A stretch of DNA of 64,000 nt. Source: a virus. This document shows positions 1 through 64,000 of this stretch, piece after piece. Numbering within the stretch: position 1 is the stretch's first letter; every line of letters begins with the position of its first letter. The notes under the pieces were generated by a model. The model was not told the origin of the DNA. It was given only the letters and a program-made list of their open reading frames with translations, and searched no databases. Where the stretch lies: positions 1-64,000 of IMG/VR virus record IMGVR_UViG_3300044724_004793. One strand, 5' to 3'. Made by a program: the position numbers and the translations under genes.

Positions 1-1
1 A

Positions 2-586
2 TGGAATACAAATTATAATATTATAAAAGGCGAGGATTGGCCTGATCAAGTTGTAGATATTACAAATCCCACTAACCACGAATGGATCTCTGATGAGCTA
101 GATGGTATTGGAATTAATCTAAAAAACTTTTACCAACAAATTTTATATAAAGTTGATGGTGAAATTTGGTACAAACTTGTTAAAAGTTGGTCGTTTAACA
201 ACACTGCGTTGAAAGCGCGAGCAGATGGTTCGTTATACGTAGATTCCACTAGCGATCCGGATCTTGCACATGATGTCTGTTATAGCAAAACTTGCCATCA
301 TTTTATAGCCGGAGAACTATACAAGTGTAATATTCCGTATTCATTGCCTACAGCAATAGACCAATTAAAAAATATCGACATCAGCGCAGAAGATTATATA
401 ATACTTAATAGCTACAAACCTCTTAGCCATGATTGTAATGATACTGAGTTCAACAACTTTATTGACAACATTAACAATCCTATTGAGCAATGCAAATTTT
501 GTCCAACTTCCTTTACAGCGGAACAAATATCCATTGGTGTAAAATCCTCTACAGATAATAGTTTCTCGGAGAACGCAACTAAATGA
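2..586 (+). CDS. 3' part of a probable radical SAM/Fe-S protein, 5'-truncated by the window edge
   Basis: The frame of ORF 209..586 stays open back to position 2 (WNTNYNIIKGEDWPD...). The C-terminal Cys cluster (C..KTCHHF..GELYKC...PIEQCKFCP) resembles SPASM/twitch-type tails. The CxxxCxxC core is not in the window. Confidence 0.5.
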   Translation, partial: WNTNYNIIKGEDWPDQVVDITNPTNHEWISDELDGIGINLKNFYQQILYKVDGEIWYKLVKSWSFNNTALKARADGSLYVDSTSDPDLAHDVCYSKTCHHFIAGELYKCNIPYSLPTAIDQLKNIDISAEDYIILNSYKPLSHDCNDTEFNNFIDNINNPIEQCKFCPTSFTAEQISIGVKSSTDNSFSENATK

Positions 587-1593
587 ACTTATTTAAAAAG
601 GCAATATTCTTTACGGATATTCACTTTGGCCTAAAGTCAAATAGTAAAACACACAATCAAGATTGTTTAGATTTTATTGACTTTGTTATTGAACAAGGAA
701 AACTTAAACAAGCAGAGACATGTGTTTTTCTAGGAGACTGGCATCATAACCGTGCCAGTATCAATATTAGTACGCTTAACTATAGTATACAAGCATTTGA
801 CAAACTTAGTGAAGCGTTTACGCAGGTGGTATTCTTGCCTGGCAATCACGATGAATATTATCGTGACACCAGGGAGATGAATAGTATAGCGTGGCTTAAA
901 AAATATGATAACGTGCGCTTATTTGACGACATTACGCAGGAAGGTGATGTTTGTGTTATGCCCTGGCTGGTTGGCAAAGAGTTTGCTCAGGTATCTAAAA
1001 TTGAATGCAAATACATGTTTGGGCATTTAGAATTGCCTAGCTTTTATATGAACGCAATGGTGCGCATGCCTGATGTTGGTGATTTACGGCGTGAGGATTT
1101 AAAAAGTGAAACGGTGTTTACTGGTCACTTCCATAAACGCCAAACAGCAAAAAATATTACATACATTGGTAATAGTTTCCCACACAACTACGCGGATGCT
1201 GGTGATGACGCTCGCGGCGCGATGGTGCTAGACTGGGGCGGTGAGCCTGAATATATTGAATGGCCCGACGCCCCAAAGTATCGTCGCTTTTTATTAAGTG
1301 ATGTACTTGAAAATACAGACACTGTTTTGAAGCCAAACATGTATTGTCGTGTTGAACTAGACGTTGACATTAGTTATGAAGAAGCAAATTTTATTAAGGA
1401 ACAATTTATTCCAGAATTTGGATTACGAGAACTTAGTATTATCCCCAGGGTAGGCTCAGAAGAGCATGCTCAGAGTTTTCAAGGAGAAGTTAACTTTGAA
1501 AGTGTGGACAGTATTGTTACATCACATCTCACACAACTAGACAGTCCGCAGTATGACAAAAGTCTTATGTTAGACATTTACCGAAACCTATGA
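583..1593 (+). CDS. gp47: Recombination endonuclease subunit, Mre11/SbcD-like (T4 gp47)
   Basis: Metallophosphoesterase motifs FTDIHFG, LGDWHH, PGNHD, GHLE, TGHFH; lies upstream of gp46. Confidence 0.93.
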   Translation: MNLFKKAIFFTDIHFGLKSNSKTHNQDCLDFIDFVIEQGKLKQAETCVFLGDWHHNRASINISTLNYSIQAFDKLSEAFTQVVFLPGNHDEYYRDTREMNSIAWLKKYDNVRLFDDITQEGDVCVMPWLVGKEFAQVSKIECKYMFGHLELPSFYMNAMVRMPDVGDLRREDLKSETVFTGHFHKRQTAKNITYIGNSFPHNYADAGDDARGAMVLDWGGEPEYIEWPDAPKYRRFLLSDVLENTDTVLKPNMYCRVELDVDISYEEANFIKEQFIPEFGLRELSIIPRVGSEEHAQSFQGEVNFESVDSIVTSHLTQLDSPQYDKSLMLDIYRNL

Positions 1594-2393
1594 TAAAGCC
1601 TATTATTATACATTATCCAAGTGGTGGATTTGGAAACTTTATCAACGTACTCCTTAGCATATGTTTTAATGCTATAGATACTCCGGATAAAGATTTTAAA
1701 TTCAGCGCAAATGGTAACAGCCACGACTTTCCAAAATCAACTTGGACTCATTATGAGGATAATATAAAACTTTTTAGAGATGATATATTGCTAGTGGACA
1801 GCGGCATTGATAAAGATTACATAGAACCCATAACTGAAAGATTTCCAAACAGTCCTATAATTAGGATGTGTATTGACGAGCAAAGTAAAAGTATTGTAAC
1901 ACAAACCTGCAAATATAAAGCACAAGGAAAACAATTTATATTTGATGGTGAGTGGTGGGAAAAAAGAGAACAGTACACGCTAATGTATCACTATGGCGAA
2001 GAAAACAACGACTACTATATTAATAACTTTAAACCGTTAGACGAGTGTACTAACATTAACATAAGTGATTTGTTTGTAAACTTTGATAAAGTGTTAGAGC
2101 AGTTGTCAACAGTAGTTGGTTCTTACGATAAAGACAAAGCATACGAGCTTCACAACGGATTCTTAGAATCAAACAACAAATATTATAAAGCCGAGGAACT
2201 AGTTAATATAGTAAAGGACGCATTAGAAACGAAAAATCATGTTGAGTTAGACGATTATAGTTTGCATGATCAAGGATACTTGCTCTTTTGGCTCGAAAGA
2301 AAGTATAATATTAAAGAAATACCTCCGTACGACTATAGAGAATGGTTCAAACACACGAAAGAAATTGAAACTTGTTTAAACTTAATACACTAA
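1590..2393 (+). CDS. Hypothetical protein, possibly sulfotransferase/P-loop-like fold
   Basis: 267-aa ORF overlapping both neighbours. N-terminal beta-strand plus YPSGGFGNF loop; fold assignment is tentative. Confidence 0.45.
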   Translation: MIKPIIIHYPSGGFGNFINVLLSICFNAIDTPDKDFKFSANGNSHDFPKSTWTHYEDNIKLFRDDILLVDSGIDKDYIEPITERFPNSPIIRMCIDEQSKSIVTQTCKYKAQGKQFIFDGEWWEKREQYTLMYHYGEENNDYYINNFKPLDECTNINISDLFVNFDKVLEQLSTVVGSYDKDKAYELHNGFLESNNKYYKAEELVNIVKDALETKNHVELDDYSLHDQGYLLFWLERKYNIKEIPPYDYREWFKHTKEIETCLNLIH

Positions 2394-4129
2394 CCGTAAA
2401 GAATTTTATGAGCGTGGGCAATCAAACTCAGGCTGTAGACTTTGACCGTAGAGACTTAACTCTGGTGCTGGGTGAAAACTTAGATCAAGGAGGTGACGAC
2501 TTAGGCGCCAGAAATGGCACGGGTAAAACCACAATCATCAACGCACTCAGTTATGCTCTCTACGGTCAAGCATTAACTAATATTAAAAAAGATAACCTAG
2601 TTAATAAGACCAACGGCAAGTCTATGATGGTTACTGTTGACTTTGAGTTACACGGCATTACGTATCGTATTGAACGTGGCCGTCGGCCCAACGTACTCAA
2701 GTTTATGGTTGGCGAAGTTGAAACTGAAGAACAACAAGGCGACAGTAGAGAAACGCAACACTATATTGACAAATTGTTGCACATGAGTCATGAGATGTTT
2801 AAGCATCTGGTTGCGCTTAACACTTATACGCAACCATTCCTTAGTTTAAGTGCAAATGATCAGCGTGATATAATTGAACAGATGCTGGGTATCACTATGT
2901 TAAGTGAAAAAGCAGATGCACTTAAAGATCTGAATAAAAAAACAAAGGACATGATTACTGAAGAAGAGTATCGTGTTAAGGCAGTTGAAGACGCAAACAA
3001 GCGAGTTGAAGAGCAGATTGACAGTCTAAAGAAACGTCAGCGTCTCTGGCATGCTAAACGTGACGAGGACGTAAAAAAACTAAAGTCTGGCATTGAGGAT
3101 CTAGCACACATTGATATTGATAGCGAGCTTGCTAATCATAAACTACTAGAAGATTTTTATGCACAAAGGAAACGGCGAGAAGAAGCAGAGCGTTGGATTG
3201 TTGGAATTGACACTGATAATACCAAGCAAGAAAAGTTAATCCTACGTCTAGATAAAGAAATTGCACTACTTGAAGAACATAAATGCAGTACCTGTGGTCA
3301 GGAAATTCACGACGGCAAGCAGGAAGAAATTTTGGCTAGTAAAGCAACTACTAGACAAGAAGCAACTATGTCTATACTTGCTAATGAAACGCAACGTGCG
3401 GATCATTTAGAAATATTAAGTGAAGGTGTGTTGGGAGTTGCTCCAAAAGTATTTTATGATACAATTGATGATGCATATAACCACCGTAGTAGTTTGGATA
3501 GTTTAGCAAAAGAGCTAGAAAATCGCAGTAATGAAGTCGATCCATACGCAGAACAAATCGTGGAGATGACACAAACTGGTGTTGAGCCTGTTGACTGGAA
3601 TACAGTTAACGAACTAGTACGTATACGCGATCACCAGGACTTCTTATTAAAATTATTAACTAATAAAGATAGTTTCATACGCAAACGTATTATTGATCAG
3701 AACTTGCAGTTCTTGAATGCTCGATTAACTCATTATCTTGACAAGATGGGATTGCCTCATTCAGTTCGTTTTATGAACGACCTAGGCGTAGAAATACAGG
3801 AACTGGGGCGGGATCTAGACTTTGACAACCTTAGTAGAGGAGAGCGTAATAGACTTATTTTAAGTTTAAGTTGGGCGTTCCGAGACGTTTGGGAAAGCCT
3901 ATATCATCCTATCAACTTGTTGTTTATTGACGAAGTTGTTGACAGTGGAATGGACGTTAGTGGAGTCGAGAGTGCACTAGCAGTACTTAAACGGATGGCA
4001 AGAGACCGCAACAAGAGTATTTGGCTTGTTAGTCACAAGGATGAGCTTACAGGCAGAGTTAACAACCTGCTTAAAGTTGTAAAAGAGAATGGCTACACCA
4101 GTTATGACACGGACGTAGAAGTTGTATAA
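2372..4129 (+). CDS. gp46: Recombination ATPase subunit, Rad50/SbcC-like (T4 gp46)
   Basis: KNFMSVGN, Walker A GARNGTGKTT, coiled coil with zinc hook CSTCGQ, signature LSRGE, Walker B LLFIDE, H-loop VSHK. Confidence 0.95.
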   Translation: MFKLNTLTVKNFMSVGNQTQAVDFDRRDLTLVLGENLDQGGDDLGARNGTGKTTIINALSYALYGQALTNIKKDNLVNKTNGKSMMVTVDFELHGITYRIERGRRPNVLKFMVGEVETEEQQGDSRETQHYIDKLLHMSHEMFKHLVALNTYTQPFLSLSANDQRDIIEQMLGITMLSEKADALKDLNKKTKDMITEEEYRVKAVEDANKRVEEQIDSLKKRQRLWHAKRDEDVKKLKSGIEDLAHIDIDSELANHKLLEDFYAQRKRREEAERWIVGIDTDNTKQEKLILRLDKEIALLEEHKCSTCGQEIHDGKQEEILASKATTRQEATMSILANETQRADHLEILSEGVLGVAPKVFYDTIDDAYNHRSSLDSLAKELENRSNEVDPYAEQIVEMTQTGVEPVDWNTVNELVRIRDHQDFLLKLLTNKDSFIRKRIIDQNLQFLNARLTHYLDKMGLPHSVRFMNDLGVEIQELGRDLDFDNLSRGERNRLILSLSWAFRDVWESLYHPINLLFIDEVVDSGMDVSGVESALAVLKRMARDRNKSIWLVSHKDELTGRVNNLLKVVKENGYTSYDTDVEVV

Positions 4130-4964
4130 AGTACTTCATTTAGAGCCAACTGACGTATGTCAAGCCAAATGTCCACTGTGTAGTAGATCTACAAATCCAC
4201 TATTTACAGACTTGCACAATCATTTAACTGTAGACCAGATACAAGCAAAGTTAAGTAGCACTGATATCCAGAGTTTGGATAAAATGTTTATGTGCGGCAA
4301 TTATGGGGATCCTGCTGCAGGTGCCAACACACTGGAAATTTATCGTTACTTTAGGAGCGTAAATCCAAACATTACATTAGGAATGAACACCAACGGTGCT
4401 ATACAGTCCACTAATTGGTGGAAAGAGCTTGCTGGTATTTTTACAATGCCTACAGACTATGTGGTTTTTAGTATAGATGGATTAGAAGACACAAATCATA
4501 TCTACAGACGTAATGTTATCTGGAAAAAATTAATTGACAACTGTACAAGTTATATCAACGCTGGGGGGGAAGCTCACTGGGACATGTTAGTTTACAAACA
4601 CAATCAGCATCAGGTTGATGAGTGTATGGAATTGGCAAAAACGCTAGGGTTTGCCTGGTTTAGAGCAAAAGTAAGTAAACGAGCCTTTATAGATGGTTTG
4701 GAATTTCCAGATGGTTATGAAAATCCTAAAATAGAACAGGGCAGTATCAACTGTATGGCTTTACAAGAATCAAGTGTGTATATAAGTGCAACTGGAGATG
4801 CACATCCTTGCTGTTGGTTAGGCAATAATTTAAATAATACATTACAAATGGCAGATGTGCAAGCAACATGGAATACTGATACACCCAATCCAACTTGCAA
4901 AAGAACATGTAGTGCAGTGGAAAATAGTTTTAAAAATCAATGGCAGCGTGAGGTAGAATTGTGA
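4122..4964 (+). CDS. Radical SAM protein with C-terminal SPASM/twitch-like Cys domain
   Basis: CQAKCPLC (CxxxCxxC), GNYGDP, TNG and FSIDG motifs; C-terminal C...G..HPCCW...CKRTC. Confidence 0.88.
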   Translation: MYKVLHLEPTDVCQAKCPLCSRSTNPLFTDLHNHLTVDQIQAKLSSTDIQSLDKMFMCGNYGDPAAGANTLEIYRYFRSVNPNITLGMNTNGAIQSTNWWKELAGIFTMPTDYVVFSIDGLEDTNHIYRRNVIWKKLIDNCTSYINAGGEAHWDMLVYKHNQHQVDECMELAKTLGFAWFRAKVSKRAFIDGLEFPDGYENPKIEQGSINCMALQESSVYISATGDAHPCCWLGNNLNNTLQMADVQATWNTDTPNPTCKRTCSAVENSFKNQWQREVEL

Positions 4965-5010
4965 ATCAGGAATATGCAACCAGTTGGTAGCTCCTGGATA
5001 TATAATAAAC

Positions 5011-5430
5011 ATGAAGTGGTTATACAAGGATCAACCAGTAGACGAATTACCAGAAGACATAGTAGGTTTTGTCTACTTGATTACTAACACTACAAATAAC
5101 AGACGATACATTGGCAAAAAACTGGCACGATTTAGGCGATCTAAACCACCCCTCAAAGGCAGAAAAAACAAACGGCGCACTACTGTGGAATCAGACTGGC
5201 GTGATTATTATGGCTCATCAGACGCACTAACGGCAGACATCGAAGCACTCGGCAAAAGCTGCTTTAAACGTGAGATACTCTACTATTGTTACAGCAAGGG
5301 AGAGTGTAGTTACATTGAAGCAAGAGAACAATTTAGGCACCGTGTTTTAGAATCAGATGAATGGTATAACGGGCATATACGTGTTCGTGTTCATCAGAGT
5401 CAAAAAATACTTACAGAATCTAACAAATAG
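5011..5430 (+). CDS. Small free-standing GIY-YIG endonuclease (Seg/EndoII-like)
   Basis: GFVYLITN...RRYIGKK, YYGSS, FKREIL, conserved Glu in YIEA and YNG. ATG 5011 is preferred over the ORF-track start at 4984. Confidence 0.88.
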   Translation: MKWLYKDQPVDELPEDIVGFVYLITNTTNNRRYIGKKLARFRRSKPPLKGRKNKRRTTVESDWRDYYGSSDALTADIEALGKSCFKREILYYCYSKGECSYIEAREQFRHRVLESDEWYNGHIRVRVHQSQKILTESNK

Positions 5431-5439
5431 GCTTACATA

Positions 5440-5690
5440 GCAACCCTGAATCAACGCCTTGAGACTGCTTCTGCGGTTGGAACTGGCGAGTTGCGGGCAA
5501 AAATTACTCTAGAAAACCCTTTAGCACTAGGAACGAGGCTGGGGATAGCGTAGAAATACGTGATATCGACGTAGGTTGGGAAAGGTCAGAGCCCATAGAG
5601 TAGCCAAAAATACCTACTTCCGGATGCTGGATAAACGACGGTAATGTCACCAGAATCGACGGAACCTTGGATTGGTTCCGTCTGACTGAA
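5440..5690 (+). ncRNA. Candidate structured non-coding RNA, unassigned family
   Basis: GC-richer non-coding stretch with many stems, two GNRA tetraloops (GAAA 5553-5556, GUAA 5641-5644) and crossing pairings. See findings. Confidence 0.6.
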
Positions 5691-5703
5691 ACACTTTGGT
5701 AAT

Positions 5704-5782
5704 ATCAAATTATAAGAGATCAAGTTATTAAGAGATCAAACACGGAACGTTAGTGAAGTGTTTGGATGAACGTAGTTCATCC
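5704..5782. repeat. Direct repeats plus two inverted repeats (origin-like)
   Basis: TAAGAGATCAA at 5713-5723 and 5729-5739; CAAACAC/GTGTTTG at 5737-5743/5758-5764; GGATGAAC-GTA-GTTCATCC at 5764-5782. Confidence 0.7.
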
Positions 5783-5789
5783 GTTTAGG

Positions 5790-5817
5790 TTGACAGAATT
5801 ATATAGTAAGTTATAAT
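5790..5817 (+). promoter_or_regulatory. Sigma70-type (early) promoter
   Basis: TTGACA-N16-TATAAT; shares GGTTGACAGAA with the promoter at 35689. Confidence 0.75.
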
Positions 5818-5865
5818 AAGTGTATTATCCAGGTGTAAATACTAAACCTAAAAAGGAATATATAT

Positions 5866-6090
5866 ATGGATGCTATAGATAAAAGGACAAAAAGCGAAGC
5901 TGAAAGTGCTTTTATTGAATTTGTTGACAAAATCCAGGACTTGGGATTCAAATTTGATTTATTTGATAAGGTGGAACTCACGTATATCAAAGGTGATGCT
6001 GCCTTAAAACCACATAGCATAGGTAATAAACTTACTTTACGTGCTGAAGAGTACGTGACAAGTGATGATAAAAACACCCAGATCACTTAG
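5866..6090 (+). CDS. Hypothetical protein (74 aa)
   Basis: AAGGA Shine-Dalgarno, lies downstream of a promoter, converges on the gp51-like ORF. Confidence 0.65.
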   Translation: MDAIDKRTKSEAESAFIEFVDKIQDLGFKFDLFDKVELTYIKGDAALKPHSIGNKLTLRAEEYVTSDDKNTQIT

Positions 6091-6299
6091 AAGAACGGCA
6101 ATCCGCTCTTTTTAGTAACTTCTAGATTATCTTTAATAATTTCTTCTATAATTGGAATATCGTTTACACCTAGATTCAGTAGCTCGCTGTAACTGAGACC
6201 GCCCCGCATGTACCAGCATGCCTCCAAGAGCCTCTTCTTAAATTTCTTCGTATCCTGATCATAACCATCCAGTAATTTCTGGATTTCGTCAGAGCTCAA
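6087..6299 (-). CDS. Small baseplate-hub assembly protein (gp51-like); probably expressed as a -1 frameshift extension of the upstream gene
   Basis: TTG start with no SD; WYMRGGLSYSELLNL motif; directly follows the gp26-like gene and lies in its -1 frame. Confidence 0.6.
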   Translation of the reverse strand: MSSDEIQKLLDGYDQDTKKFKKRLLEACWYMRGGLSYSELLNLGVNDIPIIEEIIKDNLEVTKKSGLPFF

Positions 6300-6326
6300 G
6301 GTCAGGATACGGATTCGAAAAAATTT
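6249..6326 (-). other. Putative -1 programmed ribosomal frameshift signal
   Basis: mRNA A_AAU_UUU_UUC (6326-6317), 5-nt spacer, then stem CGUAUCCUGA (6311-6302) / UCAGGAUACG (6258-6249). Confidence 0.72.
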
Positions 6327-7222
6327 GATTGGTCAAACGTAAATGGTGTTGTATAACTGTGCTGACAGTCAGGACACTGTGTGGGGATGTTTTTTTCAGG
6401 CACGCCGTCGTTGATTACTTTCTGATGCTTTTGCACAACATCGATAATTTTCCTGTCAGCACCCTCTATAAACTCATTAAGGAAAAATCTGTCAGATACC
6501 AGGGTTCCATCTGGCATTTCAATATACTCTACAGTTTCTGCCATCTGTCGGACGTTTAGATCAGTAAGTTTGGAAAAAACTTCGTTAAACTGTTTGAGTT
6601 TTTCTTCTTCAGTTAAATCAGTAGCATTTACAACTGTAAGCATGCGTTGTTGTTCAAACTGTTCCATGTTACTGCTATTAATTGCACGATATGTTGTAGG
6701 TTTAAGTTTTACTCTTAGATCTCGATATTCAGTCATATGGTCATAACCAGATATGTCTACTGTCATGTCAATAAATCTGCGTAGATCTATTTCATACTCG
6801 TTAGTTTCCTTGCATTCTGGGCACGTACTCATGTATTCCATTTGCTCGCCATAACTGGCAATACGGATACCTATGAGAATAACATCAAAGTCGCACACTG
6901 GTATTTCCCAGGCATCTTTAATATTTGGTATACAATGCTCAATAACGTCTACTACTGCCTGGCCATTTATCAGTGCATCAGGACTTTTAAGTATAAGTTC
7001 GTCTTTGGTACTCATTGCCAGTACTGGTAGTTCGCCATTAGCTGGCATATCAATGCTACCAGGTTTCCAAAATTTACCCTTGCTGGGTAAACTAAGGTAA
7101 ATCTGTGGTGTTCTCATATATCCACTTAGTGGATTACCAGATTGCTGTGGTTGCATTTGTGCTCGTTGCAGAGTCTCCTGCATAACTTTTAGTTCTTCTG
7201 GTGTGGGGGATTCTATGCTCAC
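6302..7222 (-). CDS. gp26: Baseplate hub assembly protein/chaperone (T4 gp26-like)
   Basis: LSLPSKG, MSTKDELIL and ILIGIRIASYGE motifs; two CxxC pairs (CPEC, CPDC); C-terminal NFF; GGAG SD before GTG. Confidence 0.78.
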   Translation of the reverse strand: MSIESPTPEELKVMQETLQRAQMQPQQSGNPLSGYMRTPQIYLSLPSKGKFWKPGSIDMPANGELPVLAMSTKDELILKSPDALINGQAVVDVIEHCIPNIKDAWEIPVCDFDVILIGIRIASYGEQMEYMSTCPECKETNEYEIDLRRFIDMTVDISGYDHMTEYRDLRVKLKPTTYRAINSSNMEQFEQQRMLTVVNATDLTEEEKLKQFNEVFSKLTDLNVRQMAETVEYIEMPDGTLVSDRFFLNEFIEGADRKIIDVVQKHQKVINDGVPEKNIPTQCPDCQHSYTTPFTFDQSNFFESVS

Positions 7223-7298
7223 TGTGTCATTCTCCGTGGTAAATACATTATATATACCGTAGTTGTATTTATATGCGTATATAACTAGGATTTAAAAA

Positions 7299-9377
7299 TT
7301 GGCAGTCACAGTAGATATTCCAGGAGTTGGAACAGTTGTTGCAGATAATGCTGCTCAAGATAGCACTCTTAGCAGTATTTTAGCTGCCATTAAGTCACAA
7401 TCTGGTGATGGCGGCGCCGCTGATAGTCAGGGTGTGCAAGCACTTAACTCACGCTCACGACAAGCAGGAAGCAGTATAACCAAGCTATCAGGTAGTTTTG
7501 GTGGACTAAGTGAGACTGTGGCTGCTACCGCAAGCGGAATGTCCGCGGTTGGCCGTGGCATGTCCAGCCTAATGGACTCCATGACCCGGTCTGCTAGCAG
7601 ATTTGGCAGTATCACAGGCGAAAGTGTGTCACAAACCATGGGTGAAATTAACCGGGTAGCGGGATCAATGACCCGAGTTCTTCCAGGCATGCTTGGCAAA
7701 GTTGCCAATGGACTAACAGCTGGCGTAGGACTAATAAGTGGCGCAATGGCCAAGCAGGCTGATGCATATAATACTGCTGCTCAGAGCGGTTTTAATTTTG
7801 GTTACAGCATGGATAACATGCGAGATATTTCCAATGCTGCAGGACTTAGTATGACTCAGCTTACAAAAGTAATGCAACAAAGCGCAGATTCGATGTCACT
7901 TTTTGGAGGCGGCACAAATCAGGGCGCCAGGGAATTTGCAAGGCTTAATAAGATTGTGAGGGATCAGTCAGGTCCAGTTATGTTAAGAATGGGAATAGGT
8001 TTTGAAGAGCAGGGTGTGAGAACTGCAGAAACTATTGAGCGACTTATGTTGGCTGGTATGAGTTTTGACGAAGTTGCACGAAGCGGAGATTTAATTGCCA
8101 GAGAAACATTTAAAAGAGCACATGTAGAAGGCCAATTAGCTAAAATTAATGGAACCACACTACAGCAAGAACGAGAAAAAATGAAGGCAGCCCAAAAAGA
8201 TGTTACACTCCAAGCGACTTTGTTTGGAGCGAACGATAAAGTACGTACACAAATGACATCTTTATACAAGCAATTAGAAGGACAGTTTGGACCTGGTATG
8301 GCAAAACTTGCACTGGAAATATACAAAAGTGGAGGTGCAATGTCTGAAGCAGGAGCTTTATTGACAACGCAGATGCCGGGATTAACAAATGCTTTAAAGG
8401 ATCAAGTGGGTACAATTAAACAAACAGGGGGAGAAACGAATAGAACTTTTGCAGATATGCTTGCTGGTCTTGACCCAGAAGCTTTAAGACGAGAGCAGGG
8501 TGCGATGGCAGAGCTGCAATCCACTGCTTCACTAGCAGGTGTAAATATGGGAACCTTAAGCACTGTGCTAGAACAGTCATATTTAGGATTGCAAAAAGTA
8601 GCAACACAAGTAGAATCAGGCACAATTGACCGTATAATTGCTGATCAGGAAAAAATATTTGAGAAAGCTGGTAAAGTCACAACAGCTATGGTTAATCAGC
8701 AAACAATTATGCAACAAGCGGCACGAGAACTAAGCATGGCTATGACAGATGCTATCAGCGGTCCTATAGGCTCAGGAGTTATTAAAACTAATCAATTTAT
8801 AATGGGTATGATGACAAACGCGGCGAAAGGAACGGGGGCGTTAGTTGAAAAAGTTAATGAAGTAATTAATTATATAGATGGACAAGTAACAGGTACTAGT
8901 GCCACTCCTCAATCAAGTGGTGGTCGTGGTGATGGAACCGCACAATCAAGTAATCCTATTAATTCTGGTAGTTTGTATCGCGACATGATAGATGCCATCA
9001 ACCCTGTTAATACAGGAACACTAACACTGCCAACTAGTACTGGTACACATGCAATGAGTACTGCCGCACCTGCAGCCATAACAGAAAACCAAATGTCCAA
9101 CATGCTTGCCGCCCATGCCAATGCAATTAGAGATGGCACACTAGATGGACTTGCAGATCGAATGGCTAAATTTGGTGGTGCTGGACCAGAAGATGCGGCT
9201 ATGGAACAAATACAATCAGTGCCAGTTAGTTCGTCCAATGTTGTGAGTCTATCTAGTCAGGACAGAGAACTACTAAGCCAAATTGCTGCAGGCAATAGTA
9301 TGATTGATAGAAGTGTTAATAGTGTTGGTATGCGGCAACTAGAAGCCCTTGATGAAGTTAAAATGAACACAGGTTAA
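7299..9377 (+). CDS. Probable tail tape-measure/hub protein
   Basis: 692 aa, helical, Ala/Gly/Met/Gln-rich, no Cys or Trp; divergent from the gp26-like gene and upstream of the portal. Confidence 0.6.
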   Translation: MAVTVDIPGVGTVVADNAAQDSTLSSILAAIKSQSGDGGAADSQGVQALNSRSRQAGSSITKLSGSFGGLSETVAATASGMSAVGRGMSSLMDSMTRSASRFGSITGESVSQTMGEINRVAGSMTRVLPGMLGKVANGLTAGVGLISGAMAKQADAYNTAAQSGFNFGYSMDNMRDISNAAGLSMTQLTKVMQQSADSMSLFGGGTNQGAREFARLNKIVRDQSGPVMLRMGIGFEEQGVRTAETIERLMLAGMSFDEVARSGDLIARETFKRAHVEGQLAKINGTTLQQEREKMKAAQKDVTLQATLFGANDKVRTQMTSLYKQLEGQFGPGMAKLALEIYKSGGAMSEAGALLTTQMPGLTNALKDQVGTIKQTGGETNRTFADMLAGLDPEALRREQGAMAELQSTASLAGVNMGTLSTVLEQSYLGLQKVATQVESGTIDRIIADQEKIFEKAGKVTTAMVNQQTIMQQAARELSMAMTDAISGPIGSGVIKTNQFIMGMMTNAAKGTGALVEKVNEVINYIDGQVTGTSATPQSSGGRGDGTAQSSNPINSGSLYRDMIDAINPVNTGTLTLPTSTGTHAMSTAAPAAITENQMSNMLAAHANAIRDGTLDGLADRMAKFGGAGPEDAAMEQIQSVPVSSSNVVSLSSQDRELLSQIAAGNSMIDRSVNSVGMRQLEALDEVKMNTG

Positions 9378-9413
9378 ATTAGGGTAAATAGTAAGAAGGT
9401 GTTATAATAAGTT

Positions 9414-11153
9414 ATGAGTTGGAAAAAACATTTTAAAGTTGTTAATCAGAGTCCGCTATCAAATGCAGGACCTAGTAGCAGTAATAGTGACGTAAAGTTC
9501 GGAAACTATGCAAGTCAGTTGCCTGAAGTTTATGTTGGGCATCCAAACCGTATTGAGCGTTACAGCCAGTATGAGAACATGGATGTCGACAGTGAAATCA
9601 ACGCCGCACTGGACATTCTTGCTGAGTTTTGTACCCAGTCAAACGACGAGAATAACACTGGATGGGATATTCACTTTCATGAAGAGCCCAGTCAAAACGA
9701 AGTAGAAACAATAAGCAAGCAGTTGATTAACTGGAATAATCTTAACGACTTTAATCAAAGACTGTTTAAGATGTTCCGTAACACACTCAAGTATGGCGAT
9801 CAAGTGTTTATTAGAGATCCAGAAACATTTGAACTGTTCTGGGTAGACATGACCAAAGTTACAAAGATTATTGTAAACGAGAGCGAAGGCAAAGAGCCAG
9901 AGCAGTATGTTGTCAAAGACATCAATCCAAACTTCCAGAATTTAACTGCTACACAAGCCACACATGCTGATGATTATCATCGTCAGGGCGATCACAAACA
10001 GACTGGATATGTACAGCCCAGTAATGTGTACACCAGTGCTGGTTCTATGAGCGGCGGCAGATTTGATAATGCTATTAACGAAAAAGCTATTGGTTCAGAA
10101 CACGTTGTACATGCTAGTCTCACAGAAGGTTTAGACACAAACTGGCCCTTTGGTAACAGCATACTAGAAAACGTATTCAAAGTTTTCAAACAAAAAGAAT
10201 TACTAGAAGATGCGATTATTATCTATCGTATCCAACGTGCTCCAGAACGCCGTGTGTTCTATGTTGATGTTGGTGACATGCCAGCACATATGGCCATGGC
10301 TTTTGTTGAGCGTGTAAAAAATGAAATACATCAAAGACGAATTCCAAGCACAACAGGTGGTGGCACTAATATTATGGATACCACCTATAATCCACTATCA
10401 ACTAACGAAGATTACTTCTTCCCCCAAACATCAGAAGGGCGTGGTTCAAAAGTTGAAACACTACCAGGCGGCACTAATTTGGGTGAGATTGATGATCTCA
10501 AATACTTCACTAACAAACTATTCAGAGGATTGCGTATCCCAATCAGTTACTTGCCAACAGGACCAGACGAAGGCGCCACAGGATATAATGATGGTAGGGT
10601 AGGTACAGCTCTTATTCAAGAGTATAGATTTAATGAATACTGTAAAAGACTACAGCGTCTTGTCAGTAAGACATTTGACAGAGAGTTCAAAATGTTCTTG
10701 CGTTGGAGAGGTTTGGAATTAGACAATTCAAGTTTTGAATTACGCCTTAACCCTCCACAAAACTTTGCTAAGTTCAGAGAAACTGAAGTAGATAATGCTA
10801 AGATTAGCACATTTACAGCACTAGAAGCGTATCCATACTTTAGTAAACGTTTCCTATTAGAGAGATACCTAGGACTAACAGAAGAAGAACTTGCACAAAA
10901 CGCACGACAGTGGGCTGAAGAAAATGACGAACCAGAAACTGACACGCCAAACATGCGTAGTGTTGGTATTACACCAGGTGGTATCGAAAGTGATTTAGAT
11001 AACTTTGCTGTGCCTGATGTGCCAGAAGAGGGTGGTGGAGAAGAGGGCGTAGAAGCGCCAGAAGGAGAAGGGGCTAGCGCACCAGGAGGTCCAACCGGAT
11101 CAGCACAAAGCCCAATCCCAGGAACACCACCGCCAACTGAAGTTCCAGCATAA
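9414..11153 (+). CDS. gp20: Portal vertex protein (T4 gp20)
   Basis: LLEDAIIIYRIQRAPERRVFYVDVGDMP, EDYFFPQ.SEGRGSKVETLPGG.NLGEIDD, RGLRIP motifs. Confidence 0.96.
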   Translation: MSWKKHFKVVNQSPLSNAGPSSSNSDVKFGNYASQLPEVYVGHPNRIERYSQYENMDVDSEINAALDILAEFCTQSNDENNTGWDIHFHEEPSQNEVETISKQLINWNNLNDFNQRLFKMFRNTLKYGDQVFIRDPETFELFWVDMTKVTKIIVNESEGKEPEQYVVKDINPNFQNLTATQATHADDYHRQGDHKQTGYVQPSNVYTSAGSMSGGRFDNAINEKAIGSEHVVHASLTEGLDTNWPFGNSILENVFKVFKQKELLEDAIIIYRIQRAPERRVFYVDVGDMPAHMAMAFVERVKNEIHQRRIPSTTGGGTNIMDTTYNPLSTNEDYFFPQTSEGRGSKVETLPGGTNLGEIDDLKYFTNKLFRGLRIPISYLPTGPDEGATGYNDGRVGTALIQEYRFNEYCKRLQRLVSKTFDREFKMFLRWRGLELDNSSFELRLNPPQNFAKFRETEVDNAKISTFTALEAYPYFSKRFLLERYLGLTEEELAQNARQWAEENDEPETDTPNMRSVGITPGGIESDLDNFAVPDVPEEGGGEEGVEAPEGEGASAPGGPTGSAQSPIPGTPPPTEVPA

Positions 11154-11161
11154 ATAATACT

Positions 11162-11386
11162 ATGAAATTAAAAAGCCTAATAGAATCGGACAAAAAGCAG
11201 AATCCTTTGCAAGTACACCCAAAGGAAGATATGTCTGTTGCACAAAAAACCGATACTCGTAAGACCAGACTTACACTAGAGCAGATAAACCGATTGCGTA
11301 TGCTAAGTGATGTAAAAATTACTGAATATGCTAAAGAATTAACTAATATAAAAAAGCAATACTCAGTGCCTGTAGCAGCTGAATAG
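11162..11386 (+). CDS. Small head-module protein (74 aa)
   Basis: Between portal and core genes; late promoter TAAATA at 11151; RKTRLTLEQINRLR motif. Confidence 0.7.
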   Translation: MKLKSLIESDKKQNPLQVHPKEDMSVAQKTDTRKTRLTLEQINRLRMLSDVKITEYAKELTNIKKQYSVPVAAE

Positions 11387-11430
11387 ATAACTATAATAAT
11401 TCGCAAGTTGGGATTAAGGCGCCAACATGT

Positions 11431-11465
11431 TCGTCCACTTAGCAATAAGATGGGCGGTTTTTTTT
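11431..11465 (+). terminator. Intrinsic terminator candidate
   Basis: TCGTCCA-CTTA-GCAA-TAAG-A-TGGGCGG followed by T8. Confidence 0.6.
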
Positions 11466-11552
11466 GACTTTTAACAAAAATAGCAATTATTCTTTGTATA
11501 GTAAATTTTTTGAGCCCAAAACAGGGCATATTACCCTAAAATTTTTATAAAC

Positions 11553-11560
11553 TATAAATA
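11553..11560 (+). promoter_or_regulatory. T4-type late promoter TATAAATA (representative of a window-wide TAAATA family)
   Basis: Full TATAAATA at 11553, 17367 and 54408. TAAATA core upstream of genes at 7240, 9385, 11151, 15934, 22248, 22368, 29442, 37381, 39185, 42547, 43247, 45941, 48646, 52013 and 61363 (+), and at 7266, 34979, 39119 and 61390 (-). Confidence 0.8.
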
Positions 11561-11596
11561 AAATTATACATTTGCCTTAAACGAAGGAGTCGTAAA

Positions 11597-12292
11597 ATGT
11601 CAGATAAATTTAACCAGCTCATTGAGCTACTAATTGCAGAAGATACAGATAAAGCACAAGAGCTTTTCCACGAAATCGTAGTAGAGCGCAGCCGCGATAT
11701 TTACGAAAACCTTATTGACGATGAAATTGTTGATGAGCAAGAAGAAGTTGCTGAAGACGAAGCAGTTGAAGAGAGTGACTTTGATGAAGAATTAGGCGGA
11801 GATGCAGCAGACGATATGATCGACGACATCGAAGCTGATGAACAAGGCTTAGCCATTGAAGCAGCCCACGATGACGACGAAGAAATTGAAGATCGCGTTG
11901 TTGACCTCGAAGATGCACTTGACGAACTCAAAGCAGAATTTGAGAAGATCATGGGCGGAGACGAAGAAGAAATGGATATGGATATGGACATGGACGGCGA
12001 TGAAGAGCCAGAAATGGACGACGAAATGGACATGGATATGGAAGTTGACGCTGAAGAAGAAGAAGATGACATGGAAGAAACTTTTGTACGTGAGTACACT
12101 GAAAAAGTTGCTGCTCCGTCAACTTCTGAAGAAGGCGATGCAAGCTCAGGCCCAGTTGCTAAAAAGAATGACATGGGCGGCAAAGTAGCTAGCTCAAGTG
12201 GTTCAGCAGCAGAGTCAGGCGGAAGTGCACCTAAAGCAGCCGTACAAACAGACGCAGCCGACCCAAAAGGCGCAACGATGAGCAAAGCGTAA
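11597..12292 (+). CDS. Highly acidic prohead core/scaffold-like protein
   Basis: Very D/E-rich, coiled coil RVVDLEDALDELKAEFE, AGGAG SD, immediately before the prohead protease. Confidence 0.7.
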   Translation: MSDKFNQLIELLIAEDTDKAQELFHEIVVERSRDIYENLIDDEIVDEQEEVAEDEAVEESDFDEELGGDAADDMIDDIEADEQGLAIEAAHDDDEEIEDRVVDLEDALDELKAEFEKIMGGDEEEMDMDMDMDGDEEPEMDDEMDMDMEVDAEEEEDDMEETFVREYTEKVAAPSTSEEGDASSGPVAKKNDMGGKVASSSGSAAESGGSAPKAAVQTDAADPKGATMSKA

Positions 12293-12306
12293 GATAAGGC
12301 AATAAT

Positions 12307-12930
12307 ATGAACTATCTTAGAGAACACCTTACTTTCGATCAAGCTGGGATCGTAACTGAGACTGCCAATGAAGGCAAGGACCTCTATATGAAGGGCATTT
12401 GTATTCAGGGAGGGGTAAAGAACGCCAACCAGCGTGTTTACCCTGTTTCTGAGATTTCCAATGCCGTTACACAGCTCAATGATCAAATAAAAACAGGCAA
12501 TAGTGTGCTTGGTGAAGTTGATCATCCCGACGATCTTAAAATTAATTTAGATCGCGTCAGCCATATGATTACTGAAATGTGGATGGATGGCCCAAACGGC
12601 TTTGGAAAATTAAAAGTATTACCTACTCCAATGGGAACTTTAGTAAAGACCATGATGGAGAGTGGTGTTAAACTAGGCGTTAGCAGTAGAGGAAGTGGCG
12701 AAGTCAACGAATCTTCTGGTAACGTATCTGGTTTCGAAATTGTCACAGTAGATGTTGTGGCACAACCAAGTGCTCCGAATGCATATCCCAAAGCCATATA
12801 TGAAGGCTTATTGAATATGCGTAATGGGCACAATGCATTAGAAATTGCTCGCGAAGCAGGGAGCAACAACAAAGTGCAAAAATACTTGAAGGATGAGGTA
12901 ACTCGTCTTATCAGGGACTTAAAGATCTAG
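12307..12930 (+). CDS. gp21: Prohead core protease (T4 gp21)
   Basis: NANQRVYP, LGEVDHP, RVSH, LGVSSRGSG, DVVAQPSAPNA motifs. Confidence 0.95.
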   Translation: MNYLREHLTFDQAGIVTETANEGKDLYMKGICIQGGVKNANQRVYPVSEISNAVTQLNDQIKTGNSVLGEVDHPDDLKINLDRVSHMITEMWMDGPNGFGKLKVLPTPMGTLVKTMMESGVKLGVSSRGSGEVNESSGNVSGFEIVTVDVVAQPSAPNAYPKAIYEGLLNMRNGHNALEIAREAGSNNKVQKYLKDEVTRLIRDLKI

Positions 12931-12939
12931 GAGACTATA

Positions 12940-14040
12940 ATGCTAGATACTATCAAACCACTTTTAGATAGTGACCTAATTAATGAGGAAACTAAGTTAG
13001 AAATCCAGGAAGCCTGGAACTCCAAACTTACAGAAACTCGTGAACTGGTTAGGGCAGAACTCCGTGAGGAGTTTGCTCGTCGATATGCGCATGACAAATC
13101 CGTTATGGTTGAGGCCTTAGATCGTATGGTGACTGAAAATCTCACAAAAGAACTTGAAGAGTTTGCTTATGAAAAGAAAGCAATCCAAGAAGATCGTGCT
13201 AAGTTTGTTGCTAAGATGCAAGAAACATCAAGCACTTTTGACAAGTTCCTAGTAACCAAGCTAGCAGAAGAAATTAAAGAACTAACTCAAGACCGCAATG
13301 CACAGGCCGCATCTGTTGGAAACCTTGAAAAGTTCGTTATTGAAAGTCTAGCAAAAGAAATTGGAGACTTCCAGGAAGATCGTAACGATGTTGTAGAAAC
13401 AAAAGTACGTCTTGTTAAAGAAGCTCGTGAACAGTTTGCAACCCTCAAAGATAAGTTTATTGAGCGGTCAGCAAAAGTTGTTCAGGAGTCAGTTGCTAAC
13501 AATCTAAAAAAAGAACTATCTCAACTCAAAGAGGATATCGAAGCTGCCAAAGAAAATACCTTTGGACGCAAGATCTTCGAAGCATTTGCAAGTGAATTTA
13601 GCGGAAGCTATCTCAACGAAAACAAAGAAATTCGTGAACTAGAAGCTGCACTTAAAGAAAAAGATGCAGAGCTAGTTGAAAGTCAAGCAGCAAACGCAGA
13701 AAAGATGCAGATTATTGAGAGTAAAGAGCGTGAAGTAGAAGCCATTACAGAAAGCGTTACACGCAAAGAAACAATGGACAAACTTCTATACACGCTCAAT
13801 AAAGATAAGGGCGCAATTATGCGTGACCTTCTAGAAAGCGTACAAACAAGTAAGTTACAAGATGCTTTCGATCGTTATCTACCCGCAGTATTAGACGGTG
13901 CTGCACCAAAGGCTACCAAGGAAGTAATTTCTGAGAGCCGTGAGGTAACAGGGGATAAACAAACAAAAACACAACCGGCTGTAGAAAAAATGGATGATAG
14001 TAATATTGTTCAGCTACGCCAGTTGGCAGGCCTAAAGTAA
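12940..14040 (+). CDS. gp22: Prohead scaffolding protein (T4 gp22-like)
   Basis: Long E/K-rich coiled coil between protease and major capsid; FGRKIFEAF motif. Confidence 0.85.
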   Translation: MLDTIKPLLDSDLINEETKLEIQEAWNSKLTETRELVRAELREEFARRYAHDKSVMVEALDRMVTENLTKELEEFAYEKKAIQEDRAKFVAKMQETSSTFDKFLVTKLAEEIKELTQDRNAQAASVGNLEKFVIESLAKEIGDFQEDRNDVVETKVRLVKEAREQFATLKDKFIERSAKVVQESVANNLKKELSQLKEDIEAAKENTFGRKIFEAFASEFSGSYLNENKEIRELEAALKEKDAELVESQAANAEKMQIIESKEREVEAITESVTRKETMDKLLYTLNKDKGAIMRDLLESVQTSKLQDAFDRYLPAVLDGAAPKATKEVISESREVTGDKQTKTQPAVEKMDDSNIVQLRQLAGLK

Positions 14041-14060
14041 GGTACCAAAGGAGACATAAA

Positions 14061-15257
14061 ATGTCAGATGTACTATTAGAAAGCCGTTGGGATGAGACCA
14101 AAGACGCCCTACTTGAGGGCCTTGAAGGTTCACGTCGCAGCAGCATGTCAGTTGTCCTAGAGAATACTAAGAAGTATCTCGCAGAGGCAGCATCAACCGG
14201 CGCAACAGCAAGCGGAAACGTAGCAACACTTAACCGTGTTATCCTACCAGTTATCCGCCGTGTTATGCCAACAGTTATCGCCAACGAAATCGTTGGTGTT
14301 CAACCAATGCAGGGCCCAGTTGGCCAGATTCACACTCTACGTGTTCGTTATGCTGAGACTGTTACTTCAACAGCTAGCTCACCATTCGATACAGATACAG
14401 TAGCTGGTGATGAAGCACTAAGTCCATTCAAGATTGCAACAGCATATTCCGGCACAACCAGTGCAACAAGCACAACAGGTCGTGCAGGTGCTACTGCTAG
14501 TATGGAAGGTGACGGTGGTAACCAGATCTCAATCCAAATCTTGAAGCAACCAGTAGAAGCCAAGACACGTAAGTTGCAGGCTCGCTGGACATTTGAAGCC
14601 GCACAGGACGCACAGTCCATGCACGGTATCGATGTTGAGGCAGAAATTATGGCTGCCCTAGCACAAGAAATTACCGCTGAAATCGACCAAGAGGTTCTAG
14701 GTTCACTTCGCTCACTAGCAGCAACAGAAGAGACTTTTAACCAGGCCGCAGTTAGTGGTACAGCAACATATGTTGGTGACGAGCATGCAGCTCTTGCAGT
14801 TCTAGTCAACCGCGTTGCAAACAAAATTGCTCAGCGTACACGTCGTGGCGCAGGTAACTTTGCAGTCGTTAGCCCAGAAGCACTAACAGTTCTACAGAGT
14901 GCAAGCACAAGTGCTTTTGCTCGTACAACTGAAGGTACTTTTGAAGCACCAACAAACACCAAGTTCGTTGGTACACTTAACGGTGCAATGCGTATCTATG
15001 TAGATAGCTATGCAGCAGATTCAACTGCTGTTCTAGTTGGATACAAGGGTTCAAGTGAAACAGATGCCGCAGCATTCTATTGCCCATATGTTCCACTTAT
15101 GAGCTCAGGTACAGTACTTGATCCAAGTACATTTGAGCCAGTTGTTAGCTTTATGACTCGCTACGGCTACGTAGAGTTGAGTAACACTGCAAGTTCACTA
15201 GGTAATGCTGGTGACTACGTGGGCGAGATCGCCATGTCAAATATTAGCTTTGCATAA
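14061..15257 (+). CDS. gp23: Major capsid protein (T4 gp23)
   Basis: PVIRRVMP...VGVQPMQGPVGQI, AKTRKLQARWTFEAAQD, TRRGAGN, FYCPYVPL and TRYG motifs; probable gp21 cleavage after YLAE (residue 42). Confidence 0.97.
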   Translation: MSDVLLESRWDETKDALLEGLEGSRRSSMSVVLENTKKYLAEAASTGATASGNVATLNRVILPVIRRVMPTVIANEIVGVQPMQGPVGQIHTLRVRYAETVTSTASSPFDTDTVAGDEALSPFKIATAYSGTTSATSTTGRAGATASMEGDGGNQISIQILKQPVEAKTRKLQARWTFEAAQDAQSMHGIDVEAEIMAALAQEITAEIDQEVLGSLRSLAATEETFNQAAVSGTATYVGDEHAALAVLVNRVANKIAQRTRRGAGNFAVVSPEALTVLQSASTSAFARTTEGTFEAPTNTKFVGTLNGAMRIYVDSYAADSTAVLVGYKGSSETDAAAFYCPYVPLMSSGTVLDPSTFEPVVSFMTRYGYVELSNTASSLGNAGDYVGEIAMSNISFA

Positions 15258-15293
15258 GCTAATTTAACTCGAGCAGTTGCTCAAAAACAGATC

Positions 15294-15320
15294 GGGGAAG
15301 CAGAAATGCTTCCCCTTTTT
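15294..15320 (+). terminator. Intrinsic terminator after gp23
   Basis: GGGGAAGCA-GAAA-TGCTTCCCC-TTTTT. Confidence 0.9.
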
Positions 15321-15321
15321 G

Positions 15322-15350
15322 TTGACTGAAAAAAAGCGGAGTGTTATTAT
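15322..15350 (+). promoter_or_regulatory. Sigma70-type promoter, probably leaderless transcript
   Basis: TTGACT-N17-TATTAT with TGn extension; ATG lies 5 nt downstream. Confidence 0.65.
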
Positions 15351-15355
15351 AAACT

Positions 15356-15940
15356 ATGATTGAATTTGGGTTTGTATTGGGTAATGGCCGAACACGACTA
15401 CAAGTAAAAACTCAGGATTTACAGCCCCTGGGCACAGTGTATGCTTGTAATAGAATGTATACAGATCCACATGTGGATATTTTAGTTAGCGTTGATCAGG
15501 GCATGACAGCTGAAATACAACAGCATCGATCCAGCAGTGGTTATTCTGAGCATTATACTAGACCTCAGTATACAAATAATCTGAGTCTCCCACTGGATAA
15601 ACGCTGGCAAGGATATAGTAGTGGCCCAAACGCCGCCGCCGTGGCAGCAACACGAGGCCATGCTTACATCTTTCTTATCGGAATGGATCTTGAAACTGAT
15701 ACAGGGGTTATAAACAACATATATGCAGGCACAGAAAATTACAAAAAAGCCACAGATGCCCCTACCTTCTATGGAAACTGGGTAGATCAGATAGTGCATA
15801 TATCAGAAGTTTACACAAATATACGATTTATACATGTTAACCCGTTAAACGGATTTACTCCTGATAAGTGGAAAAAACTAACAAACTTTAGCATAATGTC
15901 AAAATCGGAGTTTGAGACATTTATATGTATTGATAAATAA
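15356..15940 (+). CDS. Maf/MptE-like (sialyltransferase-like Rossmann fold) protein
   Basis: FVLGNGRTR...YACNR...LVSVD...SSGPNA...IFLIGMD motif pattern. Confidence 0.6.
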   Translation: MIEFGFVLGNGRTRLQVKTQDLQPLGTVYACNRMYTDPHVDILVSVDQGMTAEIQQHRSSSGYSEHYTRPQYTNNLSLPLDKRWQGYSSGPNAAAVAATRGHAYIFLIGMDLETDTGVINNIYAGTENYKKATDAPTFYGNWVDQIVHISEVYTNIRFIHVNPLNGFTPDKWKKLTNFSIMSKSEFETFICIDK

Positions 15941-15967
15941 GTTATAAGTTAAAGATAGGATCTATTA

Positions 15968-16603
15968 ATGAGTCGTGTACATAGAGTTCAGGGTAATTTG
16001 AGCATTGCTCCAAGTGGCAGTCTTACCATTGCGTCAGATACAACAGTTGTTGGCAATCTAACTATCCAAGGTACGACTACGACAATTACTACTACAAACA
16101 CTGAAATTTCAGATAGAGTAATCAAACTTAACGATGGCGAATCTGGTTCAGGTGTTACTGGTAGATACGCTGGACTTGAATTCGATCGAGGATCTGCCGA
16201 CAACGCATTGCTTGTATTTGATGAGAATGACGATAAATTTAAAATTAGTACAGATGGCGGCGGTAGTTATCCTAATTTAATTGTTTCCAGTAGCACAGGG
16301 TTAACAGAAGTAGTAGACGATACTACACCACAACTTGGCGGCAACTTGGATACTAATGGACAAAGTATAGTCACAACGAGTAATGCTAATGTTATTATTG
16401 CTCCAAATGGATTAGGAACATTACAAATAGGTTCACCAATACAATTAACAGATCAGAGTGCCCCAAGCAGTGTATCCGGCGCCACATTAATATATGCTAA
16501 CACAGCCGCCGGCGGCGGAACTGGCATATTTTTTGTAGATGATACCACATCTGATGAACTGGTAAGCAAATCAAAAGCAATTGTTTACGGATTAATTTTT
16601 TAA
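15968..16603 (+). CDS. Virion structural/fibre protein
   Basis: T/S/G-rich; GNLTIQGTTTT, GLEFDRGS and DTTPQLGGNLD fibre motifs; late promoter. Confidence 0.7.
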   Translation: MSRVHRVQGNLSIAPSGSLTIASDTTVVGNLTIQGTTTTITTTNTEISDRVIKLNDGESGSGVTGRYAGLEFDRGSADNALLVFDENDDKFKISTDGGGSYPNLIVSSSTGLTEVVDDTTPQLGGNLDTNGQSIVTTSNANVIIAPNGLGTLQIGSPIQLTDQSAPSSVSGATLIYANTAAGGGTGIFFVDDTTSDELVSKSKAIVYGLIF

Positions 16604-16615
16604 AGGAACTGGAAT

Positions 16616-16927
16616 ATGGCAATAACACAAGCAGGCGCAATAGGCACTAGTGCAACAACGGTATATACAAGCTCAGGACAAACAGCTCTTACTTGTTTAT
16701 TTTTTATGAATGATAATGCCGCTTCAAGGACACTAGATGTTCATGTAGTACAGAGTGGCGGTAGTGCAAGCGCAACAAATAAAATAGTTAAACAAATCAG
16801 TATTGATGGTGGTGATACATATGTTATTAACTTGGAAAAAATTGTATTAGATAATGGTGACACTATCCAGTGCGTTGCTAGCAATGCATCAAGCGTATAT
16901 GGTACAGTTAGTTCGGTGACTATCTAA
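16616..16927 (+). CDS. Small beta-rich virion protein
   Basis: AAGGA SD; within the structural cluster; EKIVLDNGDTI motif. Confidence 0.65.
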   Translation: MAITQAGAIGTSATTVYTSSGQTALTCLFFMNDNAASRTLDVHVVQSGGSASATNKIVKQISIDGGDTYVINLEKIVLDNGDTIQCVASNASSVYGTVSSVTI

Positions 16928-17364
16928 TGGCTGGCTTTGTAAAGACAAAAGGCAGAAATGACGGCGGTGATACGATAAAAAGTTCGGATACTGCCGCCGT
17001 AGAAATACCAGCCGGCACTACTGCTTCTAGACCATCCGCAAGCAAGGCTGGAGATTTGCGTTTTAATACAGACACAAATAAGATGGAATATTTTGATGGT
17101 AGCGCCTTTACTCAGTTTAGTAAAGAAGGTAATATTGCTATTACACAGGATAGTTTTACTGGCGATGGCTCTACTACCGCATTTACAATGAGCACTAGTG
17201 TAGCAAGTGATCAGGAACAACGTGTAATTGTTGCAGTTGGTAATGTTTATCAGAATCCAGCAAGTGCATACACAGTTAGTGGCACAACTATTACATTTAC
17301 TAGTCCCCCCGCTGGCAGTGAAACTATAACTGTCATCCATGGGTTTGATAGCACCACACACTAA
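16927..17364 (+). CDS. Small virion structural protein
   Basis: PAGTTASRP, LRFNTD..KMEYFDGS and FTGDGSTTAFT...YTVSGTTITF modules shared with the large fibre genes. Confidence 0.7.
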   Translation: MAGFVKTKGRNDGGDTIKSSDTAAVEIPAGTTASRPSASKAGDLRFNTDTNKMEYFDGSAFTQFSKEGNIAITQDSFTGDGSTTAFTMSTSVASDQEQRVIVAVGNVYQNPASAYTVSGTTITFTSPPAGSETITVIHGFDSTTH

Positions 17365-17439
17365 AGTATAAATAATCATACAAACCCTGTCACCTTGGAC
17401 GTTAATAGGTGAGCGCAAGATAGCGGAGATAAACTGATT

Positions 17440-20400
17440 ATGGCTATAAGTCGTATAGGTGGTAACGCCTTAAGAGCGAATCTAGAACGAGATAGTGATC
17501 TCACATTTAACACCGATACACTCGTAGTTGATTACTCCAATGGTCGTATTGGCATTGGAACCGCAAGTCCTTCAAGCACATTAAATGTCATAGGTGATAC
17601 TGCTATTTCCAGCGGTACGCTTACTCTCGATCAAATTACAATTGCTGGCAACAAAATTGAAAGTTCTGTAAGTAACGCAGACCTTACACTGGATGCAAAC
17701 GGCACAGGTGTTGTTGATATTATTGCAAACACTACTATTGATGGTAGTATTACACTACAAAGTGGTGTAGCAGCAAGCAGTATACTAGACGAAGATGATC
17801 TAAACAGTGATAGTGCAACTGCACTATCCACGCAACAAAGTATTAAAGCATATGTAGACGCACAGGTTGCCGGCAGCGGTATTAGCACTGGTATGCAAAT
17901 TACACTAGGCACTCCTACCGATAGCAGTCTAACTACAGATGGTGCTTTTCAAGGATTCCTTACAACCACCAAAGTAACTGATGCTATTGATGATTTAAAT
18001 GAAGTTACAGAGAATATCAGAAACGACACATTTGTTAAAAGTGTATCTTTTGTATCAGATGTTACTGCAGGCGGTAGTGGATTTTTAGCAACACTTACTA
18101 TCACCGCAGTAGGAAATGCAAACCAGTTTGTTATTGACTGGGGCGATGGCTCTAGTAATGACACAACTTCAAGTACAACTCCAACTCACACATATACAAA
18201 CTTTGCAGACAGTCCGCACAGCATTACAGTTACAGCAAGTAATACAAGTGGCAGTGGCGCAGGTAGTAGTGCTAGTTTTACAAGAACAGATTATATCGCA
18301 GTATACACTCCAAATCCTACTGTAGCGTTTGAAGCATATGCAGCAAGTTCAGGCGGCAGTGCTATTACAAGTTGGGATGATGGGGCAACAATTTACTTCC
18401 AGAATAACAGTACAAATACTGATATTGCCGGCGCAACAATACAATGGACCTGGGATTGGGGCGATACTCAAAGCGATGATGTAATTGGCAATGACACAGA
18501 TGCAGGTAGTCAATCTGGTGCTAGAATAGCACACACTTTTGATACTGCAACAGAAACTGAACAGCAATTTACTGTTAGGCTAACACTTGATACAATGAGT
18601 ACTGCCGATCCTGCAGTCATACCAATAAACACCACAGACACATTTGAAATTTATGACACACATACACCCAGTGTAACATTAGATGATGACAGTGGCGTAA
18701 ATGAAGAATCTACAAGCGGACATGTTGTTGCAATTACAAATACAACAGAAGCAGGTGTGGGTAGCCAGGCAACATATGGCATAACATATCAGTACCAATT
18801 TGGTGACGGTACAAGTAATGTAAACGTAAACGCTGGCAGCGGCTCGGCAGGTGACAGAAACGTTGCACTTAGTCACACCTATGCATTAACTAGCAGTGAC
18901 CAGGCAAACGGCAATGCACAAGACTTTACTGGAAACTTGCGTGTAATTAGTAATCACACAAGCAGCCCATTTATTAGTAGCACATTTACAGTACACGTTG
19001 AGCCAGATGTTAGAGCAAACATTGCTGGTACCGCAGTCACAGTCAACACCGGCAGTGGTGATAATGCATTTACAATTTACGATTTTACTGACTTGGACAG
19101 TGTAAACCGTGCTATAGTGCGTGTAACAAACACAAGTCAAAATGCAGATGACTATGTATATGATTGGGATGATTCAAGCAGCAATGACACTGTCACAGAA
19201 GATGGCAGTTCGCCTGGTAGTATCGGTGCAACACTTGACCATGATTATGCAGGAGAAGGCACAGCAAACTATAACTTGAGCTTTACTGCAAATGGCACAC
19301 CTGATCTCACTGCGCAAACAGATGTAGACACAGGTATTACATTTAATTTAAAAGCAACACCTGCAGCACCGGCAAGTTTGAGTGCTAAGAGTATTACACT
19401 AAGCGATAGTGCGCAGGGCACACTGCCAAGACTAGCACATGGTTTTACAGACAATACTAGCAGTGCAACTACCTTAAGCGTTGCAGCTGACTTAAACACA
19501 ACAACTGCAAGACGCTATACCAGCGGCACAATTGATACAAGTACAGCAAGCAATTTTTATAACGGTGCAACAGGAACACTCGCTGCAGAAATTAATGCAA
19601 GTGATGATGGCACAAAAGCATTTACTGCAAGTGAAGGTGAGACAGGAACGTTTACTAGTCTTGTTGTAAGTAGCAATGTTGACTATGATCAAGTAGTAAG
19701 CAGTTACCCTCAGAGATTGTACCTAGTAGCAAGTGCTAAAATTACAAAAGCACTTAGTGGATATAGCACAGGTCTTAGTGCGCAACGTCTAACACATACT
19801 ACCACAGGCAACACAAACTATGTTCATTTGCTTAAAGATGATTTGACTGCAACACCAACATTCGGAACGGTGGGGTCATTAAGTGCAGGCACCAATGGAA
19901 CATTTAGGTATGTTAGTGGTATACCTTACTATAACACAGGTAGTCCAACTGTAAACATTACAGGAATGACCATTAATGATCTTGTTGGACAAGCATACAC
20001 AAACCAAACAAATATTGTTGAAGTAGACAGCGGCACAAATGCTGAAGGCACAAGCAGTGCAGCAAGTAATGCAAACGACTACAGTTACAGTGACATTGAT
20101 GGTGCAACAACTATGCTAGATAGTGGTACGCCAAAAGTAAACACTGGCACAAGCAGTGCTTATGCTATTGGGGATTTGAGTGTTCCTATTACAAGTAGCA
20201 GTGTACGCACAGTTGAAACTATCAAAGCAAGAGCAAGAAATGTAAACGGTATTAGTTCATACAGTGAACTGTCAACTAAGTTGCAAGTACACACTGCGGC
20301 GCAAAGCGGCATCAGTGAGATTGCTATTGCAGTAAGTGATAGTTTAGGCGCAGGCTTTGATGATGATGCTGTGCGTGTATTTGACTTTAGCGCAGCAACA

Positions 20401-20979
20401 ACAGATACACCAAGTTACAACAGTGCAACAAACTTTTACACAAACAGCCCATACACTGAAAGTGCAGATCCAGGCGTTAGCGGTACAAAAGAAGCAACCA
20501 TCAGATTGGGCGTGCTTAAACATGATGTAACAGATTACAGTAGTGGTTTCTTGCCTGCAGGTCCAGATCGTAGCGGTGACACAGGCACACAATATTTTAC
20601 ATTTGCTTGGAGAAGAACAACTACTGCAAACTTTGATATTAATATTACAAGTTCAAGTGGTATTGCAGGATGTTGGTATGCTGCACCTGGTACTACAATG
20701 GATGACAGTAGTGGACTTAACGGATGGATTGAAGCAACCACACAGTATAACGGTGTAGGCTTGCCAGGCAGTGATACAGGTAACGGCGGAAATGGATCAA
20801 ACGGTGGTGCATTTACTGGCGCTGACGTTATCCCAACAGGCAGCAGTTTAAGTGGTGGATATACAATGACACTGGGTACTGCAAACCTCAGTAATGCAAC
20901 AGGAAACGTTTGCTTGGTGCGTATTGCACTAACAAGTGGACAAAGCATAACTGCTCTTAGTATAGGAGTTGCTGCGTAA
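17440..20979 (+). CDS. Large PKD/Ig-like repeat virion protein (1179 aa)
   Basis: Four PKD-type signatures (IDWGDG, WDWGD, YQFGDG, YDWDDS), each followed by HxY/HTF; T/S/G-rich. Confidence 0.75.
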   Translation: MAISRIGGNALRANLERDSDLTFNTDTLVVDYSNGRIGIGTASPSSTLNVIGDTAISSGTLTLDQITIAGNKIESSVSNADLTLDANGTGVVDIIANTTIDGSITLQSGVAASSILDEDDLNSDSATALSTQQSIKAYVDAQVAGSGISTGMQITLGTPTDSSLTTDGAFQGFLTTTKVTDAIDDLNEVTENIRNDTFVKSVSFVSDVTAGGSGFLATLTITAVGNANQFVIDWGDGSSNDTTSSTTPTHTYTNFADSPHSITVTASNTSGSGAGSSASFTRTDYIAVYTPNPTVAFEAYAASSGGSAITSWDDGATIYFQNNSTNTDIAGATIQWTWDWGDTQSDDVIGNDTDAGSQSGARIAHTFDTATETEQQFTVRLTLDTMSTADPAVIPINTTDTFEIYDTHTPSVTLDDDSGVNEESTSGHVVAITNTTEAGVGSQATYGITYQYQFGDGTSNVNVNAGSGSAGDRNVALSHTYALTSSDQANGNAQDFTGNLRVISNHTSSPFISSTFTVHVEPDVRANIAGTAVTVNTGSGDNAFTIYDFTDLDSVNRAIVRVTNTSQNADDYVYDWDDSSSNDTVTEDGSSPGSIGATLDHDYAGEGTANYNLSFTANGTPDLTAQTDVDTGITFNLKATPAAPASLSAKSITLSDSAQGTLPRLAHGFTDNTSSATTLSVAADLNTTTARRYTSGTIDTSTASNFYNGATGTLAAEINASDDGTKAFTASEGETGTFTSLVVSSNVDYDQVVSSYPQRLYLVASAKITKALSGYSTGLSAQRLTHTTTGNTNYVHLLKDDLTATPTFGTVGSLSAGTNGTFRYVSGIPYYNTGSPTVNITGMTINDLVGQAYTNQTNIVEVDSGTNAEGTSSAASNANDYSYSDIDGATTMLDSGTPKVNTGTSSAYAIGDLSVPITSSSVRTVETIKARARNVNGISSYSELSTKLQVHTAAQSGISEIAIAVSDSLGAGFDDDAVRVFDFSAATTDTPSYNSATNFYTNSPYTESADPGVSGTKEATIRLGVLKHDVTDYSSGFLPAGPDRSGDTGTQYFTFAWRRTTTANFDINITSSSGIAGCWYAAPGTTMDDSSGLNGWIEATTQYNGVGLPGSDTGNGGNGSNGGAFTGADVIPTGSSLSGGYTMTLGTANLSNATGNVCLVRIALTSGQSITALSIGVAA

Positions 20980-22247
20980 TGGCTATTACTGACAACCAAA
21001 AAATTGACTATCTCTTTAAGAAAATTGGTTATGGTGCAACTAAAACTGACACCAACGCTAACAAACTTGCTCCTAACGAAGCGATTCCAAGTCCGCTACT
21101 CATACGCGGTGACAGAGTTTGGCAACAATCAGATCAAATTCCAGCAGTAAGACCTAGTAGTACAAGCAGCATTGTGCAAGTTTATACTGGTGCTAATGTT
21201 GTAGAAACAACAGAAGATAATACTGCTACTACAAGTAGAACCTGGAAAACAGGACTAACCGGTTGGATCCCTCCTCAATTTGGTAGTACATATATTGTTA
21301 GTATATACATCCACACCAGTGGTGATGCAGCAGGCGCTGCTGTAATTGGTAACAAAGTATTTGTTACAGGCAGTGGCAACGATGATGAATGGTTCTTTGA
21401 CTATGAATCAGGTGTACTTAACTTCATCGGTACAAACTTGCCAAATGGTAAAAGTTTTAGTGGGAACAGTGTATATGTAGAAGGCGCCCGATATATTGGA
21501 GATTATGGAGTAGGTGGTGACACAGGTGCATTTACTTTTACTGATAACCGTATACAAACAACGAATACCAACGAAGAAATTATTATTGAGCCTGCAGGCA
21601 CAGGATACGTTGCTATAGATGCCACTAGTGGCTTAATTGTTCCGGTTGGCACAACTGGACAACGACCCACTGGCCAAGCTGGAATGCTACGGTTTAATAG
21701 TGGTTCAAATGTGGTTGAGGTGTATAACGGGTCAGCTTGGACAAATGTTGGAGCGGGCGGCAGTAGTATTGTATTAGATGAATTTGCAGGAGATGATAGT
21801 GATACAACGTTTAGCCTAACATCAACCGCATCTGTAGCATCATTGATCGTAAGTGTTAACGGTGTTGTTCAGGAAACAGACACTTATTCAGTTAGCGGCA
21901 CAACACTAACGTTTAGTGAAGCGCCTGCTACGGGAGACTCTATACAAACTAGAAACTTCTTTAGTGGCGCCACAGTTGATGTTGCAAAACTACAGGATGC
22001 TGATCTTGATACTAAAATACAGCTAGAAGAAGGCACTGACGATGATACCATACGTTTTGATGCTGCTGGCACACAAGTAGCAACTATGACTAGTACTAAA
22101 ACAGCATTTAGTACGGCTGTACAATTAGCAAGTATGACCACTACACAACGGAATGCCCTATCAGCAGCTAACGGTATGCTTATATACAACACAACAGATA
22201 ACAAATTTCAAGGTTACGAAAACGGCAGCTGGGCCAACCTAATCTGA
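20979..22247 (+). CDS. Virion structural/fibre-associated protein
   Basis: WFFDYESGVLNF; PVGTTGQRP, LRFN and MTTTQRNAL...MLIYNTTD..FQGY fibre modules. Confidence 0.7.
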   Translation: MAITDNQKIDYLFKKIGYGATKTDTNANKLAPNEAIPSPLLIRGDRVWQQSDQIPAVRPSSTSSIVQVYTGANVVETTEDNTATTSRTWKTGLTGWIPPQFGSTYIVSIYIHTSGDAAGAAVIGNKVFVTGSGNDDEWFFDYESGVLNFIGTNLPNGKSFSGNSVYVEGARYIGDYGVGGDTGAFTFTDNRIQTTNTNEEIIIEPAGTGYVAIDATSGLIVPVGTTGQRPTGQAGMLRFNSGSNVVEVYNGSAWTNVGAGGSSIVLDEFAGDDSDTTFSLTSTASVASLIVSVNGVVQETDTYSVSGTTLTFSEAPATGDSIQTRNFFSGATVDVAKLQDADLDTKIQLEEGTDDDTIRFDAAGTQVATMTSTKTAFSTAVQLASMTTTQRNALSAANGMLIYNTTDNKFQGYENGSWANLI

Positions 22248-22410
22248 TAAATAAACGTGTAGTTAACTACTACAACAAATCCCCCCAACCCTTTATAAAA
22301 CGTAGAAATTAAACTAAACTTCTTGCGTACTATTTCTATGAGTGCATTATAAAATGCTAGGATAGCATAAATATCTCTAAGATATGACGTATCTGGAGGA
22401 ATTCTAAACT

Positions 22411-25400
22411 ATGGCATTAACACGAATTAAAACTAACCAATTAACTGACAGTGCAGTTACCGAAGCAAAAATTGCTAACCTAGCTGTTTCTGGAGGAAAG
22501 TTAGCTAATAACTTAACTTATGGTAGTGATTTAACAGTTAGTGGCAATCTAACAGTTAGCGGCACAACTGTTGCTGTTGCAACAACAAATACAAGGGTTG
22601 ATGACGCACTTATTACTCTTGCTCAAGGCACAACTGGCTCACCAACTGAGGATTCAGGACTACTTATTGATAGAGGTGATTCAAATAACGTTGCATTTGT
22701 GTGGGACGAAAGCGCAGATGAATTTATTGTTGCTGATGTGGGGGCAGAAGACGGCGATACTGCTGGAAACCTTGCAATTAGTGCATACGCAGGCTTTCAC
22801 GCTAACGCAATAGTATATGCTTCACTTAATGATGGTACAACAACATTAACAAGTACGGCGGCTGAACTTAACCTACTTGACACATCAGTAGCTGGTACGA
22901 TTGTTAACAGCAAGGCCGTAATTTATGGTGGCAGTGGTGAAGTTAATGCTACTACACTACAAATTGGTGGCTCAAGCATTACAGCAACAGCAGCTGAACT
23001 CAACATTATGGATGGTGACACAAGTGTAGGCACTGATGCTTTTGCTAGTGGCGACGGTCTTGTAACTAATGATGGTGGCACTATGAAACAAACCAGTGTT
23101 GCTACACTAGATACATTTTTATCAGCAAGTACAAAGACACTTACAAACAAGACAATCAATAGTGATAGCAATACACTAACACTTGATCTCAGTGAAGGCA
23201 CACTAACAGGTACAACAGCAGAATTTAACTCCGCATTAAGTGATGATAGTTTTGCAACTCTAACAAACACTGTTACATTAACTAATAAGACACTTACCAC
23301 ACCAACAATAGACGCAGGTATGGACATCAAGAATGGTGCTACCAGCGCAGGTTTTGTTAAGTTTTTTGAGGACAGTGACAATGGTTCAAATGCAGTAACA
23401 CTTATTGGTCCTGCAAGTACAGCAGATGTAACACTTACATTGCCTGCTGCTACAGATACATTAGTTGGTAAAGCAACAACAGATACACTTACAAACAAGA
23501 CAATCAATAGTGATAGCAATACACTAACACTTGATCTTAGCGAGGGTACACTAACAGGTACTACAGCAGAGTTTAATACTGCTCTAAGTGATGATAGTTT
23601 TGCAACTCTAACAAACACTGTTACTCTAACTAACAAGACACTAACAGCACCAAAAATTGCAGACGGCGGCTTTATTGCTGATGCTAACGGTAACGAACTT
23701 ATTATCTTTACAACAACAGCAAGTGCAGTTAATGAAATTACTTATGCAAACGCAGCAGCAAGCGGTCATCCAACTATTACCACAACAGGTAGTGATACAA
23801 ATATTAACCTAGTACTAAGTCCAAAAGGTTCAGGTACTATTAATGTTGATACAAGTAAGATTGTTAATGTTACAGACCCAACAAGTGCACAGGATGCAGC
23901 AACAAAAGCATATGTTGACTCACAAACATCAGGTACCAATACTACTATTACTGATGGAAGTGCAAGTGATACATTTATCCTCGGTGATACAATTACATTT
24001 ACTGCTACAGCAAATGAAACAACAGCCGCAGTCACAACAGGCGGCAGTGGCCCAATCGTTACTATTGGTTTACCAGACGATGTTACCATCGGTGGTGTAC
24101 TTACAGTTACAGGCAACTTGGTTGTTAATGGTACAACTACTACACTAAGTTCAACAAACACAGTAGTTGAAGATACACTTATTGAACTTAACACTGGGGC
24201 AGGTTCGAACGCAAATGATATGGGTATTATTATGGAACGTGGTTCCACTGGTGATAACGCATTGTTTATTTGGGACGAATCAGCTGATAAGTTCGCTTTT
24301 GGTACAACTACAGCCGTAGCAAGTGCAACTGGTGATATCACATATACAGATGCTGGTATTACAGTAAGCACAATTAGTACAAGCGGTACAGCAACACTAA
24401 ACGATGCAACAGTAGGCGGTGGATACGGCTCAACTGGTGTAACAATTAGTGCAGCAGGTGCTATCCAAGCTAATGGAGCACTAACAGTTGATGGTACTTC
24501 AACACTTGGTGTTATTAACGCAAGTGGACTTGCCTCACTAGATGGTGGTATTGATGTAGACGGAGCATTTACCGTAGCAGACACATCAGGTAACGTAGCA
24601 ACCACTGGTACACTAAGTTCAGGTGCAGCTACATTGTCAAGTGCACAAGTTAGTGACCTAACCGATAACAGAATCGTTATTGCAGGTGCTAGCGGTGAGC
24701 TAGAAGACGATGCTAACCTAACATTTGACGGTACTACTTTTGAAGTGGGTGGCGGTTATGGCTCAACTGGTCTTGACATTGCTATGGATGGTAATGTTAG
24801 CACCAATGGTACATTAACAGTTGACGGCACTTCAACACTTGGTGTAGTTAATGTTTCAGGACTTGCCTCACTAGATGGTGGTATTGATGTAGACGGAGCA
24901 TTTACTGTTGCAGACACAAGCGGTAACGTTGCTACAACTGGTACACTAAGTTCAGGAGCAGCAACTCTTTCAAGCGCACAAGTTAGTGACCTAACTGATA
25001 ACAGAATCGTTATTGCAGGCGCAAGTGGCGAACTCGAAGATGACGCAAACCTAACATTCGATGGTACAACCTTTGAAGTTGGTGGTGGTTATGGTGCTAC
25101 TGGTCTTGATATCGCAATGGACGGTAACGTAAGTACAAACGGTACATTAACAGTTGATGGTACTTCAACACTTGGTGTTGTGAACGTTAGTGGGCTAGCA
25201 AGTCTAGACGGTGGCATTGATGTTGATGGCGCATTTACTGTTGCTGATACCTCAGGTAACGTTGCTACAACTGGTACATTGAGTTCAGGTGCAGCTACAT
25301 TGTCAAGTGCAGCAATAAGCGATCTTACAAGTGGTCGTGTAGTACTAGCAGGAACTAGCGGTGAACTAGAAGATAGCGGTAACTTAACATTCAATGGTTC

Positions 25401-27756
25401 AACACTAGCTGTTACAGGTACTATTACAGCATCAAGCAACGTTGACATTGCAGACGCTGGCTCACTTAGAGTTGGTACAGGCAATGACTTTACTATCAAC
25501 CACGATGGTACAAACACAACTATTACAAACGGTACAGGCATCCTTGCCATAGACGGCACAGCAACTAGTTCAATTCGTGTAAACGAAGCAGGCGCAAACG
25601 TTGACTTTATTGTTGAAGGTGATACAAATACTTCACTATTAACAATTGACGCTAGTCAGGATAACATTGGTATTGGTGGAGCACCAAATGCCAACGCTAT
25701 TCTACACATCAATGATACAGGTGCAATGATTATAGCATCAGGTACCACAGCACAACGTCCTGTTACAGGAGTAACCGGTATGTTCCGTTATAACTCAACA
25801 GTAGGCGGTCTAGAATTTTATGATTCCGATAGCTGGGAAAGTGTATCCAGTGCATTTACAATTGCTACTACAGAACAGTTTAGTGGTAATGGTAGTGATA
25901 CTGCATTTACACTTGCTGCAACAGCAGGCGGTGAAGATTATTCAGCAGCCGGTATCCTGGTGTTTATTAACGGTGTTTCACAGGATACTAGTGCATATGC
26001 ACTAAGTGGGACTGGCAACAGAACAATGACACTTGACGAAGCACCACTAAGTGGTGACACAATTGAGGTTCGTAAGTTTACAACTAGTACTACGGTAACT
26101 ACTATAGCAGATACTGATGGCGATACACAGATCCAAGTTGAAGAGTCAGCAGATGAAGACATCATACGCTTTGATGTTGGTGGTAGTGAAAAAATGACAC
26201 TTAATGCTACACAACTTAGTGTAACAGGAAACATTGTTGCTACTGGTGATATTACTGCAAATGGTGACATTACATTAGGTGATGCTAATACAGATACTAT
26301 TACATTAGGTGCTGAAATTGGTTCGGATATTATTCCAGATACAGACGGTAGCAGAGACTTAGGTAGTGCTACTAATCGCTGGGCAGAGGCACATATTGAC
26401 GATGTTTTACTTGGACCACAAGGTGACATAAGATTTTATGATAGTGACGCTAGTAATTTTGTTGCATTCCAGAGTGCTGGTACTGTGGCAAGTGACATTA
26501 CTTGGACACTACCAAGTGCAGATGCGGCAGTAAGTGGATATGCACTAGTTAGTAATGCCGCAGGCACACTAAGTTGGGCAGCAGCAGGTGCAACAACTAC
26601 AAGTGACACCACTACAAACGCTGAAGAACAACTTTACTTTGGTGATATTACAAGTGGTGCAGTAACAGCAGTACATCATGATGCAGACTTAACTTATAAT
26701 CCAAGTACTGGTACACTAACAAGTGCAGCTTTTGCTGGTGATGTAACTGGTGATGTTACTGGAAATGCTGATACTGCAACTGCATTAGAAACTGCAAGAA
26801 ACATAGGTGGTGTTAGTTTTGATGGAAGTGCAAGTATTAACTTACCAGGTGTCAATACTGGTGGTAACCAAAACACCACTGGTAGTGCTGCAACATTAAC
26901 AACTGCTAGAGCAATCCAAGTAAGTGGTGCTGTAACTGGTACTGCTAACTTTGATGGCAGTGCAGCAATTAACATTGTTACAACCAACACAGCAGATCCA
27001 ACTATTACACTATCAGGTGCAGTAACTGGATCAGGTACATTAACTAACCTAGGCGATGTTACTATTGCAACAACTGCTACTGCAGATCCAACACTAACAT
27101 TAGCTGGTGATTTATCAGGAAGTGCAACATTTACTAACCTTGGTAATGCTACACTAACAGCAACTATTGCAGCTAACTCAGTTGCACTAGGAACTGATAC
27201 AACTGGTAACTATGTTGGAGCAGGTGCTACAAGTGGTAGTGGTATTAGTGGTAGTGTAAGCAGTGAAGGTGGAACATTTACTGTTACATCAAACGCTACA
27301 AGTGCTAACACTGGCAACACTATTGTATTCCGTGATGGTAGCGGTAACTTTAGTGCAGGCGTTATTACTGGTACAAGTACTTCAGCACGTTACGCGGATT
27401 TGGCTGAGATGTATGCTGCAGATGCAGATATTTCAGCTGGTACAGTTGTATGTTTTGCAGGCGAAGGCAAAGTTGCAGAATGTGACGTTGCAGACTGTCG
27501 TTCAGTAGCAGGAATTGTTTCCACAGATCCAGCTCACTTGATGAACAGTACGCAAGAAGGTGTTGCACTTGCACTAGCTGGTCGTGTTCCTTGTAAGGTA
27601 ACAGGCCCTGTAGCAGCAGGTGACTTGATGGTAAGTGCAGGCAACGGTATGGCAATGGCTAATAACGAAGCAGCAATGGGTACAGTAATTGGTAAAGCAA
27701 TCGAAGCTAACGAAGACGGAGAAGGCGTCATTGAAGTACTAGCATTAATGATGTAA
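22411..27756 (+). CDS. Long tail-fibre-like protein (1781 aa) with internal repeats and a C-terminal YADLAE domain
   Basis: TLTNKT repeats, DAATKAYVD, 111-aa repeats, C-terminal YADLAE...GRVPCKV...GDL...IGKA domain. Confidence 0.8.
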   Translation: MALTRIKTNQLTDSAVTEAKIANLAVSGGKLANNLTYGSDLTVSGNLTVSGTTVAVATTNTRVDDALITLAQGTTGSPTEDSGLLIDRGDSNNVAFVWDESADEFIVADVGAEDGDTAGNLAISAYAGFHANAIVYASLNDGTTTLTSTAAELNLLDTSVAGTIVNSKAVIYGGSGEVNATTLQIGGSSITATAAELNIMDGDTSVGTDAFASGDGLVTNDGGTMKQTSVATLDTFLSASTKTLTNKTINSDSNTLTLDLSEGTLTGTTAEFNSALSDDSFATLTNTVTLTNKTLTTPTIDAGMDIKNGATSAGFVKFFEDSDNGSNAVTLIGPASTADVTLTLPAATDTLVGKATTDTLTNKTINSDSNTLTLDLSEGTLTGTTAEFNTALSDDSFATLTNTVTLTNKTLTAPKIADGGFIADANGNELIIFTTTASAVNEITYANAAASGHPTITTTGSDTNINLVLSPKGSGTINVDTSKIVNVTDPTSAQDAATKAYVDSQTSGTNTTITDGSASDTFILGDTITFTATANETTAAVTTGGSGPIVTIGLPDDVTIGGVLTVTGNLVVNGTTTTLSSTNTVVEDTLIELNTGAGSNANDMGIIMERGSTGDNALFIWDESADKFAFGTTTAVASATGDITYTDAGITVSTISTSGTATLNDATVGGGYGSTGVTISAAGAIQANGALTVDGTSTLGVINASGLASLDGGIDVDGAFTVADTSGNVATTGTLSSGAATLSSAQVSDLTDNRIVIAGASGELEDDANLTFDGTTFEVGGGYGSTGLDIAMDGNVSTNGTLTVDGTSTLGVVNVSGLASLDGGIDVDGAFTVADTSGNVATTGTLSSGAATLSSAQVSDLTDNRIVIAGASGELEDDANLTFDGTTFEVGGGYGATGLDIAMDGNVSTNGTLTVDGTSTLGVVNVSGLASLDGGIDVDGAFTVADTSGNVATTGTLSSGAATLSSAAISDLTSGRVVLAGTSGELEDSGNLTFNGSTLAVTGTITASSNVDIADAGSLRVGTGNDFTINHDGTNTTITNGTGILAIDGTATSSIRVNEAGANVDFIVEGDTNTSLLTIDASQDNIGIGGAPNANAILHINDTGAMIIASGTTAQRPVTGVTGMFRYNSTVGGLEFYDSDSWESVSSAFTIATTEQFSGNGSDTAFTLAATAGGEDYSAAGILVFINGVSQDTSAYALSGTGNRTMTLDEAPLSGDTIEVRKFTTSTTVTTIADTDGDTQIQVEESADEDIIRFDVGGSEKMTLNATQLSVTGNIVATGDITANGDITLGDANTDTITLGAEIGSDIIPDTDGSRDLGSATNRWAEAHIDDVLLGPQGDIRFYDSDASNFVAFQSAGTVASDITWTLPSADAAVSGYALVSNAAGTLSWAAAGATTTSDTTTNAEEQLYFGDITSGAVTAVHHDADLTYNPSTGTLTSAAFAGDVTGDVTGNADTATALETARNIGGVSFDGSASINLPGVNTGGNQNTTGSAATLTTARAIQVSGAVTGTANFDGSAAINIVTTNTADPTITLSGAVTGSGTLTNLGDVTIATTATADPTLTLAGDLSGSATFTNLGNATLTATIAANSVALGTDTTGNYVGAGATSGSGISGSVSSEGGTFTVTSNATSANTGNTIVFRDGSGNFSAGVITGTSTSARYADLAEMYAADADISAGTVVCFAGEGKVAECDVADCRSVAGIVSTDPAHLMNSTQEGVALALAGRVPCKVTGPVAAGDLMVSAGNGMAMANNEAAMGTVIGKAIEANEDGEGVIEVLALMM
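23137..23642 (+). repeat. Intragenic duplication, ~158 nt x2 (offset 348 nt)
   Basis: 23137-23294 vs 23485-23642, encoding TLTNKTINSDSNTLTLDLSEGTLTGTTAEFN.ALSDDSFATLTNTVTLTNKTL; first 53 nt identical. Confidence 0.9.
24481..25400 (+). repeat. Tandem 333-nt (111-aa) repeat, ~2.7 copies
   Basis: Units start at 24481, 24814 and 25147 (LTVDGTSTLGV.N.SGLASLDGGIDVDGAFTVADTSG...). Confidence 0.92.
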
Positions 27757-27788
27757 TTTACAAAAACAAGGAATAATAGGATAACAAT

Positions 27789-29441
27789 ATGCCTCTGACA
27801 AGACCTAGAGCGGGACAAATAAATTTTGATCTTACCAATATCACTGATCCACTCATTCGCATCAACAGTGGCCAAACTGGTAGTGCAGATAAAGATGTTG
27901 GCATCGTAATTGAGCGCGGTGATGACACCAACGTTGCTATTATATATGATGAAAGTGCAGATCAGTTTGTACTAGTAAACACTACAGAAGATGGTACTAC
28001 AAGTGGTAATGTAACTATTTCAAGTTATGCTGATCTACAAGTTGCTACAATTAATACAGCCACATTAGAAATAGGTGGTACAGCAGTTACTAGCACAGCC
28101 GCAGAACTAAACATTTTAGATGGCGTTACTGCTACAACGGCAGAACTAAACATTCTTGACGGTGTTACAGCAACAGCCGCAGAACTCAATTATGTAGATG
28201 GCGTTACTAGTAATATCCAAACACAGATTGATAACATTAGTAGCAGTTTTACACTAGCAGCAGACAGTGGTAGCAATGATACATTTACTACCGGACAAAC
28301 TCTTACTATTGCTGGCGGTACAGGCATTGATACTACTGTCAGTGACAACAATATAAGCATTGCTATTGATAGCACAGTTGCTACACTTACAGGATCACAG
28401 ACATTAACAAATAAAACACTTACTACACCAGTAATCAGTAGTATTAGTAACACAGGCACACTAACCCTACCAACTAGTACAGATACACTTGTAGGTAGAG
28501 CAACTACTGATACTTTAACAAACAAAACATTAACGTCTCCTACTATAACAGGAACTGGCGCAATCGCTGGCACATTTACTGGTAACATTACTGGTGATGT
28601 AACTGGTAATGCTGATACTGCCACTGCACTTGCTACTGCAAGAAACATCGCTGGTCAAAGTTTTGATGGCACAGGTAATATTAGTATTGCTTCAACAGAT
28701 TTAAGTGATACTGCTAGTATTGTATTAACAACAGCAAGTCAGACGCTTACAAATAAAACACTTACTGCACCAGTTATTAGCAGTATTAGTAATACTGGCA
28801 CACTCACACTACCTACAAGTACAGGCACAGTTGCTCTAACAAGTGATATTTCACTTTCTACATTAAGTGTAACTGCAAGTGCTTTAGAAATAAACATACT
28901 TGACGGAGTTACTGCAACTACAAGTGAACTAAACATAATAGACGGTGACACCAGTGCAACCAGTACAACACTTGCTGATGCTGATAGAGTTGTTGTAAAT
29001 GACGCAGGCACTATGAAGCAGGTTGCACTTACAGATTTTGAAACATATTTTGAAACTGCACTTGATACACTCAGCAATGTCACCAGTGTTGGCACACTAA
29101 ACGGACTTACTATTGCAAGCACACAAACCATAAGCATGGGTGCTAATAGAGTTACAAGTGTTGCAGATCCAGTAGGAAACCAAGATGCTGCAACAAAAGC
29201 ATATGTGGATGCAAACGCAGGCGGCGAAGGTGGCGCAAGTGGATTTACTCAGAGTACAACTACTACTGCTCCTGGCAGTGACGGTGATTTTGATTTAAGT
29301 TTTAATGTTGCACAAGACACACAAGAAACACCCTTTGAAGCAGGCGGCAGTGATGCTTTTGGTGTTTCGTTAGGCGAAGTTTATGATCAGATGGAACCAG
29401 TAGGAAGTACCAGTGTAGTAGACTTGGGTGCATTTACATAA
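27789..29441 (+). CDS. Tail-fibre-like protein (550 aa)
   Basis: TATAAELNILDGV repeats, TLTNKTLT repeats, DAATKAYVD. Confidence 0.78.
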   Translation: MPLTRPRAGQINFDLTNITDPLIRINSGQTGSADKDVGIVIERGDDTNVAIIYDESADQFVLVNTTEDGTTSGNVTISSYADLQVATINTATLEIGGTAVTSTAAELNILDGVTATTAELNILDGVTATAAELNYVDGVTSNIQTQIDNISSSFTLAADSGSNDTFTTGQTLTIAGGTGIDTTVSDNNISIAIDSTVATLTGSQTLTNKTLTTPVISSISNTGTLTLPTSTDTLVGRATTDTLTNKTLTSPTITGTGAIAGTFTGNITGDVTGNADTATALATARNIAGQSFDGTGNISIASTDLSDTASIVLTTASQTLTNKTLTAPVISSISNTGTLTLPTSTGTVALTSDISLSTLSVTASALEINILDGVTATTSELNIIDGDTSATSTTLADADRVVVNDAGTMKQVALTDFETYFETALDTLSNVTSVGTLNGLTIASTQTISMGANRVTSVADPVGNQDAATKAYVDANAGGEGGASGFTQSTTTTAPGSDGDFDLSFNVAQDTQETPFEAGGSDAFGVSLGEVYDQMEPVGSTSVVDLGAFT

Positions 29442-29464
29442 TAAATATAGCAAAGGATTAAAAG

Positions 29465-31177
29465 ATGCCAACACAGTTACAATTTAGAAGAGGCACAACT
29501 ACCCAGAACAATGCATTTACAGGTGCGGTAGGTGAGATTAGTATAGATACAGATCTTAATACCATGAGAGTTCATGATGGTAGTACTGCAGGTGGCGAAG
29601 AAGTTGTTGTTGTTAGTGCGACACAAACTCTTACTAACAAGACATTAACTAGTCCAACTATTAACAGTGCAACTATTGCAATGGGCACAAATAAGATTAC
29701 TGGATTGGGTGATCCAACTAGTGCGCAGGATGCAGCAACTAAAGCATATATTGACAGTGAATTAAGTAGTCTTAGTAGTACTACACTAACTCAAGGGGAT
29801 ACAAACTTTGCTATTTCTGACAGTGGAACAGGTACTATTACTGCAACAGTAGATAACACAACACACAGTACTTTTGCAGCAGCAGGTATAACACTTTCTC
29901 AAGGCAACTTTGTTGGTAACTTAACAGGTAATGCTTCTGGATCAGCCGCTACATTAGCGACAGCAAGAGCAATTCAAGTCAGTGGCGCCGTAACAGGTAC
30001 TGCTAACTTTGATGGTAGTGCAGCAATTAACATTGTGACCACTAATACTGCTGATCCAACAATCACACTTGCCGGCGACCTATCAGGAAGTGCAACTCTT
30101 ACTAATTTAGGCAGTGCTACACTAACAGCAACTATTGCAGCTAACTCGGTTGCACTTGGTACTGATACTACAGGCAACTATGTTGGCACAATTACTGGAG
30201 GCACTGGTATAGCATCAAGCGGCGCAACATCAGGCGAAGGTATCGCTCACACGCTTTCAGTTGACCTAAGTGAACTTACAGATATGACTGCTGCAATGAC
30301 AGGAACTGATGAGTTTATAGTCCTTGATGCAGGTGCAGATAGACGTAAGGCAGCCAATGAGATCGGTTTAAGTATCTTTAGCAACGATAGTGGATTTACC
30401 ACAAATACAGGTGATATAACAAACGTTAGTGTAAGTGGAACAGGATTATCTGGCGGTGGTGCAAGTGGTAGTGTAACAATTACCAGTAATGCTACAAATG
30501 CAAACACTGGTTCAACCATTGTAGCACGTGACGGTTCAGGTAACTTTAGTGCTGGAACAATCACTGCTAACTTAACAGGTAACGCAAGTGGTAGTTCAGG
30601 AAGTTGTACTGGTAATGCTGCAACAGCAACTCTTGCAAGCACAGTTACAATTACAGCAAATAACACTGCTAACGAAACTGTGTACCTTACATTTGTTGAC
30701 GGTGCTACAGGTACACAAGGCCTTGAAACAGACACAGGACTAAGTTACAATCCAAGTACAAACGTACTAAGCACAACTGCTAGTTCTGCACGTTACGCTG
30801 ACTTGGCAGAACGTTATACCAGTGACAGCAACTATGAAGCAGGCACAGTTTTAGTATTCGGTGGCGATGAAGAAGTTACAGAATCTACACAGCGTTTAGA
30901 CAAGCGTATTGCTGGCATTGTAAGTACAGATCCCGCATATTTAATGAACAGTGCATTGGAAAACAGTGTTGCAGTTGGATTGCAAGGGCGTGTACCTTGT
31001 AAAGTAGTTGGCGAGATACGCAAAGGCGATTTAATGGTGAGCAGTGCAACTCCAGGACATGCAGAAGCATGGCGCGAAGAAAGCAATCCTCCAACAGGTA
31101 GTGTTATTGGTAAAGCACTGGAAAACAAAACAGGTGCAGGTGCAGACGTTATTGAAGTTGTTGTAGGTATACGTTAA
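29465..31177 (+). CDS. Tail-fibre-like protein with an Mtd-N-like N-terminus and a YADLAE C-terminal domain
   Basis: MPTQLQFRRGTT...FTGAVGEISIDTD..TMRVHDG at the N-terminus; YADLAERY...GRVPCKV...IGKALE at the C-terminus. Confidence 0.8.
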   Translation: MPTQLQFRRGTTTQNNAFTGAVGEISIDTDLNTMRVHDGSTAGGEEVVVVSATQTLTNKTLTSPTINSATIAMGTNKITGLGDPTSAQDAATKAYIDSELSSLSSTTLTQGDTNFAISDSGTGTITATVDNTTHSTFAAAGITLSQGNFVGNLTGNASGSAATLATARAIQVSGAVTGTANFDGSAAINIVTTNTADPTITLAGDLSGSATLTNLGSATLTATIAANSVALGTDTTGNYVGTITGGTGIASSGATSGEGIAHTLSVDLSELTDMTAAMTGTDEFIVLDAGADRRKAANEIGLSIFSNDSGFTTNTGDITNVSVSGTGLSGGGASGSVTITSNATNANTGSTIVARDGSGNFSAGTITANLTGNASGSSGSCTGNAATATLASTVTITANNTANETVYLTFVDGATGTQGLETDTGLSYNPSTNVLSTTASSARYADLAERYTSDSNYEAGTVLVFGGDEEVTESTQRLDKRIAGIVSTDPAYLMNSALENSVAVGLQGRVPCKVVGEIRKGDLMVSSATPGHAEAWREESNPPTGSVIGKALENKTGAGADVIEVVVGIR

Positions 31178-31180
31178 AAT

Positions 31181-31954
31181 ATGCACAAATTTTATACTTC
31201 TGACTACGAAGGTGAGATGGTTACAGATAGTTTAAGTTGGCGAGACGGCAATAAAGAAGAAAATAGTACTTGGATTCCTAAAACTATTTTTAACGAAGAT
31301 CCTTCCGAATCTGCATTTATAGTAGGCAATGGCCCTAGTAGAAATAAACATAATTTACAAGCATTACACGGAATAAGAGCTAGTAGAGATTTCACAAAAA
31401 GCCGGGCTCCAGAAACTGTTGGTCAAAGCTACGGATGTAATCTACTGTATAAAGATTTTACTCCTACATTTCTTATATGCTTTAATGCAGAAGTGTGTGC
31501 AAACATACAAAAATCTGGTTATGCTAACGAAAATATTGTTTACAGTAATCGTGAAAACATAGTTAAATATCCAGGAATATTGCATCTATATCCACATTAT
31601 GAAAAAATGTTTGCTGGCCCAGCGGCTGCACGATTAGCGGCAGCCGACGGCCATAAAAATATATTTTTAATTGGATTTGATTTATATAGTGAATCTATAG
31701 ATCATATATATCCACAAATGAAAAAAAGTTATAAACCTATTACAGATTTCAATGCAATAAACAATAAACTAATAAACCAGTTAACAACTGTATTTAATAT
31801 GTATGAGGATGTTAACTTTTATCATGTGCAAGGATCACAGGGGAATTTTAGAGAAAATGTTATTAGCGAGTTTAACTGGTGTCCCAACCTTACAACTATA
31901 GATATTAAAACGTTTGTAAGCCGATCACATTTAGGAGTTACGAGTAATTTGTAA
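31181..31954 (+). CDS. Second Maf/MptE-like (sialyltransferase-like) protein
   Basis: AFIVGNGPSR...SYGCNLLY...AGPAAA...IFLIGFD; same motif order as 15356..15940. Confidence 0.6.
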   Translation: MHKFYTSDYEGEMVTDSLSWRDGNKEENSTWIPKTIFNEDPSESAFIVGNGPSRNKHNLQALHGIRASRDFTKSRAPETVGQSYGCNLLYKDFTPTFLICFNAEVCANIQKSGYANENIVYSNRENIVKYPGILHLYPHYEKMFAGPAAARLAAADGHKNIFLIGFDLYSESIDHIYPQMKKSYKPITDFNAINNKLINQLTTVFNMYEDVNFYHVQGSQGNFRENVISEFNWCPNLTTIDIKTFVSRSHLGVTSNL

Positions 31955-32369
31955 CAAATAGATCACTTACAGTTTTAATCTTGCCCATAATCTCTTTAAT
32001 TTTAAATGTACTAAACACACCAGGATGTAATGGTTTGGGCCAGCCTTCAATAGATACCCAAGCATATCCTTTGTGTTCGTCGTTAAGCGTGGGAATGAAT
32101 TCATTCTCTACTACACTTATAAACGTGTGATATTCAAATTTTTTATTTTTACTTGTAAATTTTTCTATAGGAATGTGTTTACTTATTGGCGGCTCAAATC
32201 CAACTTCTTCTACAATCTCTCTTGATAGCCCTTGTATAGCACTCTCATTGTTTTCTACCTTGCCCCCTACAAACGCCCATGTGTCGCCATAACTGTCTTT
32301 ATTGCGTAATAAAAATAGATAGCGTTTTGTATTTGTAGCAAAAAATATAGTACCAATGTTTTGGTTCAT
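31938..32369 (-). CDS. Nudix hydrolase
   Basis: Nudix box GGKVENNESAIQGLSREIVEEVG; LNDEH..YAW motif. Confidence 0.9.
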   Translation of the reverse strand: MNQNIGTIFFATNTKRYLFLLRNKDSYGDTWAFVGGKVENNESAIQGLSREIVEEVGFEPPISKHIPIEKFTSKNKKFEYHTFISVVENEFIPTLNDEHKGYAWVSIEGWPKPLHPGVFSTFKIKEIMGKIKTVSDLFVTNYS

Positions 32370-33772
32370 ATAACTAGGGACCAGTCCCCTGCTCTGTATT
32401 CGCCTTCATAACTCTTTACCCAAGAAGACCCGTTCCATTTATACTGGATACCAGAAGTTATGTTTGTTGTATATTGAACACCCGATTCACTACTACTGTC
32501 AAACTTTACTTCCCACTTGGTGCCATCATACTCAATAATATCATTAGCACCAGCAACAAAGTCTACATTTGCAGTACTTTTCCATGCGTCTGCACCGTCT
32601 GTGTTGCTGCTATCACCAATTGCATTAAGAATTAAATAACGTTGTCCAGCACTTGATGCGCTTAACCCAGCCCCTGGAGCATTGTTTAAAGGATTAATAA
32701 TTTTTAGTACAGAAGTTATTGTGTTTGTTGGTTTTGTGTCTTCATTAATTGTAAACAACAACTTGTAATCATCACTTGGATGGTGCGCAACAGTTCCTAT
32801 AATCTCACCTGTGCCGATTTCCAGTCTAAGTTGGCTTATACCTGCTTGGAGAGCTCCATATTGATTTATTAATGCTTTCCAGGTAGTTTCTTCTGCGGAT
32901 GCTGGAATCTTTGTCGGAGGATCATTCAATGGATCGTAATCAACTTTGTTAGTAGTTGTTTCTTCCCTGTGTAATATTGTTACTTGATTTCCTATTAGTA
33001 ATATACCAAAGTTCATAGGGGTAAACTTCATACGTTCACCTAGTAGTATGTCGTTATCAATAACACCGTCGCTGATGCTGCCGCTTTCGTCATATATACT
33101 TGCAACAATTTTTTGTACAACTCCAAGTTTTTTAACTTTACTAGGTGCTGTTAACCATATGGGTACAGTAAATGTTAGTGTAGCGATATCAATCGCATCA
33201 TCAACACCCACAGGAACTGCTCTACTACTCCATTGTGTTTGTGTAAGTTCAATATAACTTAGGCTTGTCCAGTCTAAATAGTTATCTGTGCTTTGTATTT
33301 CTAGCGCAGGATTAAATAAAACCAATAATTGTTCTAATAGTTGTAGCTTTTGCGTAGTATTACTTGTCCAGATATCTACATTTAATGTAAGTTGATATGG
33401 CACAGGCATCATGCGTTCTACGGTATATGCATTGCCTTGTGTGGTTAAATATTCTCCAGTATTGTGGTCGTATTTTCTCATACGGATGTGCTGTTTATCA
33501 ATAAATGCTGGGTCCTGCCTACGCTCTGGCTGATACTCCATTGCCGCCACATAACAACTGAGCATAGGAGTAGGAACTACTTTGTTTTCACTATTTTCAC
33601 GTATAATACTAGACACCATACGAGTAGCATCTCCATATTTTACTGGTACTGTAAGTAGAGTAGTGTTACCAGCACGATCCTTGCCGTATTCAACTTGAAA
33701 GTTACTGAATACTCTTATAAATTGTAGTAAGAAACGCCTTACTTGCTCATCATAAAAAAATGTTTGCGCCAT
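32366..33772 (-). CDS. gp15: Tail sheath stabiliser/terminator (T4 gp15-like) with C-terminal extension
   Basis: FFYDEQVRRF, VPVKYG and PVPYQLTLNVDIWT...LQLLEQLLVLFNP motifs. Confidence 0.85.
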   Translation of the reverse strand: MAQTFFYDEQVRRFLLQFIRVFSNFQVEYGKDRAGNTTLLTVPVKYGDATRMVSSIIRENSENKVVPTPMLSCYVAAMEYQPERRQDPAFIDKQHIRMRKYDHNTGEYLTTQGNAYTVERMMPVPYQLTLNVDIWTSNTTQKLQLLEQLLVLFNPALEIQSTDNYLDWTSLSYIELTQTQWSSRAVPVGVDDAIDIATLTFTVPIWLTAPSKVKKLGVVQKIVASIYDESGSISDGVIDNDILLGERMKFTPMNFGILLIGNQVTILHREETTTNKVDYDPLNDPPTKIPASAEETTWKALINQYGALQAGISQLRLEIGTGEIIGTVAHHPSDDYKLLFTINEDTKPTNTITSVLKIINPLNNAPGAGLSASSAGQRYLILNAIGDSSNTDGADAWKSTANVDFVAGANDIIEYDGTKWEVKFDSSSESGVQYTTNITSGIQYKWNGSSWVKSYEGEYRAGDWSLVI

Positions 33773-34956
33773 TAACTATCTTCCTTGGCTTGTAGTACAC
33801 TGCTTAGTGCTTGTCTCTGGCTCATAATAGTATTGTCGTCTCTTGTAGTAGTAGCACTATTATTAATAAACCCATCACGTAACGTGTTTCCTGTGCCTGG
33901 TGTGAGTTTGCTACGCACATCATCTTCTACTTTGACCCAGCGTGTTCCGCCGTATCTAAACAGCCTGTTGGGCAAAAAGTCCAATCGTAGTATATAGTCG
34001 CCTTCGTTTGCACTTGCAGGAAATGCAGTGCCCATTTCTATTGGATAACCGTTGGGAGCAAGTCCATCACCAACCAGATACCCGCCATAGGCTTGTGTAT
34101 TTTCTGGACTTATTCTTGTACTACTTGCATCCTGCACGTCGCTATCTGCTGTAACTGAAGTACTATCAGCATTGTGCCCTTTTGGCTCTAAGGGTTTGCC
34201 TGTGCTATCTGCAGGAACAACATAATATTTGCTAGTATCGTACCCACTTTCCGGAACTTCTGCCTCTGCTTGTTCTACTACCTTGTTAGTAACTTCTAGC
34301 TCTTTCTGATAAGTGCTTAATAAATCACGTAAGGTACTGCCAGTGCTTTCACCATCAGAATTAACTTCAATCTTGTTGAGTATGTCATTGTACTCCTGAC
34401 TATCTACTAATGGGGTAGCCTTAACACGCCAAAGGTGTGGCCACCAGGTAGGGGAATACCCTTCAGTTGGGCGGGTGCCTTCCTGAATAACATAGTATCT
34501 TTTTAGTGCTACCTCAAGACTTGTGTCTAAACTATTATAATCTTTTAAGTGCGGCAATTCTAATACATCACCACTCATTAGTCTGCGTCCGAGTATACGA
34601 TCCATGTCTGCCATATGGAATGTTATGAACAGTGTATCATTTTGCAGGAACAATCCAAACTGACTCAAATCAAAGTCTGTGTCTGCTACATTGTATATGC
34701 CACGCATATTATATACGTCAGTGTCATATTTGCGGTCTCTGTTCTCTAAAAATAAGAAATCTTGTATGGCTAGTGGATCATCTTGTGTCGCCTGAGGCTG
34801 ACTAGCATCATCGCTTTTGCCCTGATCTAATATGCCTAGGTATTTGTGTACGTTGATACCCGTACCGCCCACAGTAAACATTTCTGATATACGGCGGTCA
34901 AAAAACTTAAAATCGTTGGTGTGAGCACCATCTTTCCACAATGAGAGTCTAGGCAT
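33772..34956 (-). CDS. gp14: Neck protein (T4 gp14-like)
   Basis: DLSQFGLFLQND.LFITF and GDVLELPH motifs; directly upstream of gp15. Confidence 0.75.
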   Translation of the reverse strand: MPRLSLWKDGAHTNDFKFFDRRISEMFTVGGTGINVHKYLGILDQGKSDDASQPQATQDDPLAIQDFLFLENRDRKYDTDVYNMRGIYNVADTDFDLSQFGLFLQNDTLFITFHMADMDRILGRRLMSGDVLELPHLKDYNSLDTSLEVALKRYYVIQEGTRPTEGYSPTWWPHLWRVKATPLVDSQEYNDILNKIEVNSDGESTGSTLRDLLSTYQKELEVTNKVVEQAEAEVPESGYDTSKYYVVPADSTGKPLEPKGHNADSTSVTADSDVQDASSTRISPENTQAYGGYLVGDGLAPNGYPIEMGTAFPASANEGDYILRLDFLPNRLFRYGGTRWVKVEDDVRSKLTPGTGNTLRDGFINNSATTTRDDNTIMSQRQALSSVLQAKEDS

Positions 34957-34996
34957 AAAAAATATCCTTATCGTATAGTATTTATGGCAAAAATGG

Positions 34997-35024
34997 TTGA
35001 CGCTCTTGTACTATGTGCTAATAT
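34997..35024 (+). promoter_or_regulatory. Early sigma70-type promoter 1
   Basis: GG-TTGACG-N16(...TGTGC)-TAATAT. Confidence 0.8.
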
Positions 35025-35052
35025 GTATATATAGGAAATGAGGAGCAAGCAT

Positions 35053-35280
35053 ATGTTTATAAGCGAATGGAAGAAGTCGGATTGGCGTTCAACGGAAACG
35101 TGGGAGTCAGTCAACTGTTCAACTGGCGATGTAACAATCACCAAGATTGGCAATGGATTCATGGGTCGCGACCCCAACGGAATGCTGGTTTCACAGTTTC
35201 CTAATACCTGGGAAAACACTGTTCGGATGATGGAATCTTGCTTTGATTGGCGTGTAGATTTAGGCGAAAAAATAGCCTAA
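35053..35280 (+). CDS. Small early hypothetical protein
   Basis: AGGAG SD before ATG 35053; has its own promoter. Confidence 0.7.
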   Translation: MFISEWKKSDWRSTETWESVNCSTGDVTITKIGNGFMGRDPNGMLVSQFPNTWENTVRMMESCFDWRVDLGEKIA

Positions 35281-35285
35281 AACGG

Positions 35286-35313
35286 TTGACGTTCCCTATA
35301 TCTGTGCTAATAT
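35286..35313 (+). promoter_or_regulatory. Early sigma70-type promoter 2
   Basis: GG-TTGACG-N16(...TATATCTGTGC)-TAATAT. Confidence 0.8.
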
Positions 35314-35343
35314 ATGTATAGTTAAACAACAAGGACCAAGCAA

Positions 35344-35685
35344 ATGAACAAGGTTTATGCAGTTATCGAAGACTTAGACAACAAGCGCAACGAGCAGGGT
35401 TTTGAAACTCGTTGGAGCATGTTCAACGAAGAGATTGTTGACCTCAACGACCGTGTTGTTAACGAAGAGCGTGATATGTATCGCGTAACTTATCGTGCTT
35501 TTGACGAGAACCTGCAGGAACACGAGTTCAGCTCGTTCACTGCTACCAACACTGTAGAGGGTTTTTGGAGAGCGGCTGAGTCCGTTTTCCAGCAGGCTAA
35601 ACGTGAAGTTGGTGACTGGCATGTGTTCGTTGAGTGCTTTGAGCTTGTTGAAGACGGTAGCTTCCGTCTTAGCACTGGTTCATAA
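35344..35685 (+). CDS. Small early hypothetical protein (acidic)
   Basis: AAGGA SD; has its own promoter; C-terminal DWHVFVECFE...F.L.TGS. Confidence 0.75.
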   Translation: MNKVYAVIEDLDNKRNEQGFETRWSMFNEEIVDLNDRVVNEERDMYRVTYRAFDENLQEHEFSSFTATNTVEGFWRAAESVFQQAKREVGDWHVFVECFELVEDGSFRLSTGS

Positions 35686-35688
35686 AGG

Positions 35689-35716
35689 TTGACAGAACTT
35701 ATATCTGTGCTATTAT
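35689..35716 (+). promoter_or_regulatory. Early sigma70-type promoter 3
   Basis: GG-TTGACA-N16(...TATATCTGTGC)-TATTAT. Confidence 0.8.
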
Positions 35717-35746
35717 AAAGCATAAGTTAGAATTGAGGAGTTACAG

Positions 35747-36025
35747 ATGAGCAAAGAAGTATCAGACATTGAAGTGCACAACGGTTTTGGTGTAGGTCAA
35801 TTGCAAACTGCTTTCGATAAGCTCACAGAAGGCATGGACGATTGGAAAATGCCTATCAATACCAATGTCCACATTGGCGAATGGAAACTAATGATTGCAG
35901 CTTGTGAATTTTTTACTGGCAGCAAATTATGGCAGGTTAAGGACCTAGGCCTAGGCATGATGCATGTTAAAGCAGACGGTTACTACAATACCATAGTCCA
36001 GTTACCTGATCAAACAGGAGCCTAA
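35747..36025 (+). CDS. Small early hypothetical protein
   Basis: GAGGAG SD; DWKMPI...FFTGS...ADGYY motif. Confidence 0.75.
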   Translation: MSKEVSDIEVHNGFGVGQLQTAFDKLTEGMDDWKMPINTNVHIGEWKLMIAACEFFTGSKLWQVKDLGLGMMHVKADGYYNTIVQLPDQTGA

Positions 36026-36026
36026 T

Positions 36027-36197
36027 ATGGCAGTAATCTTCGATTTTAAATCTCGCAAGAGAATTAACTTAAATACATTACAGCGTGAATGGGTAGAGTC
36101 AGTTGCACACGAAGCAATTGATAATCTGGACACTGCTGATATTATAGGTCTCATAGAAGGGATGGAAGAATACTATGGCGATAAAGACCCGACGTAA
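36027..36197 (+). CDS. Small hypothetical protein (56 aa, not in the ORF track)
   Basis: AGGAG SD; translates as MAVIFDFKSRKRINLNTLQREWVESVAHEAIDNLDTADIIGLIEGMEEYYGDKDPT; fills the gap between neighbours. Confidence 0.65.
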   Translation: MAVIFDFKSRKRINLNTLQREWVESVAHEAIDNLDTADIIGLIEGMEEYYGDKDPT

Positions 36198-37380
36198 AAA
36201 AGCACCCAGAGTCCGAGCGCACAAAACTGGTGCAGCGGCAGTTGATACTTCAAAAGGGTATTTGGTCTTTCAGAGGCTCTTCAACGCCAACGTAGACGGT
36301 AAAGATAGTGGAAACATTATTAAGTTATATGTACGCAAAAACTTTAGTAAGCCTATAGCGCAGGCTATCCTTAAGAACCCAGAATTTAGCTGGAACACAC
36401 AAGCAACCGGCGCCTGGTGTTACTGGACATCACAATGTAGTGATGTGCCGTTTGCGGAAGGGTACCTAGGGCCATGTGCCGGTGCTGAAACTGATGAAGC
36501 AAGCTACAAGCAGAGCTGTGAGTATTATAATACTAAGTTTAATAATCTAGCAGAGTCTGGTGAATTAATTGTTAAGGCAACTAAAGCTGAAGAAAAGAAA
36601 AAATCTAAAGTATACACTCCTGGTATACAAGAGCGTATGCGTGAGCAACTCAGTGACATTGTTGGAGAGTTTGAATCCTGGATAGACGAACAGCCCAGTA
36701 AAGATATTCCCAAGATGTTTGACTGGCTCAAAACAAATAATGTAGCACAGGCACACATTAGTAAGATCCGTGAGTACTACGCACCTATTCGCGCAGAGTA
36801 TGAGATGCTTGCTAATATGCCTACACCTGCTAAAATTAAAAAGATGAGTACAGCAGAGCAGGATAACTGGGAACAAATCAAAGAAGCATACTCGTTCCTA
36901 TCTAAAGATGATATTAAATGCTATATTAAGTGGTTGGACGTACTAAACTCTGATCTAGATGCTTATACGAATCTTAAACGGGCTACACGTAAAACTCGTG
37001 TGAAAAAGGCGCCCAGTGCTAATAAGCTGATATCCAAACTCAAGTACAAGAAAGATGACAGTCGTTATAAAGTTGTTAGCGTTAATCCTACTGCAATTAT
37101 AGGCGCCACAGAGCTATGGGTATTTAACACTAAGACCCGTAAGTTAGGCAAATATGTAGCAGAAGCTAATCAGGATCTTAGTGTAAAAGGCACTACCTTA
37201 CAGTTTTTCGATGAGAAGCTGAGTGTGTGTAAAACACTACGCCGCCCTGAGCAACAGCTCGCTGAGTTTGGCAAAGCAGGCAAGGTTGTTCTCCGTAAGT
37301 TCTTGGGAAACATTAACGCAACAGAGACAAAAATGAACGGAAGGTTAAACGAACACATTGTTCTACTGAAGGTTTCTTAA
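36175..37380 (+). CDS. Basic hypothetical protein (401 aa), possibly nucleic-acid binding
   Basis: Lys/Arg-rich; C-terminal IIGATELWVFNTKTRKLG...SVKGTTL...KTLRRP...NGRLN domain. Confidence 0.75.
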   Translation: MAIKTRRKKAPRVRAHKTGAAAVDTSKGYLVFQRLFNANVDGKDSGNIIKLYVRKNFSKPIAQAILKNPEFSWNTQATGAWCYWTSQCSDVPFAEGYLGPCAGAETDEASYKQSCEYYNTKFNNLAESGELIVKATKAEEKKKSKVYTPGIQERMREQLSDIVGEFESWIDEQPSKDIPKMFDWLKTNNVAQAHISKIREYYAPIRAEYEMLANMPTPAKIKKMSTAEQDNWEQIKEAYSFLSKDDIKCYIKWLDVLNSDLDAYTNLKRATRKTRVKKAPSANKLISKLKYKKDDSRYKVVSVNPTAIIGATELWVFNTKTRKLGKYVAEANQDLSVKGTTLQFFDEKLSVCKTLRRPEQQLAEFGKAGKVVLRKFLGNINATETKMNGRLNEHIVLLKVS

Positions 37381-37404
37381 TAAATACTATATAAGGAACT
37401 TATT

Positions 37405-38163
37405 ATGGCTGTTGATCTAACATCTCTCAGAAAAGACATACAAGACTACATTTATTTCCGTTTAGGCGGTGATATGGTAGACGTAGAACTTGACCCATCA
37501 CATTATAATATGTGCATTGATCAGGCTGTTAGAAAGTATAGACAAAAAGCACAAGGTGCTACAGAAAGCAGCTATGTTTTCCTTGAGATTGTAGAGGAGC
37601 AGCAGGAGTATATACTGCCAGATGAGATACAAGAAGTACGTCAAGTATTCCGTCGCAGTGTGGGCAGCGGGTCAAGCGATACAGGAACACAGTTCGAACC
37701 ATTTGAAGCAGCCTTTGTAAACACTTACTTGTTACAAGCAGGCCGTGTAGGTGGACAAGCAACATATGAAATGTACTATCAGTATCAGGAATTGAGTGCA
37801 AGGCTGTTTGGTGGGTTTGTAAACTTTGATTGGGACCGTGTAAATAAAAGACTTACACTGCTACGTAAGTTTTCAGCAAGTGGTGAATCTGTAATACTCT
37901 GGTGTTATAATACACGCCCAGATACTACATTACTACAAGATAAAAAAACACAACCTTGGATACAGGATTATAGCCTGGCATTAGCCAAATATACACTAGG
38001 TGAAGCACGTAGTAAGTTCAGTACCATTGCGGGTCCGCAGGGTGGCACTAGCATGAACGGCGACACACTCAAAGCTGAAGCACAGGGCGAAATGCAACAA
38101 TTAGAAGTAGATCTCAGAAATTATGTTGATGGCAGTGATCCACTTAGTTTTATTATTGGTTAA
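37405..38163 (+). CDS. gp13: Neck protein (T4 gp13-like)
   Basis: RLGG.MVDVELD and WIQDYSLALAK..LGEARSKF..I.GP.GG..MNG..L..EA motifs. Confidence 0.88.
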   Translation: MAVDLTSLRKDIQDYIYFRLGGDMVDVELDPSHYNMCIDQAVRKYRQKAQGATESSYVFLEIVEEQQEYILPDEIQEVRQVFRRSVGSGSSDTGTQFEPFEAAFVNTYLLQAGRVGGQATYEMYYQYQELSARLFGGFVNFDWDRVNKRLTLLRKFSASGESVILWCYNTRPDTTLLQDKKTQPWIQDYSLALAKYTLGEARSKFSTIAGPQGGTSMNGDTLKAEAQGEMQQLEVDLRNYVDGSDPLSFIIG

Positions 38164-38191
38164 TTATACAAAATAATGTTATAATTAATAC

Positions 38192-38809
38192 ATGATTATA
38201 GGATTAATTGGATTCATAGGGTCAGGCAAAGGCACTGTAGGCGACATGCTCTCAGAGCAAGGGTTTACGCAGGCTAGTTTTGCACAACCATTAAAAGATG
38301 CTACAGCAAGTATCTTTAATTGGGACCGTGAACTACTAGAAGGCATCACAGATGCTAGCAGAGCCTGGCGAGAACAAGTAGATCCCTGGTGGGAAGAACG
38401 GTTGGGTATACCCGATTTTAGCCCACGACTAGCATTGCAATTAATGGGCACAGAAGTTTTCCGCAATCACTTTCATCAGGATACCTGGATTCTAAGTATG
38501 GAAGCAAAACTTAAAGATACTACAAACGATTTTGTCATAACAGATGCACGGTTTCCTAACGAAATAAACATGATCCGCAATCAAGGTGGCGTTGTGGTGC
38601 GTGTTAAAAGAGGCGACGATCCAGAATGGTTTAGTTTAGCAGAGACTGATATTGATGCAATGCCTCAGGTATATCCAGATATACATGCTAGTGAGTATAG
38701 CTGGTGTAGTGTTACGCCCAATTATCTTATTACAAACGATACCACATTTGCAGATTTAAAAAATACAATTACAGATCTTCTAGCAGATCTCCACGATTCC
38801 AACCAGTAG
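38192..38809 (+). CDS. gp1: Deoxynucleoside monophosphate kinase (T4 gp1-like)
   Basis: IIGLIGFIGSGKGT, SFAQPLKD, PRLALQLMGTE, VITDARFPNE and HASE motifs. Confidence 0.92.
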   Translation: MIIGLIGFIGSGKGTVGDMLSEQGFTQASFAQPLKDATASIFNWDRELLEGITDASRAWREQVDPWWEERLGIPDFSPRLALQLMGTEVFRNHFHQDTWILSMEAKLKDTTNDFVITDARFPNEINMIRNQGGVVVRVKRGDDPEWFSLAETDIDAMPQVYPDIHASEYSWCSVTPNYLITNDTTFADLKNTITDLLADLHDSNQ

Positions 38810-39110
38810 TGCTTACTTCTACATTACAATTTAAGCACAACGTAATTAAATTCTGTATGCTAATGTGTTCACGATTTCCGTCAACATAATAAACTGTCAT
38901 TTGTTCTGGTAATTTAGGATCAAATCCGCAGTTTTCACATTTTGATTTCATTCTATAGCCAGCTAAAAACCACCTAGGAAACTTATTAGTAGGTTGCTTG
39001 TTTTTTTCTTTATTGCATTTTTCACATAGTTTTCTATAATAAATTTTGCCGCTGCGGTGATAATTAACAGCGCACGGGGTAATTCTACATGTCGAACATA
39101 AAGGTCTCAT
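38769..39110 (-). CDS. Zn-finger plus degenerate HNH-fold protein
   Basis: Four CxxC pairs; CENCGF...VYYVDGN...NLITLCLNC. ATG 39110 follows TAAATA on the minus strand. Confidence 0.7.
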   Translation of the reverse strand: MRPLCSTCRITPCAVNYHRSGKIYYRKLCEKCNKEKNKQPTNKFPRWFLAGYRMKSKCENCGFDPKLPEQMTVYYVDGNREHISIQNLITLCLNCNVEVSTTGWNRGDLLEDL

Positions 39111-39228
39111 AGTACTCTTATTTACACGATTTATACGAACCTTTAAAGGGAGTATACTAATAGCCTGTTTTTCAGTACATTTAATAAATACTATTACATA
39201 ACAGACTCTGTTTAAGGATGAAAATATC

Positions 39229-42200
39229 ATGGCATTAGTATCACCAGGCGTCGAAGTTACAGTAGTTGACGAAAGTCAGTACGTACCAGCAGACCAAGGA
39301 ACAGTTGCAAGTATTATTGTTGCAACAGCACAAGACAAAACAACAGGCAGTGGCTCAGGCACTGCCGTCGGAACAACAGCCGCTAACGCAGGCAAAACAT
39401 ATCTCATTGGCAGTCAGAGAGAACTTACCTCTACATTTGGAAACCCAAGTTTTTATACCACAGCAGGAGGTACTCCTATTCATGGATATGAAATTAACGA
39501 ATACGGATTGATGGCAGCACACAGTTTGCTTGGCGTAAGTAACAGAGTATATGTTACTAGAGCCGATGTTGATCTTGGAGAGCTTGTAGCAAGTACAAGT
39601 AGGCCAACAGGTAATCCTGCAGCCGGAACAGTTTGGTTAGATTCAAGTTTAGATAGCCGATGGGGTATTTTTTCCTGGAATGCTAGCACAGGCGCCTTTA
39701 CAAATAAAGTGCCTACTGTTATTACTAGCACATCTGATTTAGACGGTGGTGTACCGAAAACATCAATTGGTGCTATTGGCGATTATGCTATTGTAGGAAC
39801 AAATGTTGCTAATCCAGCATACTACAAAAACCGTAGTAACGCCTGGGTATTGGTTGGTAGCACAGGTTGGCAACAATCATGGCCTACAATTTCAGGCACA
39901 ACTGCTAGTCCAACACTAGTAAACGGTAATACTATTGTTATTAATAGTTCAACTGTTACACTGAGTGGAACAACAGCAAGTGCCCTTGCAAGTAATATTA
40001 ATAGTGCGGGCATTACAGGTGTTACAGCAGCCGCAGTTGATAACAAAGTTGAAATTTATGCTACAAGTTCAGCAGCAAGTGATGGATCAACTACAGATGG
40101 CAAAGTTGTACTTGCTAACGGATCAGGAACAATTTTAAGTCTTTCCGGACTTACTGCAGGAACATATGCGTGTCCATTGGTTCAACAGAGCCAGCACTTT
40201 ACGGTTCCAGAGTGGAAGTCAACAGATACTACACCACGCCCAAGTGGAAGTGTTTGGGTTAAAACTACTGCAAATAATCTTGGTGCAGATCTAGATGTTG
40301 GAGTTTATGATACAACAACACAACAGTTTGCCACTGTTGATGCTCCACTTTATGAAAATGATCAAACCGCTCTTAAGAACTTGGACAGCACAGGCGGCAA
40401 AGCAATTGCAGCGGGCGTTTATTACACACAATTTGATGTTACAGAAAACGACACAGTTACATATAAATTATTCAGTAGATTTGCAACTGGAGTTTTAGAA
40501 GTTACTGGTAACGTTGATGCAGCTACGCCACTTACTGCAAGTGATCAATTTACTATCCAAGCAAGTGCAGCTAATAGCACAACACTTACATCAGCAGCAA
40601 CAGTAACAATTAGTGGTACTTCATTAGCAGATATTGCAAGTGACATTAATGGAGCAAACGTTGCAAACGTAAGTGCAGAAGTAACATCTAGCGGTTTTCT
40701 TAAAATTAAACATGCACTAGGTGGTATGCTTATTTTAAAAGATACAACAGGTACTCCGTTAACGGATGCAGGCATTGTTACAGCAATTACTACTGGACAA
40801 GTTCGTGCAGGTAATAGCAGTGACTTAATTGTAAGTAACTGGGTTGCTCCAACTTACACAATTAGCACAAGTTCACCAAGTTCTGATCCAGCAGACCAGC
40901 GTTATTGGTATCATGGAGGGCTTGATGTCGATATTATGATTCATGATGGGGGCACTTGGAAAGGTTATCAAAACGTAACCAGTGATGCACGTGGACACAA
41001 TCTTAGTAATACGAGTCCAAATGGTGTAATTATTAGCGCAACGGAGCCACTTACTCAAAGCGACGAAACAACTGTTGTGGTAGGTGATCTTTGGTTAGAT
41101 TCAAGTGATCTCGACAACTACCCAAAAATTTATCGTTACGAAACAGTAGACAGCGAAAACGTATGGGTACTAATTGATAACACAGATCAAAACACAGAAA
41201 ATGGTATTCTGTTTGCTGATGCACGGTTTATAGGCGATACAACAACTGACGTTGTTACAGGAACAATTCCAACAACTAAGACATTGCTAACAAGTGATGT
41301 TGTTGATATTGACCGTCCAGACCCAGCAATTTATCCACGTGGTATGCTACTGTTTAATACACGCCGTAGTTCCTATACTGTTAAACAATTCCGTAGCAAT
41401 TACTTTAGTCGTACAAACTTTAGTGATACTACACTGTATCCAACACTTCCTACAGAGAAGGATGCATGGGTAACAGCAAGTGGTAACAAAAATGATGGAT
41501 CACCCTACATGGGACGCAAGGCTGTACGATCAGTTGTTTCAGCAGCAATGAAGTCAGCTATTGATGCTAGTGAAGAACTACGTGAAGACAGCAGAGACTT
41601 CAACGTTATTGCAGCGCCTGGATATCCAGAGCTAATTGCTAATATGGTAAGTCTAAACAACGACAGACGTAATACAGCATTTGTTGTAGGTGACACACCA
41701 ATGCGTCTAGCAGCTATTGGCAGTACACTACAAAATTGGGCAACCAATGCTAACAGTGCAAGTGATAATGGCGATGATGGATTAACAACTACTGATCCAT
41801 TCCTCGGTGTGTTCTACCCCGCTGGTCAAACAACAGATCTAAGCGGTTCAACAATTACTGTTCCAGCAAGTCATATGATTCTACGTACTATTGCACGTAG
41901 CGATGATCAGAGCTTCCAATGGTTTGCTCCAGCTGGTACACGCAGAGGCCTTGTTGACAACGTTGGTAGCATTGGGTACATTAATAGTGCAACTGGCGAG
42001 TTTGTTACAGATAACGTTCGGGAATCACTACGTGACACGCTATACACTAACAATATTAATCCAATTACATTCTTTAATGGTGTTGGCATTCTTAACTATG
42101 GTAACAAAACAAATGCAGCATCTACTAGTGCATTAGATCGGATCAACGTTTCAAGATTGATTGCATACCTACGCAAGACTTTACAGCGTACAGCAGTTGG

Positions 42201-42477
42201 CTTTGTGTTCGAACCTAATGACAAGATCACAAGAGACGAACTAAAACAACTACTTGAACAGTTAATGAATGATCTTGTTGCAAAGCGTGGCATTTACGAT
42301 TACATAGTTGTTTGTGACGAGAGCAATAATACAAATGACAGAATTGATCGTAACGAATTGTATGTTGATATTGCTATTGAACCTACCAAGGCTGCGGAAT
42401 TTATCTTTATTCCAATTAGACTTAAGAACACTGGTGAGATTGCAAGTGGCAACGTAGCCGCCTCACAGAGTGTTTAA
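39229..42477 (+). CDS. gp18: Tail sheath protein (T4 gp18), enlarged to 1082 aa
   Basis: MALVSPGVEVTVVDES, WFAPAGTRRG, INPI, LDRINVSRL, FVFEPND and DIAIEPTKAAEFIFIP motifs. Confidence 0.96.
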   Translation: MALVSPGVEVTVVDESQYVPADQGTVASIIVATAQDKTTGSGSGTAVGTTAANAGKTYLIGSQRELTSTFGNPSFYTTAGGTPIHGYEINEYGLMAAHSLLGVSNRVYVTRADVDLGELVASTSRPTGNPAAGTVWLDSSLDSRWGIFSWNASTGAFTNKVPTVITSTSDLDGGVPKTSIGAIGDYAIVGTNVANPAYYKNRSNAWVLVGSTGWQQSWPTISGTTASPTLVNGNTIVINSSTVTLSGTTASALASNINSAGITGVTAAAVDNKVEIYATSSAASDGSTTDGKVVLANGSGTILSLSGLTAGTYACPLVQQSQHFTVPEWKSTDTTPRPSGSVWVKTTANNLGADLDVGVYDTTTQQFATVDAPLYENDQTALKNLDSTGGKAIAAGVYYTQFDVTENDTVTYKLFSRFATGVLEVTGNVDAATPLTASDQFTIQASAANSTTLTSAATVTISGTSLADIASDINGANVANVSAEVTSSGFLKIKHALGGMLILKDTTGTPLTDAGIVTAITTGQVRAGNSSDLIVSNWVAPTYTISTSSPSSDPADQRYWYHGGLDVDIMIHDGGTWKGYQNVTSDARGHNLSNTSPNGVIISATEPLTQSDETTVVVGDLWLDSSDLDNYPKIYRYETVDSENVWVLIDNTDQNTENGILFADARFIGDTTTDVVTGTIPTTKTLLTSDVVDIDRPDPAIYPRGMLLFNTRRSSYTVKQFRSNYFSRTNFSDTTLYPTLPTEKDAWVTASGNKNDGSPYMGRKAVRSVVSAAMKSAIDASEELREDSRDFNVIAAPGYPELIANMVSLNNDRRNTAFVVGDTPMRLAAIGSTLQNWATNANSASDNGDDGLTTTDPFLGVFYPAGQTTDLSGSTITVPASHMILRTIARSDDQSFQWFAPAGTRRGLVDNVGSIGYINSATGEFVTDNVRESLRDTLYTNNINPITFFNGVGILNYGNKTNAASTSALDRINVSRLIAYLRKTLQRTAVGFVFEPNDKITRDELKQLLEQLMNDLVAKRGIYDYIVVCDESNNTNDRIDRNELYVDIAIEPTKAAEFIFIPIRLKNTGEIASGNVAASQSV

Positions 42478-42498
42478 AGCACATAGAAAATAGAAAAT

Positions 42499-42530
42499 AA
42501 TGGGGGATCTGTAATAGACCCCCCATTTTT
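42499..42530 (+). terminator. Intrinsic terminator after the sheath gene
   Basis: AATGGGGG-A-TCT-gtaat-AGA-C-CCCCCATT-TTT. Confidence 0.75.
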
Positions 42531-42577
42531 CTTGAGCAAATATAGATAAATATTATTATAAAAGGGAGATACGACAG

Positions 42578-43195
42578 ATGTCAGTTTCATCACTAACAAA
42601 ATTTACTGTGCCATTAGACAGTGATCAGTCAGCTAACGCACAGGGCTTGCTTATGCCCAAACTTAAATATAGATTCCGTGCATTATTTGAAAATCTTGGC
42701 GTATCTACTCCACGGACGGAACTAACTAAACAAGTAATGGATATTACTCGACCCAGCGTTACGTTTGAAGAAATGGAAATTCCAGTTTACAACTCACGTG
42801 TTTATCTTTCAGGCAAACATAGTTGGGATATGGTTACAGTTAACTTCCGCGATGATGTAAACGGCGCTGTAAGTAGATTACTAGGCGAGCAAGTTCAAAA
42901 GCAATTTGACGTTTTAGAACAATCTAGTGCTGCATCAGGTATTGACTACAAATTTATTACACGTTTTGAAATCTTAGACGGCGGCAACGGAGCAAGTGTT
43001 GCTAATGTGCTTGAAACCTGGGAACTATACGGATGCTTCTTGCAGAACGTGAACTACAATGATTTAAACTATGCATCAAATGAGCCTGTAACAATTACAG
43101 CATCTATCCGCTTTGATAATGCAGTGCAAACGCCAATCGGAGACGGCGTTGGTGCAACAGTGGCCAGAAGTATTGGCTCAGTTGTAACTGGTTAA
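42578..43195 (+). CDS. gp19: Tail tube protein (T4 gp19-like)
   Basis: PKLKYRFR, YLSGKHSW..VTVNFRDD and WELYGCF...Y.DLNY...I..D motifs; follows the sheath. Confidence 0.88.
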   Translation: MSVSSLTKFTVPLDSDQSANAQGLLMPKLKYRFRALFENLGVSTPRTELTKQVMDITRPSVTFEEMEIPVYNSRVYLSGKHSWDMVTVNFRDDVNGAVSRLLGEQVQKQFDVLEQSSAASGIDYKFITRFEILDGGNGASVANVLETWELYGCFLQNVNYNDLNYASNEPVTITASIRFDNAVQTPIGDGVGATVARSIGSVVTG

Positions 43196-43212
43196 CTACT
43201 AAATTTATTAAG

Positions 43213-43241
43213 AAAGCCCCCAAGATTTTGGGGGTTTTTTT
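43213..43241 (+). terminator. Intrinsic terminator after the tube gene
   Basis: AAAGCCCCCAA-gatt-TTGGGGG followed by T7. Confidence 0.85.
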
Positions 43242-43270
43242 ATGGATAAATACTGTATAGGAGAATTGGT

Positions 43271-44638
43271 TTGGCCAGTGTTAACACATTACTGAATTCA
43301 CTTGCAAAAGGCGATCAGATTAAAGATTTTCAGCATGCTTCAAGGCTGTTTGTAGACAATAACTATGAACTACAGCCTAGGCACCAGCACCTATTTGCTG
43401 TAGTTTTTAACTTCACACCTGATGCCGCCCGCCTCTTTAACAGTGTGGAGAAGATGGAAATACCAATGTTGGTAAAGACTATAGATTTGCCAGGATTTAG
43501 TATCCAAACTGAAACACACAATCAATACAATAAGCAGACGCATAGTCAACATAAGATTAATTATAGCCCTGTAAATATTGCATTTCATGATGACCAAAGA
43601 GATCTTATAAGAAGTTTTTTACACACCTATCAAAATTTTTATTATAAAGACAGTAGCCACGCCTTGGGCAGTGGCATTTATAATACTGAAAACAAATACA
43701 GTGGTTATCAGAACGGCCAATGGGGTTTTAGTCAGGGCAACACAAGATTCTTTAAAGATATTAGAGTATACTCTATGTATCAAAAACGTTTTGCAGAATA
43801 CACACTTATAAATCCTATCGTAACTAATATCGGGCATGATAGTCATGCATATGCCAGTGGCGGGTTAATGCAACATACTATGAGTTTTGCTTACGAAGCA
43901 GTAAAATATAGCACAGGGTTTGTTAATAACATTAATCCAAAGGGATTTGGTGAGATACATTATGATAAAACACCAAGTCCTCTGGGCACTGCTGGTGGAT
44001 TATTAGATGATACTGTATTATTCCAAGGGGGATTGCTGGATACAGCAGGTAGTATAGCTCGAGATTTATTTGACGGAAATTTGCTTGGCGCAGTAATAAA
44101 AGGCGGGGTTATTTTCAACGAGGCAAGGGATATAGATTTAGGTGATGTGCTAGAAAAAGATGGCACACGCATATTAGGTAGTATTCTCAGAGGAGAAAAT
44201 CCGTTGAACGATATTATTATTCCTACTACACAAGGCAGTCGAACACTTGGCGGCACTCCACCTAATAGAGGTTCAGTTGATAGGAATACTAATCCTTCTC
44301 CAAGCACAGTAACAAGCAATGGTGTCAGTGTGTTAAATAATGTATTTCGTACTCCTGGTATTAATCCAAATACACCAATAGGATCCAATCGTGCTGTGCC
44401 AAATCGCACAGGCACAAGGGCTACTCCTAACAATATTGGTGATATTCTTACAAATTTCTTTACAGGCGGAAGTAATGCAAATCAAAAGGCTACTAAAGTG
44501 CAGCAATTGGAACAAAGATTGGCTCAGCTGAATAGCCAAATAGCCAATCCCCCACCAGGCGGTGTCCCTACATTTATTATTAAAGAAAGAGATGATCTAA
44601 AATCACGAATTGATTTAGAATTTGGAATAGGTTTATAA
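43271..44638 (+). CDS. Tail-tube-like baseplate initiator (gp54/gp48-like) with a P/N/T-rich tail
   Basis: VKTIDLP, NQYN, INYSPVNIAFHDD, YTLINPIV and FAYEAV tube-fold motifs. Confidence 0.65.
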   Translation: MASVNTLLNSLAKGDQIKDFQHASRLFVDNNYELQPRHQHLFAVVFNFTPDAARLFNSVEKMEIPMLVKTIDLPGFSIQTETHNQYNKQTHSQHKINYSPVNIAFHDDQRDLIRSFLHTYQNFYYKDSSHALGSGIYNTENKYSGYQNGQWGFSQGNTRFFKDIRVYSMYQKRFAEYTLINPIVTNIGHDSHAYASGGLMQHTMSFAYEAVKYSTGFVNNINPKGFGEIHYDKTPSPLGTAGGLLDDTVLFQGGLLDTAGSIARDLFDGNLLGAVIKGGVIFNEARDIDLGDVLEKDGTRILGSILRGENPLNDIIIPTTQGSRTLGGTPPNRGSVDRNTNPSPSTVTSNGVSVLNNVFRTPGINPNTPIGSNRAVPNRTGTRATPNNIGDILTNFFTGGSNANQKATKVQQLEQRLAQLNSQIANPPPGGVPTFIIKERDDLKSRIDLEFGIGL

Positions 44639-45012
44639 TGGCAATAGATACAAGCACAGAACTAGTAGATCCTAATACAAGTATAGATGACTATGTAACC
44701 CAATACTTCCAAGAGTACTTTGGCCAAAAACATGTAGTAGACCAAAACGACTTTGAATTAGTAAAAAGTTTTTTTCAAGCAAGAACAGACAACCCTAATA
44801 ACCCAAGTGTGGGCGCAAACACAGTAGCAGTGCTTCTGGCTGCTGATCAACTTAAAGTATACCCAAGTGATATTATACAACGAATAGATACAGCAGATTA
44901 CAAGAAAACTTTCTCATTAATATTAAACTTAACTAGACAGGGCGTTAGCTTAATAGGATATGAACAACCCAAAACAACATCTATAGAAAACAGTAGACAG
45001 GTAATAGCGTAA
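44638..45012 (+). CDS. Hypothetical protein
   Basis: Translationally coupled between tail gene and gp4; LN..R...S.IGY motif. Confidence 0.7.
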   Translation: MAIDTSTELVDPNTSIDDYVTQYFQEYFGQKHVVDQNDFELVKSFFQARTDNPNNPSVGANTVAVLLAADQLKVYPSDIIQRIDTADYKKTFSLILNLTRQGVSLIGYEQPKTTSIENSRQVIA

Positions 45013-45446
45013 TGCGTTGGGCCAATGGCTTGTATGAGATGGCAAATCCTACCAAGTATGCTGGTAATCGCAAACCCAGGTATCGCAGTAGTTGGGAACA
45101 TGCTTTTATGCGCTTTTGTGATAACCATCCAAGCGTAATGAGTTGGGCAAGCGAAAGTATTAAGATACCATATCGTAATCCACTAACAGGCAAACAGAGT
45201 GTTTACGTGCCTGACTTTTTTATAATGTATCAGAACAGCAATGGCAAAAAACGTGCAGAGCTAATAGAGATAAAGCCAGAGAGTCAGACCAGATTAGGCG
45301 CAAAGACAAGTCAACACGACAAACTTGCTATTGCAATCAACCATGCAAAGTGGGAAGCCGCAGCAAAATGGTGCAAGCTCAAAGGCGTGCAGTTTAGAAT
45401 AGTTACTGAAAGTGATATCTTTCATCAGGGTAAAAAGCGCAGATAA
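45012..45446 (+). CDS. gp4: Head completion nuclease (T4 gp4-like, TnsA-type)
   Basis: NPTKY.G, YRSSWE..FM..CD, WASE...IPY, YVPDF, IEIKP and N.AKWEAA motifs. Confidence 0.9.
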   Translation: MRWANGLYEMANPTKYAGNRKPRYRSSWEHAFMRFCDNHPSVMSWASESIKIPYRNPLTGKQSVYVPDFFIMYQNSNGKKRAELIEIKPESQTRLGAKTSQHDKLAIAINHAKWEAAAKWCKLKGVQFRIVTESDIFHQGKKRR

Positions 45447-45454
45447 GTATTCGT

Positions 45455-45943
45455 ATGACAAAAAAATTAGAATCACTTTTTGACCTTGATGATGCTGCTC
45501 CTGATGTAGATACTGAAGAAGCAGTTGAAGCAGTACAGGCTATTACAGCAAGTGCACCAGATCTTACCACAGCATTGGAAGCAGTGGACAAAATTGATGC
45601 GGCGTTGCCAATGATACGTGACTTGGAAACAAGTGACACTGAACTAGACGATATTGCTAACACCGCACGTAATACATTTCAAGATCTAATGGACCTGGGT
45701 ATGAATGTAGAAGCACGTTTTGCAGGTGAAATTTTTAACAATGCTAGTAAGATGCTGGACACTGCACTCAGTGCCAAGAACAACAAGATAAACAAAAAGC
45801 TGAAAATGATTGATCTACAGCTAAAGAAGGCACAATTAGACCTCAAAAAGAAGCAGGCGGGCGAGCATGATGTTGAGGAAACTGAGGGTGTTGTAATGGA
45901 TCGTAACCAGCTTCTTATGGAAATTTTAGGCAAAGAAGCATAA
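45455..45943 (+). CDS. gp16: Probable terminase small subunit (gp16-like)
   Basis: Helical; LMDLGMNVEARFAGEIF..A..ML motif and C-terminal DRNQLL; position after gp4. Confidence 0.6.
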   Translation: MTKKLESLFDLDDAAPDVDTEEAVEAVQAITASAPDLTTALEAVDKIDAALPMIRDLETSDTELDDIANTARNTFQDLMDLGMNVEARFAGEIFNNASKMLDTALSAKNNKINKKLKMIDLQLKKAQLDLKKKQAGEHDVEETEGVVMDRNQLLMEILGKEA

Positions 45944-45964
45944 ATATATTATAGGATGATAACT

Positions 45965-46465
45965 ATGAAGACGTTTACAGATTACCTCATTGAGAACGAA
46001 CAAGAATACACATTCCGTATTAAAATTGCATGTGAGTGCGATGATGATATGCTTGACAATATGGAAACTGCCCTTGAGAAATGGGACCTTAAAAGTCTTA
46101 GTAAACCCAAGCGTACCCCAATTCAGGAGCATCCCATGGACTTCCAAACATTGCAAAATGTAGAAGTTAACATTATGGATGCAGTACTACAATATCCTGC
46201 CACAGCAGATCAGATTTACCAGTATGTAAGTGAAACAGTGGGCATTCCACTAAGTCATATGGTTGTTATCAACAAAGATCATCCTGAAGAGATTGCTAGA
46301 GAAGAGTCCCTAAAAGAGGAAGACGAAGAGTATGTCGTCAAACTAGAAGACAGCGAATACAAAGACGCTGGTGATGTTAAAGTTGATGACAACTTTGGCG
46401 ACAAATACAACGAAAATATGTTGAAAGATTTAGAGACTCGCAAATACGAGTTTGCAAAGGAATAG
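45965..46465 (+). CDS. Head-associated protein with a capsid-targeting-like N-terminus
   Basis: MKTFTDYLIE; late promoter at 45941. Confidence 0.7.
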   Translation: MKTFTDYLIENEQEYTFRIKIACECDDDMLDNMETALEKWDLKSLSKPKRTPIQEHPMDFQTLQNVEVNIMDAVLQYPATADQIYQYVSETVGIPLSHMVVINKDHPEEIAREESLKEEDEEYVVKLEDSEYKDAGDVKVDDNFGDKYNENMLKDLETRKYEFAKE

Positions 46466-46469
46466 AATA

Positions 46470-47630
46470 ATGCACATGATTGACGTAATGGCAAAACTGA
46501 AAGATATTGCAGAAAGCGGATACGACAACGAAGATATCCAGCGTGGCATTGATGCCGCAGCTACACAAGTATTTGCGGAAGAAGAAGCAGTTGCTGAAGA
46601 AGAACTTTCAGAAAAACGTGGCAGTAAAAAAAGAAGCATGCAAAAAAATGATGTTGCTAACGACAAAGAGCCAGTTGAAGAGGAAGAAGAAGTAGTTGAA
46701 GAAGGCTACTACGAAATGCCTCCCATGGATAGAGAGCGTTACACAGATATACCAGGTCTGGAAGGCCCATTTACAACACGCTCAGGCAAAGTTGTTTACT
46801 ATGATCCCAAAGAAGGCAAGTATTACGATAGAGATTCCGATATGTATCTTAGTTATGAAGAGTTTAAGGATTATGATCAAAGTAGACCAGAAGACTTTAA
46901 GATTACCAAGATGGAATTGCCCAAAAGTATGGAAAAAGAGAGTGTTGAAGAAGTGCATGAAGATGTAGAAGAAGACACCAGCTTGGATGATATGCTTAAA
47001 CTTGCAGGTCGCAGCGGTGTAATGGGACTTAGCCAGAACAACATCATTGCTGAAAGCCTAGAGCTTGACGAAGAAGATGAAGTAGAAGTTCGTGAAGACA
47101 CTCAGGAAAATGAGGTCAAGCGTGTTATTGCTAAGATACTTGGCAGATATCGTCCTCTAACTTATGATGATTTTGATAACGAAGATCTAAACTCTGCTTT
47201 ATATGATTTCTTTAGTAACAGTGGCGAAATACCATATGATGTTGTAACAAGTGGTGATCCTAATGAATGGATTTTTGATAAACTAAACAGTCTAGGTATG
47301 ACAGAAGATTTACAAGAAGAAGCAGTGGAGGAAACTGTAGCAGTTCCTGTACAAGCACTTGAAGAACTAATGCGTCTAGCAGGTTATGAGAACTACGAAG
47401 CAAAGATCAACGAGTATGAAAACGATCCTGAAGTAGAGTATATGGACGTTGAGGATCAAATGATTGGTCTCAGTGGTGGACTTAATGGTCCTAAGAAAGC
47501 ATATGCAGCCGCGGCAGGTGGTGACAATGCTATGGCACAGGAACCAACAGAAGTTGATGAGAGTTTAGAAGAATCATTTTACTCAGAGTATAGTAAGATG
47601 GTAGAAGATCTTAGATCAGAAGATGATTAA
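46470..47630 (+). CDS. Acidic head-associated hypothetical protein
   Basis: E/D-rich; GLEGPF..RSGKVVYYDPKEGKYYD.DSDMY module; LAG helices; SGGLNGPK motif. Confidence 0.7.
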   Translation: MHMIDVMAKLKDIAESGYDNEDIQRGIDAAATQVFAEEEAVAEEELSEKRGSKKRSMQKNDVANDKEPVEEEEEVVEEGYYEMPPMDRERYTDIPGLEGPFTTRSGKVVYYDPKEGKYYDRDSDMYLSYEEFKDYDQSRPEDFKITKMELPKSMEKESVEEVHEDVEEDTSLDDMLKLAGRSGVMGLSQNNIIAESLELDEEDEVEVREDTQENEVKRVIAKILGRYRPLTYDDFDNEDLNSALYDFFSNSGEIPYDVVTSGDPNEWIFDKLNSLGMTEDLQEEAVEETVAVPVQALEELMRLAGYENYEAKINEYENDPEVEYMDVEDQMIGLSGGLNGPKKAYAAAAGGDNAMAQEPTEVDESLEESFYSEYSKMVEDLRSEDD

Positions 47631-48039
47631 ATCTTACAAAGATTATTTAACAGAAGCAGAGCAGGCTATGGTCCCACAGCCTGGAGACTGTCTGCATTTT
47701 ATTACTGAAGATGGCGTTGAGCATATCCAGTTAGAAAGGGATTCCGCCGTCGACAAACTGGCAGACGCCGCTGGCATAAAAAAATATGGCAAAAAGGCCT
47801 GGGGTTGGATAAAAAAAACACTTGGTATTGGTGGTGGTGTTGGCGCCGGAGCAGGTGCAGGACTTTTAGGAGGCGCTCTATTAGGTGGAGGTGGTGGTGG
47901 TAGTGGTGCTTTTAAAGCAGGATATGATTTAGCCAGTAACCAATTTGTAGGTGATAATCCCCTTATAGAGACACTTAACAAACAAGTCCACACTGAATAC
48001 CCACAAAATATCTCCCATTTTATAATAGATCTACGATAA
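47623..48039 (+). CDS. Gly-rich protein with a capsid-targeting-like N-terminus
   Basis: MIKSYKDYLTEA; KKYGKKAWGWIKK followed by a glycine-zipper segment. Confidence 0.65.
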   Translation: MIKSYKDYLTEAEQAMVPQPGDCLHFITEDGVEHIQLERDSAVDKLADAAGIKKYGKKAWGWIKKTLGIGGGVGAGAGAGLLGGALLGGGGGGSGAFKAGYDLASNQFVGDNPLIETLNKQVHTEYPQNISHFIIDLR

Positions 48040-48058
48040 TCCCTTAGAGTAAAACTAT

Positions 48059-48664
48059 ATGGCAAGTCTTGACAATATGGTTCACGAAATACCAGAGCTA
48101 TCTTTAGATTTGGATACGTGCTACAATGTAATACAACACGCAGAGGATACAAACTCTACGGATAGTAGCTTTCAGGTTCCTGATCTATACTTTAAATATC
48201 TCACTAATAAAATCTATGCTAAGATTGACAATGCAATTATAATGAAGTTTTGGCCTGATAGCTGGTTAAATTGGCATAAAGACGTAATAAGAACAGCCGC
48301 TATAAACGTATTACTAACTGATAACCATAGTAGCTACGAAAGTCTAATGATAAACCCCGCTACACATGAAGTACATAATATAAATTATACAACTGGCGTT
48401 CCTTTACTGTATAATACAAGAAATATACACATGGTGCGTAATAATCATTTAACTTGTCCAAGATATATTTTAAGTATCTCCTTTAACGATAACATGCATA
48501 GCGGCAGTAATTTTACGTTCCAAGAACTAGTCGAATTATATAATAGGAGGTTATTGATTAATAACACTCAGCAAGTACAGAAATCTCCTAAACTATACTG
48601 GTCTAAAGACAAAATTACTGCTGATATAGATAACCAAGTTTTAGATAAATACACTGCTAACTAA
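48059..48664 (+). CDS. 2OG-Fe(II) oxygenase/cupin-like protein
   Basis: HxD (WHKD), AAIN, distal His (IHMVRN) and RYILSISF motif. Confidence 0.65.
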   Translation: MASLDNMVHEIPELSLDLDTCYNVIQHAEDTNSTDSSFQVPDLYFKYLTNKIYAKIDNAIIMKFWPDSWLNWHKDVIRTAAINVLLTDNHSSYESLMINPATHEVHNINYTTGVPLLYNTRNIHMVRNNHLTCPRYILSISFNDNMHSGSNFTFQELVELYNRRLLINNTQQVQKSPKLYWSKDKITADIDNQVLDKYTAN

Positions 48665-48727
48665 AATGTTAGTTTATGCAGGATACCACCTGCGTAGCCC
48701 TAGAACGGCCCAACAAGGAGAAACAAA

Positions 48728-49165
48728 ATGGGTAGACCAATGAAACTTGCCGAAACAGTAGACGGCAATTTAAAAGTAGCAGCAGCAAATACCAGTGGTA
48801 CAATTGGTGATACAGCCCTTAGCGGTAGTACACAGATCCAATTCACAGGATTTGTTGAAGGCGGTAGCGCAAACACAGGTTATGCTAGTGCTCAAAAGGG
48901 TTCAACAACATTTAAGATTACTACTTCAGACGGCACAGGAGATCTTATCCTAAACGCTGTTGCAAGTGGTTCACTTAGTGCAGGCGAATGCCAACTTACA
49001 GCAACTGACAGTGATGCAAATACTTACTATGTAAGTAAGATTACTTCACGTTATGTAACACTAGTACCAAACGATGGTGTACAGTTCACAAGTGGACAAC
49101 GTGCACTATGGGTTGCTAGCGGTAGCGAAGTAAGCGGCTCAGCAGTCAGCATTCCGCTAGCATAA
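48728..49165 (+). CDS. Small virion structural protein (possibly head decoration)
   Basis: AGGAG SD, late promoter at 48646, S/G/T-rich; MGRP...QKGS..F...YYVSKIT. Confidence 0.7.
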   Translation: MGRPMKLAETVDGNLKVAAANTSGTIGDTALSGSTQIQFTGFVEGGSANTGYASAQKGSTTFKITTSDGTGDLILNAVASGSLSAGECQLTATDSDANTYYVSKITSRYVTLVPNDGVQFTSGQRALWVASGSEVSGSAVSIPLA

Positions 49166-49177
49166 TAAGGTTTTACT

Positions 49178-49753
49178 TTGGATATTAGCCAAATAAAACA
49201 ACGCTTATCAAGCATTCAAAACAGTTGCCCTAGAACTAGGGCAACTGAATGCTTTTGCGAAAGCGTTAACAAGATACAAGAAGCAGAGCAAGATATAATT
49301 GCAGTCTGCAATCTTGAACACTCAGACACAGTGACGGGCACCATTCTGTTTATACAGCGCGGTGACAGTCCTACCTTAATAAAGGGAACAATCACTGGAT
49401 TACAACCTGGTAAGCATGGGTTTCACATACATGAGTATGGAGACTTGAGCAAGGGTTGTGAATCTGCTGGTGCTCACTACAATCCTGACGGTGTAGATCA
49501 TGGAGATCTGGAGCAGGGCCATGTGGGGGACTTAGGCAATATTGAAGCAAACGATCAAGGAATCGCAAACTTTAGTATTGTTTCAAAACGTGTTGATCTA
49601 ACAGGTGATCGTAGCATCGTGGGCAGAGCCGCAGTGGTTCATGCTGATGAAGACGATCTAGGTCAAGGCGGAGATGAAGAAAGCCTCAAAACCGGTAATG
49701 CTGGGGATCGATTGGCATGCGGCGTAATAGTCCTTGCCAAAACAGATACCTAA
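49178..49753 (+). CDS. sodC: Cu/Zn superoxide dismutase
   Basis: HGFHIHEYGD, CESAGAHYNP, HGD..GHVGDLGN, VVHADEDDLG and GNAGDRLACGVI; all metal ligands and the disulfide Cys pair present. Confidence 0.96.
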   Translation: MDISQIKQRLSSIQNSCPRTRATECFCESVNKIQEAEQDIIAVCNLEHSDTVTGTILFIQRGDSPTLIKGTITGLQPGKHGFHIHEYGDLSKGCESAGAHYNPDGVDHGDLEQGHVGDLGNIEANDQGIANFSIVSKRVDLTGDRSIVGRAAVVHADEDDLGQGGDEESLKTGNAGDRLACGVIVLAKTDT

Positions 49754-49765
49754 GGAGATAAAAAT

Positions 49766-49933
49766 ATGAAAATTGTAAATTGGGTAAAAGACCGTATCGC
49801 TGAACGTACCTCATGGGACGGCGGCGTAGTAATTGCAGTTAGTGTTCTTGCACTAATTGCTAGTCCTATTATTAAATGGGTAGCATGGGCAGGGCTTGCC
49901 TATGGTATTTGGACAATTATTAAGAAAGACTGA
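49766..49933 (+). CDS. Small two-TM membrane protein (55 aa, not in the ORF track)
   Basis: AAGGAG SD; translates as MKIVNWVKDRIAERTSWDGGVVIAVSVLALIASPIIKWVAWAGLAYGIWTIIKKD. Confidence 0.8.
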   Translation: MKIVNWVKDRIAERTSWDGGVVIAVSVLALIASPIIKWVAWAGLAYGIWTIIKKD

Positions 49934-49956
49934 CAAATAACATTACGTTAAAGATT

Positions 49957-49990
49957 AAGGATCAGTGAGTAATATCACTGGTCCTTTTTT
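49957..49990 (+). terminator. Intrinsic terminator
   Basis: AAGGATCAGTGA-gtaata-TCACTGGTCC followed by T6. Confidence 0.85.
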
Positions 49991-50022
49991 GTTAATAAGT
50001 ATATTATGTAGGAGTTAACCAT

Positions 50023-50457
50023 ATGCGTGATGAATATTTTTTACCATTTAATGACATGATTGTCAGCACACGCGAAGAAACAGGACATGCACTACCAGAA
50101 AATGTAGAAGTCTATGTTAGTGCACTATTAGCAAGTTTTATCAATAAACCAGATTTTTTACCAGAAAAATCCTTTGCAGAGGCGTATGCTATTTTAACTA
50201 ACAAAGATTACACTAGTGCTAAACATCTGGGAGACACTTGTTTATTTTTAAGCGGAGTCTTTCCTAAGTACGGGGTCCGATATGGGTTAAATAAGACATA
50301 CTATAGACGTATTGGGAGCAGTAGTTACGGCATAGCCAGTGAACGACTACAACAAGACGTTTTTCAATTGTTGTCAAGACATTTTAATTTTGTAGCAGAA
50401 TACATTCAAGTATCAATCAACCCAAGAGTAACTTTAAGGATTTTTGATGAGTCGTAG
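50023..50457 (+). CDS. Hypothetical helical protein
   Basis: AGGAG SD; E.YV..LL..F...LGDTCLFLSGVFP...YY..IG..SY pattern. Confidence 0.75.
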   Translation: MRDEYFLPFNDMIVSTREETGHALPENVEVYVSALLASFINKPDFLPEKSFAEAYAILTNKDYTSAKHLGDTCLFLSGVFPKYGVRYGLNKTYYRRIGSSSYGIASERLQQDVFQLLSRHFNFVAEYIQVSINPRVTLRIFDES

Positions 50458-52012
50458 TTTAGAGGGTGTTTTAATAAAAAAAGCACACCAAAGCCAGAAG
50501 TTTACACCTGCCCAAGTACAAGAGTTTGCTAAATGTGCAAATCCTGTAACAGGTCCATATTACTTTATGAAAAACTTTTTTACCATACAACATCCTACAA
50601 AAGGACAGTTACTATATAAAGCATATGATTATCAAGAAAAACTGTTAGAAACATATCATACCCATCGATTTAACGTTAACATGTTGCCCAGACAAACTGG
50701 TAAGACAACCACAGCCGCTGGTTACTTGTTATGGAGAGCGATGTTTGTGCCAGATAGCATTGTCCTTATCGCTGCGCACAAGTATAGTGGCGCTCAAGAG
50801 ATTATGAGCCGTATACGTTATGCTTATGAGCTATGCCCTGATTATATACGTGCTGGCGTTACTAGTTATAATAAAGGCAGTATAGAGTTTGAAAACGGAT
50901 CACGACTCATAAGCCAAGCAACAACAGAAAACACAGGACGTGGGTTAAGTCTTAGTTTGCTATATTGTGACGAGTTTGCATTTGTGCGTCCTACTATTGC
51001 TAGAGAGTTTTGGACCAGTATTAGTCCTACACTGGCAACTGGTGGTGCAGCTATTATTACTAGTACACCTAACAGTGATGAAGACCAGTTTGCTGAGATA
51101 TGGAGACTTGCTAACAAGTGTTTTGATGTAAATGGCAATGAAACGGATGTAGGTATTAATGGATTTAAAGCATATCGTAGTTACTGGCAAGATCATCCTG
51201 ACAGAGATGAACAGTGGAAAAAAGAAGAACTAGGACGTATTGGTGAGGAGCGTTTTAGACGTGAACATGAATGTGAATTCATTATTAACGATGAAACACT
51301 TATCAATAGTTTAGTATTAGCCAGTATGCGAGGCGAAGATCCTATGTTTAACCAAGGCACAGTTCGCTGGTACAGAAAGCCTATGAGAGATAGACTATAT
51401 ATTGTAGCACTTGATCCTAGTTTGGGCACAGGCGGAGACCCTGCCGCAATACAGGTGTTTGAAGCACCTAGTATGACTCAAGTAGCTGAATGGTGTCATA
51501 ATAAAACGCCTATACCACAACAAATAAAAATACTTGTAGAAATGTGCAAGTACATACAAAGTGAAACACAGAGCGAGAATAGTGTGTATTACAGTGTAGA
51601 GAATAACACACTGGGAGAAGCAGCTCTTATTAGCATTGCTGATATAGGTGAAGAAAACATATCTGGTATCTTTCTTAGCGAAACCAAGTCACACGGCAAT
51701 GCTAGGCGTTTCCGTAAGGGATTTAACACCACACAGCGGTCTAAACTTAGTAGTTGTGCAAAGCTAAAAACACTAATAGAAACAGAAAGAATGACCGTTA
51801 ACAGCAAGATGTTAGTAAGTGAACTTAAAAATTTTATTGCTAATGGTACTAGTTATGCTGCAAAAATAGGTGAAACAGACGATCTAGTAATGAGTACAAT
51901 ACTTGCTCTGCGTATGGCCACACAGTTAAAGAACTACATACCAGAGCTAGAAAACCAAATAAGGGATAGTAATGACTTTACAAGAGACCCTATGCCTTTT
52001 GTTTTAATTTAA
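50447..52012 (+). CDS. gp17: Terminase large subunit (T4 gp17)
   Basis: YDYQ, PRQTGKTT, LLYCDEFAFV, ITSTPN, FRREHECEF, LDPSLG.GGD, VENN and DDLVMS motifs; uninterrupted. Confidence 0.97.
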   Translation: MSRSLEGVLIKKAHQSQKFTPAQVQEFAKCANPVTGPYYFMKNFFTIQHPTKGQLLYKAYDYQEKLLETYHTHRFNVNMLPRQTGKTTTAAGYLLWRAMFVPDSIVLIAAHKYSGAQEIMSRIRYAYELCPDYIRAGVTSYNKGSIEFENGSRLISQATTENTGRGLSLSLLYCDEFAFVRPTIAREFWTSISPTLATGGAAIITSTPNSDEDQFAEIWRLANKCFDVNGNETDVGINGFKAYRSYWQDHPDRDEQWKKEELGRIGEERFRREHECEFIINDETLINSLVLASMRGEDPMFNQGTVRWYRKPMRDRLYIVALDPSLGTGGDPAAIQVFEAPSMTQVAEWCHNKTPIPQQIKILVEMCKYIQSETQSENSVYYSVENNTLGEAALISIADIGEENISGIFLSETKSHGNARRFRKGFNTTQRSKLSSCAKLKTLIETERMTVNSKMLVSELKNFIANGTSYAAKIGETDDLVMSTILALRMATQLKNYIPELENQIRDSNDFTRDPMPFVLI

Positions 52013-52022
52013 TAAATACAAT

Positions 52023-54299
52023 ATGAGTGCATTATCCAAAGATCTACACGAAAGACTACGTGGAAAATTTAATAGTCTAACAATGGGCAGAGATGACGGT
52101 GCTAAGACACTAGTGCCAGATGAATCAGTATTCTTTGAGTTCCAATTTACAGAAGGTGCAAATAACTACGGTAGTGTAGTTGTAAGTATCTTAGATGAAG
52201 GATCACTTAAAGTATATTTCAAAAGCGATATTATAGAGGAAGCAGACGCCAAAGGCAAAAGCAAATGGTATGATTTCCTAAAAGATCTTAGATTTTTTAG
52301 CTCACAAAATATGTTAAACTACGAAGCAAAAAATATTACAAAGTCGCGATTGGACAAAGCAGACTTTGATTTCTTAGTAGGACAAAGTAAAAGCAAGGAT
52401 GACATAGCCATGGAAAGCAAATTATACGGTAGCAGACAAAAGAGTTATCAGGACCTTAACGGTGCAAAACTTATTGTTCAGCACACTAAAACTGTAGACG
52501 AAGATAAAATGGGAAGTCGCAGCAGAAACATTAGCGCAATTTATATTGAAAACGCGATAGGCGAAAGATTGCGGTTTGAGAACAACTATCTACCAGGGGC
52601 TAGAGCAATGGCTCGCCACGTAAGTAACGGTGGATATCAAAACGATGAATACGGAGAGCACATTTCAGAGATCATGGCAGAAATGAGCGAACTAAAATCC
52701 TTTGTTCGAGGTGTCAAACGTAGTGACTACGTTACTGAAGATAGCCAAGAGATCATTGACCTTGCGACTGATCGTTACTATGGCTTAAAAAGTACACTAG
52801 AAGCAGTTAGTAAGCAAAAAGGATATGTAAATTATTTTGAGAACTACGAGCCAAGCGATATTGAAGTTGATGAGAACGATATTAGTGATTTAAAAACAAA
52901 ACTTACACGTGAAGTATTTGATGATAGATTAGAGAGTAGCCTAGGCGCAGTTAGCCGCGCAATCAAGATTAGAGAAAAAGAAGGTGATGTAGACTTTAAC
53001 ACATTTAATAAGTGGAAAAAAGAAGCACTGCGTAGAGGTTTCACAGTAGACGGTGATAACCTAGGCGCACAAGCAGTGGACCAATCAGGTGAACAGCAGG
53101 GCGGATGGGAAAAAGATCCACAATTTAGCGGTACTAGTTCAGAATGGGCTGGTTGGTTAGAAATTGAAGATGACGATACAATTGGTATTGGTGATTATCA
53201 GTTACCAGAAAAAGTTGATTTAATACCTGGCGGAAAATGGACATATCAGTCAATGGATATGCAGGACATGGGTAAGTCCGAACAAATAAATGCTATGCTT
53301 AGATTGACCCTAAGCGATATTGCAGACAGAGCAGTGGACAATGAAACACAAAACTTTGCTGCTAAGATGAGTGATTTAGTAGGATCAGAAGGTACACCAT
53401 TTGGTCTTAAAACAATTGATCCAGAAGAATATAAACGAGAAAAGGCCAAAGCAGTTAAACTTGTAAAAATGGCTATCACACAGCCTAAAGCAATTGAAGG
53501 TCCTAAAGAAGACGTAGAGTCTGCAACATATGATCCCATGCAAGAGTATGAGGATACACTGGAAGATATTGTTTTAGCAAAAGAAGCAAAGCCAGACTAC
53601 TTAGATTTTGACGGCGATGGCGACAAAGACGAGCCAATGAAAAAAGCACTCAAAGATAAAGAAAAGAAAGACGAGTCCATTGAAGTAGACCTTGACGAAG
53701 GGAAGATGAACAATGCGACGATGCAAGCAAACAGTCCAAGGATTGAAAAAGCAAAAAAACTTATGGGTCCATCTACAAATAGAAAAGAAGGCATACAGAT
53801 GGTTGCAAAAGGTATGCCCACTTCAGAAAAAGAGGCTACTAAACTGGTTGATACAGTTATAAAGATGACGATGCAGAAGAATGACTATGTCCCAGAAAAA
53901 GTTGACCTTGATGAAGAGCCTAACGAAGGCAATAAGTTTTCAGGAGAGCTAGATAAAGCTAAAAAAGATGGAAAAGATGAGTTTGAAGTAGACGGTAAAA
54001 AATATAAAGTCGAAGGTCGTATATCAGACGTACATCTAGAGATTACACAGATGATCGACGATGGCGAAAGCGACGAAGAGATCAGTAAAGTAACTGGATT
54101 TAGTGTAAGAGACGTAAAGGCAGTAAGAAAGCAGGTAAGCGATGAGCCCGCTGAATATGATGAAAGCATTGAATGGCTTAAAAAGGCAGCAGGCGTAGGG
54201 TCAACAGCAAATAGTAACTTTGGCATTAGAGAAGGCGAGCAAGGGTACCAGAAAAAACTCAGAGACGAAATAGGCAAATATCTAGAAAGTCTAAACTAA
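52023..54299 (+). CDS. Large acidic virion/head-associated hypothetical protein
   Basis: Late promoter; RSRNISAIYIEN..GER...GARAMARHVS.GG core; KPDYLDFDGDGDKDEPMKKA and KDEFEVDGKKYKV modules. Confidence 0.75.
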   Translation: MSALSKDLHERLRGKFNSLTMGRDDGAKTLVPDESVFFEFQFTEGANNYGSVVVSILDEGSLKVYFKSDIIEEADAKGKSKWYDFLKDLRFFSSQNMLNYEAKNITKSRLDKADFDFLVGQSKSKDDIAMESKLYGSRQKSYQDLNGAKLIVQHTKTVDEDKMGSRSRNISAIYIENAIGERLRFENNYLPGARAMARHVSNGGYQNDEYGEHISEIMAEMSELKSFVRGVKRSDYVTEDSQEIIDLATDRYYGLKSTLEAVSKQKGYVNYFENYEPSDIEVDENDISDLKTKLTREVFDDRLESSLGAVSRAIKIREKEGDVDFNTFNKWKKEALRRGFTVDGDNLGAQAVDQSGEQQGGWEKDPQFSGTSSEWAGWLEIEDDDTIGIGDYQLPEKVDLIPGGKWTYQSMDMQDMGKSEQINAMLRLTLSDIADRAVDNETQNFAAKMSDLVGSEGTPFGLKTIDPEEYKREKAKAVKLVKMAITQPKAIEGPKEDVESATYDPMQEYEDTLEDIVLAKEAKPDYLDFDGDGDKDEPMKKALKDKEKKDESIEVDLDEGKMNNATMQANSPRIEKAKKLMGPSTNRKEGIQMVAKGMPTSEKEATKLVDTVIKMTMQKNDYVPEKVDLDEEPNEGNKFSGELDKAKKDGKDEFEVDGKKYKVEGRISDVHLEITQMIDDGESDEEISKVTGFSVRDVKAVRKQVSDEPAEYDESIEWLKKAAGVGSTANSNFGIREGEQGYQKKLRDEIGKYLESLN

Positions 54300-54336
54300 T
54301 CAAGCCCCCTAGGGAGGGAACACCCCCCGCCCTAAT

Positions 54337-54377
54337 AAAGAGGTCAGCATCGCCCCCGGCGCTGGCCCCTTTTTTTT
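54337..54377 (+). terminator. Intrinsic terminator candidate
   Basis: GAGGTCAGC...GCTGGCCCC followed by T8. Confidence 0.6.
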
Positions 54378-54400
54378 ATCAGAAAAATGCAATTTAATAC

Positions 54401-54430
54401 TTGACTGTATAAATACATACGTTATATACT
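54401..54430 (+). promoter_or_regulatory. Nested early and late promoters for gp32
   Basis: TTGACT(54401)-N18-TATACT with TATAAATA (54408-54415) inside the spacer. Confidence 0.7.
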
Positions 54431-54519
54431 ATATGAATGTTAACAAGGTTGTTAATGATTATGGTATGTATCTTAGGCATACAACAGGCTAAACATAGGC
54501 AAAAAGGAGAACAGGCATT

Positions 54520-55512
54520 ATGGCATCTTTAGCAGAAATCCGTGCAAAACTAAAAGCACAAGAAACCCGTTCAGAGCGAACAGGTGGCGGCGGCGACAAC
54601 GCAATCTTCCCACATTGGAATATCCCAGAAGGTTCAACATCAGTATTACGTTTCCTTCCAGATCAAGACGAATCAAACACTTTCTTTTGGAAAGAACGTC
54701 TAATGATTCGTTTGCCCTTTGCAGGCGTAAAGGGCGACCACTCCAATCAAGTAACAGTTCAGGTCCCATGCGTAGAAATGTGGGACGATACTTGCCCAGT
54801 ACTGTCAGAAGTACGTGGCTGGTTTAAAGACCCAAGTCTTGAAGATATGGGTCGTAAGTATTGGAAGAAACGTTCATACATTTTCCAAGGCTTCGTAGTA
54901 GAAAATTCTCTAGTAGATGACAATCAGCCAGATAATCCAATCCGTAGGTTTGTTATTAGTCCCAGCATCTTTAACCTTATCAAGGATGCACTTATGGATC
55001 CTGATATTCAGGAACTTCCCACAGACTATGATGCAGGACTTGATTTCCGTGTTACAAAAACAACCAAGGGGCAGTACGCTGATTATTCTACTAGCAAGTG
55101 GGCTCGCAAGGAAACCGCACTAACAGAAGAACAACGTGCAGCAGTTGATAGTTTTGGATTACATAACTTGACCGACTTCCTGCCCAAGCGACCAAATGCT
55201 GCAGAGCTTGGTGCTATTAAGGAAATGTTTGAGGCGTCTGTAGATGGCCAACCATATGATGTTGAACGTTTTGGACAGTATTACCGTCCATATGGAGTTG
55301 ATGCTCCTGCAGGTTCCTCTACGTCTGACACACCTGCACCAGTGGCAACACCAGCGCCAACACCAGAAGTTGCTGATACACCAGCCAAATCTGCTCCAGT
55401 AGCAGAAGTGGCTCCAGAACCTGCTCCAGTAGCAGAAGCGCCAGCAGGCGATACTGGTGGCAAGAGTGCAGAAGACATTCTTGCAATGATCCGAAGCCGT
55501 CAAAAGGCCTAG
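54520..55512 (+). CDS. gp32: Single-stranded DNA-binding protein (T4 gp32-like)
   Basis: MASLAEIRAKL, LRFLPD, VPC.EM....CP, YWKKRSY and GLDF...KT.KGQYADYSTS motifs; Pro/Ala linker; EDILAMIRSRQ tail. Confidence 0.92.
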   Translation: MASLAEIRAKLKAQETRSERTGGGGDNAIFPHWNIPEGSTSVLRFLPDQDESNTFFWKERLMIRLPFAGVKGDHSNQVTVQVPCVEMWDDTCPVLSEVRGWFKDPSLEDMGRKYWKKRSYIFQGFVVENSLVDDNQPDNPIRRFVISPSIFNLIKDALMDPDIQELPTDYDAGLDFRVTKTTKGQYADYSTSKWARKETALTEEQRAAVDSFGLHNLTDFLPKRPNAAELGAIKEMFEASVDGQPYDVERFGQYYRPYGVDAPAGSSTSDTPAPVATPAPTPEVADTPAKSAPVAEVAPEPAPVAEAPAGDTGGKSAEDILAMIRSRQKA

Positions 55513-55517
55513 GTATA

Positions 55518-55547
55518 ATGGGGAGGGTATTTGCCCTCCCCACATTT
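55518..55547 (+). terminator. Strong hairpin after gp32 (terminator or processing site)
   Basis: TGGGGAGGGT-attt-GCCCTCCCCA followed by a weak T-tail. Confidence 0.6.
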
Positions 55548-55569
55548 CTTAAAAAACTGGAGATATAAT

Positions 55570-56643
55570 ATGGCTAAACCCTTTGACGTAAGTAAATTTC
55601 GCAAGGACATAACCAAATCAATTGATGGATTAAGTGTAGGATTTCATGATCCAACTGACTGGATCAGCACAGGTAATCATGCACTCAACTATCTTATTAG
55701 TGGCGACTTTTATAAAGGTGTACCTATGGGTAAGGTAACTGTGTTTGCTGGAGAATCAGGCGCAGGCAAAAGTTACTTTGCTAGTGCAAACATCGTAAAG
55801 AATGCACAAGAGCAAGACATCTTTGTTGTGCTTATTGACACTGAAAACGCACTAGACGAAGCCTGGTTACATGCACTGGGCGTAGATACAGATGAAAGCA
55901 AACTACTTAAATTAAGCATGAGCATGATTGATGATGTTGCAAAAACTATCAGCACGTTTATGAAAGACTACAAAGGTATGACTGAAGAAGATCGTCCCAA
56001 AGTATTGTTTGTAATTGATAGTTTGGGCATGATGCTCACACCAACAGATGTTGATCAGTTTGACAGAGGCGATATGAAAGGTGATCTAGGACGCAAGCCT
56101 AAAGCACTTACAGCTCTAGTGCGTAACACAGTTAACATGATTGGCAGTTATAATGTTGGTATGGTGTGTACTAATCACACTTATGCAAGTCAAGACATGT
56201 TTGATCCAGACGACAAGATTAGTGGCGGACAAGGATTTATCTATGCATCAAGTATTGTAGTTGCCATGCGTAAACTTAAACTAAAAGAAGACCTGGATGG
56301 TAATAAGACATCTGAGGTTAACGGTATCCGTGCAGCATGTAAGGTTATGAAGACCAGATACGCAAAACCTTTTGAAGGTGTACAGGTAAAAATTCCATAT
56401 GAAACAGGTATGGATCCTTATAGTGGATTGCTTGATATGTTTGAGAAAAAAGGATTGCTTACTAAACAGGGCAATCGTCTCAAGTATACTACAGCCGCTG
56501 GTGAAGAAATGCTAGAGTTCCGCAAGGGCTGGACAGCAGATAAGTTAGAAGTTATCATGTCTGATATTTCAAATGGTTTGCTAAATAATTCCACGGAGGA
56601 GTCTTCCGAAGAAGAGCAAGAATCCGAAACTATAGAGGACTAA
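55570..56643 (+). CDS. uvsX: RecA-like recombinase UvsX
   Basis: ISTGNHALN, GESGAGKS, IDTENA, VIDSLG, TNHTY, SGGQG and KTRYAKPF motifs; GGAG SD before ATG 55570. Confidence 0.95.
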   Translation: MAKPFDVSKFRKDITKSIDGLSVGFHDPTDWISTGNHALNYLISGDFYKGVPMGKVTVFAGESGAGKSYFASANIVKNAQEQDIFVVLIDTENALDEAWLHALGVDTDESKLLKLSMSMIDDVAKTISTFMKDYKGMTEEDRPKVLFVIDSLGMMLTPTDVDQFDRGDMKGDLGRKPKALTALVRNTVNMIGSYNVGMVCTNHTYASQDMFDPDDKISGGQGFIYASSIVVAMRKLKLKEDLDGNKTSEVNGIRAACKVMKTRYAKPFEGVQVKIPYETGMDPYSGLLDMFEKKGLLTKQGNRLKYTTAAGEEMLEFRKGWTADKLEVIMSDISNGLLNNSTEESSEEEQESETIED

Positions 56644-56644
56644 T

Positions 56645-56872
56645 ATGGAAGAGGATGAAATTTTAGTAGAATCCTGGCTAATCCTAAAAGAATATATTAA
56701 AGATAAACAGCAGGCCGCTGACCACTGGATTGGTGTAATGATCGATAATGGCATTGATGAAGACCAGTTAACAGCACTTGCTGCTGGAGATCGTTATCTA
56801 AAAACAGCAATTGAATATAATGGCGGACTAGAAGAAGACCCTTACTTGGACGAGGACGAATACGATTTTTAA
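56645..56872 (+). CDS. Small acidic hypothetical protein
   Basis: GAGG SD; follows uvsX. Confidence 0.7.
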   Translation: MEEDEILVESWLILKEYIKDKQQAADHWIGVMIDNGIDEDQLTALAAGDRYLKTAIEYNGGLEEDPYLDEDEYDF

Positions 56873-58114
56873 ATGTATTTCCCCTTAAAGCAAAAACCAG
56901 CATGCCAATTAAAGTGGACATGGAGCACTATTAGACTGTACGAAGGTTCTACTAGTAGCTGTCATCGTGTGGAAAAAGAGTTTATTACAGCAGACGATTT
57001 TGAAACGTTTCATAACACACCCCTAAAACTTGAAGACAGAACTAAAATGTTAGCAGGTGAATGGCCCGGGCGTGGTTGTGAATATTGTAAGCATATAGAA
57101 GATGCAGGCGGTACTAGTGATCGTATGCAACACTTATCTATTCCAGATCTTACTCCTGTAGAACTAGAAACAGATCTGTCAGCAATTGAAGTAACACCAA
57201 AAATTATAGAGGTATATTTTGATAATGTGTGTAACCTTAGTTGCTTGTATTGCTGGGACGGATTTAGTAGTAAGATACGTAGTGAGAATACCAAACACGG
57301 CAGATTTGAACAAAACGGTGTTGTAATTGACAATCGTGCACAGCTTGTTGATAATTTACCAGAGCTAACACAAAAGTTTTGGAAATATTTGGAAACACAC
57401 AGAAATGGTGTTAAACGTTTTCATTTCCTAGGTGGAGAACCATTTTATCAACGGCAGTTTGATTACGCACTAGAGTGGTTTGAAAAATATCCTTGTCCAC
57501 AACTAGAATTTAATATTGTAAGCAATTTAAATATCAAACACGAAAAATTTAAACATTATATTGCTAGTATTAAAGAGCTAGTAGACAACCAGTGTTTAGG
57601 TAGATTTGATTTAACTTGTAGTATAGACTGCCTGGGTGCAGAACAAGAGTATGTACGGTTTGGCTCAGACTTAGAACTAATAAAACAGAATTTTGAATAT
57701 GCTGTTAATGAGGATTGGATATATCTAAACTTTAATCAAACACTCTGCGGGCTAACAATGAAAACAAGTGCTGATCTTATCGATTATGTTAATACACTAC
57801 GCACAAAGAGACAAATCAATCATTATTTCAGTACAGTAGTAATGACTTACGAATTCCTCCATCCTAGAGTATTTGGGCAAGGATTTTTCGATACTGACTT
57901 TGAACAAATACTTGCAAACATGCCTAATGAAACAGATCAAGAAAAAACAGCAAAGCAATACATGTTAGGCATACAACAAGAGATTAACACACATGATATT
58001 AATAGAGAAGAGATAAAAAAACTTGGTGTATACTTAACTGAGTTAGACAGGCGCAGAAGCACTAACTGGCAGTCTACTTTTCCCTGGTTGACTAATCTAT
58101 TAGAAACTGTATAA
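56873..58114 (+). CDS. Radical SAM protein with an N-terminal twitch-like Cys domain
   Basis: CQLKW...SSCHR...GCEYC at the N-terminus; CNLSCLYC, GGEPF, SID, EYVRFG and LD.RR...W...FP motifs. Confidence 0.88.
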   Translation: MYFPLKQKPACQLKWTWSTIRLYEGSTSSCHRVEKEFITADDFETFHNTPLKLEDRTKMLAGEWPGRGCEYCKHIEDAGGTSDRMQHLSIPDLTPVELETDLSAIEVTPKIIEVYFDNVCNLSCLYCWDGFSSKIRSENTKHGRFEQNGVVIDNRAQLVDNLPELTQKFWKYLETHRNGVKRFHFLGGEPFYQRQFDYALEWFEKYPCPQLEFNIVSNLNIKHEKFKHYIASIKELVDNQCLGRFDLTCSIDCLGAEQEYVRFGSDLELIKQNFEYAVNEDWIYLNFNQTLCGLTMKTSADLIDYVNTLRTKRQINHYFSTVVMTYEFLHPRVFGQGFFDTDFEQILANMPNETDQEKTAKQYMLGIQQEINTHDINREEIKKLGVYLTELDRRRSTNWQSTFPWLTNLLETV

Positions 58115-58115
58115 T
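58088..58115 (+). promoter_or_regulatory. Sigma70-type promoter for uvsY (leaderless)
   Basis: GG-TTGACT-N16-TATAAT; ATG lies 6 nt downstream. Confidence 0.72.
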
Positions 58116-58121
58116 AGTAAT

Positions 58122-58580
58122 ATGGCAAACTGGTATACTATAGTATCTAACGATTTAAGTAAGATTCCAGACTTTATAGAGCACTTTGAAAACGAACTAG
58201 AAAGTGCACGTAAAGAGGTAAGTGTTCATGGTCTTGTAGAAAAAAGTATTAAAGAACTTCCAGCAAGCACAGAGATACGATTCGGCCAACTACAAGAGAT
58301 CGAAGCAGTACTTAATCATCTTAATATACTATTACGTAAGATAAGACGTAAACATTTTACCAAATATTTAGAAAGTTATCAACGTGCACTGAGTTCACGT
58401 GATGCAGAAAAGTACGTAGATGGTGAAGATGAAGTTGTAGACTTTGAGACTATTATTAACGAAGTGGCACTGATACGTAACAAGTGGCTAGGTGTCATGA
58501 AGGGTTTGGAAAGTAAAAACTTTATGCTTGGCCATATTGTTAGATTGCGTACAGCAGGGATGGAAGATGTCCAAGTTTAG
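58122..58580 (+). CDS. uvsY: Recombination mediator UvsY-like
   Basis: Helical; YLE.YQRALSSRDAEKYVDGE...GVMKGLESK...IVRLRTAG; lies near uvsX. Confidence 0.75.
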   Translation: MANWYTIVSNDLSKIPDFIEHFENELESARKEVSVHGLVEKSIKELPASTEIRFGQLQEIEAVLNHLNILLRKIRRKHFTKYLESYQRALSSRDAEKYVDGEDEVVDFETIINEVALIRNKWLGVMKGLESKNFMLGHIVRLRTAGMEDVQV

Positions 58581-59445
58581 TAATTTAACAGTAAGGTTAA
58601 GTAAGTCACAAAACTACTGCGAAACGTTGGATTTAACCTTTAAACTTGTTCCTAGTCTCTTTTTAGACAAGTGGATAGATAGATTTTTACACGCTCAACA
58701 AAGACAGGATCCAATTAGTGAGCCTTGGGCATTTTACAATCTTAATCAAGACTGGAATGAAGAGCGTGTAGTAGAGTTTATAAATGAAAAAATAGAATAC
58801 TGTAACAGTCGGGTCCCCAATATGTTTACCAAACAACTTACTAGCGTAAAGGACCAAGACTGTTTAAATTATATTCACAGTGTTTTTGAACTAGAGCATG
58901 GACAACTTGACAAGTGGCAAACTAACCCAAGAGTTGCAGATGCTAGTGTTAGAGATGCCCTTAGTCATATTAATCAAACAGTACACAGAGCAGAAAGTTT
59001 AGGACAAAATCCTCGTATAAGATGCGTTTGGTTTGATCTACCTAAGACAGAAAAATTTACCTCCCAGGACTACAAATTGTTTACAAACAAAGTAGATTTT
59101 GGAGGAGTTTATACATTATATGCAGATGTAGGGAAAAATGTAGAAAGTCTTTCTAGAGATAACGACGATCATCATCATGACTTTGTGCCCAACTTACATT
59201 ACAGTTCGGACTTTTTAATAACTTTTTATGATACAGACGGGGTAAAGCAAAAACAACTATATGATAATTATGTAAAGGCTAATACTAGTTACTTCACTAG
59301 CCTAGGATATGATGTTAATGATATAAGACTTACTACAGGACGTATTAAAATTGCCCAACTTGACTATAAAACAAAAGATGCTATACTAAAAAGTGTATCT
59401 GAATACAACAACATCCAGAGTGTAAACATCCATGGAATTATCTAA
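58567..59445 (+). CDS. Hypothetical protein
   Basis: LNYIHSVFE..HG...INQTVHRAE His/Glu motif (possible metal site); YADVGK motif. Confidence 0.7.
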   Translation: MSKFSNLTVRLSKSQNYCETLDLTFKLVPSLFLDKWIDRFLHAQQRQDPISEPWAFYNLNQDWNEERVVEFINEKIEYCNSRVPNMFTKQLTSVKDQDCLNYIHSVFELEHGQLDKWQTNPRVADASVRDALSHINQTVHRAESLGQNPRIRCVWFDLPKTEKFTSQDYKLFTNKVDFGGVYTLYADVGKNVESLSRDNDDHHHDFVPNLHYSSDFLITFYDTDGVKQKQLYDNYVKANTSYFTSLGYDVNDIRLTTGRIKIAQLDYKTKDAILKSVSEYNNIQSVNIHGII

Positions 59446-59755
59446 ATACGATACTGTTTATAATTTGCTGTTAGAAGTAGAGCAAAATCGCGAAAAGTTT
59501 ACTAAAGAACAACAAAGTTTTTTAAAGGCAATGCGAGAAAAAGAGGTAAGCAAAGCTGGTTGGAAACGTTATAGAGATTGTCAGGCATTGTTTAGTACTG
59601 CGGACGAGTATCTAAATGAAGCACATATAGAAGCACTTACAGCAGTTAAACGGCCAACAATAAAAAGTATTAATAAGATAATCCATAACCTAGAATTGTT
59701 TGATCAAACTTGGCAGAACGCTAGGCAGTGGGCATTAATAGGAGTTCTTAGTTAA
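59432..59755 (+). CDS. Hypothetical protein
   Basis: 107-aa ORF coupled to both neighbours. Confidence 0.6.
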   Translation: MELSKYDTVYNLLLEVEQNREKFTKEQQSFLKAMREKEVSKAGWKRYRDCQALFSTADEYLNEAHIEALTAVKRPTIKSINKIIHNLELFDQTWQNARQWALIGVLS

Positions 59756-60513
59756 TGTTTGCAAGCGCAGAAGAAAGTCACGCTCATAGTAGAGAAACAC
59801 TAGAGCGATTTGCAGATCATTTAGAGTTTATAAAAAGCATAAAAACAGTATGTGACATAGGTTCAGGTAAAGACCAGCTTGATATTAACTATTGGGCAAA
59901 CTTAACAGATCAAGATCCATCCAACCCTACGCCATTAAACATCAAATGCATTGCATTGGATAAACACCGTCCTCCTGATTTAACCCAGAAAAATGTAAGA
60001 CGTATTGGGCATGACTTTAATGTTGATCTTAGTGTTATAAACGATGAGTCTCAAGACATTGTTTGGTGTCACGACAGTCTACAATATGCATATTCACCAC
60101 TTAACATGTTGTTTGAAATTAATCGTATACTAGATCCAGCTGGTATGTTGTACTTGTATGTGCCTAGTACAGTTAATGTAAACTATGGGCATTTTGAGAG
60201 TTATTGCTATAGTAATCAATACTTTACATTTACTCTACCACAATTAATGTACTTTCTTGCAATTGCAGGATTTGATATAAAAGATGCATACTTTCGTAAG
60301 CCTAATTTAATTGATGGTATTGACTGCGTGGTATATAAAAATAGCAAGCCCCTAGATATGTCAACTAGTTGGGGAGATTTAGCAGACCTAGGTTTACTAA
60401 GTGAAAGTGCTATGGATATCGTAATGTCTAAAAATTACTTAACAGATCAAGGTTTATTAACCATGTGGTTAGATGCTACTATATATGACTATAGGCATAA
60501 TACTAGAGCTTAG
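59755..60513 (+). CDS. Class I SAM-dependent methyltransferase-like protein
   Basis: VCDIGSG (motif I), DIVWCHDSLQY and RILDPAGMLYL motifs. Confidence 0.8.
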   Translation: MFASAEESHAHSRETLERFADHLEFIKSIKTVCDIGSGKDQLDINYWANLTDQDPSNPTPLNIKCIALDKHRPPDLTQKNVRRIGHDFNVDLSVINDESQDIVWCHDSLQYAYSPLNMLFEINRILDPAGMLYLYVPSTVNVNYGHFESYCYSNQYFTFTLPQLMYFLAIAGFDIKDAYFRKPNLIDGIDCVVYKNSKPLDMSTSWGDLADLGLLSESAMDIVMSKNYLTDQGLLTMWLDATIYDYRHNTRA

Positions 60514-61360
60514 ATCGTATACGTAACCATTGCTGATCTATTTCGTCAGGCAACCATTCTATATTACACAAATCGATTAGCCACTCTTCTCGACGTGCAA
60601 ACATAGTCTCTTTATAACTGCTAGTCATTTCCCAAGCCAGGCTGTGTTTGCTTACTACAGCAGGTATGCCTTGTATAATACTGTTTACACCTGCATTACT
60701 ACAATAACTTACAGTAAGATTAGTTTCCTTCAGTTGATCTTCTAGGTCAAAACTGTCATAGGTTTGCTGTACTTTTTTAGCGATCTGCCATTCACACCCT
60801 TGGTCTTTATACCATTGCTCGTCTGCGATGGGAAAGTGTATGCGTTCTCTGTATCTAGGATGGGCTCTTAGCACAATAGGCTTATCACTAAACTCTCTTA
60901 TTTCTGTGACAGTTTCGTGGAAGTATGTATCCATATCAGGCATATCTTCCCATTGTAAACTATGAGCATGTTGTCCACACACTAGTATGTAAGGTTTGTC
61001 ATCTATCACCCACGGCTTAGTCTGAACACCCAGTTTCTTGACCCTGTCAGGATTTACACCCACTTCAAGTGCAAAGTCAGCATCACGATTAACACCATTG
61101 ATGCCCAGCTTCCAGGTACCATTGCGTATTAATCCGCCGACTTCTATCACTACGACTGGCTTACCTCGTGCACGGTAATGATCCCATACTCTCTTATTTC
61201 CACTCATCTTGCCAAACCACAGTACACTCCAAATAAGAGCAGCGTCAGCATCCATACTGTTCTCAACTAATTCGTCTGTGGATTTTATTGCGCTAAGTAG
61301 TTGTGGATATACCATATCCTTGTTACCCGGCAAGTTATTTGGAAAGTGAGCTATCTTCAT
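60503..61360 (-). CDS. Capsule-synthesis-like (KpsS/KpsC-type) GT-B glycosyltransferase
   Basis: VVVIEVG, ILVCGQ, IVLRAHPR and VSYCSNAGVNSIIQGIP motifs; ATG 61360 preferred. Confidence 0.7.
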   Translation of the reverse strand: MKIAHFPNNLPGNKDMVYPQLLSAIKSTDELVENSMDADAALIWSVLWFGKMSGNKRVWDHYRARGKPVVVIEVGGLIRNGTWKLGINGVNRDADFALEVGVNPDRVKKLGVQTKPWVIDDKPYILVCGQHAHSLQWEDMPDMDTYFHETVTEIREFSDKPIVLRAHPRYRERIHFPIADEQWYKDQGCEWQIAKKVQQTYDSFDLEDQLKETNLTVSYCSNAGVNSIIQGIPAVVSKHSLAWEMTSSYKETMFARREEWLIDLCNIEWLPDEIDQQWLRIRSKL

Positions 61361-61373
61361 GGTAAATAATAAT

Positions 61374-62264
61374 ATGCGTACATTATCAGTATTTAGTACA
61401 TGGCACAAGACCGGTTATAAGAAGTATGGAGATCACTTCATACAGGGTTTCCTACAAAACTGGCCTACTGAAGTAAAGTTAACGATATATGCAGAAGACC
61501 ATGAGCCCAACACATATAACGCTGACAACATAGAAGTATTGGACCAACGTAGCACATTGCCAGATCTTAAAGCATGGCAGGAGCGTCACAAAGATAATCC
61601 ACATGCTCACGGCTGGAACAAAGACAAGACAAAGAAAAGTTTCTTATGGGACGCAAGTCGCTTTGCAAATAAAACATTTGCACTCTGGCACTTTGCAAAA
61701 CATACTGAAGCAGACGTAATGATTTGGTGTGACGGCGATGTGCGTACACATACTCCAATGCCAGCAGAGTTTTTTCAAGAGATTGCTCCTAACGAAGATC
61801 AACTTACTACACACTTAGGACGTAAAACTTGGCCTGAGTGTGGCTGGATGATGTTTAACAGACACCATCCACAGTTTGCTGAGTTTATGGAACAGTGGCG
61901 ATGGATATATGAAAGTGATGATATCTTTAATCACGAAGAAAGTCATGATAGTTTTATATTTGGTGAACTGGTACAGGACTTTGCAGACGCAGGACATAGA
62001 GACTTAGGCGGCCCGGGCCAATCTGGTCATGTGTTTATCAACAGTGTACTAGGCAAGTATATGGATCACCTTAAAGGCTTTCGAAAGGAAGTGGGTAAGA
62101 GTTTGGTAGGAGATGTTTACGGTAATCGCAGTCAACACTTCGACACCAATCCATGGTGGCAGGATTTGAGACATGTAACTAAATCTCAAATACGCCAAGA
62201 AAAATTAAAGAACCCGCATGAATATGATGCGGAGCAACAAGTTAAATCAAAAGGAATAAAGTAA
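61374..62264 (+). CDS. GT-A (DxD) glycosyltransferase-like protein
   Basis: RFANKTFA, IWCDGD, ECGWM.FN, HDSFIF and YMDHLKG motifs; TAAATA 5 nt before the ATG. Confidence 0.75.
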   Translation: MRTLSVFSTWHKTGYKKYGDHFIQGFLQNWPTEVKLTIYAEDHEPNTYNADNIEVLDQRSTLPDLKAWQERHKDNPHAHGWNKDKTKKSFLWDASRFANKTFALWHFAKHTEADVMIWCDGDVRTHTPMPAEFFQEIAPNEDQLTTHLGRKTWPECGWMMFNRHHPQFAEFMEQWRWIYESDDIFNHEESHDSFIFGELVQDFADAGHRDLGGPGQSGHVFINSVLGKYMDHLKGFRKEVGKSLVGDVYGNRSQHFDTNPWWQDLRHVTKSQIRQEKLKNPHEYDAEQQVKSKGIK

Positions 62265-63688
62265 TGAGTTGGTATAATCCATCCACGTGGGGACACGATA
62301 TTGAAAATGCATACAATGATACCAAAGACGCTGTAAACAGTGCCACTGGATGGGTTGATGATAACATTGTTGAACCAACAGCACATTATGCTACTGATGC
62401 ATACAAAGACACAAGTAAAGCACTAACAGATGCTTACAACTATAGTTACAGTTTAGCAGCAAATCCACAGGCAACCGTTGCTACTGTAACACATAATGCT
62501 ACTGATTTAAGTAGTAACTTGTTACAAGAAGGCTGGAGCAGTTTACCAAAAGAATACCAGGATGGACTTAAGACAACTGAACACTACCTAGAAGAAGGTG
62601 CTGAAGCAGTTGTAAAGTATGGCACTGAAGCATATGAATGGGTTAGTGCTAATGCATGTAGCCTTGCACTTGGTAGCGCACTAAGCACAGGCGTTGTTCT
62701 TGCATTTACATATAAGGGACCGGAAGATCCAAACCAAGCAAGTATTTTTAGCATCAACGGCTTTGCACTGTCAGCAAAGGCAGCAGCGGCCAGTTTACCT
62801 AGCACTGGTGCTAGTATTGTTTTCTATGGTGCAGCCGCTAGTATTGCTTACTTTATTACTCCTGTAATTTATAACATTCCTGGCATCAAAGGACAAGTAA
62901 GCAAGGACTTGTTAAACAGTGTGATTACTACCAGCATTGCTAACAGTATGAGTGTGTACTGGATGCTGTGGAGTACACCAGAAACAGTTGGTGCTGCTAT
63001 TGCAAGTATTGTTATTCCTGTTGTTACAACATTGGTTTGTAATGGTATTGCACCCAAGCATTCAGGACTAACAAACCCAAGTGGTGTAAGTGGGACATTT
63101 AGCCACAACAGTGCAAAGCTCACAGTGCTAAACAGACAAATGATTGAGCAGCATAATTTCCAAACAAACAATGGACAGCATGTACCAGTTCATCGTGTAA
63201 CTAATGGCAATTATTGTAACTTCATGAATAACAACAGTTTGTGGCCAACAGACAATCGCGCTACCTGGGAAGGCAGTGTTAAGTTTAATATTCCGCTAGA
63301 AGGTTACTACACTATTGCTGTTGCATGTGACAACGAAGTAGAAGTTTATGTTGGCGACAACATGGCCTTGCACTGGAACAGATTTGACACAACATCACAA
63401 CTTGATGTTTGGTTCCCCAGAGGTGAAGGTGCTGTAAGTTGGAAAGCAAGTAACTATGGTGGCGCTGCAAGTGGTAAAAACCCAGCAGGCTTTAGTATCC
63501 TAATGGATAGCGTAATGGATAACAATGATATTAAAAGCGCACTGCGTGGGCAGGGCGACGCAACAAATCAAACCAATAGTTTGAAAACCAATCCACCTAG
63601 TGAGCCAAGTTCAGCATATGCTCCGCCTCCTCCGCCAGTGTTCACAACAATGCCTGTCAACCCAACGCCAATGGGGCCAATTAGCTAA
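62264..63688 (+). CDS. Multidomain protein: helical N-terminus, hydrophobic centre, PA14-like beta domain, Pro-rich tail
   Basis: Several hydrophobic segments; WEGSVKFNIPLEGYYTIAVACDNEVEVYVG resembles PA14/GLEYA. Confidence 0.55.
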   Translation: MSWYNPSTWGHDIENAYNDTKDAVNSATGWVDDNIVEPTAHYATDAYKDTSKALTDAYNYSYSLAANPQATVATVTHNATDLSSNLLQEGWSSLPKEYQDGLKTTEHYLEEGAEAVVKYGTEAYEWVSANACSLALGSALSTGVVLAFTYKGPEDPNQASIFSINGFALSAKAAAASLPSTGASIVFYGAAASIAYFITPVIYNIPGIKGQVSKDLLNSVITTSIANSMSVYWMLWSTPETVGAAIASIVIPVVTTLVCNGIAPKHSGLTNPSGVSGTFSHNSAKLTVLNRQMIEQHNFQTNNGQHVPVHRVTNGNYCNFMNNNSLWPTDNRATWEGSVKFNIPLEGYYTIAVACDNEVEVYVGDNMALHWNRFDTTSQLDVWFPRGEGAVSWKASNYGGAASGKNPAGFSILMDSVMDNNDIKSALRGQGDATNQTNSLKTNPPSEPSSAYAPPPPPVFTTMPVNPTPMGPIS

Positions 63689-64000
63689 TGAATGGCAAAA
63701 TAAGTGTACTACAAAATGTGAATACTGTATTCAAGCACCCATATCCACATGTATGTGTGGATGAGGCACTGCCCGATTACATTTACAAAGAACTTGCAGA
63801 AACATTTCCGCAAGAACTTGTATGTAGTACGCAGCCACATGATGGTGGCATAACCTATCGTTATAAATCGAACCCTGCACTAGTTGAAGGTAAGATCAGT
63901 AACATATGGAAAGAGTTTTTTGAGTATCATACAAGTGCTGATTACTTCAGAGAGTGTATAAACCTATTCGAGCCCTGGATTGAGGAACTTTATCCTCAAT
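63688..64000 (+). CDS. 5' part of a probable 2OG-Fe(II) oxygenase-like protein (truncated by the window edge)
   Basis: MNGKISVLQN...HPYPHVCVDEALPDYIYKELAETFP...WKEFFEYHTS; open to the window end; catalytic residues not in view. Confidence 0.55.
   Translation, partial: MNGKISVLQNVNTVFKHPYPHVCVDEALPDYIYKELAETFPQELVCSTQPHDGGITYRYKSNPALVEGKISNIWKEFFEYHTSADYFRECINLFEPWIEELYPQ

What the first reader, a model, noticed from the sequence alone, without database searches (positions are those of the whole stretch)
5440..5690. Orphan ~250-nt multi-pseudoknot RNA-like element directly after the GIY-YIG nuclease gene
Seen: the largest non-coding gap in the window is densely paired. Nested 5' arm: GCAAC 5440-44/GTTGC 5490-94, CGCC 5455-58/GGCG 5485-88, GACTGC-ttct-GCGGTT 5463-78. 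Long-range: TACTCTA 5505-11/TAGAGTA 5596-602. Hairpin GATA-GCGTA-GAAA-TACGT..TATC 5544-67. GTAGGT 5571-76/ACCTAC 5612-17 crosses the TACTCTA helix, making a pseudoknot. TGGG 5577-80/CCCA 5592-95 has a loop GTCAGA (5585-90) complementary to TCTGAC (5681-86), a second pseudoknot. Also CTGG..GACG-GTAA-TGTC..CCAG 5627-53 and GACGGAACC/GGTTCCGTC 5658-82. The GNRA loops and G-U pairs work on the + strand, which argues for RNA. I cannot match it to tRNA, tmRNA, RNase P or group I/II cores. Inference: a new structured ncRNA co-transcribed with the nuclease. It could be a ribozyme, a nuclease partner/guide scaffold, or a ColE1 RNA II-like replication pre-primer.
Basis: partly seen in the sequence, partly recalled or inferred. 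Interest (0 to 1): 0.82.

Follow-up and report, generated by a model that had tools for sequence, protein, structure and literature searches.

The report
Twin-box structured RNA behind phage nuclease
The gene-free stretch after a small DNA-cutting enzyme gene of this uncultured marine T4-like phage encodes a real, knotted RNA from a large family missing from RNA catalogues; it carries one short word twice, and its job is unknown.

Summary
Observation confirmed. It is kept by compensatory changes in more than 100 related phage contigs: 96.7% of cells paired, against 34-41% when partners are slid, and 24 of 52 pairs changed on both sides. Both pseudoknots are invariant and compatible.

The element runs from about 5440 to 5707, and perhaps to the hairpin at 5783. 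It matches no Rfam 15 family. No DNA match was found in 50,697 isolated phages.

In 116 of 116 loci with enough flank, it lies downstream of a roughly 140-150 aa GIY-YIG gene that has no DNA-binding domain, on the same strand.

The 7-mers are identical in 98 of 101 loci. They change together (17, 18 and 18 joint changes on a tree).

A second RNA class with its own twin boxes follows the same gene in sister phages.

No partner for the boxes was found, so the function is not established. My best guess is a scaffold that reads an outside nucleic acid through the two boxes.

This scan has met the family many times on other DNA. Its suggested kinship to Polynucleobacter-1 was not reproduced here.

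The parts
5011..5430 (+). Small GIY-YIG nuclease gene (139 aa from ATG 5011; stop TAG 5428-5430), catalytic domain only
   Evidence: Pfam PF19835 SegE_GIY-YIG, E 1.3e-36, covers residues 12-132 of the 148-aa reading from TTG 4984. PHROG 447 matches full length. A homologue lies upstream of the RNA in 116 of 116 loci.
5440..5494 (+). 5' arm: three stacked helices (GCAAC 5440-44 / GTTGC 5490-94; CGCC 5455-58 / GGCG 5485-88; hairpin 5463-78)
   Evidence: All three helices are kept with different sequences in L004, L007, L180, L195, L086 and L107. The free-energy fold recovers them. Most relatives carry a larger, roughly 190-nt domain here instead.
5505..5511 (+). Long-range helix H1, 5' strand (TACTCTA)
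   Evidence: 6 of 6 pairs changed on both sides; 97.7% of cells paired.
5517..5544 (+). Hairpin B with the invariant loop ACUAGGAACGAG (5526-5537)
Evidence: 5 of 6 pairs covary, 98-100% paired. The loop GGAACGARG is invariant.
5545..5567 (+). Hairpin C with a GAAA loop; a variable peripheral arm
   Evidence: 4 of 4 base pairs covary. The arm spans about 15 to 120 nt in relatives, and the length differences are not multiples of three.
5568..5576 (+). Pseudoknot PK1, 5' strand (GA-C-GTAGGT)
   Evidence: Pairs with 5612-5620. 100% of cells paired. 7 of 8 pairs are invariant and one varies G-C to G-U.
5577..5595 (+). Hairpin D (TGGG/CCCA); its loop AAAGGUCAGAG holds the PK2 5' strand GGUCA at 5584-5588
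   Evidence: 98.9% paired, and 2 pairs changed on both sides. The loop is invariant in more than 120 contigs.
5596..5602 (+). Long-range helix H1, 3' strand (TAGAGTA)
   Evidence: helix 1.
5612..5620 (+). Pseudoknot PK1, 3' strand (ACCTAC-T-TC)
   Evidence: helix 5. It lies outside H1 while its partner lies inside, so the pairing is knotted.
5627..5653 (+). Hairpin E (CTGG/CCAG; inner GACG-GTAA-TGTC). Box 1 (GGTAATGTC, 5640-5648) sits in its loop and 3' strand.
   Evidence: Helices 8 and 9 are 85-90% paired. Box 1 was located.
5658..5682 (+). Hairpin F (GACGGAACC / GGTTCCGTC)
   Evidence: 98.8% paired. 5 pairs vary on one side through G-U and 1 pair changed on both sides.
5683..5692 (+). PK2 3' strand UGACU (5683-5687), followed by the conserved GAAAC
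   Evidence: 99.6% paired with 5584-5588. G-U becomes G-C in 16 of 95 sequences (helix 7).
5698..5706 (+). Box 2 (GGTAATATC), the second copy of the word in the 3' tail
   Evidence: These are the only two matches to GGTAATRTC in the 64-kb window. Twin words occur in every relative and change together.
5713..5783 (+). Downstream module: repeats TAAGAGATCAA (5713-23, 5729-39), hairpin 5737-5764 with loop GGAACGTTAGTGAA, and terminator-like hairpin 5763-5783. This is the probable 3' end of the transcript.
   Evidence: Terminator-like site. The loop motif occurs once in the window. Equivalent hairpins follow the RNA in both RNA classes. Whether this module belongs to the RNA is not settled.

Best explanation
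Window 5440-5707 (+ strand) is a member of a large, uncatalogued family of multiply pseudoknotted non-coding RNAs. Uncultured marine T4-like phages carry it directly downstream of a small GIY-YIG nuclease gene that has no DNA-binding domain.

Shown:
- The fold: a 5' arm; a core closed by helix H1 that holds hairpins B, C and D; two pseudoknots; and hairpins E and F.
- Conservation in more than 100 contigs.
- Strict linkage to the nuclease gene, on the same strand.
- Two copies of one short word that change in step.

Inferred:
- It is made as the 3' part of the nuclease transcript and ends at the hairpins downstream.
- The invariant knotted core is a rigid scaffold. It displays the two boxes (one in hairpin E, one in the 3' tail) as single strands.
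- The RNA works by base pairing, through both boxes, with two copies of an outside nucleic acid or two sites on one.

The differences between the two boxed segments are almost all transitions. One shared partner could therefore pair with both through G-U wobble. In most relatives, though not in this window's own subtype, that partner would read anti-box followed by GGGU. Neither the partner nor the output is known. The neighbouring nuclease is the obvious candidate effector, but nothing shows this.
For: - Homologues are 70-95% identical.
- The exact 24-nt core occurs in at least 120 viral contigs.
- Covariation: 96.7% of cells paired against 34-41% when slid; 24 of 52 pairs changed on both sides; 0 of 500 shuffles reach any of the five measures.
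- G-U pairs work only on the + strand.
- All three + frames carry stops.
- GC is 0.44-0.47 here, against 0.29-0.31 in the neighbouring spacer.
- No Rfam match.
- The GIY-YIG gene lies upstream, on the same strand, in 116 of 116 loci. It is present in every assessable locus chosen through gp46 alone.
- Twin boxes occur in all 96-101 distinct loci, with 11 word types. The 7-mers are identical in 98 of 101 loci. Changes on a tree built without the boxes: 17, 18 and 18 joint.
- Positions -4 to +8 of the two segments are identical or differ by transitions only. Further out, transversions dominate.
- A second RNA class behind the same gene has its own twin boxes with the same flanks, CUC|box and UCU|box.
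Against: - No transcript data, so expression, ends and strand are inferred.
- No complement of the boxes was found in the RNA, within about 500 nt, or enriched anywhere in the 963 kb of loci held. Two complements elsewhere in the phage's own 110-kb record lie in ordinary contexts and fit chance.
- The boxes are only 6-10 nt long.
- Recombination of the 3' module as a block could inflate the count of joint changes.
- The transition-only flanks rest on nearly invariant positions, so they amount to few independent events.
- Identity of the two boxes could also come from parallel pairing of the boxes with each other, or from a polymerase jumping between them.
Confidence: 0.4

Rival explanations
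1. RNA partner or guide of the adjacent GIY-YIG nuclease. The enzyme has no DNA-binding domain, and the RNA supplies target choice through the boxes, giving a cassette that works like a homing or exclusion nuclease programmed by RNA.
For: - Linkage in 116 of 116 loci, on the same strand, with the RNA starting a few bases after the stop codon.
- The Pfam domain fills residues 12-132 of a 139-148 aa protein.
- The boxes evolve fast, as a specificity element would.
- A second RNA class follows the same gene.
Against: - A close homologue with the same basic loop stands without any such RNA in Melnitz (63% identity). More distant homologues (about 45%) do so in cyanophages.
- Nucleases 70-79% identical go with different RNA classes.
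- ORFs of 90-290 aa can sit between the gene and the RNA.
- 6-10 nt is very short for a guide.
- No RNA-guided GIY-YIG enzyme is known (my own knowledge).
Confidence: 0.15
2. Decoy or antisense regulator. The two boxes act as twin seed-like sites that soak up, or pair with, a host or phage RNA, and the knotted core only serves display and stability.
For: - The boxes are seed-sized, appear single-stranded in the model, and are duplicated.
- Differences between them are transitions, which tolerate wobble pairing.
- Many box words resemble translation start regions, such as ACAUGAAG.
Against: - The invariant core is far more elaborate than known sponges need.
- No target was found.
- Strict linkage to the nuclease gene is left unexplained.
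Confidence: 0.15
3. Replication origin or primer RNA. The transcript pairs back onto DNA near the recombination genes gp46/gp47 to start copying.
For: - It sits at the end of the gp47-gp46 block, next to repeats and hairpins at 5713-5783.
Against: - R-loop primers need no invariant knotted core.
- Nothing here bears on replication.
- The twin boxes are not explained.
Confidence: 0.08
4. Ribozyme, either self-cleaving or a relative of group I introns, that processes the nuclease transcript.
For: - Long invariant junctions and a double pseudoknot.
- An A-rich junction after H1 and a knot that resembles P3/P7 of group I introns.
Against: - No Rfam ribozyme or intron model matches even at E up to 10.
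- The helix order differs from group I: a hairpin lies between the PK1 5' strand and the H1 3' strand, and no hairpin lies where P8 should be.
- There are no exons to join.
Confidence: 0.08
5. Cis-acting sensor, riboswitch-like, that controls read-through of the terminator behind box 2. The two boxes would be alternative partners in a switch.
For: - In most relatives an intrinsic terminator follows box 2 directly.
- Direct repeats are typical of attenuators.
Against: - No segment that could pair with both boxes exists within -480 to +280, even allowing G-U pairs.
- Downstream genes vary and have their own promoter.
- In this window no terminator follows box 2 directly.
Confidence: 0.07
6. Not an RNA at all, but the decayed C-terminal DNA-binding domain of the nuclease or another dead gene.
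For: A stop-free frame of 79 codons spans the element in L004 and L007.
Against: - Stops in all three frames here.
- Changes are compensatory in helices.
- Hairpin C varies by lengths that are not multiples of three.
Confidence: 0.01

Closest known systems
Large ornate RNAs of phages and prophages (GOLLD, ROOL)
   Same: Long, multiply pseudoknotted, carried by phages, found by comparative analysis, function unknown.
   Different: No Rfam model matches. This RNA is smaller (about 270 nt here, 400-500 nt in most relatives), is always behind one particular gene, and carries twin boxes.
Nuclease-plus-RNA cassettes of the OMEGA type (TnpB with its right-end RNA, IscB with its omega RNA)
   Same: A nuclease gene is followed on the same strand by a structured RNA that starts at the end of the gene. 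A short variable word lies near the RNA's 3' end.
   Different: The nuclease is a GIY-YIG enzyme, not RuvC type. The boxes are 6-10 nt, not 16 nt or more, and are duplicated. No transposon ends were seen. The same nuclease family lives without the RNA elsewhere.
Free-standing GIY-YIG homing endonuclease genes of T4-like phages (Seg family)
   Same: The protein matches the SegE catalytic domain. It sits between conserved genes, in different places in different phages.
   Different: It has no DNA-binding domain. It is fixed at this locus in the lineage rather than sporadic. No Seg gene is known, to my knowledge, to come with a structured RNA.
Polynucleobacter-1 RNA motif (Rfam RF01718)
   Same: An orphan pseudoknotted motif from aquatic samples. 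Earlier notes of this scan call it a relative.
   Different: Not reproduced here. There was no match at E up to 10 in this phage record or ten others carrying either RNA class, nor in four permissive scans.
Template-jump repeats of reverse-transcriptase RNAs (DRT2 type)
   Same: Two short identical words flank a structured segment; identity between them is what matters.
   Different: No reverse transcriptase in the 110-kb record, which is 31% complete. The box spacing of 54-68 nt is not a multiple of three, so no repeat ORF can result.

Membership tests
Twin-box RNA family (working name; uncatalogued) | Conserved core blocks: GACGUAGGUNGGNAAAGGUCAGAG, ACCUACUUCC, GGUUCCGUCUGAC and loop GGAACGARG | tested here: met
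   All are present at 5568-5591, 5612-5621, 5674-5686 and 5531-5539. The covariance model scores 162 bits, but the window was in the seed.
Twin-box RNA family (working name; uncatalogued) | Helices kept by compensatory change | tested here: met
   H1 6 of 6 pairs, hairpin B 5 of 6, base of hairpin C 4 of 4.
Twin-box RNA family (working name; uncatalogued) | Same short word twice, about 58 nt apart: in hairpin E and in the 3' tail | tested here: met
   GGTAATGTC at 5640-48 and GGTAATATC at 5698-706, a spacing of 58.
Twin-box RNA family (working name; uncatalogued) | Lies downstream of a small GIY-YIG gene on the same strand | tested here: met
   The gene ends at 5430 and the RNA starts at 5440. 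116 of 116 relatives show the same layout.
Any Rfam 15 family | Score at or above the family's gathering threshold | tested here: not met
   Nothing in 5300-5950 at gathering, and only a chance miRNA match at E 0.52.
Polynucleobacter-1 (RF01718) | Covariance model score of 37 bits or more | tested here: not met
   No match at E up to 10 in 11 phage records.
Group I intron | Core order P3-P4-P5-P6-P7-P3'-P8-P7', and flanking exons | tested here: not met
   No intron model matches. Hairpin D lies between the PK1 5' strand and the H1 3' strand, and no hairpin lies between the H1 3' strand and the PK1 3' strand. There is no interrupted gene.
OMEGA-type guide RNA cassette | RuvC-type nuclease and a guide of about 16 nt or more next to the scaffold | tested here: not met
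   The nuclease is a GIY-YIG enzyme. The shared words are 6-10 nt.
Seg-type free-standing homing endonuclease | GIY-YIG catalytic domain | tested here: met
   PF19835, E 1.3e-36.
Seg-type free-standing homing endonuclease | C-terminal DNA-binding domain | tested here: not met
   The protein ends about 15 residues after the catalytic domain. The DNA behind it is RNA-like, not a decayed domain.
Self-cleaving ribozyme | Site-specific self-scission | not testable with these tools
   This needs an in vitro transcript. No known ribozyme class matches.

The most novel reading that the evidence does not exclude
The twin boxes are a reprogrammable recognition element that aims the neighbouring GIY-YIG nuclease, which has no DNA-binding domain, at matching DNA. 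The target would be anti-box followed by GGGT, perhaps on both strands of an inverted repeat. That would be the first RNA-guided nuclease built on the GIY-YIG fold.
Probability: 0.12. Interest if true: 0.95.

Novelty: new variant of a known kind. Interest (0 to 1): 0.78.

Why it matters
This is a large RNA with a ribozyme-like degree of conservation. It is common in abundant ocean phages, absent from Rfam, and had no DNA match in any of 50,697 cultured phage records. Two short words that must stay alike through at least ten different spellings point to a reading function that can be re-set by mutation, which is how guide RNAs behave. If the partner is found, this could reveal a new way for phages to recognise nucleic acids, possibly a new programmable nuclease. 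If not, it remains one of the better-supported orphan RNAs of marine viruses.

Tried and rejected
- Decayed C-terminal domain of the nuclease: rejected. All three frames carry stops, substitutions are compensatory, and indels are not multiples of three.
- Known RNA families: none. Rfam found nothing at gathering or at E up to 10 on the window and three relatives. There are no tRNA or tmRNA genes.
- RNAalifold proposed pairing the hairpin B 3' strand with GUCUCGGCU. Rejected, because that segment does not follow hairpin B's changes.
- A long-range helix between 5'-domain GUAGAUUG and tail CAAUCUAC: rejected. The 5' segment covaries with its own hairpin partner while the tail stays fixed.
- A third copy of the box at the nuclease start codon: none.
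- A complement of the boxes, exact or with G-U pairs, near or far in the held loci: none above chance. Two complements elsewhere in the phage's own record lie in ordinary contexts.
- Palindromic pairing of box with box: fails for several word types (read).
- Kinship to Polynucleobacter-1: not reproduced.
- Reverse transcriptase for a template-jump model: none in the record.
- An RNA-specific feature in the nuclease: none. The RNA-less Melnitz protein has the same basic loop.
- Literature: no paper holds the core sequences. Two word searches gave nothing relevant.
- My covariance model does not detect the second RNA class.

Full report
**Context.** The window is a fragment of an uncultured T4-like myovirus. 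It encodes, in order:
- gp47-like phosphoesterase (583-1593)
- gp46-like ATPase (2372-4129)
- a radical SAM protein (4122-4964)
- a SegE-type GIY-YIG protein (4984/5011-5430)
- then, after the gap, a 74-aa ORF, a baseplate protein on the other strand, and the gp20 portal

The record is 110,870 bases and about 31% complete. The closest cultured relative of the nuclease is in Methylophilales phage Melnitz, at 63% identity.

The single sequence does not prove a fold. The minimum free energy is -75.7 kcal/mol against -70.2 for shuffles, a z-score of -1.13. The other strand is worse, at z -0.40.

The proof is comparative:
- Regions downstream of related GIY-YIG genes hold the same element at 70-95% identity.
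- I built a covariance model from 30 diverse copies and aligned 100 matches, 95 of them distinct.

On that alignment:
- 96.7% of cells form standard pairs, against 34-41% when partners are slid by 1-3 columns.
- 24 of 52 pairs changed on both sides.
- None of 500 shuffles reaches any of the five measures.
- The long-range helix 5505-11/5596-602 covaries at all six pairs.
- The base of hairpin C covaries at all four pairs.
- The two pseudoknots never break. They vary only G-C to G-U on one side, which is compatible with the pairing but is not proof.
- One-sided changes favour the register GGUCA 5584-88 / UGACU 5683-87 for the second knot. TC 5681-82 pairs inside hairpin F.

The 5' arm (5440-5494) is kept with different sequences in two subgroups. 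Most relatives instead have a roughly 190-nt multi-helix domain that starts at the stop codon.

G-U pairs fit only the + strand.

**Not a dead gene.** All three + frames carry stops. Hairpin C differs in length by amounts that are not multiples of three. Substitutions are compensatory.

**Not a known RNA.**
- Rfam 15 gives nothing at gathering, or at E up to 10, for the window or for three relatives of both RNA classes.
- ARAGORN finds nothing.
- blastn finds no copy in 50,697 isolated phages.
- No paper in the library holds the core sequences.
- The only hits in 185,579 species genomes are two large contigs of one Neomarinimicrobiota bin from the Red Sea. They look like binned phage DNA, which I did not check.

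**Linkage to the nuclease gene.**
- In 116 of 116 RNA loci with at least 800 nt upstream, a homologue of the window's GIY-YIG protein lies upstream on the same strand, at 56-90% identity.
- I also chose loci through gp46 alone. Every assessable locus then has the nuclease gene. About 40 carry this RNA, and five carry a second RNA class.
- That second class also follows the nuclease gene in L008, L012, L014, L020 and L026, and my model does not detect it.
- The second class shares the 3' module and has its own twin boxes (GAAUAAU, AGAUGAU) with the same flanks.
- So the gene-plus-RNA pair is a fixed cassette in this lineage, and its RNA modules are shuffled.

The protein family does not need the RNA, however:
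- Melnitz and cyanophages have homologues of 140-146 aa with no such RNA. In Melnitz and S-SCSM1 the homologue sits just after the ribonucleotide reductase genes.
- The basic loop KPPLKGRKNKRR is the same in Melnitz.

**Twin boxes.** I saw these before reading the scan's notes.
- Every copy has one word of 6-10 nt twice, about 58 nt apart: once in hairpin E and once after the second knot.
- Here the two copies are GGTAATGTC (5640-48) and GGTAATATC (5698-706), the only two matches in the 64-kb window.
- Eleven word types occur, and the 7-mers are identical in 98 of 101 loci.
- On a tree built from the flanking DNA without the boxes, box 1 changes at least 17 times, box 2 at least 18 times, and the joint state 18 times.
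- One caveat: exchange of the 3' module as a block would inflate these counts. Even so, ten coordinated respellings are the minimum.
- From position -4 to +8 the two segments are identical or differ only by transitions (CUC against UCU before the box, G against A after it). Beyond that, transversions dominate. One partner could therefore pair with both segments through G-U wobble.
- For most relatives this predicts a partner that reads anti-box followed by GGGU. The window's own subtype departs from this at positions -2 and -3.
- No such partner exists in the RNA, near it, or above chance in the loci held. The two complements elsewhere in this phage's record are unremarkable.

**How it most likely works.**

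Shown: a conserved knotted fold, fixed linkage to the nuclease gene, and twin boxes under selection to stay alike.

Inferred:
- It is made as the tail of the nuclease transcript. No promoter-like site lies between the gene and the RNA. A terminator-like hairpin lies at 5763-5783. A perfect TTGACA-16-TATAAT promoter at 5790-5817 restarts transcription.
- The core is a scaffold that displays the boxes, and the boxes read an outside nucleic acid.

I put 0.4 on that general mechanism. The specific versions score lower:
- Guide for the nuclease: 0.15
- Decoy or antisense regulator: 0.15
- Origin primer: 0.08
- Ribozyme: 0.08
- Terminator switch: 0.07

Two other readings of the box identity remain open. 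One is parallel pairing of the boxes with each other, which also predicts identity or purine-purine and pyrimidine-pyrimidine mismatches. The other is template jumping by a polymerase; no reverse transcriptase was found.

**Earlier notes of this scan.** The same family was reported many times on other DNA. My results agree on the fold, the linkage and the twin boxes. The suggested kinship to Polynucleobacter-1 (RF01718) was not reproduced in 11 records.

Noticed in passing
window 48656-48730 (+): The only Rfam match in the window at gathering score: freshwater-2 RNA (RF02980, 53.3 bits, E 2.8e-05).
   Followed up: no
window 5713-5783: After the RNA come two copies of TAAGAGATCAA, then a hairpin with the 14-nt loop GGAACGTTAGTGAA, then an 8-9 bp hairpin. 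Equivalent double hairpins with a loop of the form GA(A/G)CGNNAG(C/T)GAA follow both RNA classes in relatives. The loop motif occurs only once in this window.
   Followed up: partly
window 5790-5817: A perfect sigma-70 type promoter (TTGACA, 16 nt, TATAAT; 12 of 12) stands in front of the 74-aa ORF at 5866-6090. Homologues of that ORF also follow the RNA in L002, L004, L006 and L007.
   Followed up: no
L008 3400-3800; L256 5975-6350 (also L012, L014, L020, L026, L261, L267, L271, L277): A second large structured RNA class, not matched by Rfam or by my model, lies behind the same nuclease gene. It has conserved blocks such as GGCUCUGAGAAAAAGCAACC and CGCCCGGCAACGGGCGAA, and its own twin boxes.
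   Followed up: partly
relatives, 5-25 nt upstream of the nuclease start codon: Most relatives have a conserved motif, taGGCAnCGGTAAGTA, only 5-7 nt before the ATG, which leaves no room for a ribosome-binding site. The window has TATATAATAAAC there. This may be a phage promoter giving a nearly leaderless message.
   Followed up: no
L282, L283 (PBPT01000016.1, PBPT01000082.1): The only cellular-genome hits of the RNA core are two contigs (335 kb and 153 kb) of one Neomarinimicrobiota bin from the Red Sea. They are probably phage DNA binned with the bacterium, but could hint at a host.
   Followed up: no
window 4122-4964: A radical SAM gene sits between gp46 and the nuclease gene here, and in L004 and L006. 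Most relatives have a 65-71 aa ORF there instead.
   Followed up: no
L007 3321-4205; L002 3368-3700: In some relatives an extra ORF of 90-290 aa lies between the nuclease gene and the RNA, so the two need not abut.
   Followed up: no

Follow-up and report, generated by a model that had tools for sequence, protein, structure and literature searches.

The window analyzed here, which comes from an uncultured giant T4-related phage, is a stretch of 64,000 nucleotides, i.e., positions 1 to 64,000 of the IMG/VR virus record IMGVR_UViG_3300044724_004793 (110,870 bp, with a completeness estimate of 31%), which also carries a T4-type portal gene, a gene for a gp46-like nuclease subunit and a SegE-like nuclease gene. 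The named phages whose proteins are closest to the product of the gene described below (~28-32% identity) are the jumbo myophages Phosso, Atu_ph07, the 121Q/PBECO4 group, PA5oct and XacN1, and a blastn search of the locus described below against phages gave no relevant match. On the minus strand, at 6302..7222, lies an open reading frame of 306 aa that an initial annotation, made from the letters alone, had called gp26-like. In agreement with this designation, the ORF matched the Pfam family PF12322 (T4_baseplate) over residues 79-302 with 62.7 bits (E 5.1e-17; the curated cut-off of this family is 24.5 bits), as well as the PHROG family phrog_150, ‘baseplate hub’ (3.8e-19). We refer to its product, a gp26-like baseplate-hub assembly protein, as the short form. 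Judging by the ORF list and the spacing, the gene probably starts at a GTG codon (7222-7220) preceded by a ribosome binding site (GGAG, 7235-7232; 7220..7235 as a whole), and a relative with 95% identity (L013) aligned with the ORF from residue 1. Approximately 45 nt upstream of the start codon, on the same strand, we noted TATAAATA (7266..7273), a candidate T4-type late promoter that is identical to the T4 late-promoter consensus.

The 0-frame of this gene ends (minus strand) with CAA TCA AAT TTT TTC GAA TCC GTA TCC TGA, giving the short form a C-terminus of ...FDQSNFF-ESVS* and a stop codon at 6304-6302. Within this end lies a slippery run, A_AAU_UUU_UUC (6317..6326), in which two heptamers, A_AAU_UUU (6326-6320) and U_UUU_UUC (6323-6317), overlap; both are correctly phased, and a slip on either would give the identical 378-aa protein. 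An open -1 frame extends from 6332 to 6090, reads FFRIRILTLSSDEIQK..., in agreement with the initial annotation, and terminates at 6089-6087. Taken from the slippery site onwards (6087..6323, minus strand), it encodes the two phenylalanines followed by 76 new residues (RIRILTLSSDEIQK...CWYMRGG...KKSGLPFF), hereafter the extension. The predicted long form comprises residues 1-302 of the short form together with the extension (378 aa), with the junction ...QSNFF-RIRILTL... and the predicted junction peptide ...QSNFFRIRILTLSSDEIQK. The sole start codon within the -1 ORF is a TTG at 6299 that is not accompanied by a Shine-Dalgarno motif. Pfam and PHROGs scans of this ORF alone gave no match, and a tblastn search of the extension against named phages matched Atu_ph07 and Phosso only.

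Five nucleotides past the heptamer, i.e., after the spacer GAAUC (6312..6316), begins a candidate stimulatory stem-loop (6249..6311, minus strand), composed of a 10-bp outer stem (6311-6302/6258-6249) and an inner 6-bp hairpin (6284-6279/6272-6267). This structure is the minimum-free-energy fold of the region (-24 kcal/mol, z -3.93), none of 200 dinucleotide shuffles was as good, and the position at which it starts falls inside the 5-9 nt range expected for a stimulatory structure. A scan of positions 5300-7400 against Rfam gave nothing meaningful. The elements that the initial annotation had read from this region were all recovered: the two overlapping heptamers in phase, the stem with its inner hairpin, the open -1 frame running into an ORF (6299..6087) with a TTG start and no Shine-Dalgarno motif, and two products, predicted then as 306 and ~378 aa and computed here as 306 and 378 aa.

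On the plus strand, at 7299..9377, the gene has a divergent neighbour, a 692-aa protein rich in Ala, Gly, Ser and Met that had been described as tape-measure-like. The divergent arrangement is as described, and the tape-measure identity is a loose one: Pfam and PHROG scans of the protein gave no match, no similarity to T4 gp29 was found, and by language-model features the nearest clusters were those of TMP_3 tape-measure proteins (score 0.93), a resemblance that we take as a lead only towards a possible tape measure protein. In 121Q and PA5oct, the homologous neighbour is annotated as a virion structural protein.

We compared the locus with its relatives, beginning with a set of 80 IMG/VR loci (37-95% identity), 79 of which were analysable. 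All 79 carried T_TTT_TTC in an unchanged codon phase, with the 0-frame stop following after 9-24 nt, and past this stop the -1 ORF continued for 69-75 codons, versus mostly 2-15 codons in the +1 frame. The same layout, with T_TTT_TTC in phase, was found in Phosso, Atu_ph07, 121Q and PA5oct. A second set of 80 IMG/VR loci contained 74 split loci, all of which carried TTTTTTC (74/74), and six loci fused in frame, none of which did (0/6). Both sets together gave an in-phase T_TTT_TTC in 153 of 153 loci with the second ORF in the -1 frame, a count of sequences that share descent and hence are not independent events; synonymous loss of the U-run, which the initial annotation had named as an observation that would speak against it, occurred in 0 of these 153. 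The codons at the site are NNT TTT TTC in 74/74 unique homologues, whereas Phe-Phe elsewhere in those genes is encoded by TTT-TTC in 4/37 instances, and Phe codons elsewhere in these genes are TTT in 73% and TTC in 27% of cases. Judged from these counts, the heptamer pattern exceeds chance. A_AAT_TTT was found in a subset of homologues only, and we therefore regard U_UUU_UUC as the conserved site and rejected A_AAU_UUU as the main slip site.

The two reading frames differ in how they are conserved past this point. In the 0-frame, the tail that follows Phe-Phe is variable, with a length of 1-6 codons (G*, A*, ESVS* and AAAS* among others). The -1 frame follows the consensus FFR.[RTK][LI]L...W.MRG...TTKK.G.PFF, and its conservation at the protein level starts at the heptamer, upstream of any start codon. 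Heptamer, -1 phase and downstream stem are kept even among relatives with only 25-47% protein identity. The signal and its conservation are thus direct observations on these loci.

The stem itself was examined in 73 homologues, in which the 90 nt that follow the heptamer folded with a mean z of -2.96. Using an 11-nt arm tested against the downstream sequence, with 7,247 positions in the same genes as controls, we found that an arm located 6-16 nt past the heptamer pairs over at least 9 contiguous bp in 63% of the sites, versus 2.8% of the controls, the onset of the stem being strongly enriched at 5-7 nt past the heptamer. Among lineages, the 3' arm of the stem occupies different registers, at least four in all, and consequently there is no single consensus structure; an attempt to describe one RNA structure for all homologues was abandoned. 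This variation in register gives the impression that it is the presence of a stem, rather than one inherited helix, that is selected for. Of the 14 pairs in the largest register group, 8 had double-sided changes, and the observed covariation was reached by 0 of 500 shuffles; since this subset was picked by register, the percentage of paired positions in it is inflated and the compensatory changes are not. The alignment of homologous loci that had been suggested as a check on the initial annotation hence bore it out, with heptamer, -1 phase and downstream stem conserved and with covariation in the stem.

A profile of the extension was searched against 1.84 billion representative proteins and gave 507 matches, which were mostly orphan ORFs of 44-100 aa. 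Approximately 20 of the best 150 matches, however, were proteins of 319-351 aa that contained a PF12322 body and the extension at its C-terminus in a single frame. At the junction these natural fusions read ..FRNKIL.., with a single Phe, and in 5/5 of the records searched that carried such an in-frame long form, an adjacent second PF12322 paralogue without the extension was present. A similar division is seen in T4, where the PF12322 family has a short member, gene 26, and a long one, gene 51, and the slippery run is absent: gp26 is the bare domain and ends with EFFELL*, its two phenylalanines being encoded by the non-slippery codons TTC TTT, and gp51 contains the full PF12322 domain (3.9e-52) followed by ~48 further residues. 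Across seven T4-like phages, the slippery run was present in 0/7 gp26 genes. In the complete genomes of Phosso, Atu_ph07, 121Q and PA5oct, and likewise in KVP40, S-PM2, P-SSM2 and HTVC008M, a single PF12322 match each was found. From T4, the tandem pairs and the single-match genomes it follows that the heptamer is present where there is one gene and absent where there are two. Both the in-frame fused relatives and this one-gene versus two-gene pattern are observed directly in the records.

To relate the extension to gp51, we took seven T4-like gp51 proteins, turned their C-terminal 62 residues into a profile and compared this with the 10,783 six-frame ORFs of all loci retrieved. The top four matches were the -1 ORFs that follow the PF12322 genes of P-SSM2 (1.8e-11), S-PM2 (1.2e-9), HTVC008M (2.2e-6) and KVP40 (6.6e-4), and the -1 ORFs of the jumbo phages ranked directly after them, with E values of 0.01-0.3. 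KVP40, S-PM2 and P-SSM2 carry an in-phase T_TTT_TTC, and HTVC008M carries T_TTT_TTT, as a part of an eight-T run directly before its stop codon. Aligned with the gp51 C-terminus (residues ~202-249), the extension of the clade to which the window belongs gave hhalign probabilities of 33-61% (P 4.5e-4 to 8e-5) over 31-32 columns. When virtual fusions were aligned with seven gp51 sequences, hhalign aligned the first zinc-ribbon region only (probability 29%), and BLASTP of T4 gp51 against the extensions of the window and of KVP40 found nothing significant. The designation of the second ORF as gp51-like in the initial annotation therefore stands in substance, gp51 being PF12322 plus an extension with significant matches to the -1 ORFs of KVP40 and the cyanophages, while for the jumbo clade the match is weak (61% probability and P 8e-5 at best).

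These observations point to programmed -1 ribosomal frameshifting, at the 3' end of a single gene of the gp26/gp51 family (PF12322), by which a hub-assembly chaperone would be made in a short and a long form, and we consider this reading to be highly probable; what we infer is that ribosomes slip, how often they do so and that the products act as chaperones. The majority of ribosomes would pass Phe301-Phe302 and terminate four codons further on, yielding the 306-aa short form. A minority would stall while UUU-UUC is occupied by two tRNA-Phe, with the stem-loop that lies 5 nt downstream acting as the obstacle, and would shift back by one base on U_UUU_UUC, where both tRNAs could re-pair with UUU. 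Having shifted, they would read 76 codons of the -1 frame and produce the 378-aa long form, i.e., residues 1-302 joined to a predicted helical C-terminal domain. The two forms would be the counterparts of the T4 hub assembly chaperones gp26 and gp51, for which T4 and some other phages have two paralogous genes. By analogy with lambda G/GT, a fixed ratio of short to long form would be needed for assembly of the baseplate hub and the tape measure core, and neither form would be retained in the virion.

The same long protein could in principle arise if RNA polymerase, rather than the ribosome, slipped and inserted an extra U in the U6 run. The site is indeed a homopolymer run, a single inserted U yields precisely NFFR..., and the eight-T run of HTVC008M just before the stop codon would suit such a mechanism. 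However, the known bacterial sites of transcriptional slippage need about 9 or more A/T, and the run here has six U only, with no longer run in any of the 153 loci. Its codon phase is invariant, although slippage by polymerase needs no fixed phase, and a stem located 5-7 nt downstream and bearing compensatory changes is a hallmark of ribosomal -1 frameshifting. Because it leaves the fixed phase, the fixed six-U length and the stem unexplained, we regard transcriptional slippage as unlikely. We give slightly less credence to the reading that the locus holds two separate genes, the small ORF being initiated by itself or by termination-reinitiation to yield a free gp51-like peptide of ~70 aa. This is how the records of Phosso, 121Q and KVP40 have it, with a small CDS annotated from an ATG that overlaps the stop, and an ATG is present within 12 codons in 13% of the 137 unique split loci. 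Against this, the first 12 codons of the -1 frame contain no ATG, GTG or TTG in 59% of these loci, the window offers a TTG only and does so without a Shine-Dalgarno motif, and a start with a Shine-Dalgarno-like motif (a feature of homologues that the initial annotation had said would count against a frameshift) occurs in 8% of them. Moreover, the conservation of the -1 protein sets in at the heptamer, ahead of any start, the same domain is fused to PF12322 in natural proteins and in T4 gp51, and the invariant heptamer would be left without an explanation. On the sequences, independent initiation of the second ORF is thus unlikely.

That the arrangement is due to chance, to a homopolymer sequencing error or to a decaying gene seems to us barely credible. 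Homopolymers are prone to indels and the window is a metagenomic contig, yet the same layout recurs in 153 contigs as well as in cultivated, finished genomes, with both frames conserved at the protein level. We accordingly return to the programmed ribosomal frameshift and compare it with known systems.

In T4, gp26 (208 aa) and gp51 (249 aa) are hub assembly chaperones (Leiman et al. 2010, PMC3004832); neither is dispensable for hub assembly, and gp51 is reported to be missing from the virion (PMC3004832). The locus studied here resembles them in that its product belongs to PF12322, as both T4 proteins do, in that gp26 ends (...EFFELL) at the same Phe-Phe, and in that gp51 joins a PF12322 domain to a C-terminal helical extension. 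It differs in that T4 uses two divergently transcribed paralogous genes that have no slippery run, in place of one gene with a proposed frameshift, and in that the extension comprises ~48 aa in T4 versus 76 aa here, the two being weakly similar. Another comparison is offered by genes 26 and KVP40.0327 of KVP40 and by the small ‘gp51’ ORFs of T4-like cyanophages, which have the same layout as the window with T_TTT_TTC (T_TTT_TTT in HTVC008M) and are given in their records as two independent CDS, with no frameshift. Their extensions belong with that of T4 gp51 (E 1e-11 to 7e-4), whereas that of the window is of a diverged jumbo-phage type that contains a W.MRG motif.

A further precedent is the -1 frameshift that yields lambda gpG and gpGT and is conserved in genes for tail assembly chaperones (Levin 1993 and Xu 2004, as cited in Atkins et al. 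2016, PMC5009743); there it is described as conserved among long-tailed phages ‘except T4’. The likeness lies in a small assembly-chaperone gene with a slip, proposed in our case, close to its 3' end, in predicted products that share their N-terminal part, in an extension that forms a separate domain, and in a location near tail, hub and tape measure genes. The differences are several. The heptamer in lambda G/GT is G_GGA_AAG, while here it is U_UUU_UUC, followed by a strong stem. The protein family differs as well, with no Phage_TAC Pfam match in any of 74 family members (0/74) and with a structural resemblance that amounts to Z 5.6-5.7 over ~80 residues. Finally, the lambda gene lies directly upstream of the tape measure gene, whereas the gene in the window is divergent from the putative one; because of this divergent neighbour, membership of the G/GT family fails on gene order.

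The structural resemblance comes from an AlphaFold2 model of L100, a natural in-frame long form of 350 aa that served as a proxy for the fusion protein of the window. The model is one compact unit (pLDDT 95.5, pTM 0.91) in which the extension is helical (270-345) and packs against the body. In an unbiased comparison with 48,161 PDB chains, its top two matches, over residues 9-102, were 3klu (YqbN; Z 5.7, rmsd 3.8, 81 aligned residues) and 2ob9 (the HK97 chaperone; Z 5.6, rmsd 3.5, 78 aligned residues), both with Z in a range in which chance arrangements occur. The model of the 306-aa short form of the window (pLDDT 89.5), in which the last four residues, ESVS, are disordered, found helical-hairpin look-alikes only in the same kind of search and did not reproduce the chaperone fold match. 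In the PDB, a sequence profile found no relative and Foldseek none at E <= 0.001. The comparison with tail-assembly chaperone structures that had been proposed earlier thus placed two such chaperones first with L100 and not with the model of the window, and we consider the tail assembly chaperone fold match to be a lead, not a proof of membership.

Hence, of the earlier suggestion that the gp26/gp51 pair is the equivalent of G/GT, the part that holds by analogy is the way of working, i.e., a short and a long chaperone presumably made from one gene; family membership is another matter, which the gene order, not being co-oriented, does not bear out and for which the weak fold resemblance is a lead only. 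We raise the broader idea only tentatively, and would not ourselves favour it, that proteins of the gp26/gp51 family are the long-missing tail assembly chaperones of myophages of the T4-like and jumbo kinds and share true ancestry with lambda G/GT, the HK97 chaperone and YqbN, with the one-gene frameshift being ancestral and the two genes of T4 and the tandem pairs being derived by duplication. If the family were homologous to G/GT, the ‘except T4’ gap in an otherwise universal tail-chaperone frameshift would close.

The initial annotation knew of no description of such a frameshift in T4-like phages, and our full-text literature searches likewise found no paper reporting this slip; among the GenBank records inspected, none annotates a joined CDS. 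What T4 gp26 and gp51 do in hub assembly has been unclear for decades; were they the short and long forms of a single chaperone, this function could be tested directly. If the proposed frameshift is true, most relatives would derive both forms from a single gene, and the seeming exception of T4 to the conserved tail-chaperone frameshift (PMC5009743) would be explained. The family would also constitute a natural experiment, in which some lineages make the same two proteins by recoding and others by gene duplication. At the level of annotation, a correction would be due in thousands of phage genomes that now list the second ORF as a gene of its own, hypothetical or ‘gp51’. In GenBank, KVP40.0327 is annotated as a separate CDS, with a note on its resemblance to the last 40 aa of T4 gp51, and the record of Acinetobacter phage Berthold names gp51 ‘tape measure protein assembly chaperone’.

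Examining the gp26-like chaperone gene (window 7222-6302, minus strand), whose short 306-aa product would be extended to a 378-aa, gp51-like form by a -1 frameshift, we found two CxxC pairs in the 306-aa product (Cys134 and Cys137; Cys283 and Cys286), separated by ~150 residues. Both pairs are invariant among the jumbo-phage relatives, and they give weak zinc-ribbon matches. Together they probably constitute a zinc ribbon split in two, which would hold the body of the chaperone together. The second pair lies shortly ahead of the frameshift site (U_UUU_UUC, 6323-6317). The proposed chaperone function was named in only one of the records inspected, namely that of Acinetobacter phage vB_AbaM_Berthold (homologue H95), whose gp51 homologue is annotated as a 'tape measure protein assembly chaperone'.

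In Pelagibacter phage HTVC008M (locus L195), the PF12322 gene ends in AGT TTT TTT TAA, such that the heptamer T_TTT_TTT is immediately followed by the 0-frame stop codon; in this variant of the site, it may be the stop codon that makes the ribosome pause. The PF12322 gene of Prochlorococcus phage P-SSM2 (locus L193) carries an additional in-phase heptamer, A_AAA_AAG, 48 nt ahead of its stop codon, which may be due to chance.

Among phages that encode the short and long forms as separate paralogues, some (Cronobacter phage GAP161, locus L097, with the gene order 51 -> 26 -> 25, as well as loci L179 and L185-L188) carry the two in tandem on the same strand, whereas in T4 they are divergent. This difference in arrangement suggests that the two-gene phages have more than one history of duplication or rearrangement.

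Upstream of the chaperone gene, ~45 nt before its GTG start, the minus strand carries TATAAATA (window 7266-7273), which is identical to the T4 late-promoter consensus and suggests that the gene is transcribed late. On the other side, within window 4984-6086, ~650 bases that hold no convincing ORF separate the end of the -1 ORF from the gene for a SegE-like nuclease of the GIY-YIG type (4984-5430; PF19835, 1.3e-36). A scan of window 5300-7400 against Rfam (E <= 1) yielded nothing beyond one weak sR17 match. Located between this nuclease gene and that of a gp46-like SbcC-type nuclease subunit (2372-4129) is a gene encoding a radical SAM protein (4122-4964; PF04055 at 2.4e-8), an unusual neighbour for a recombination nuclease.
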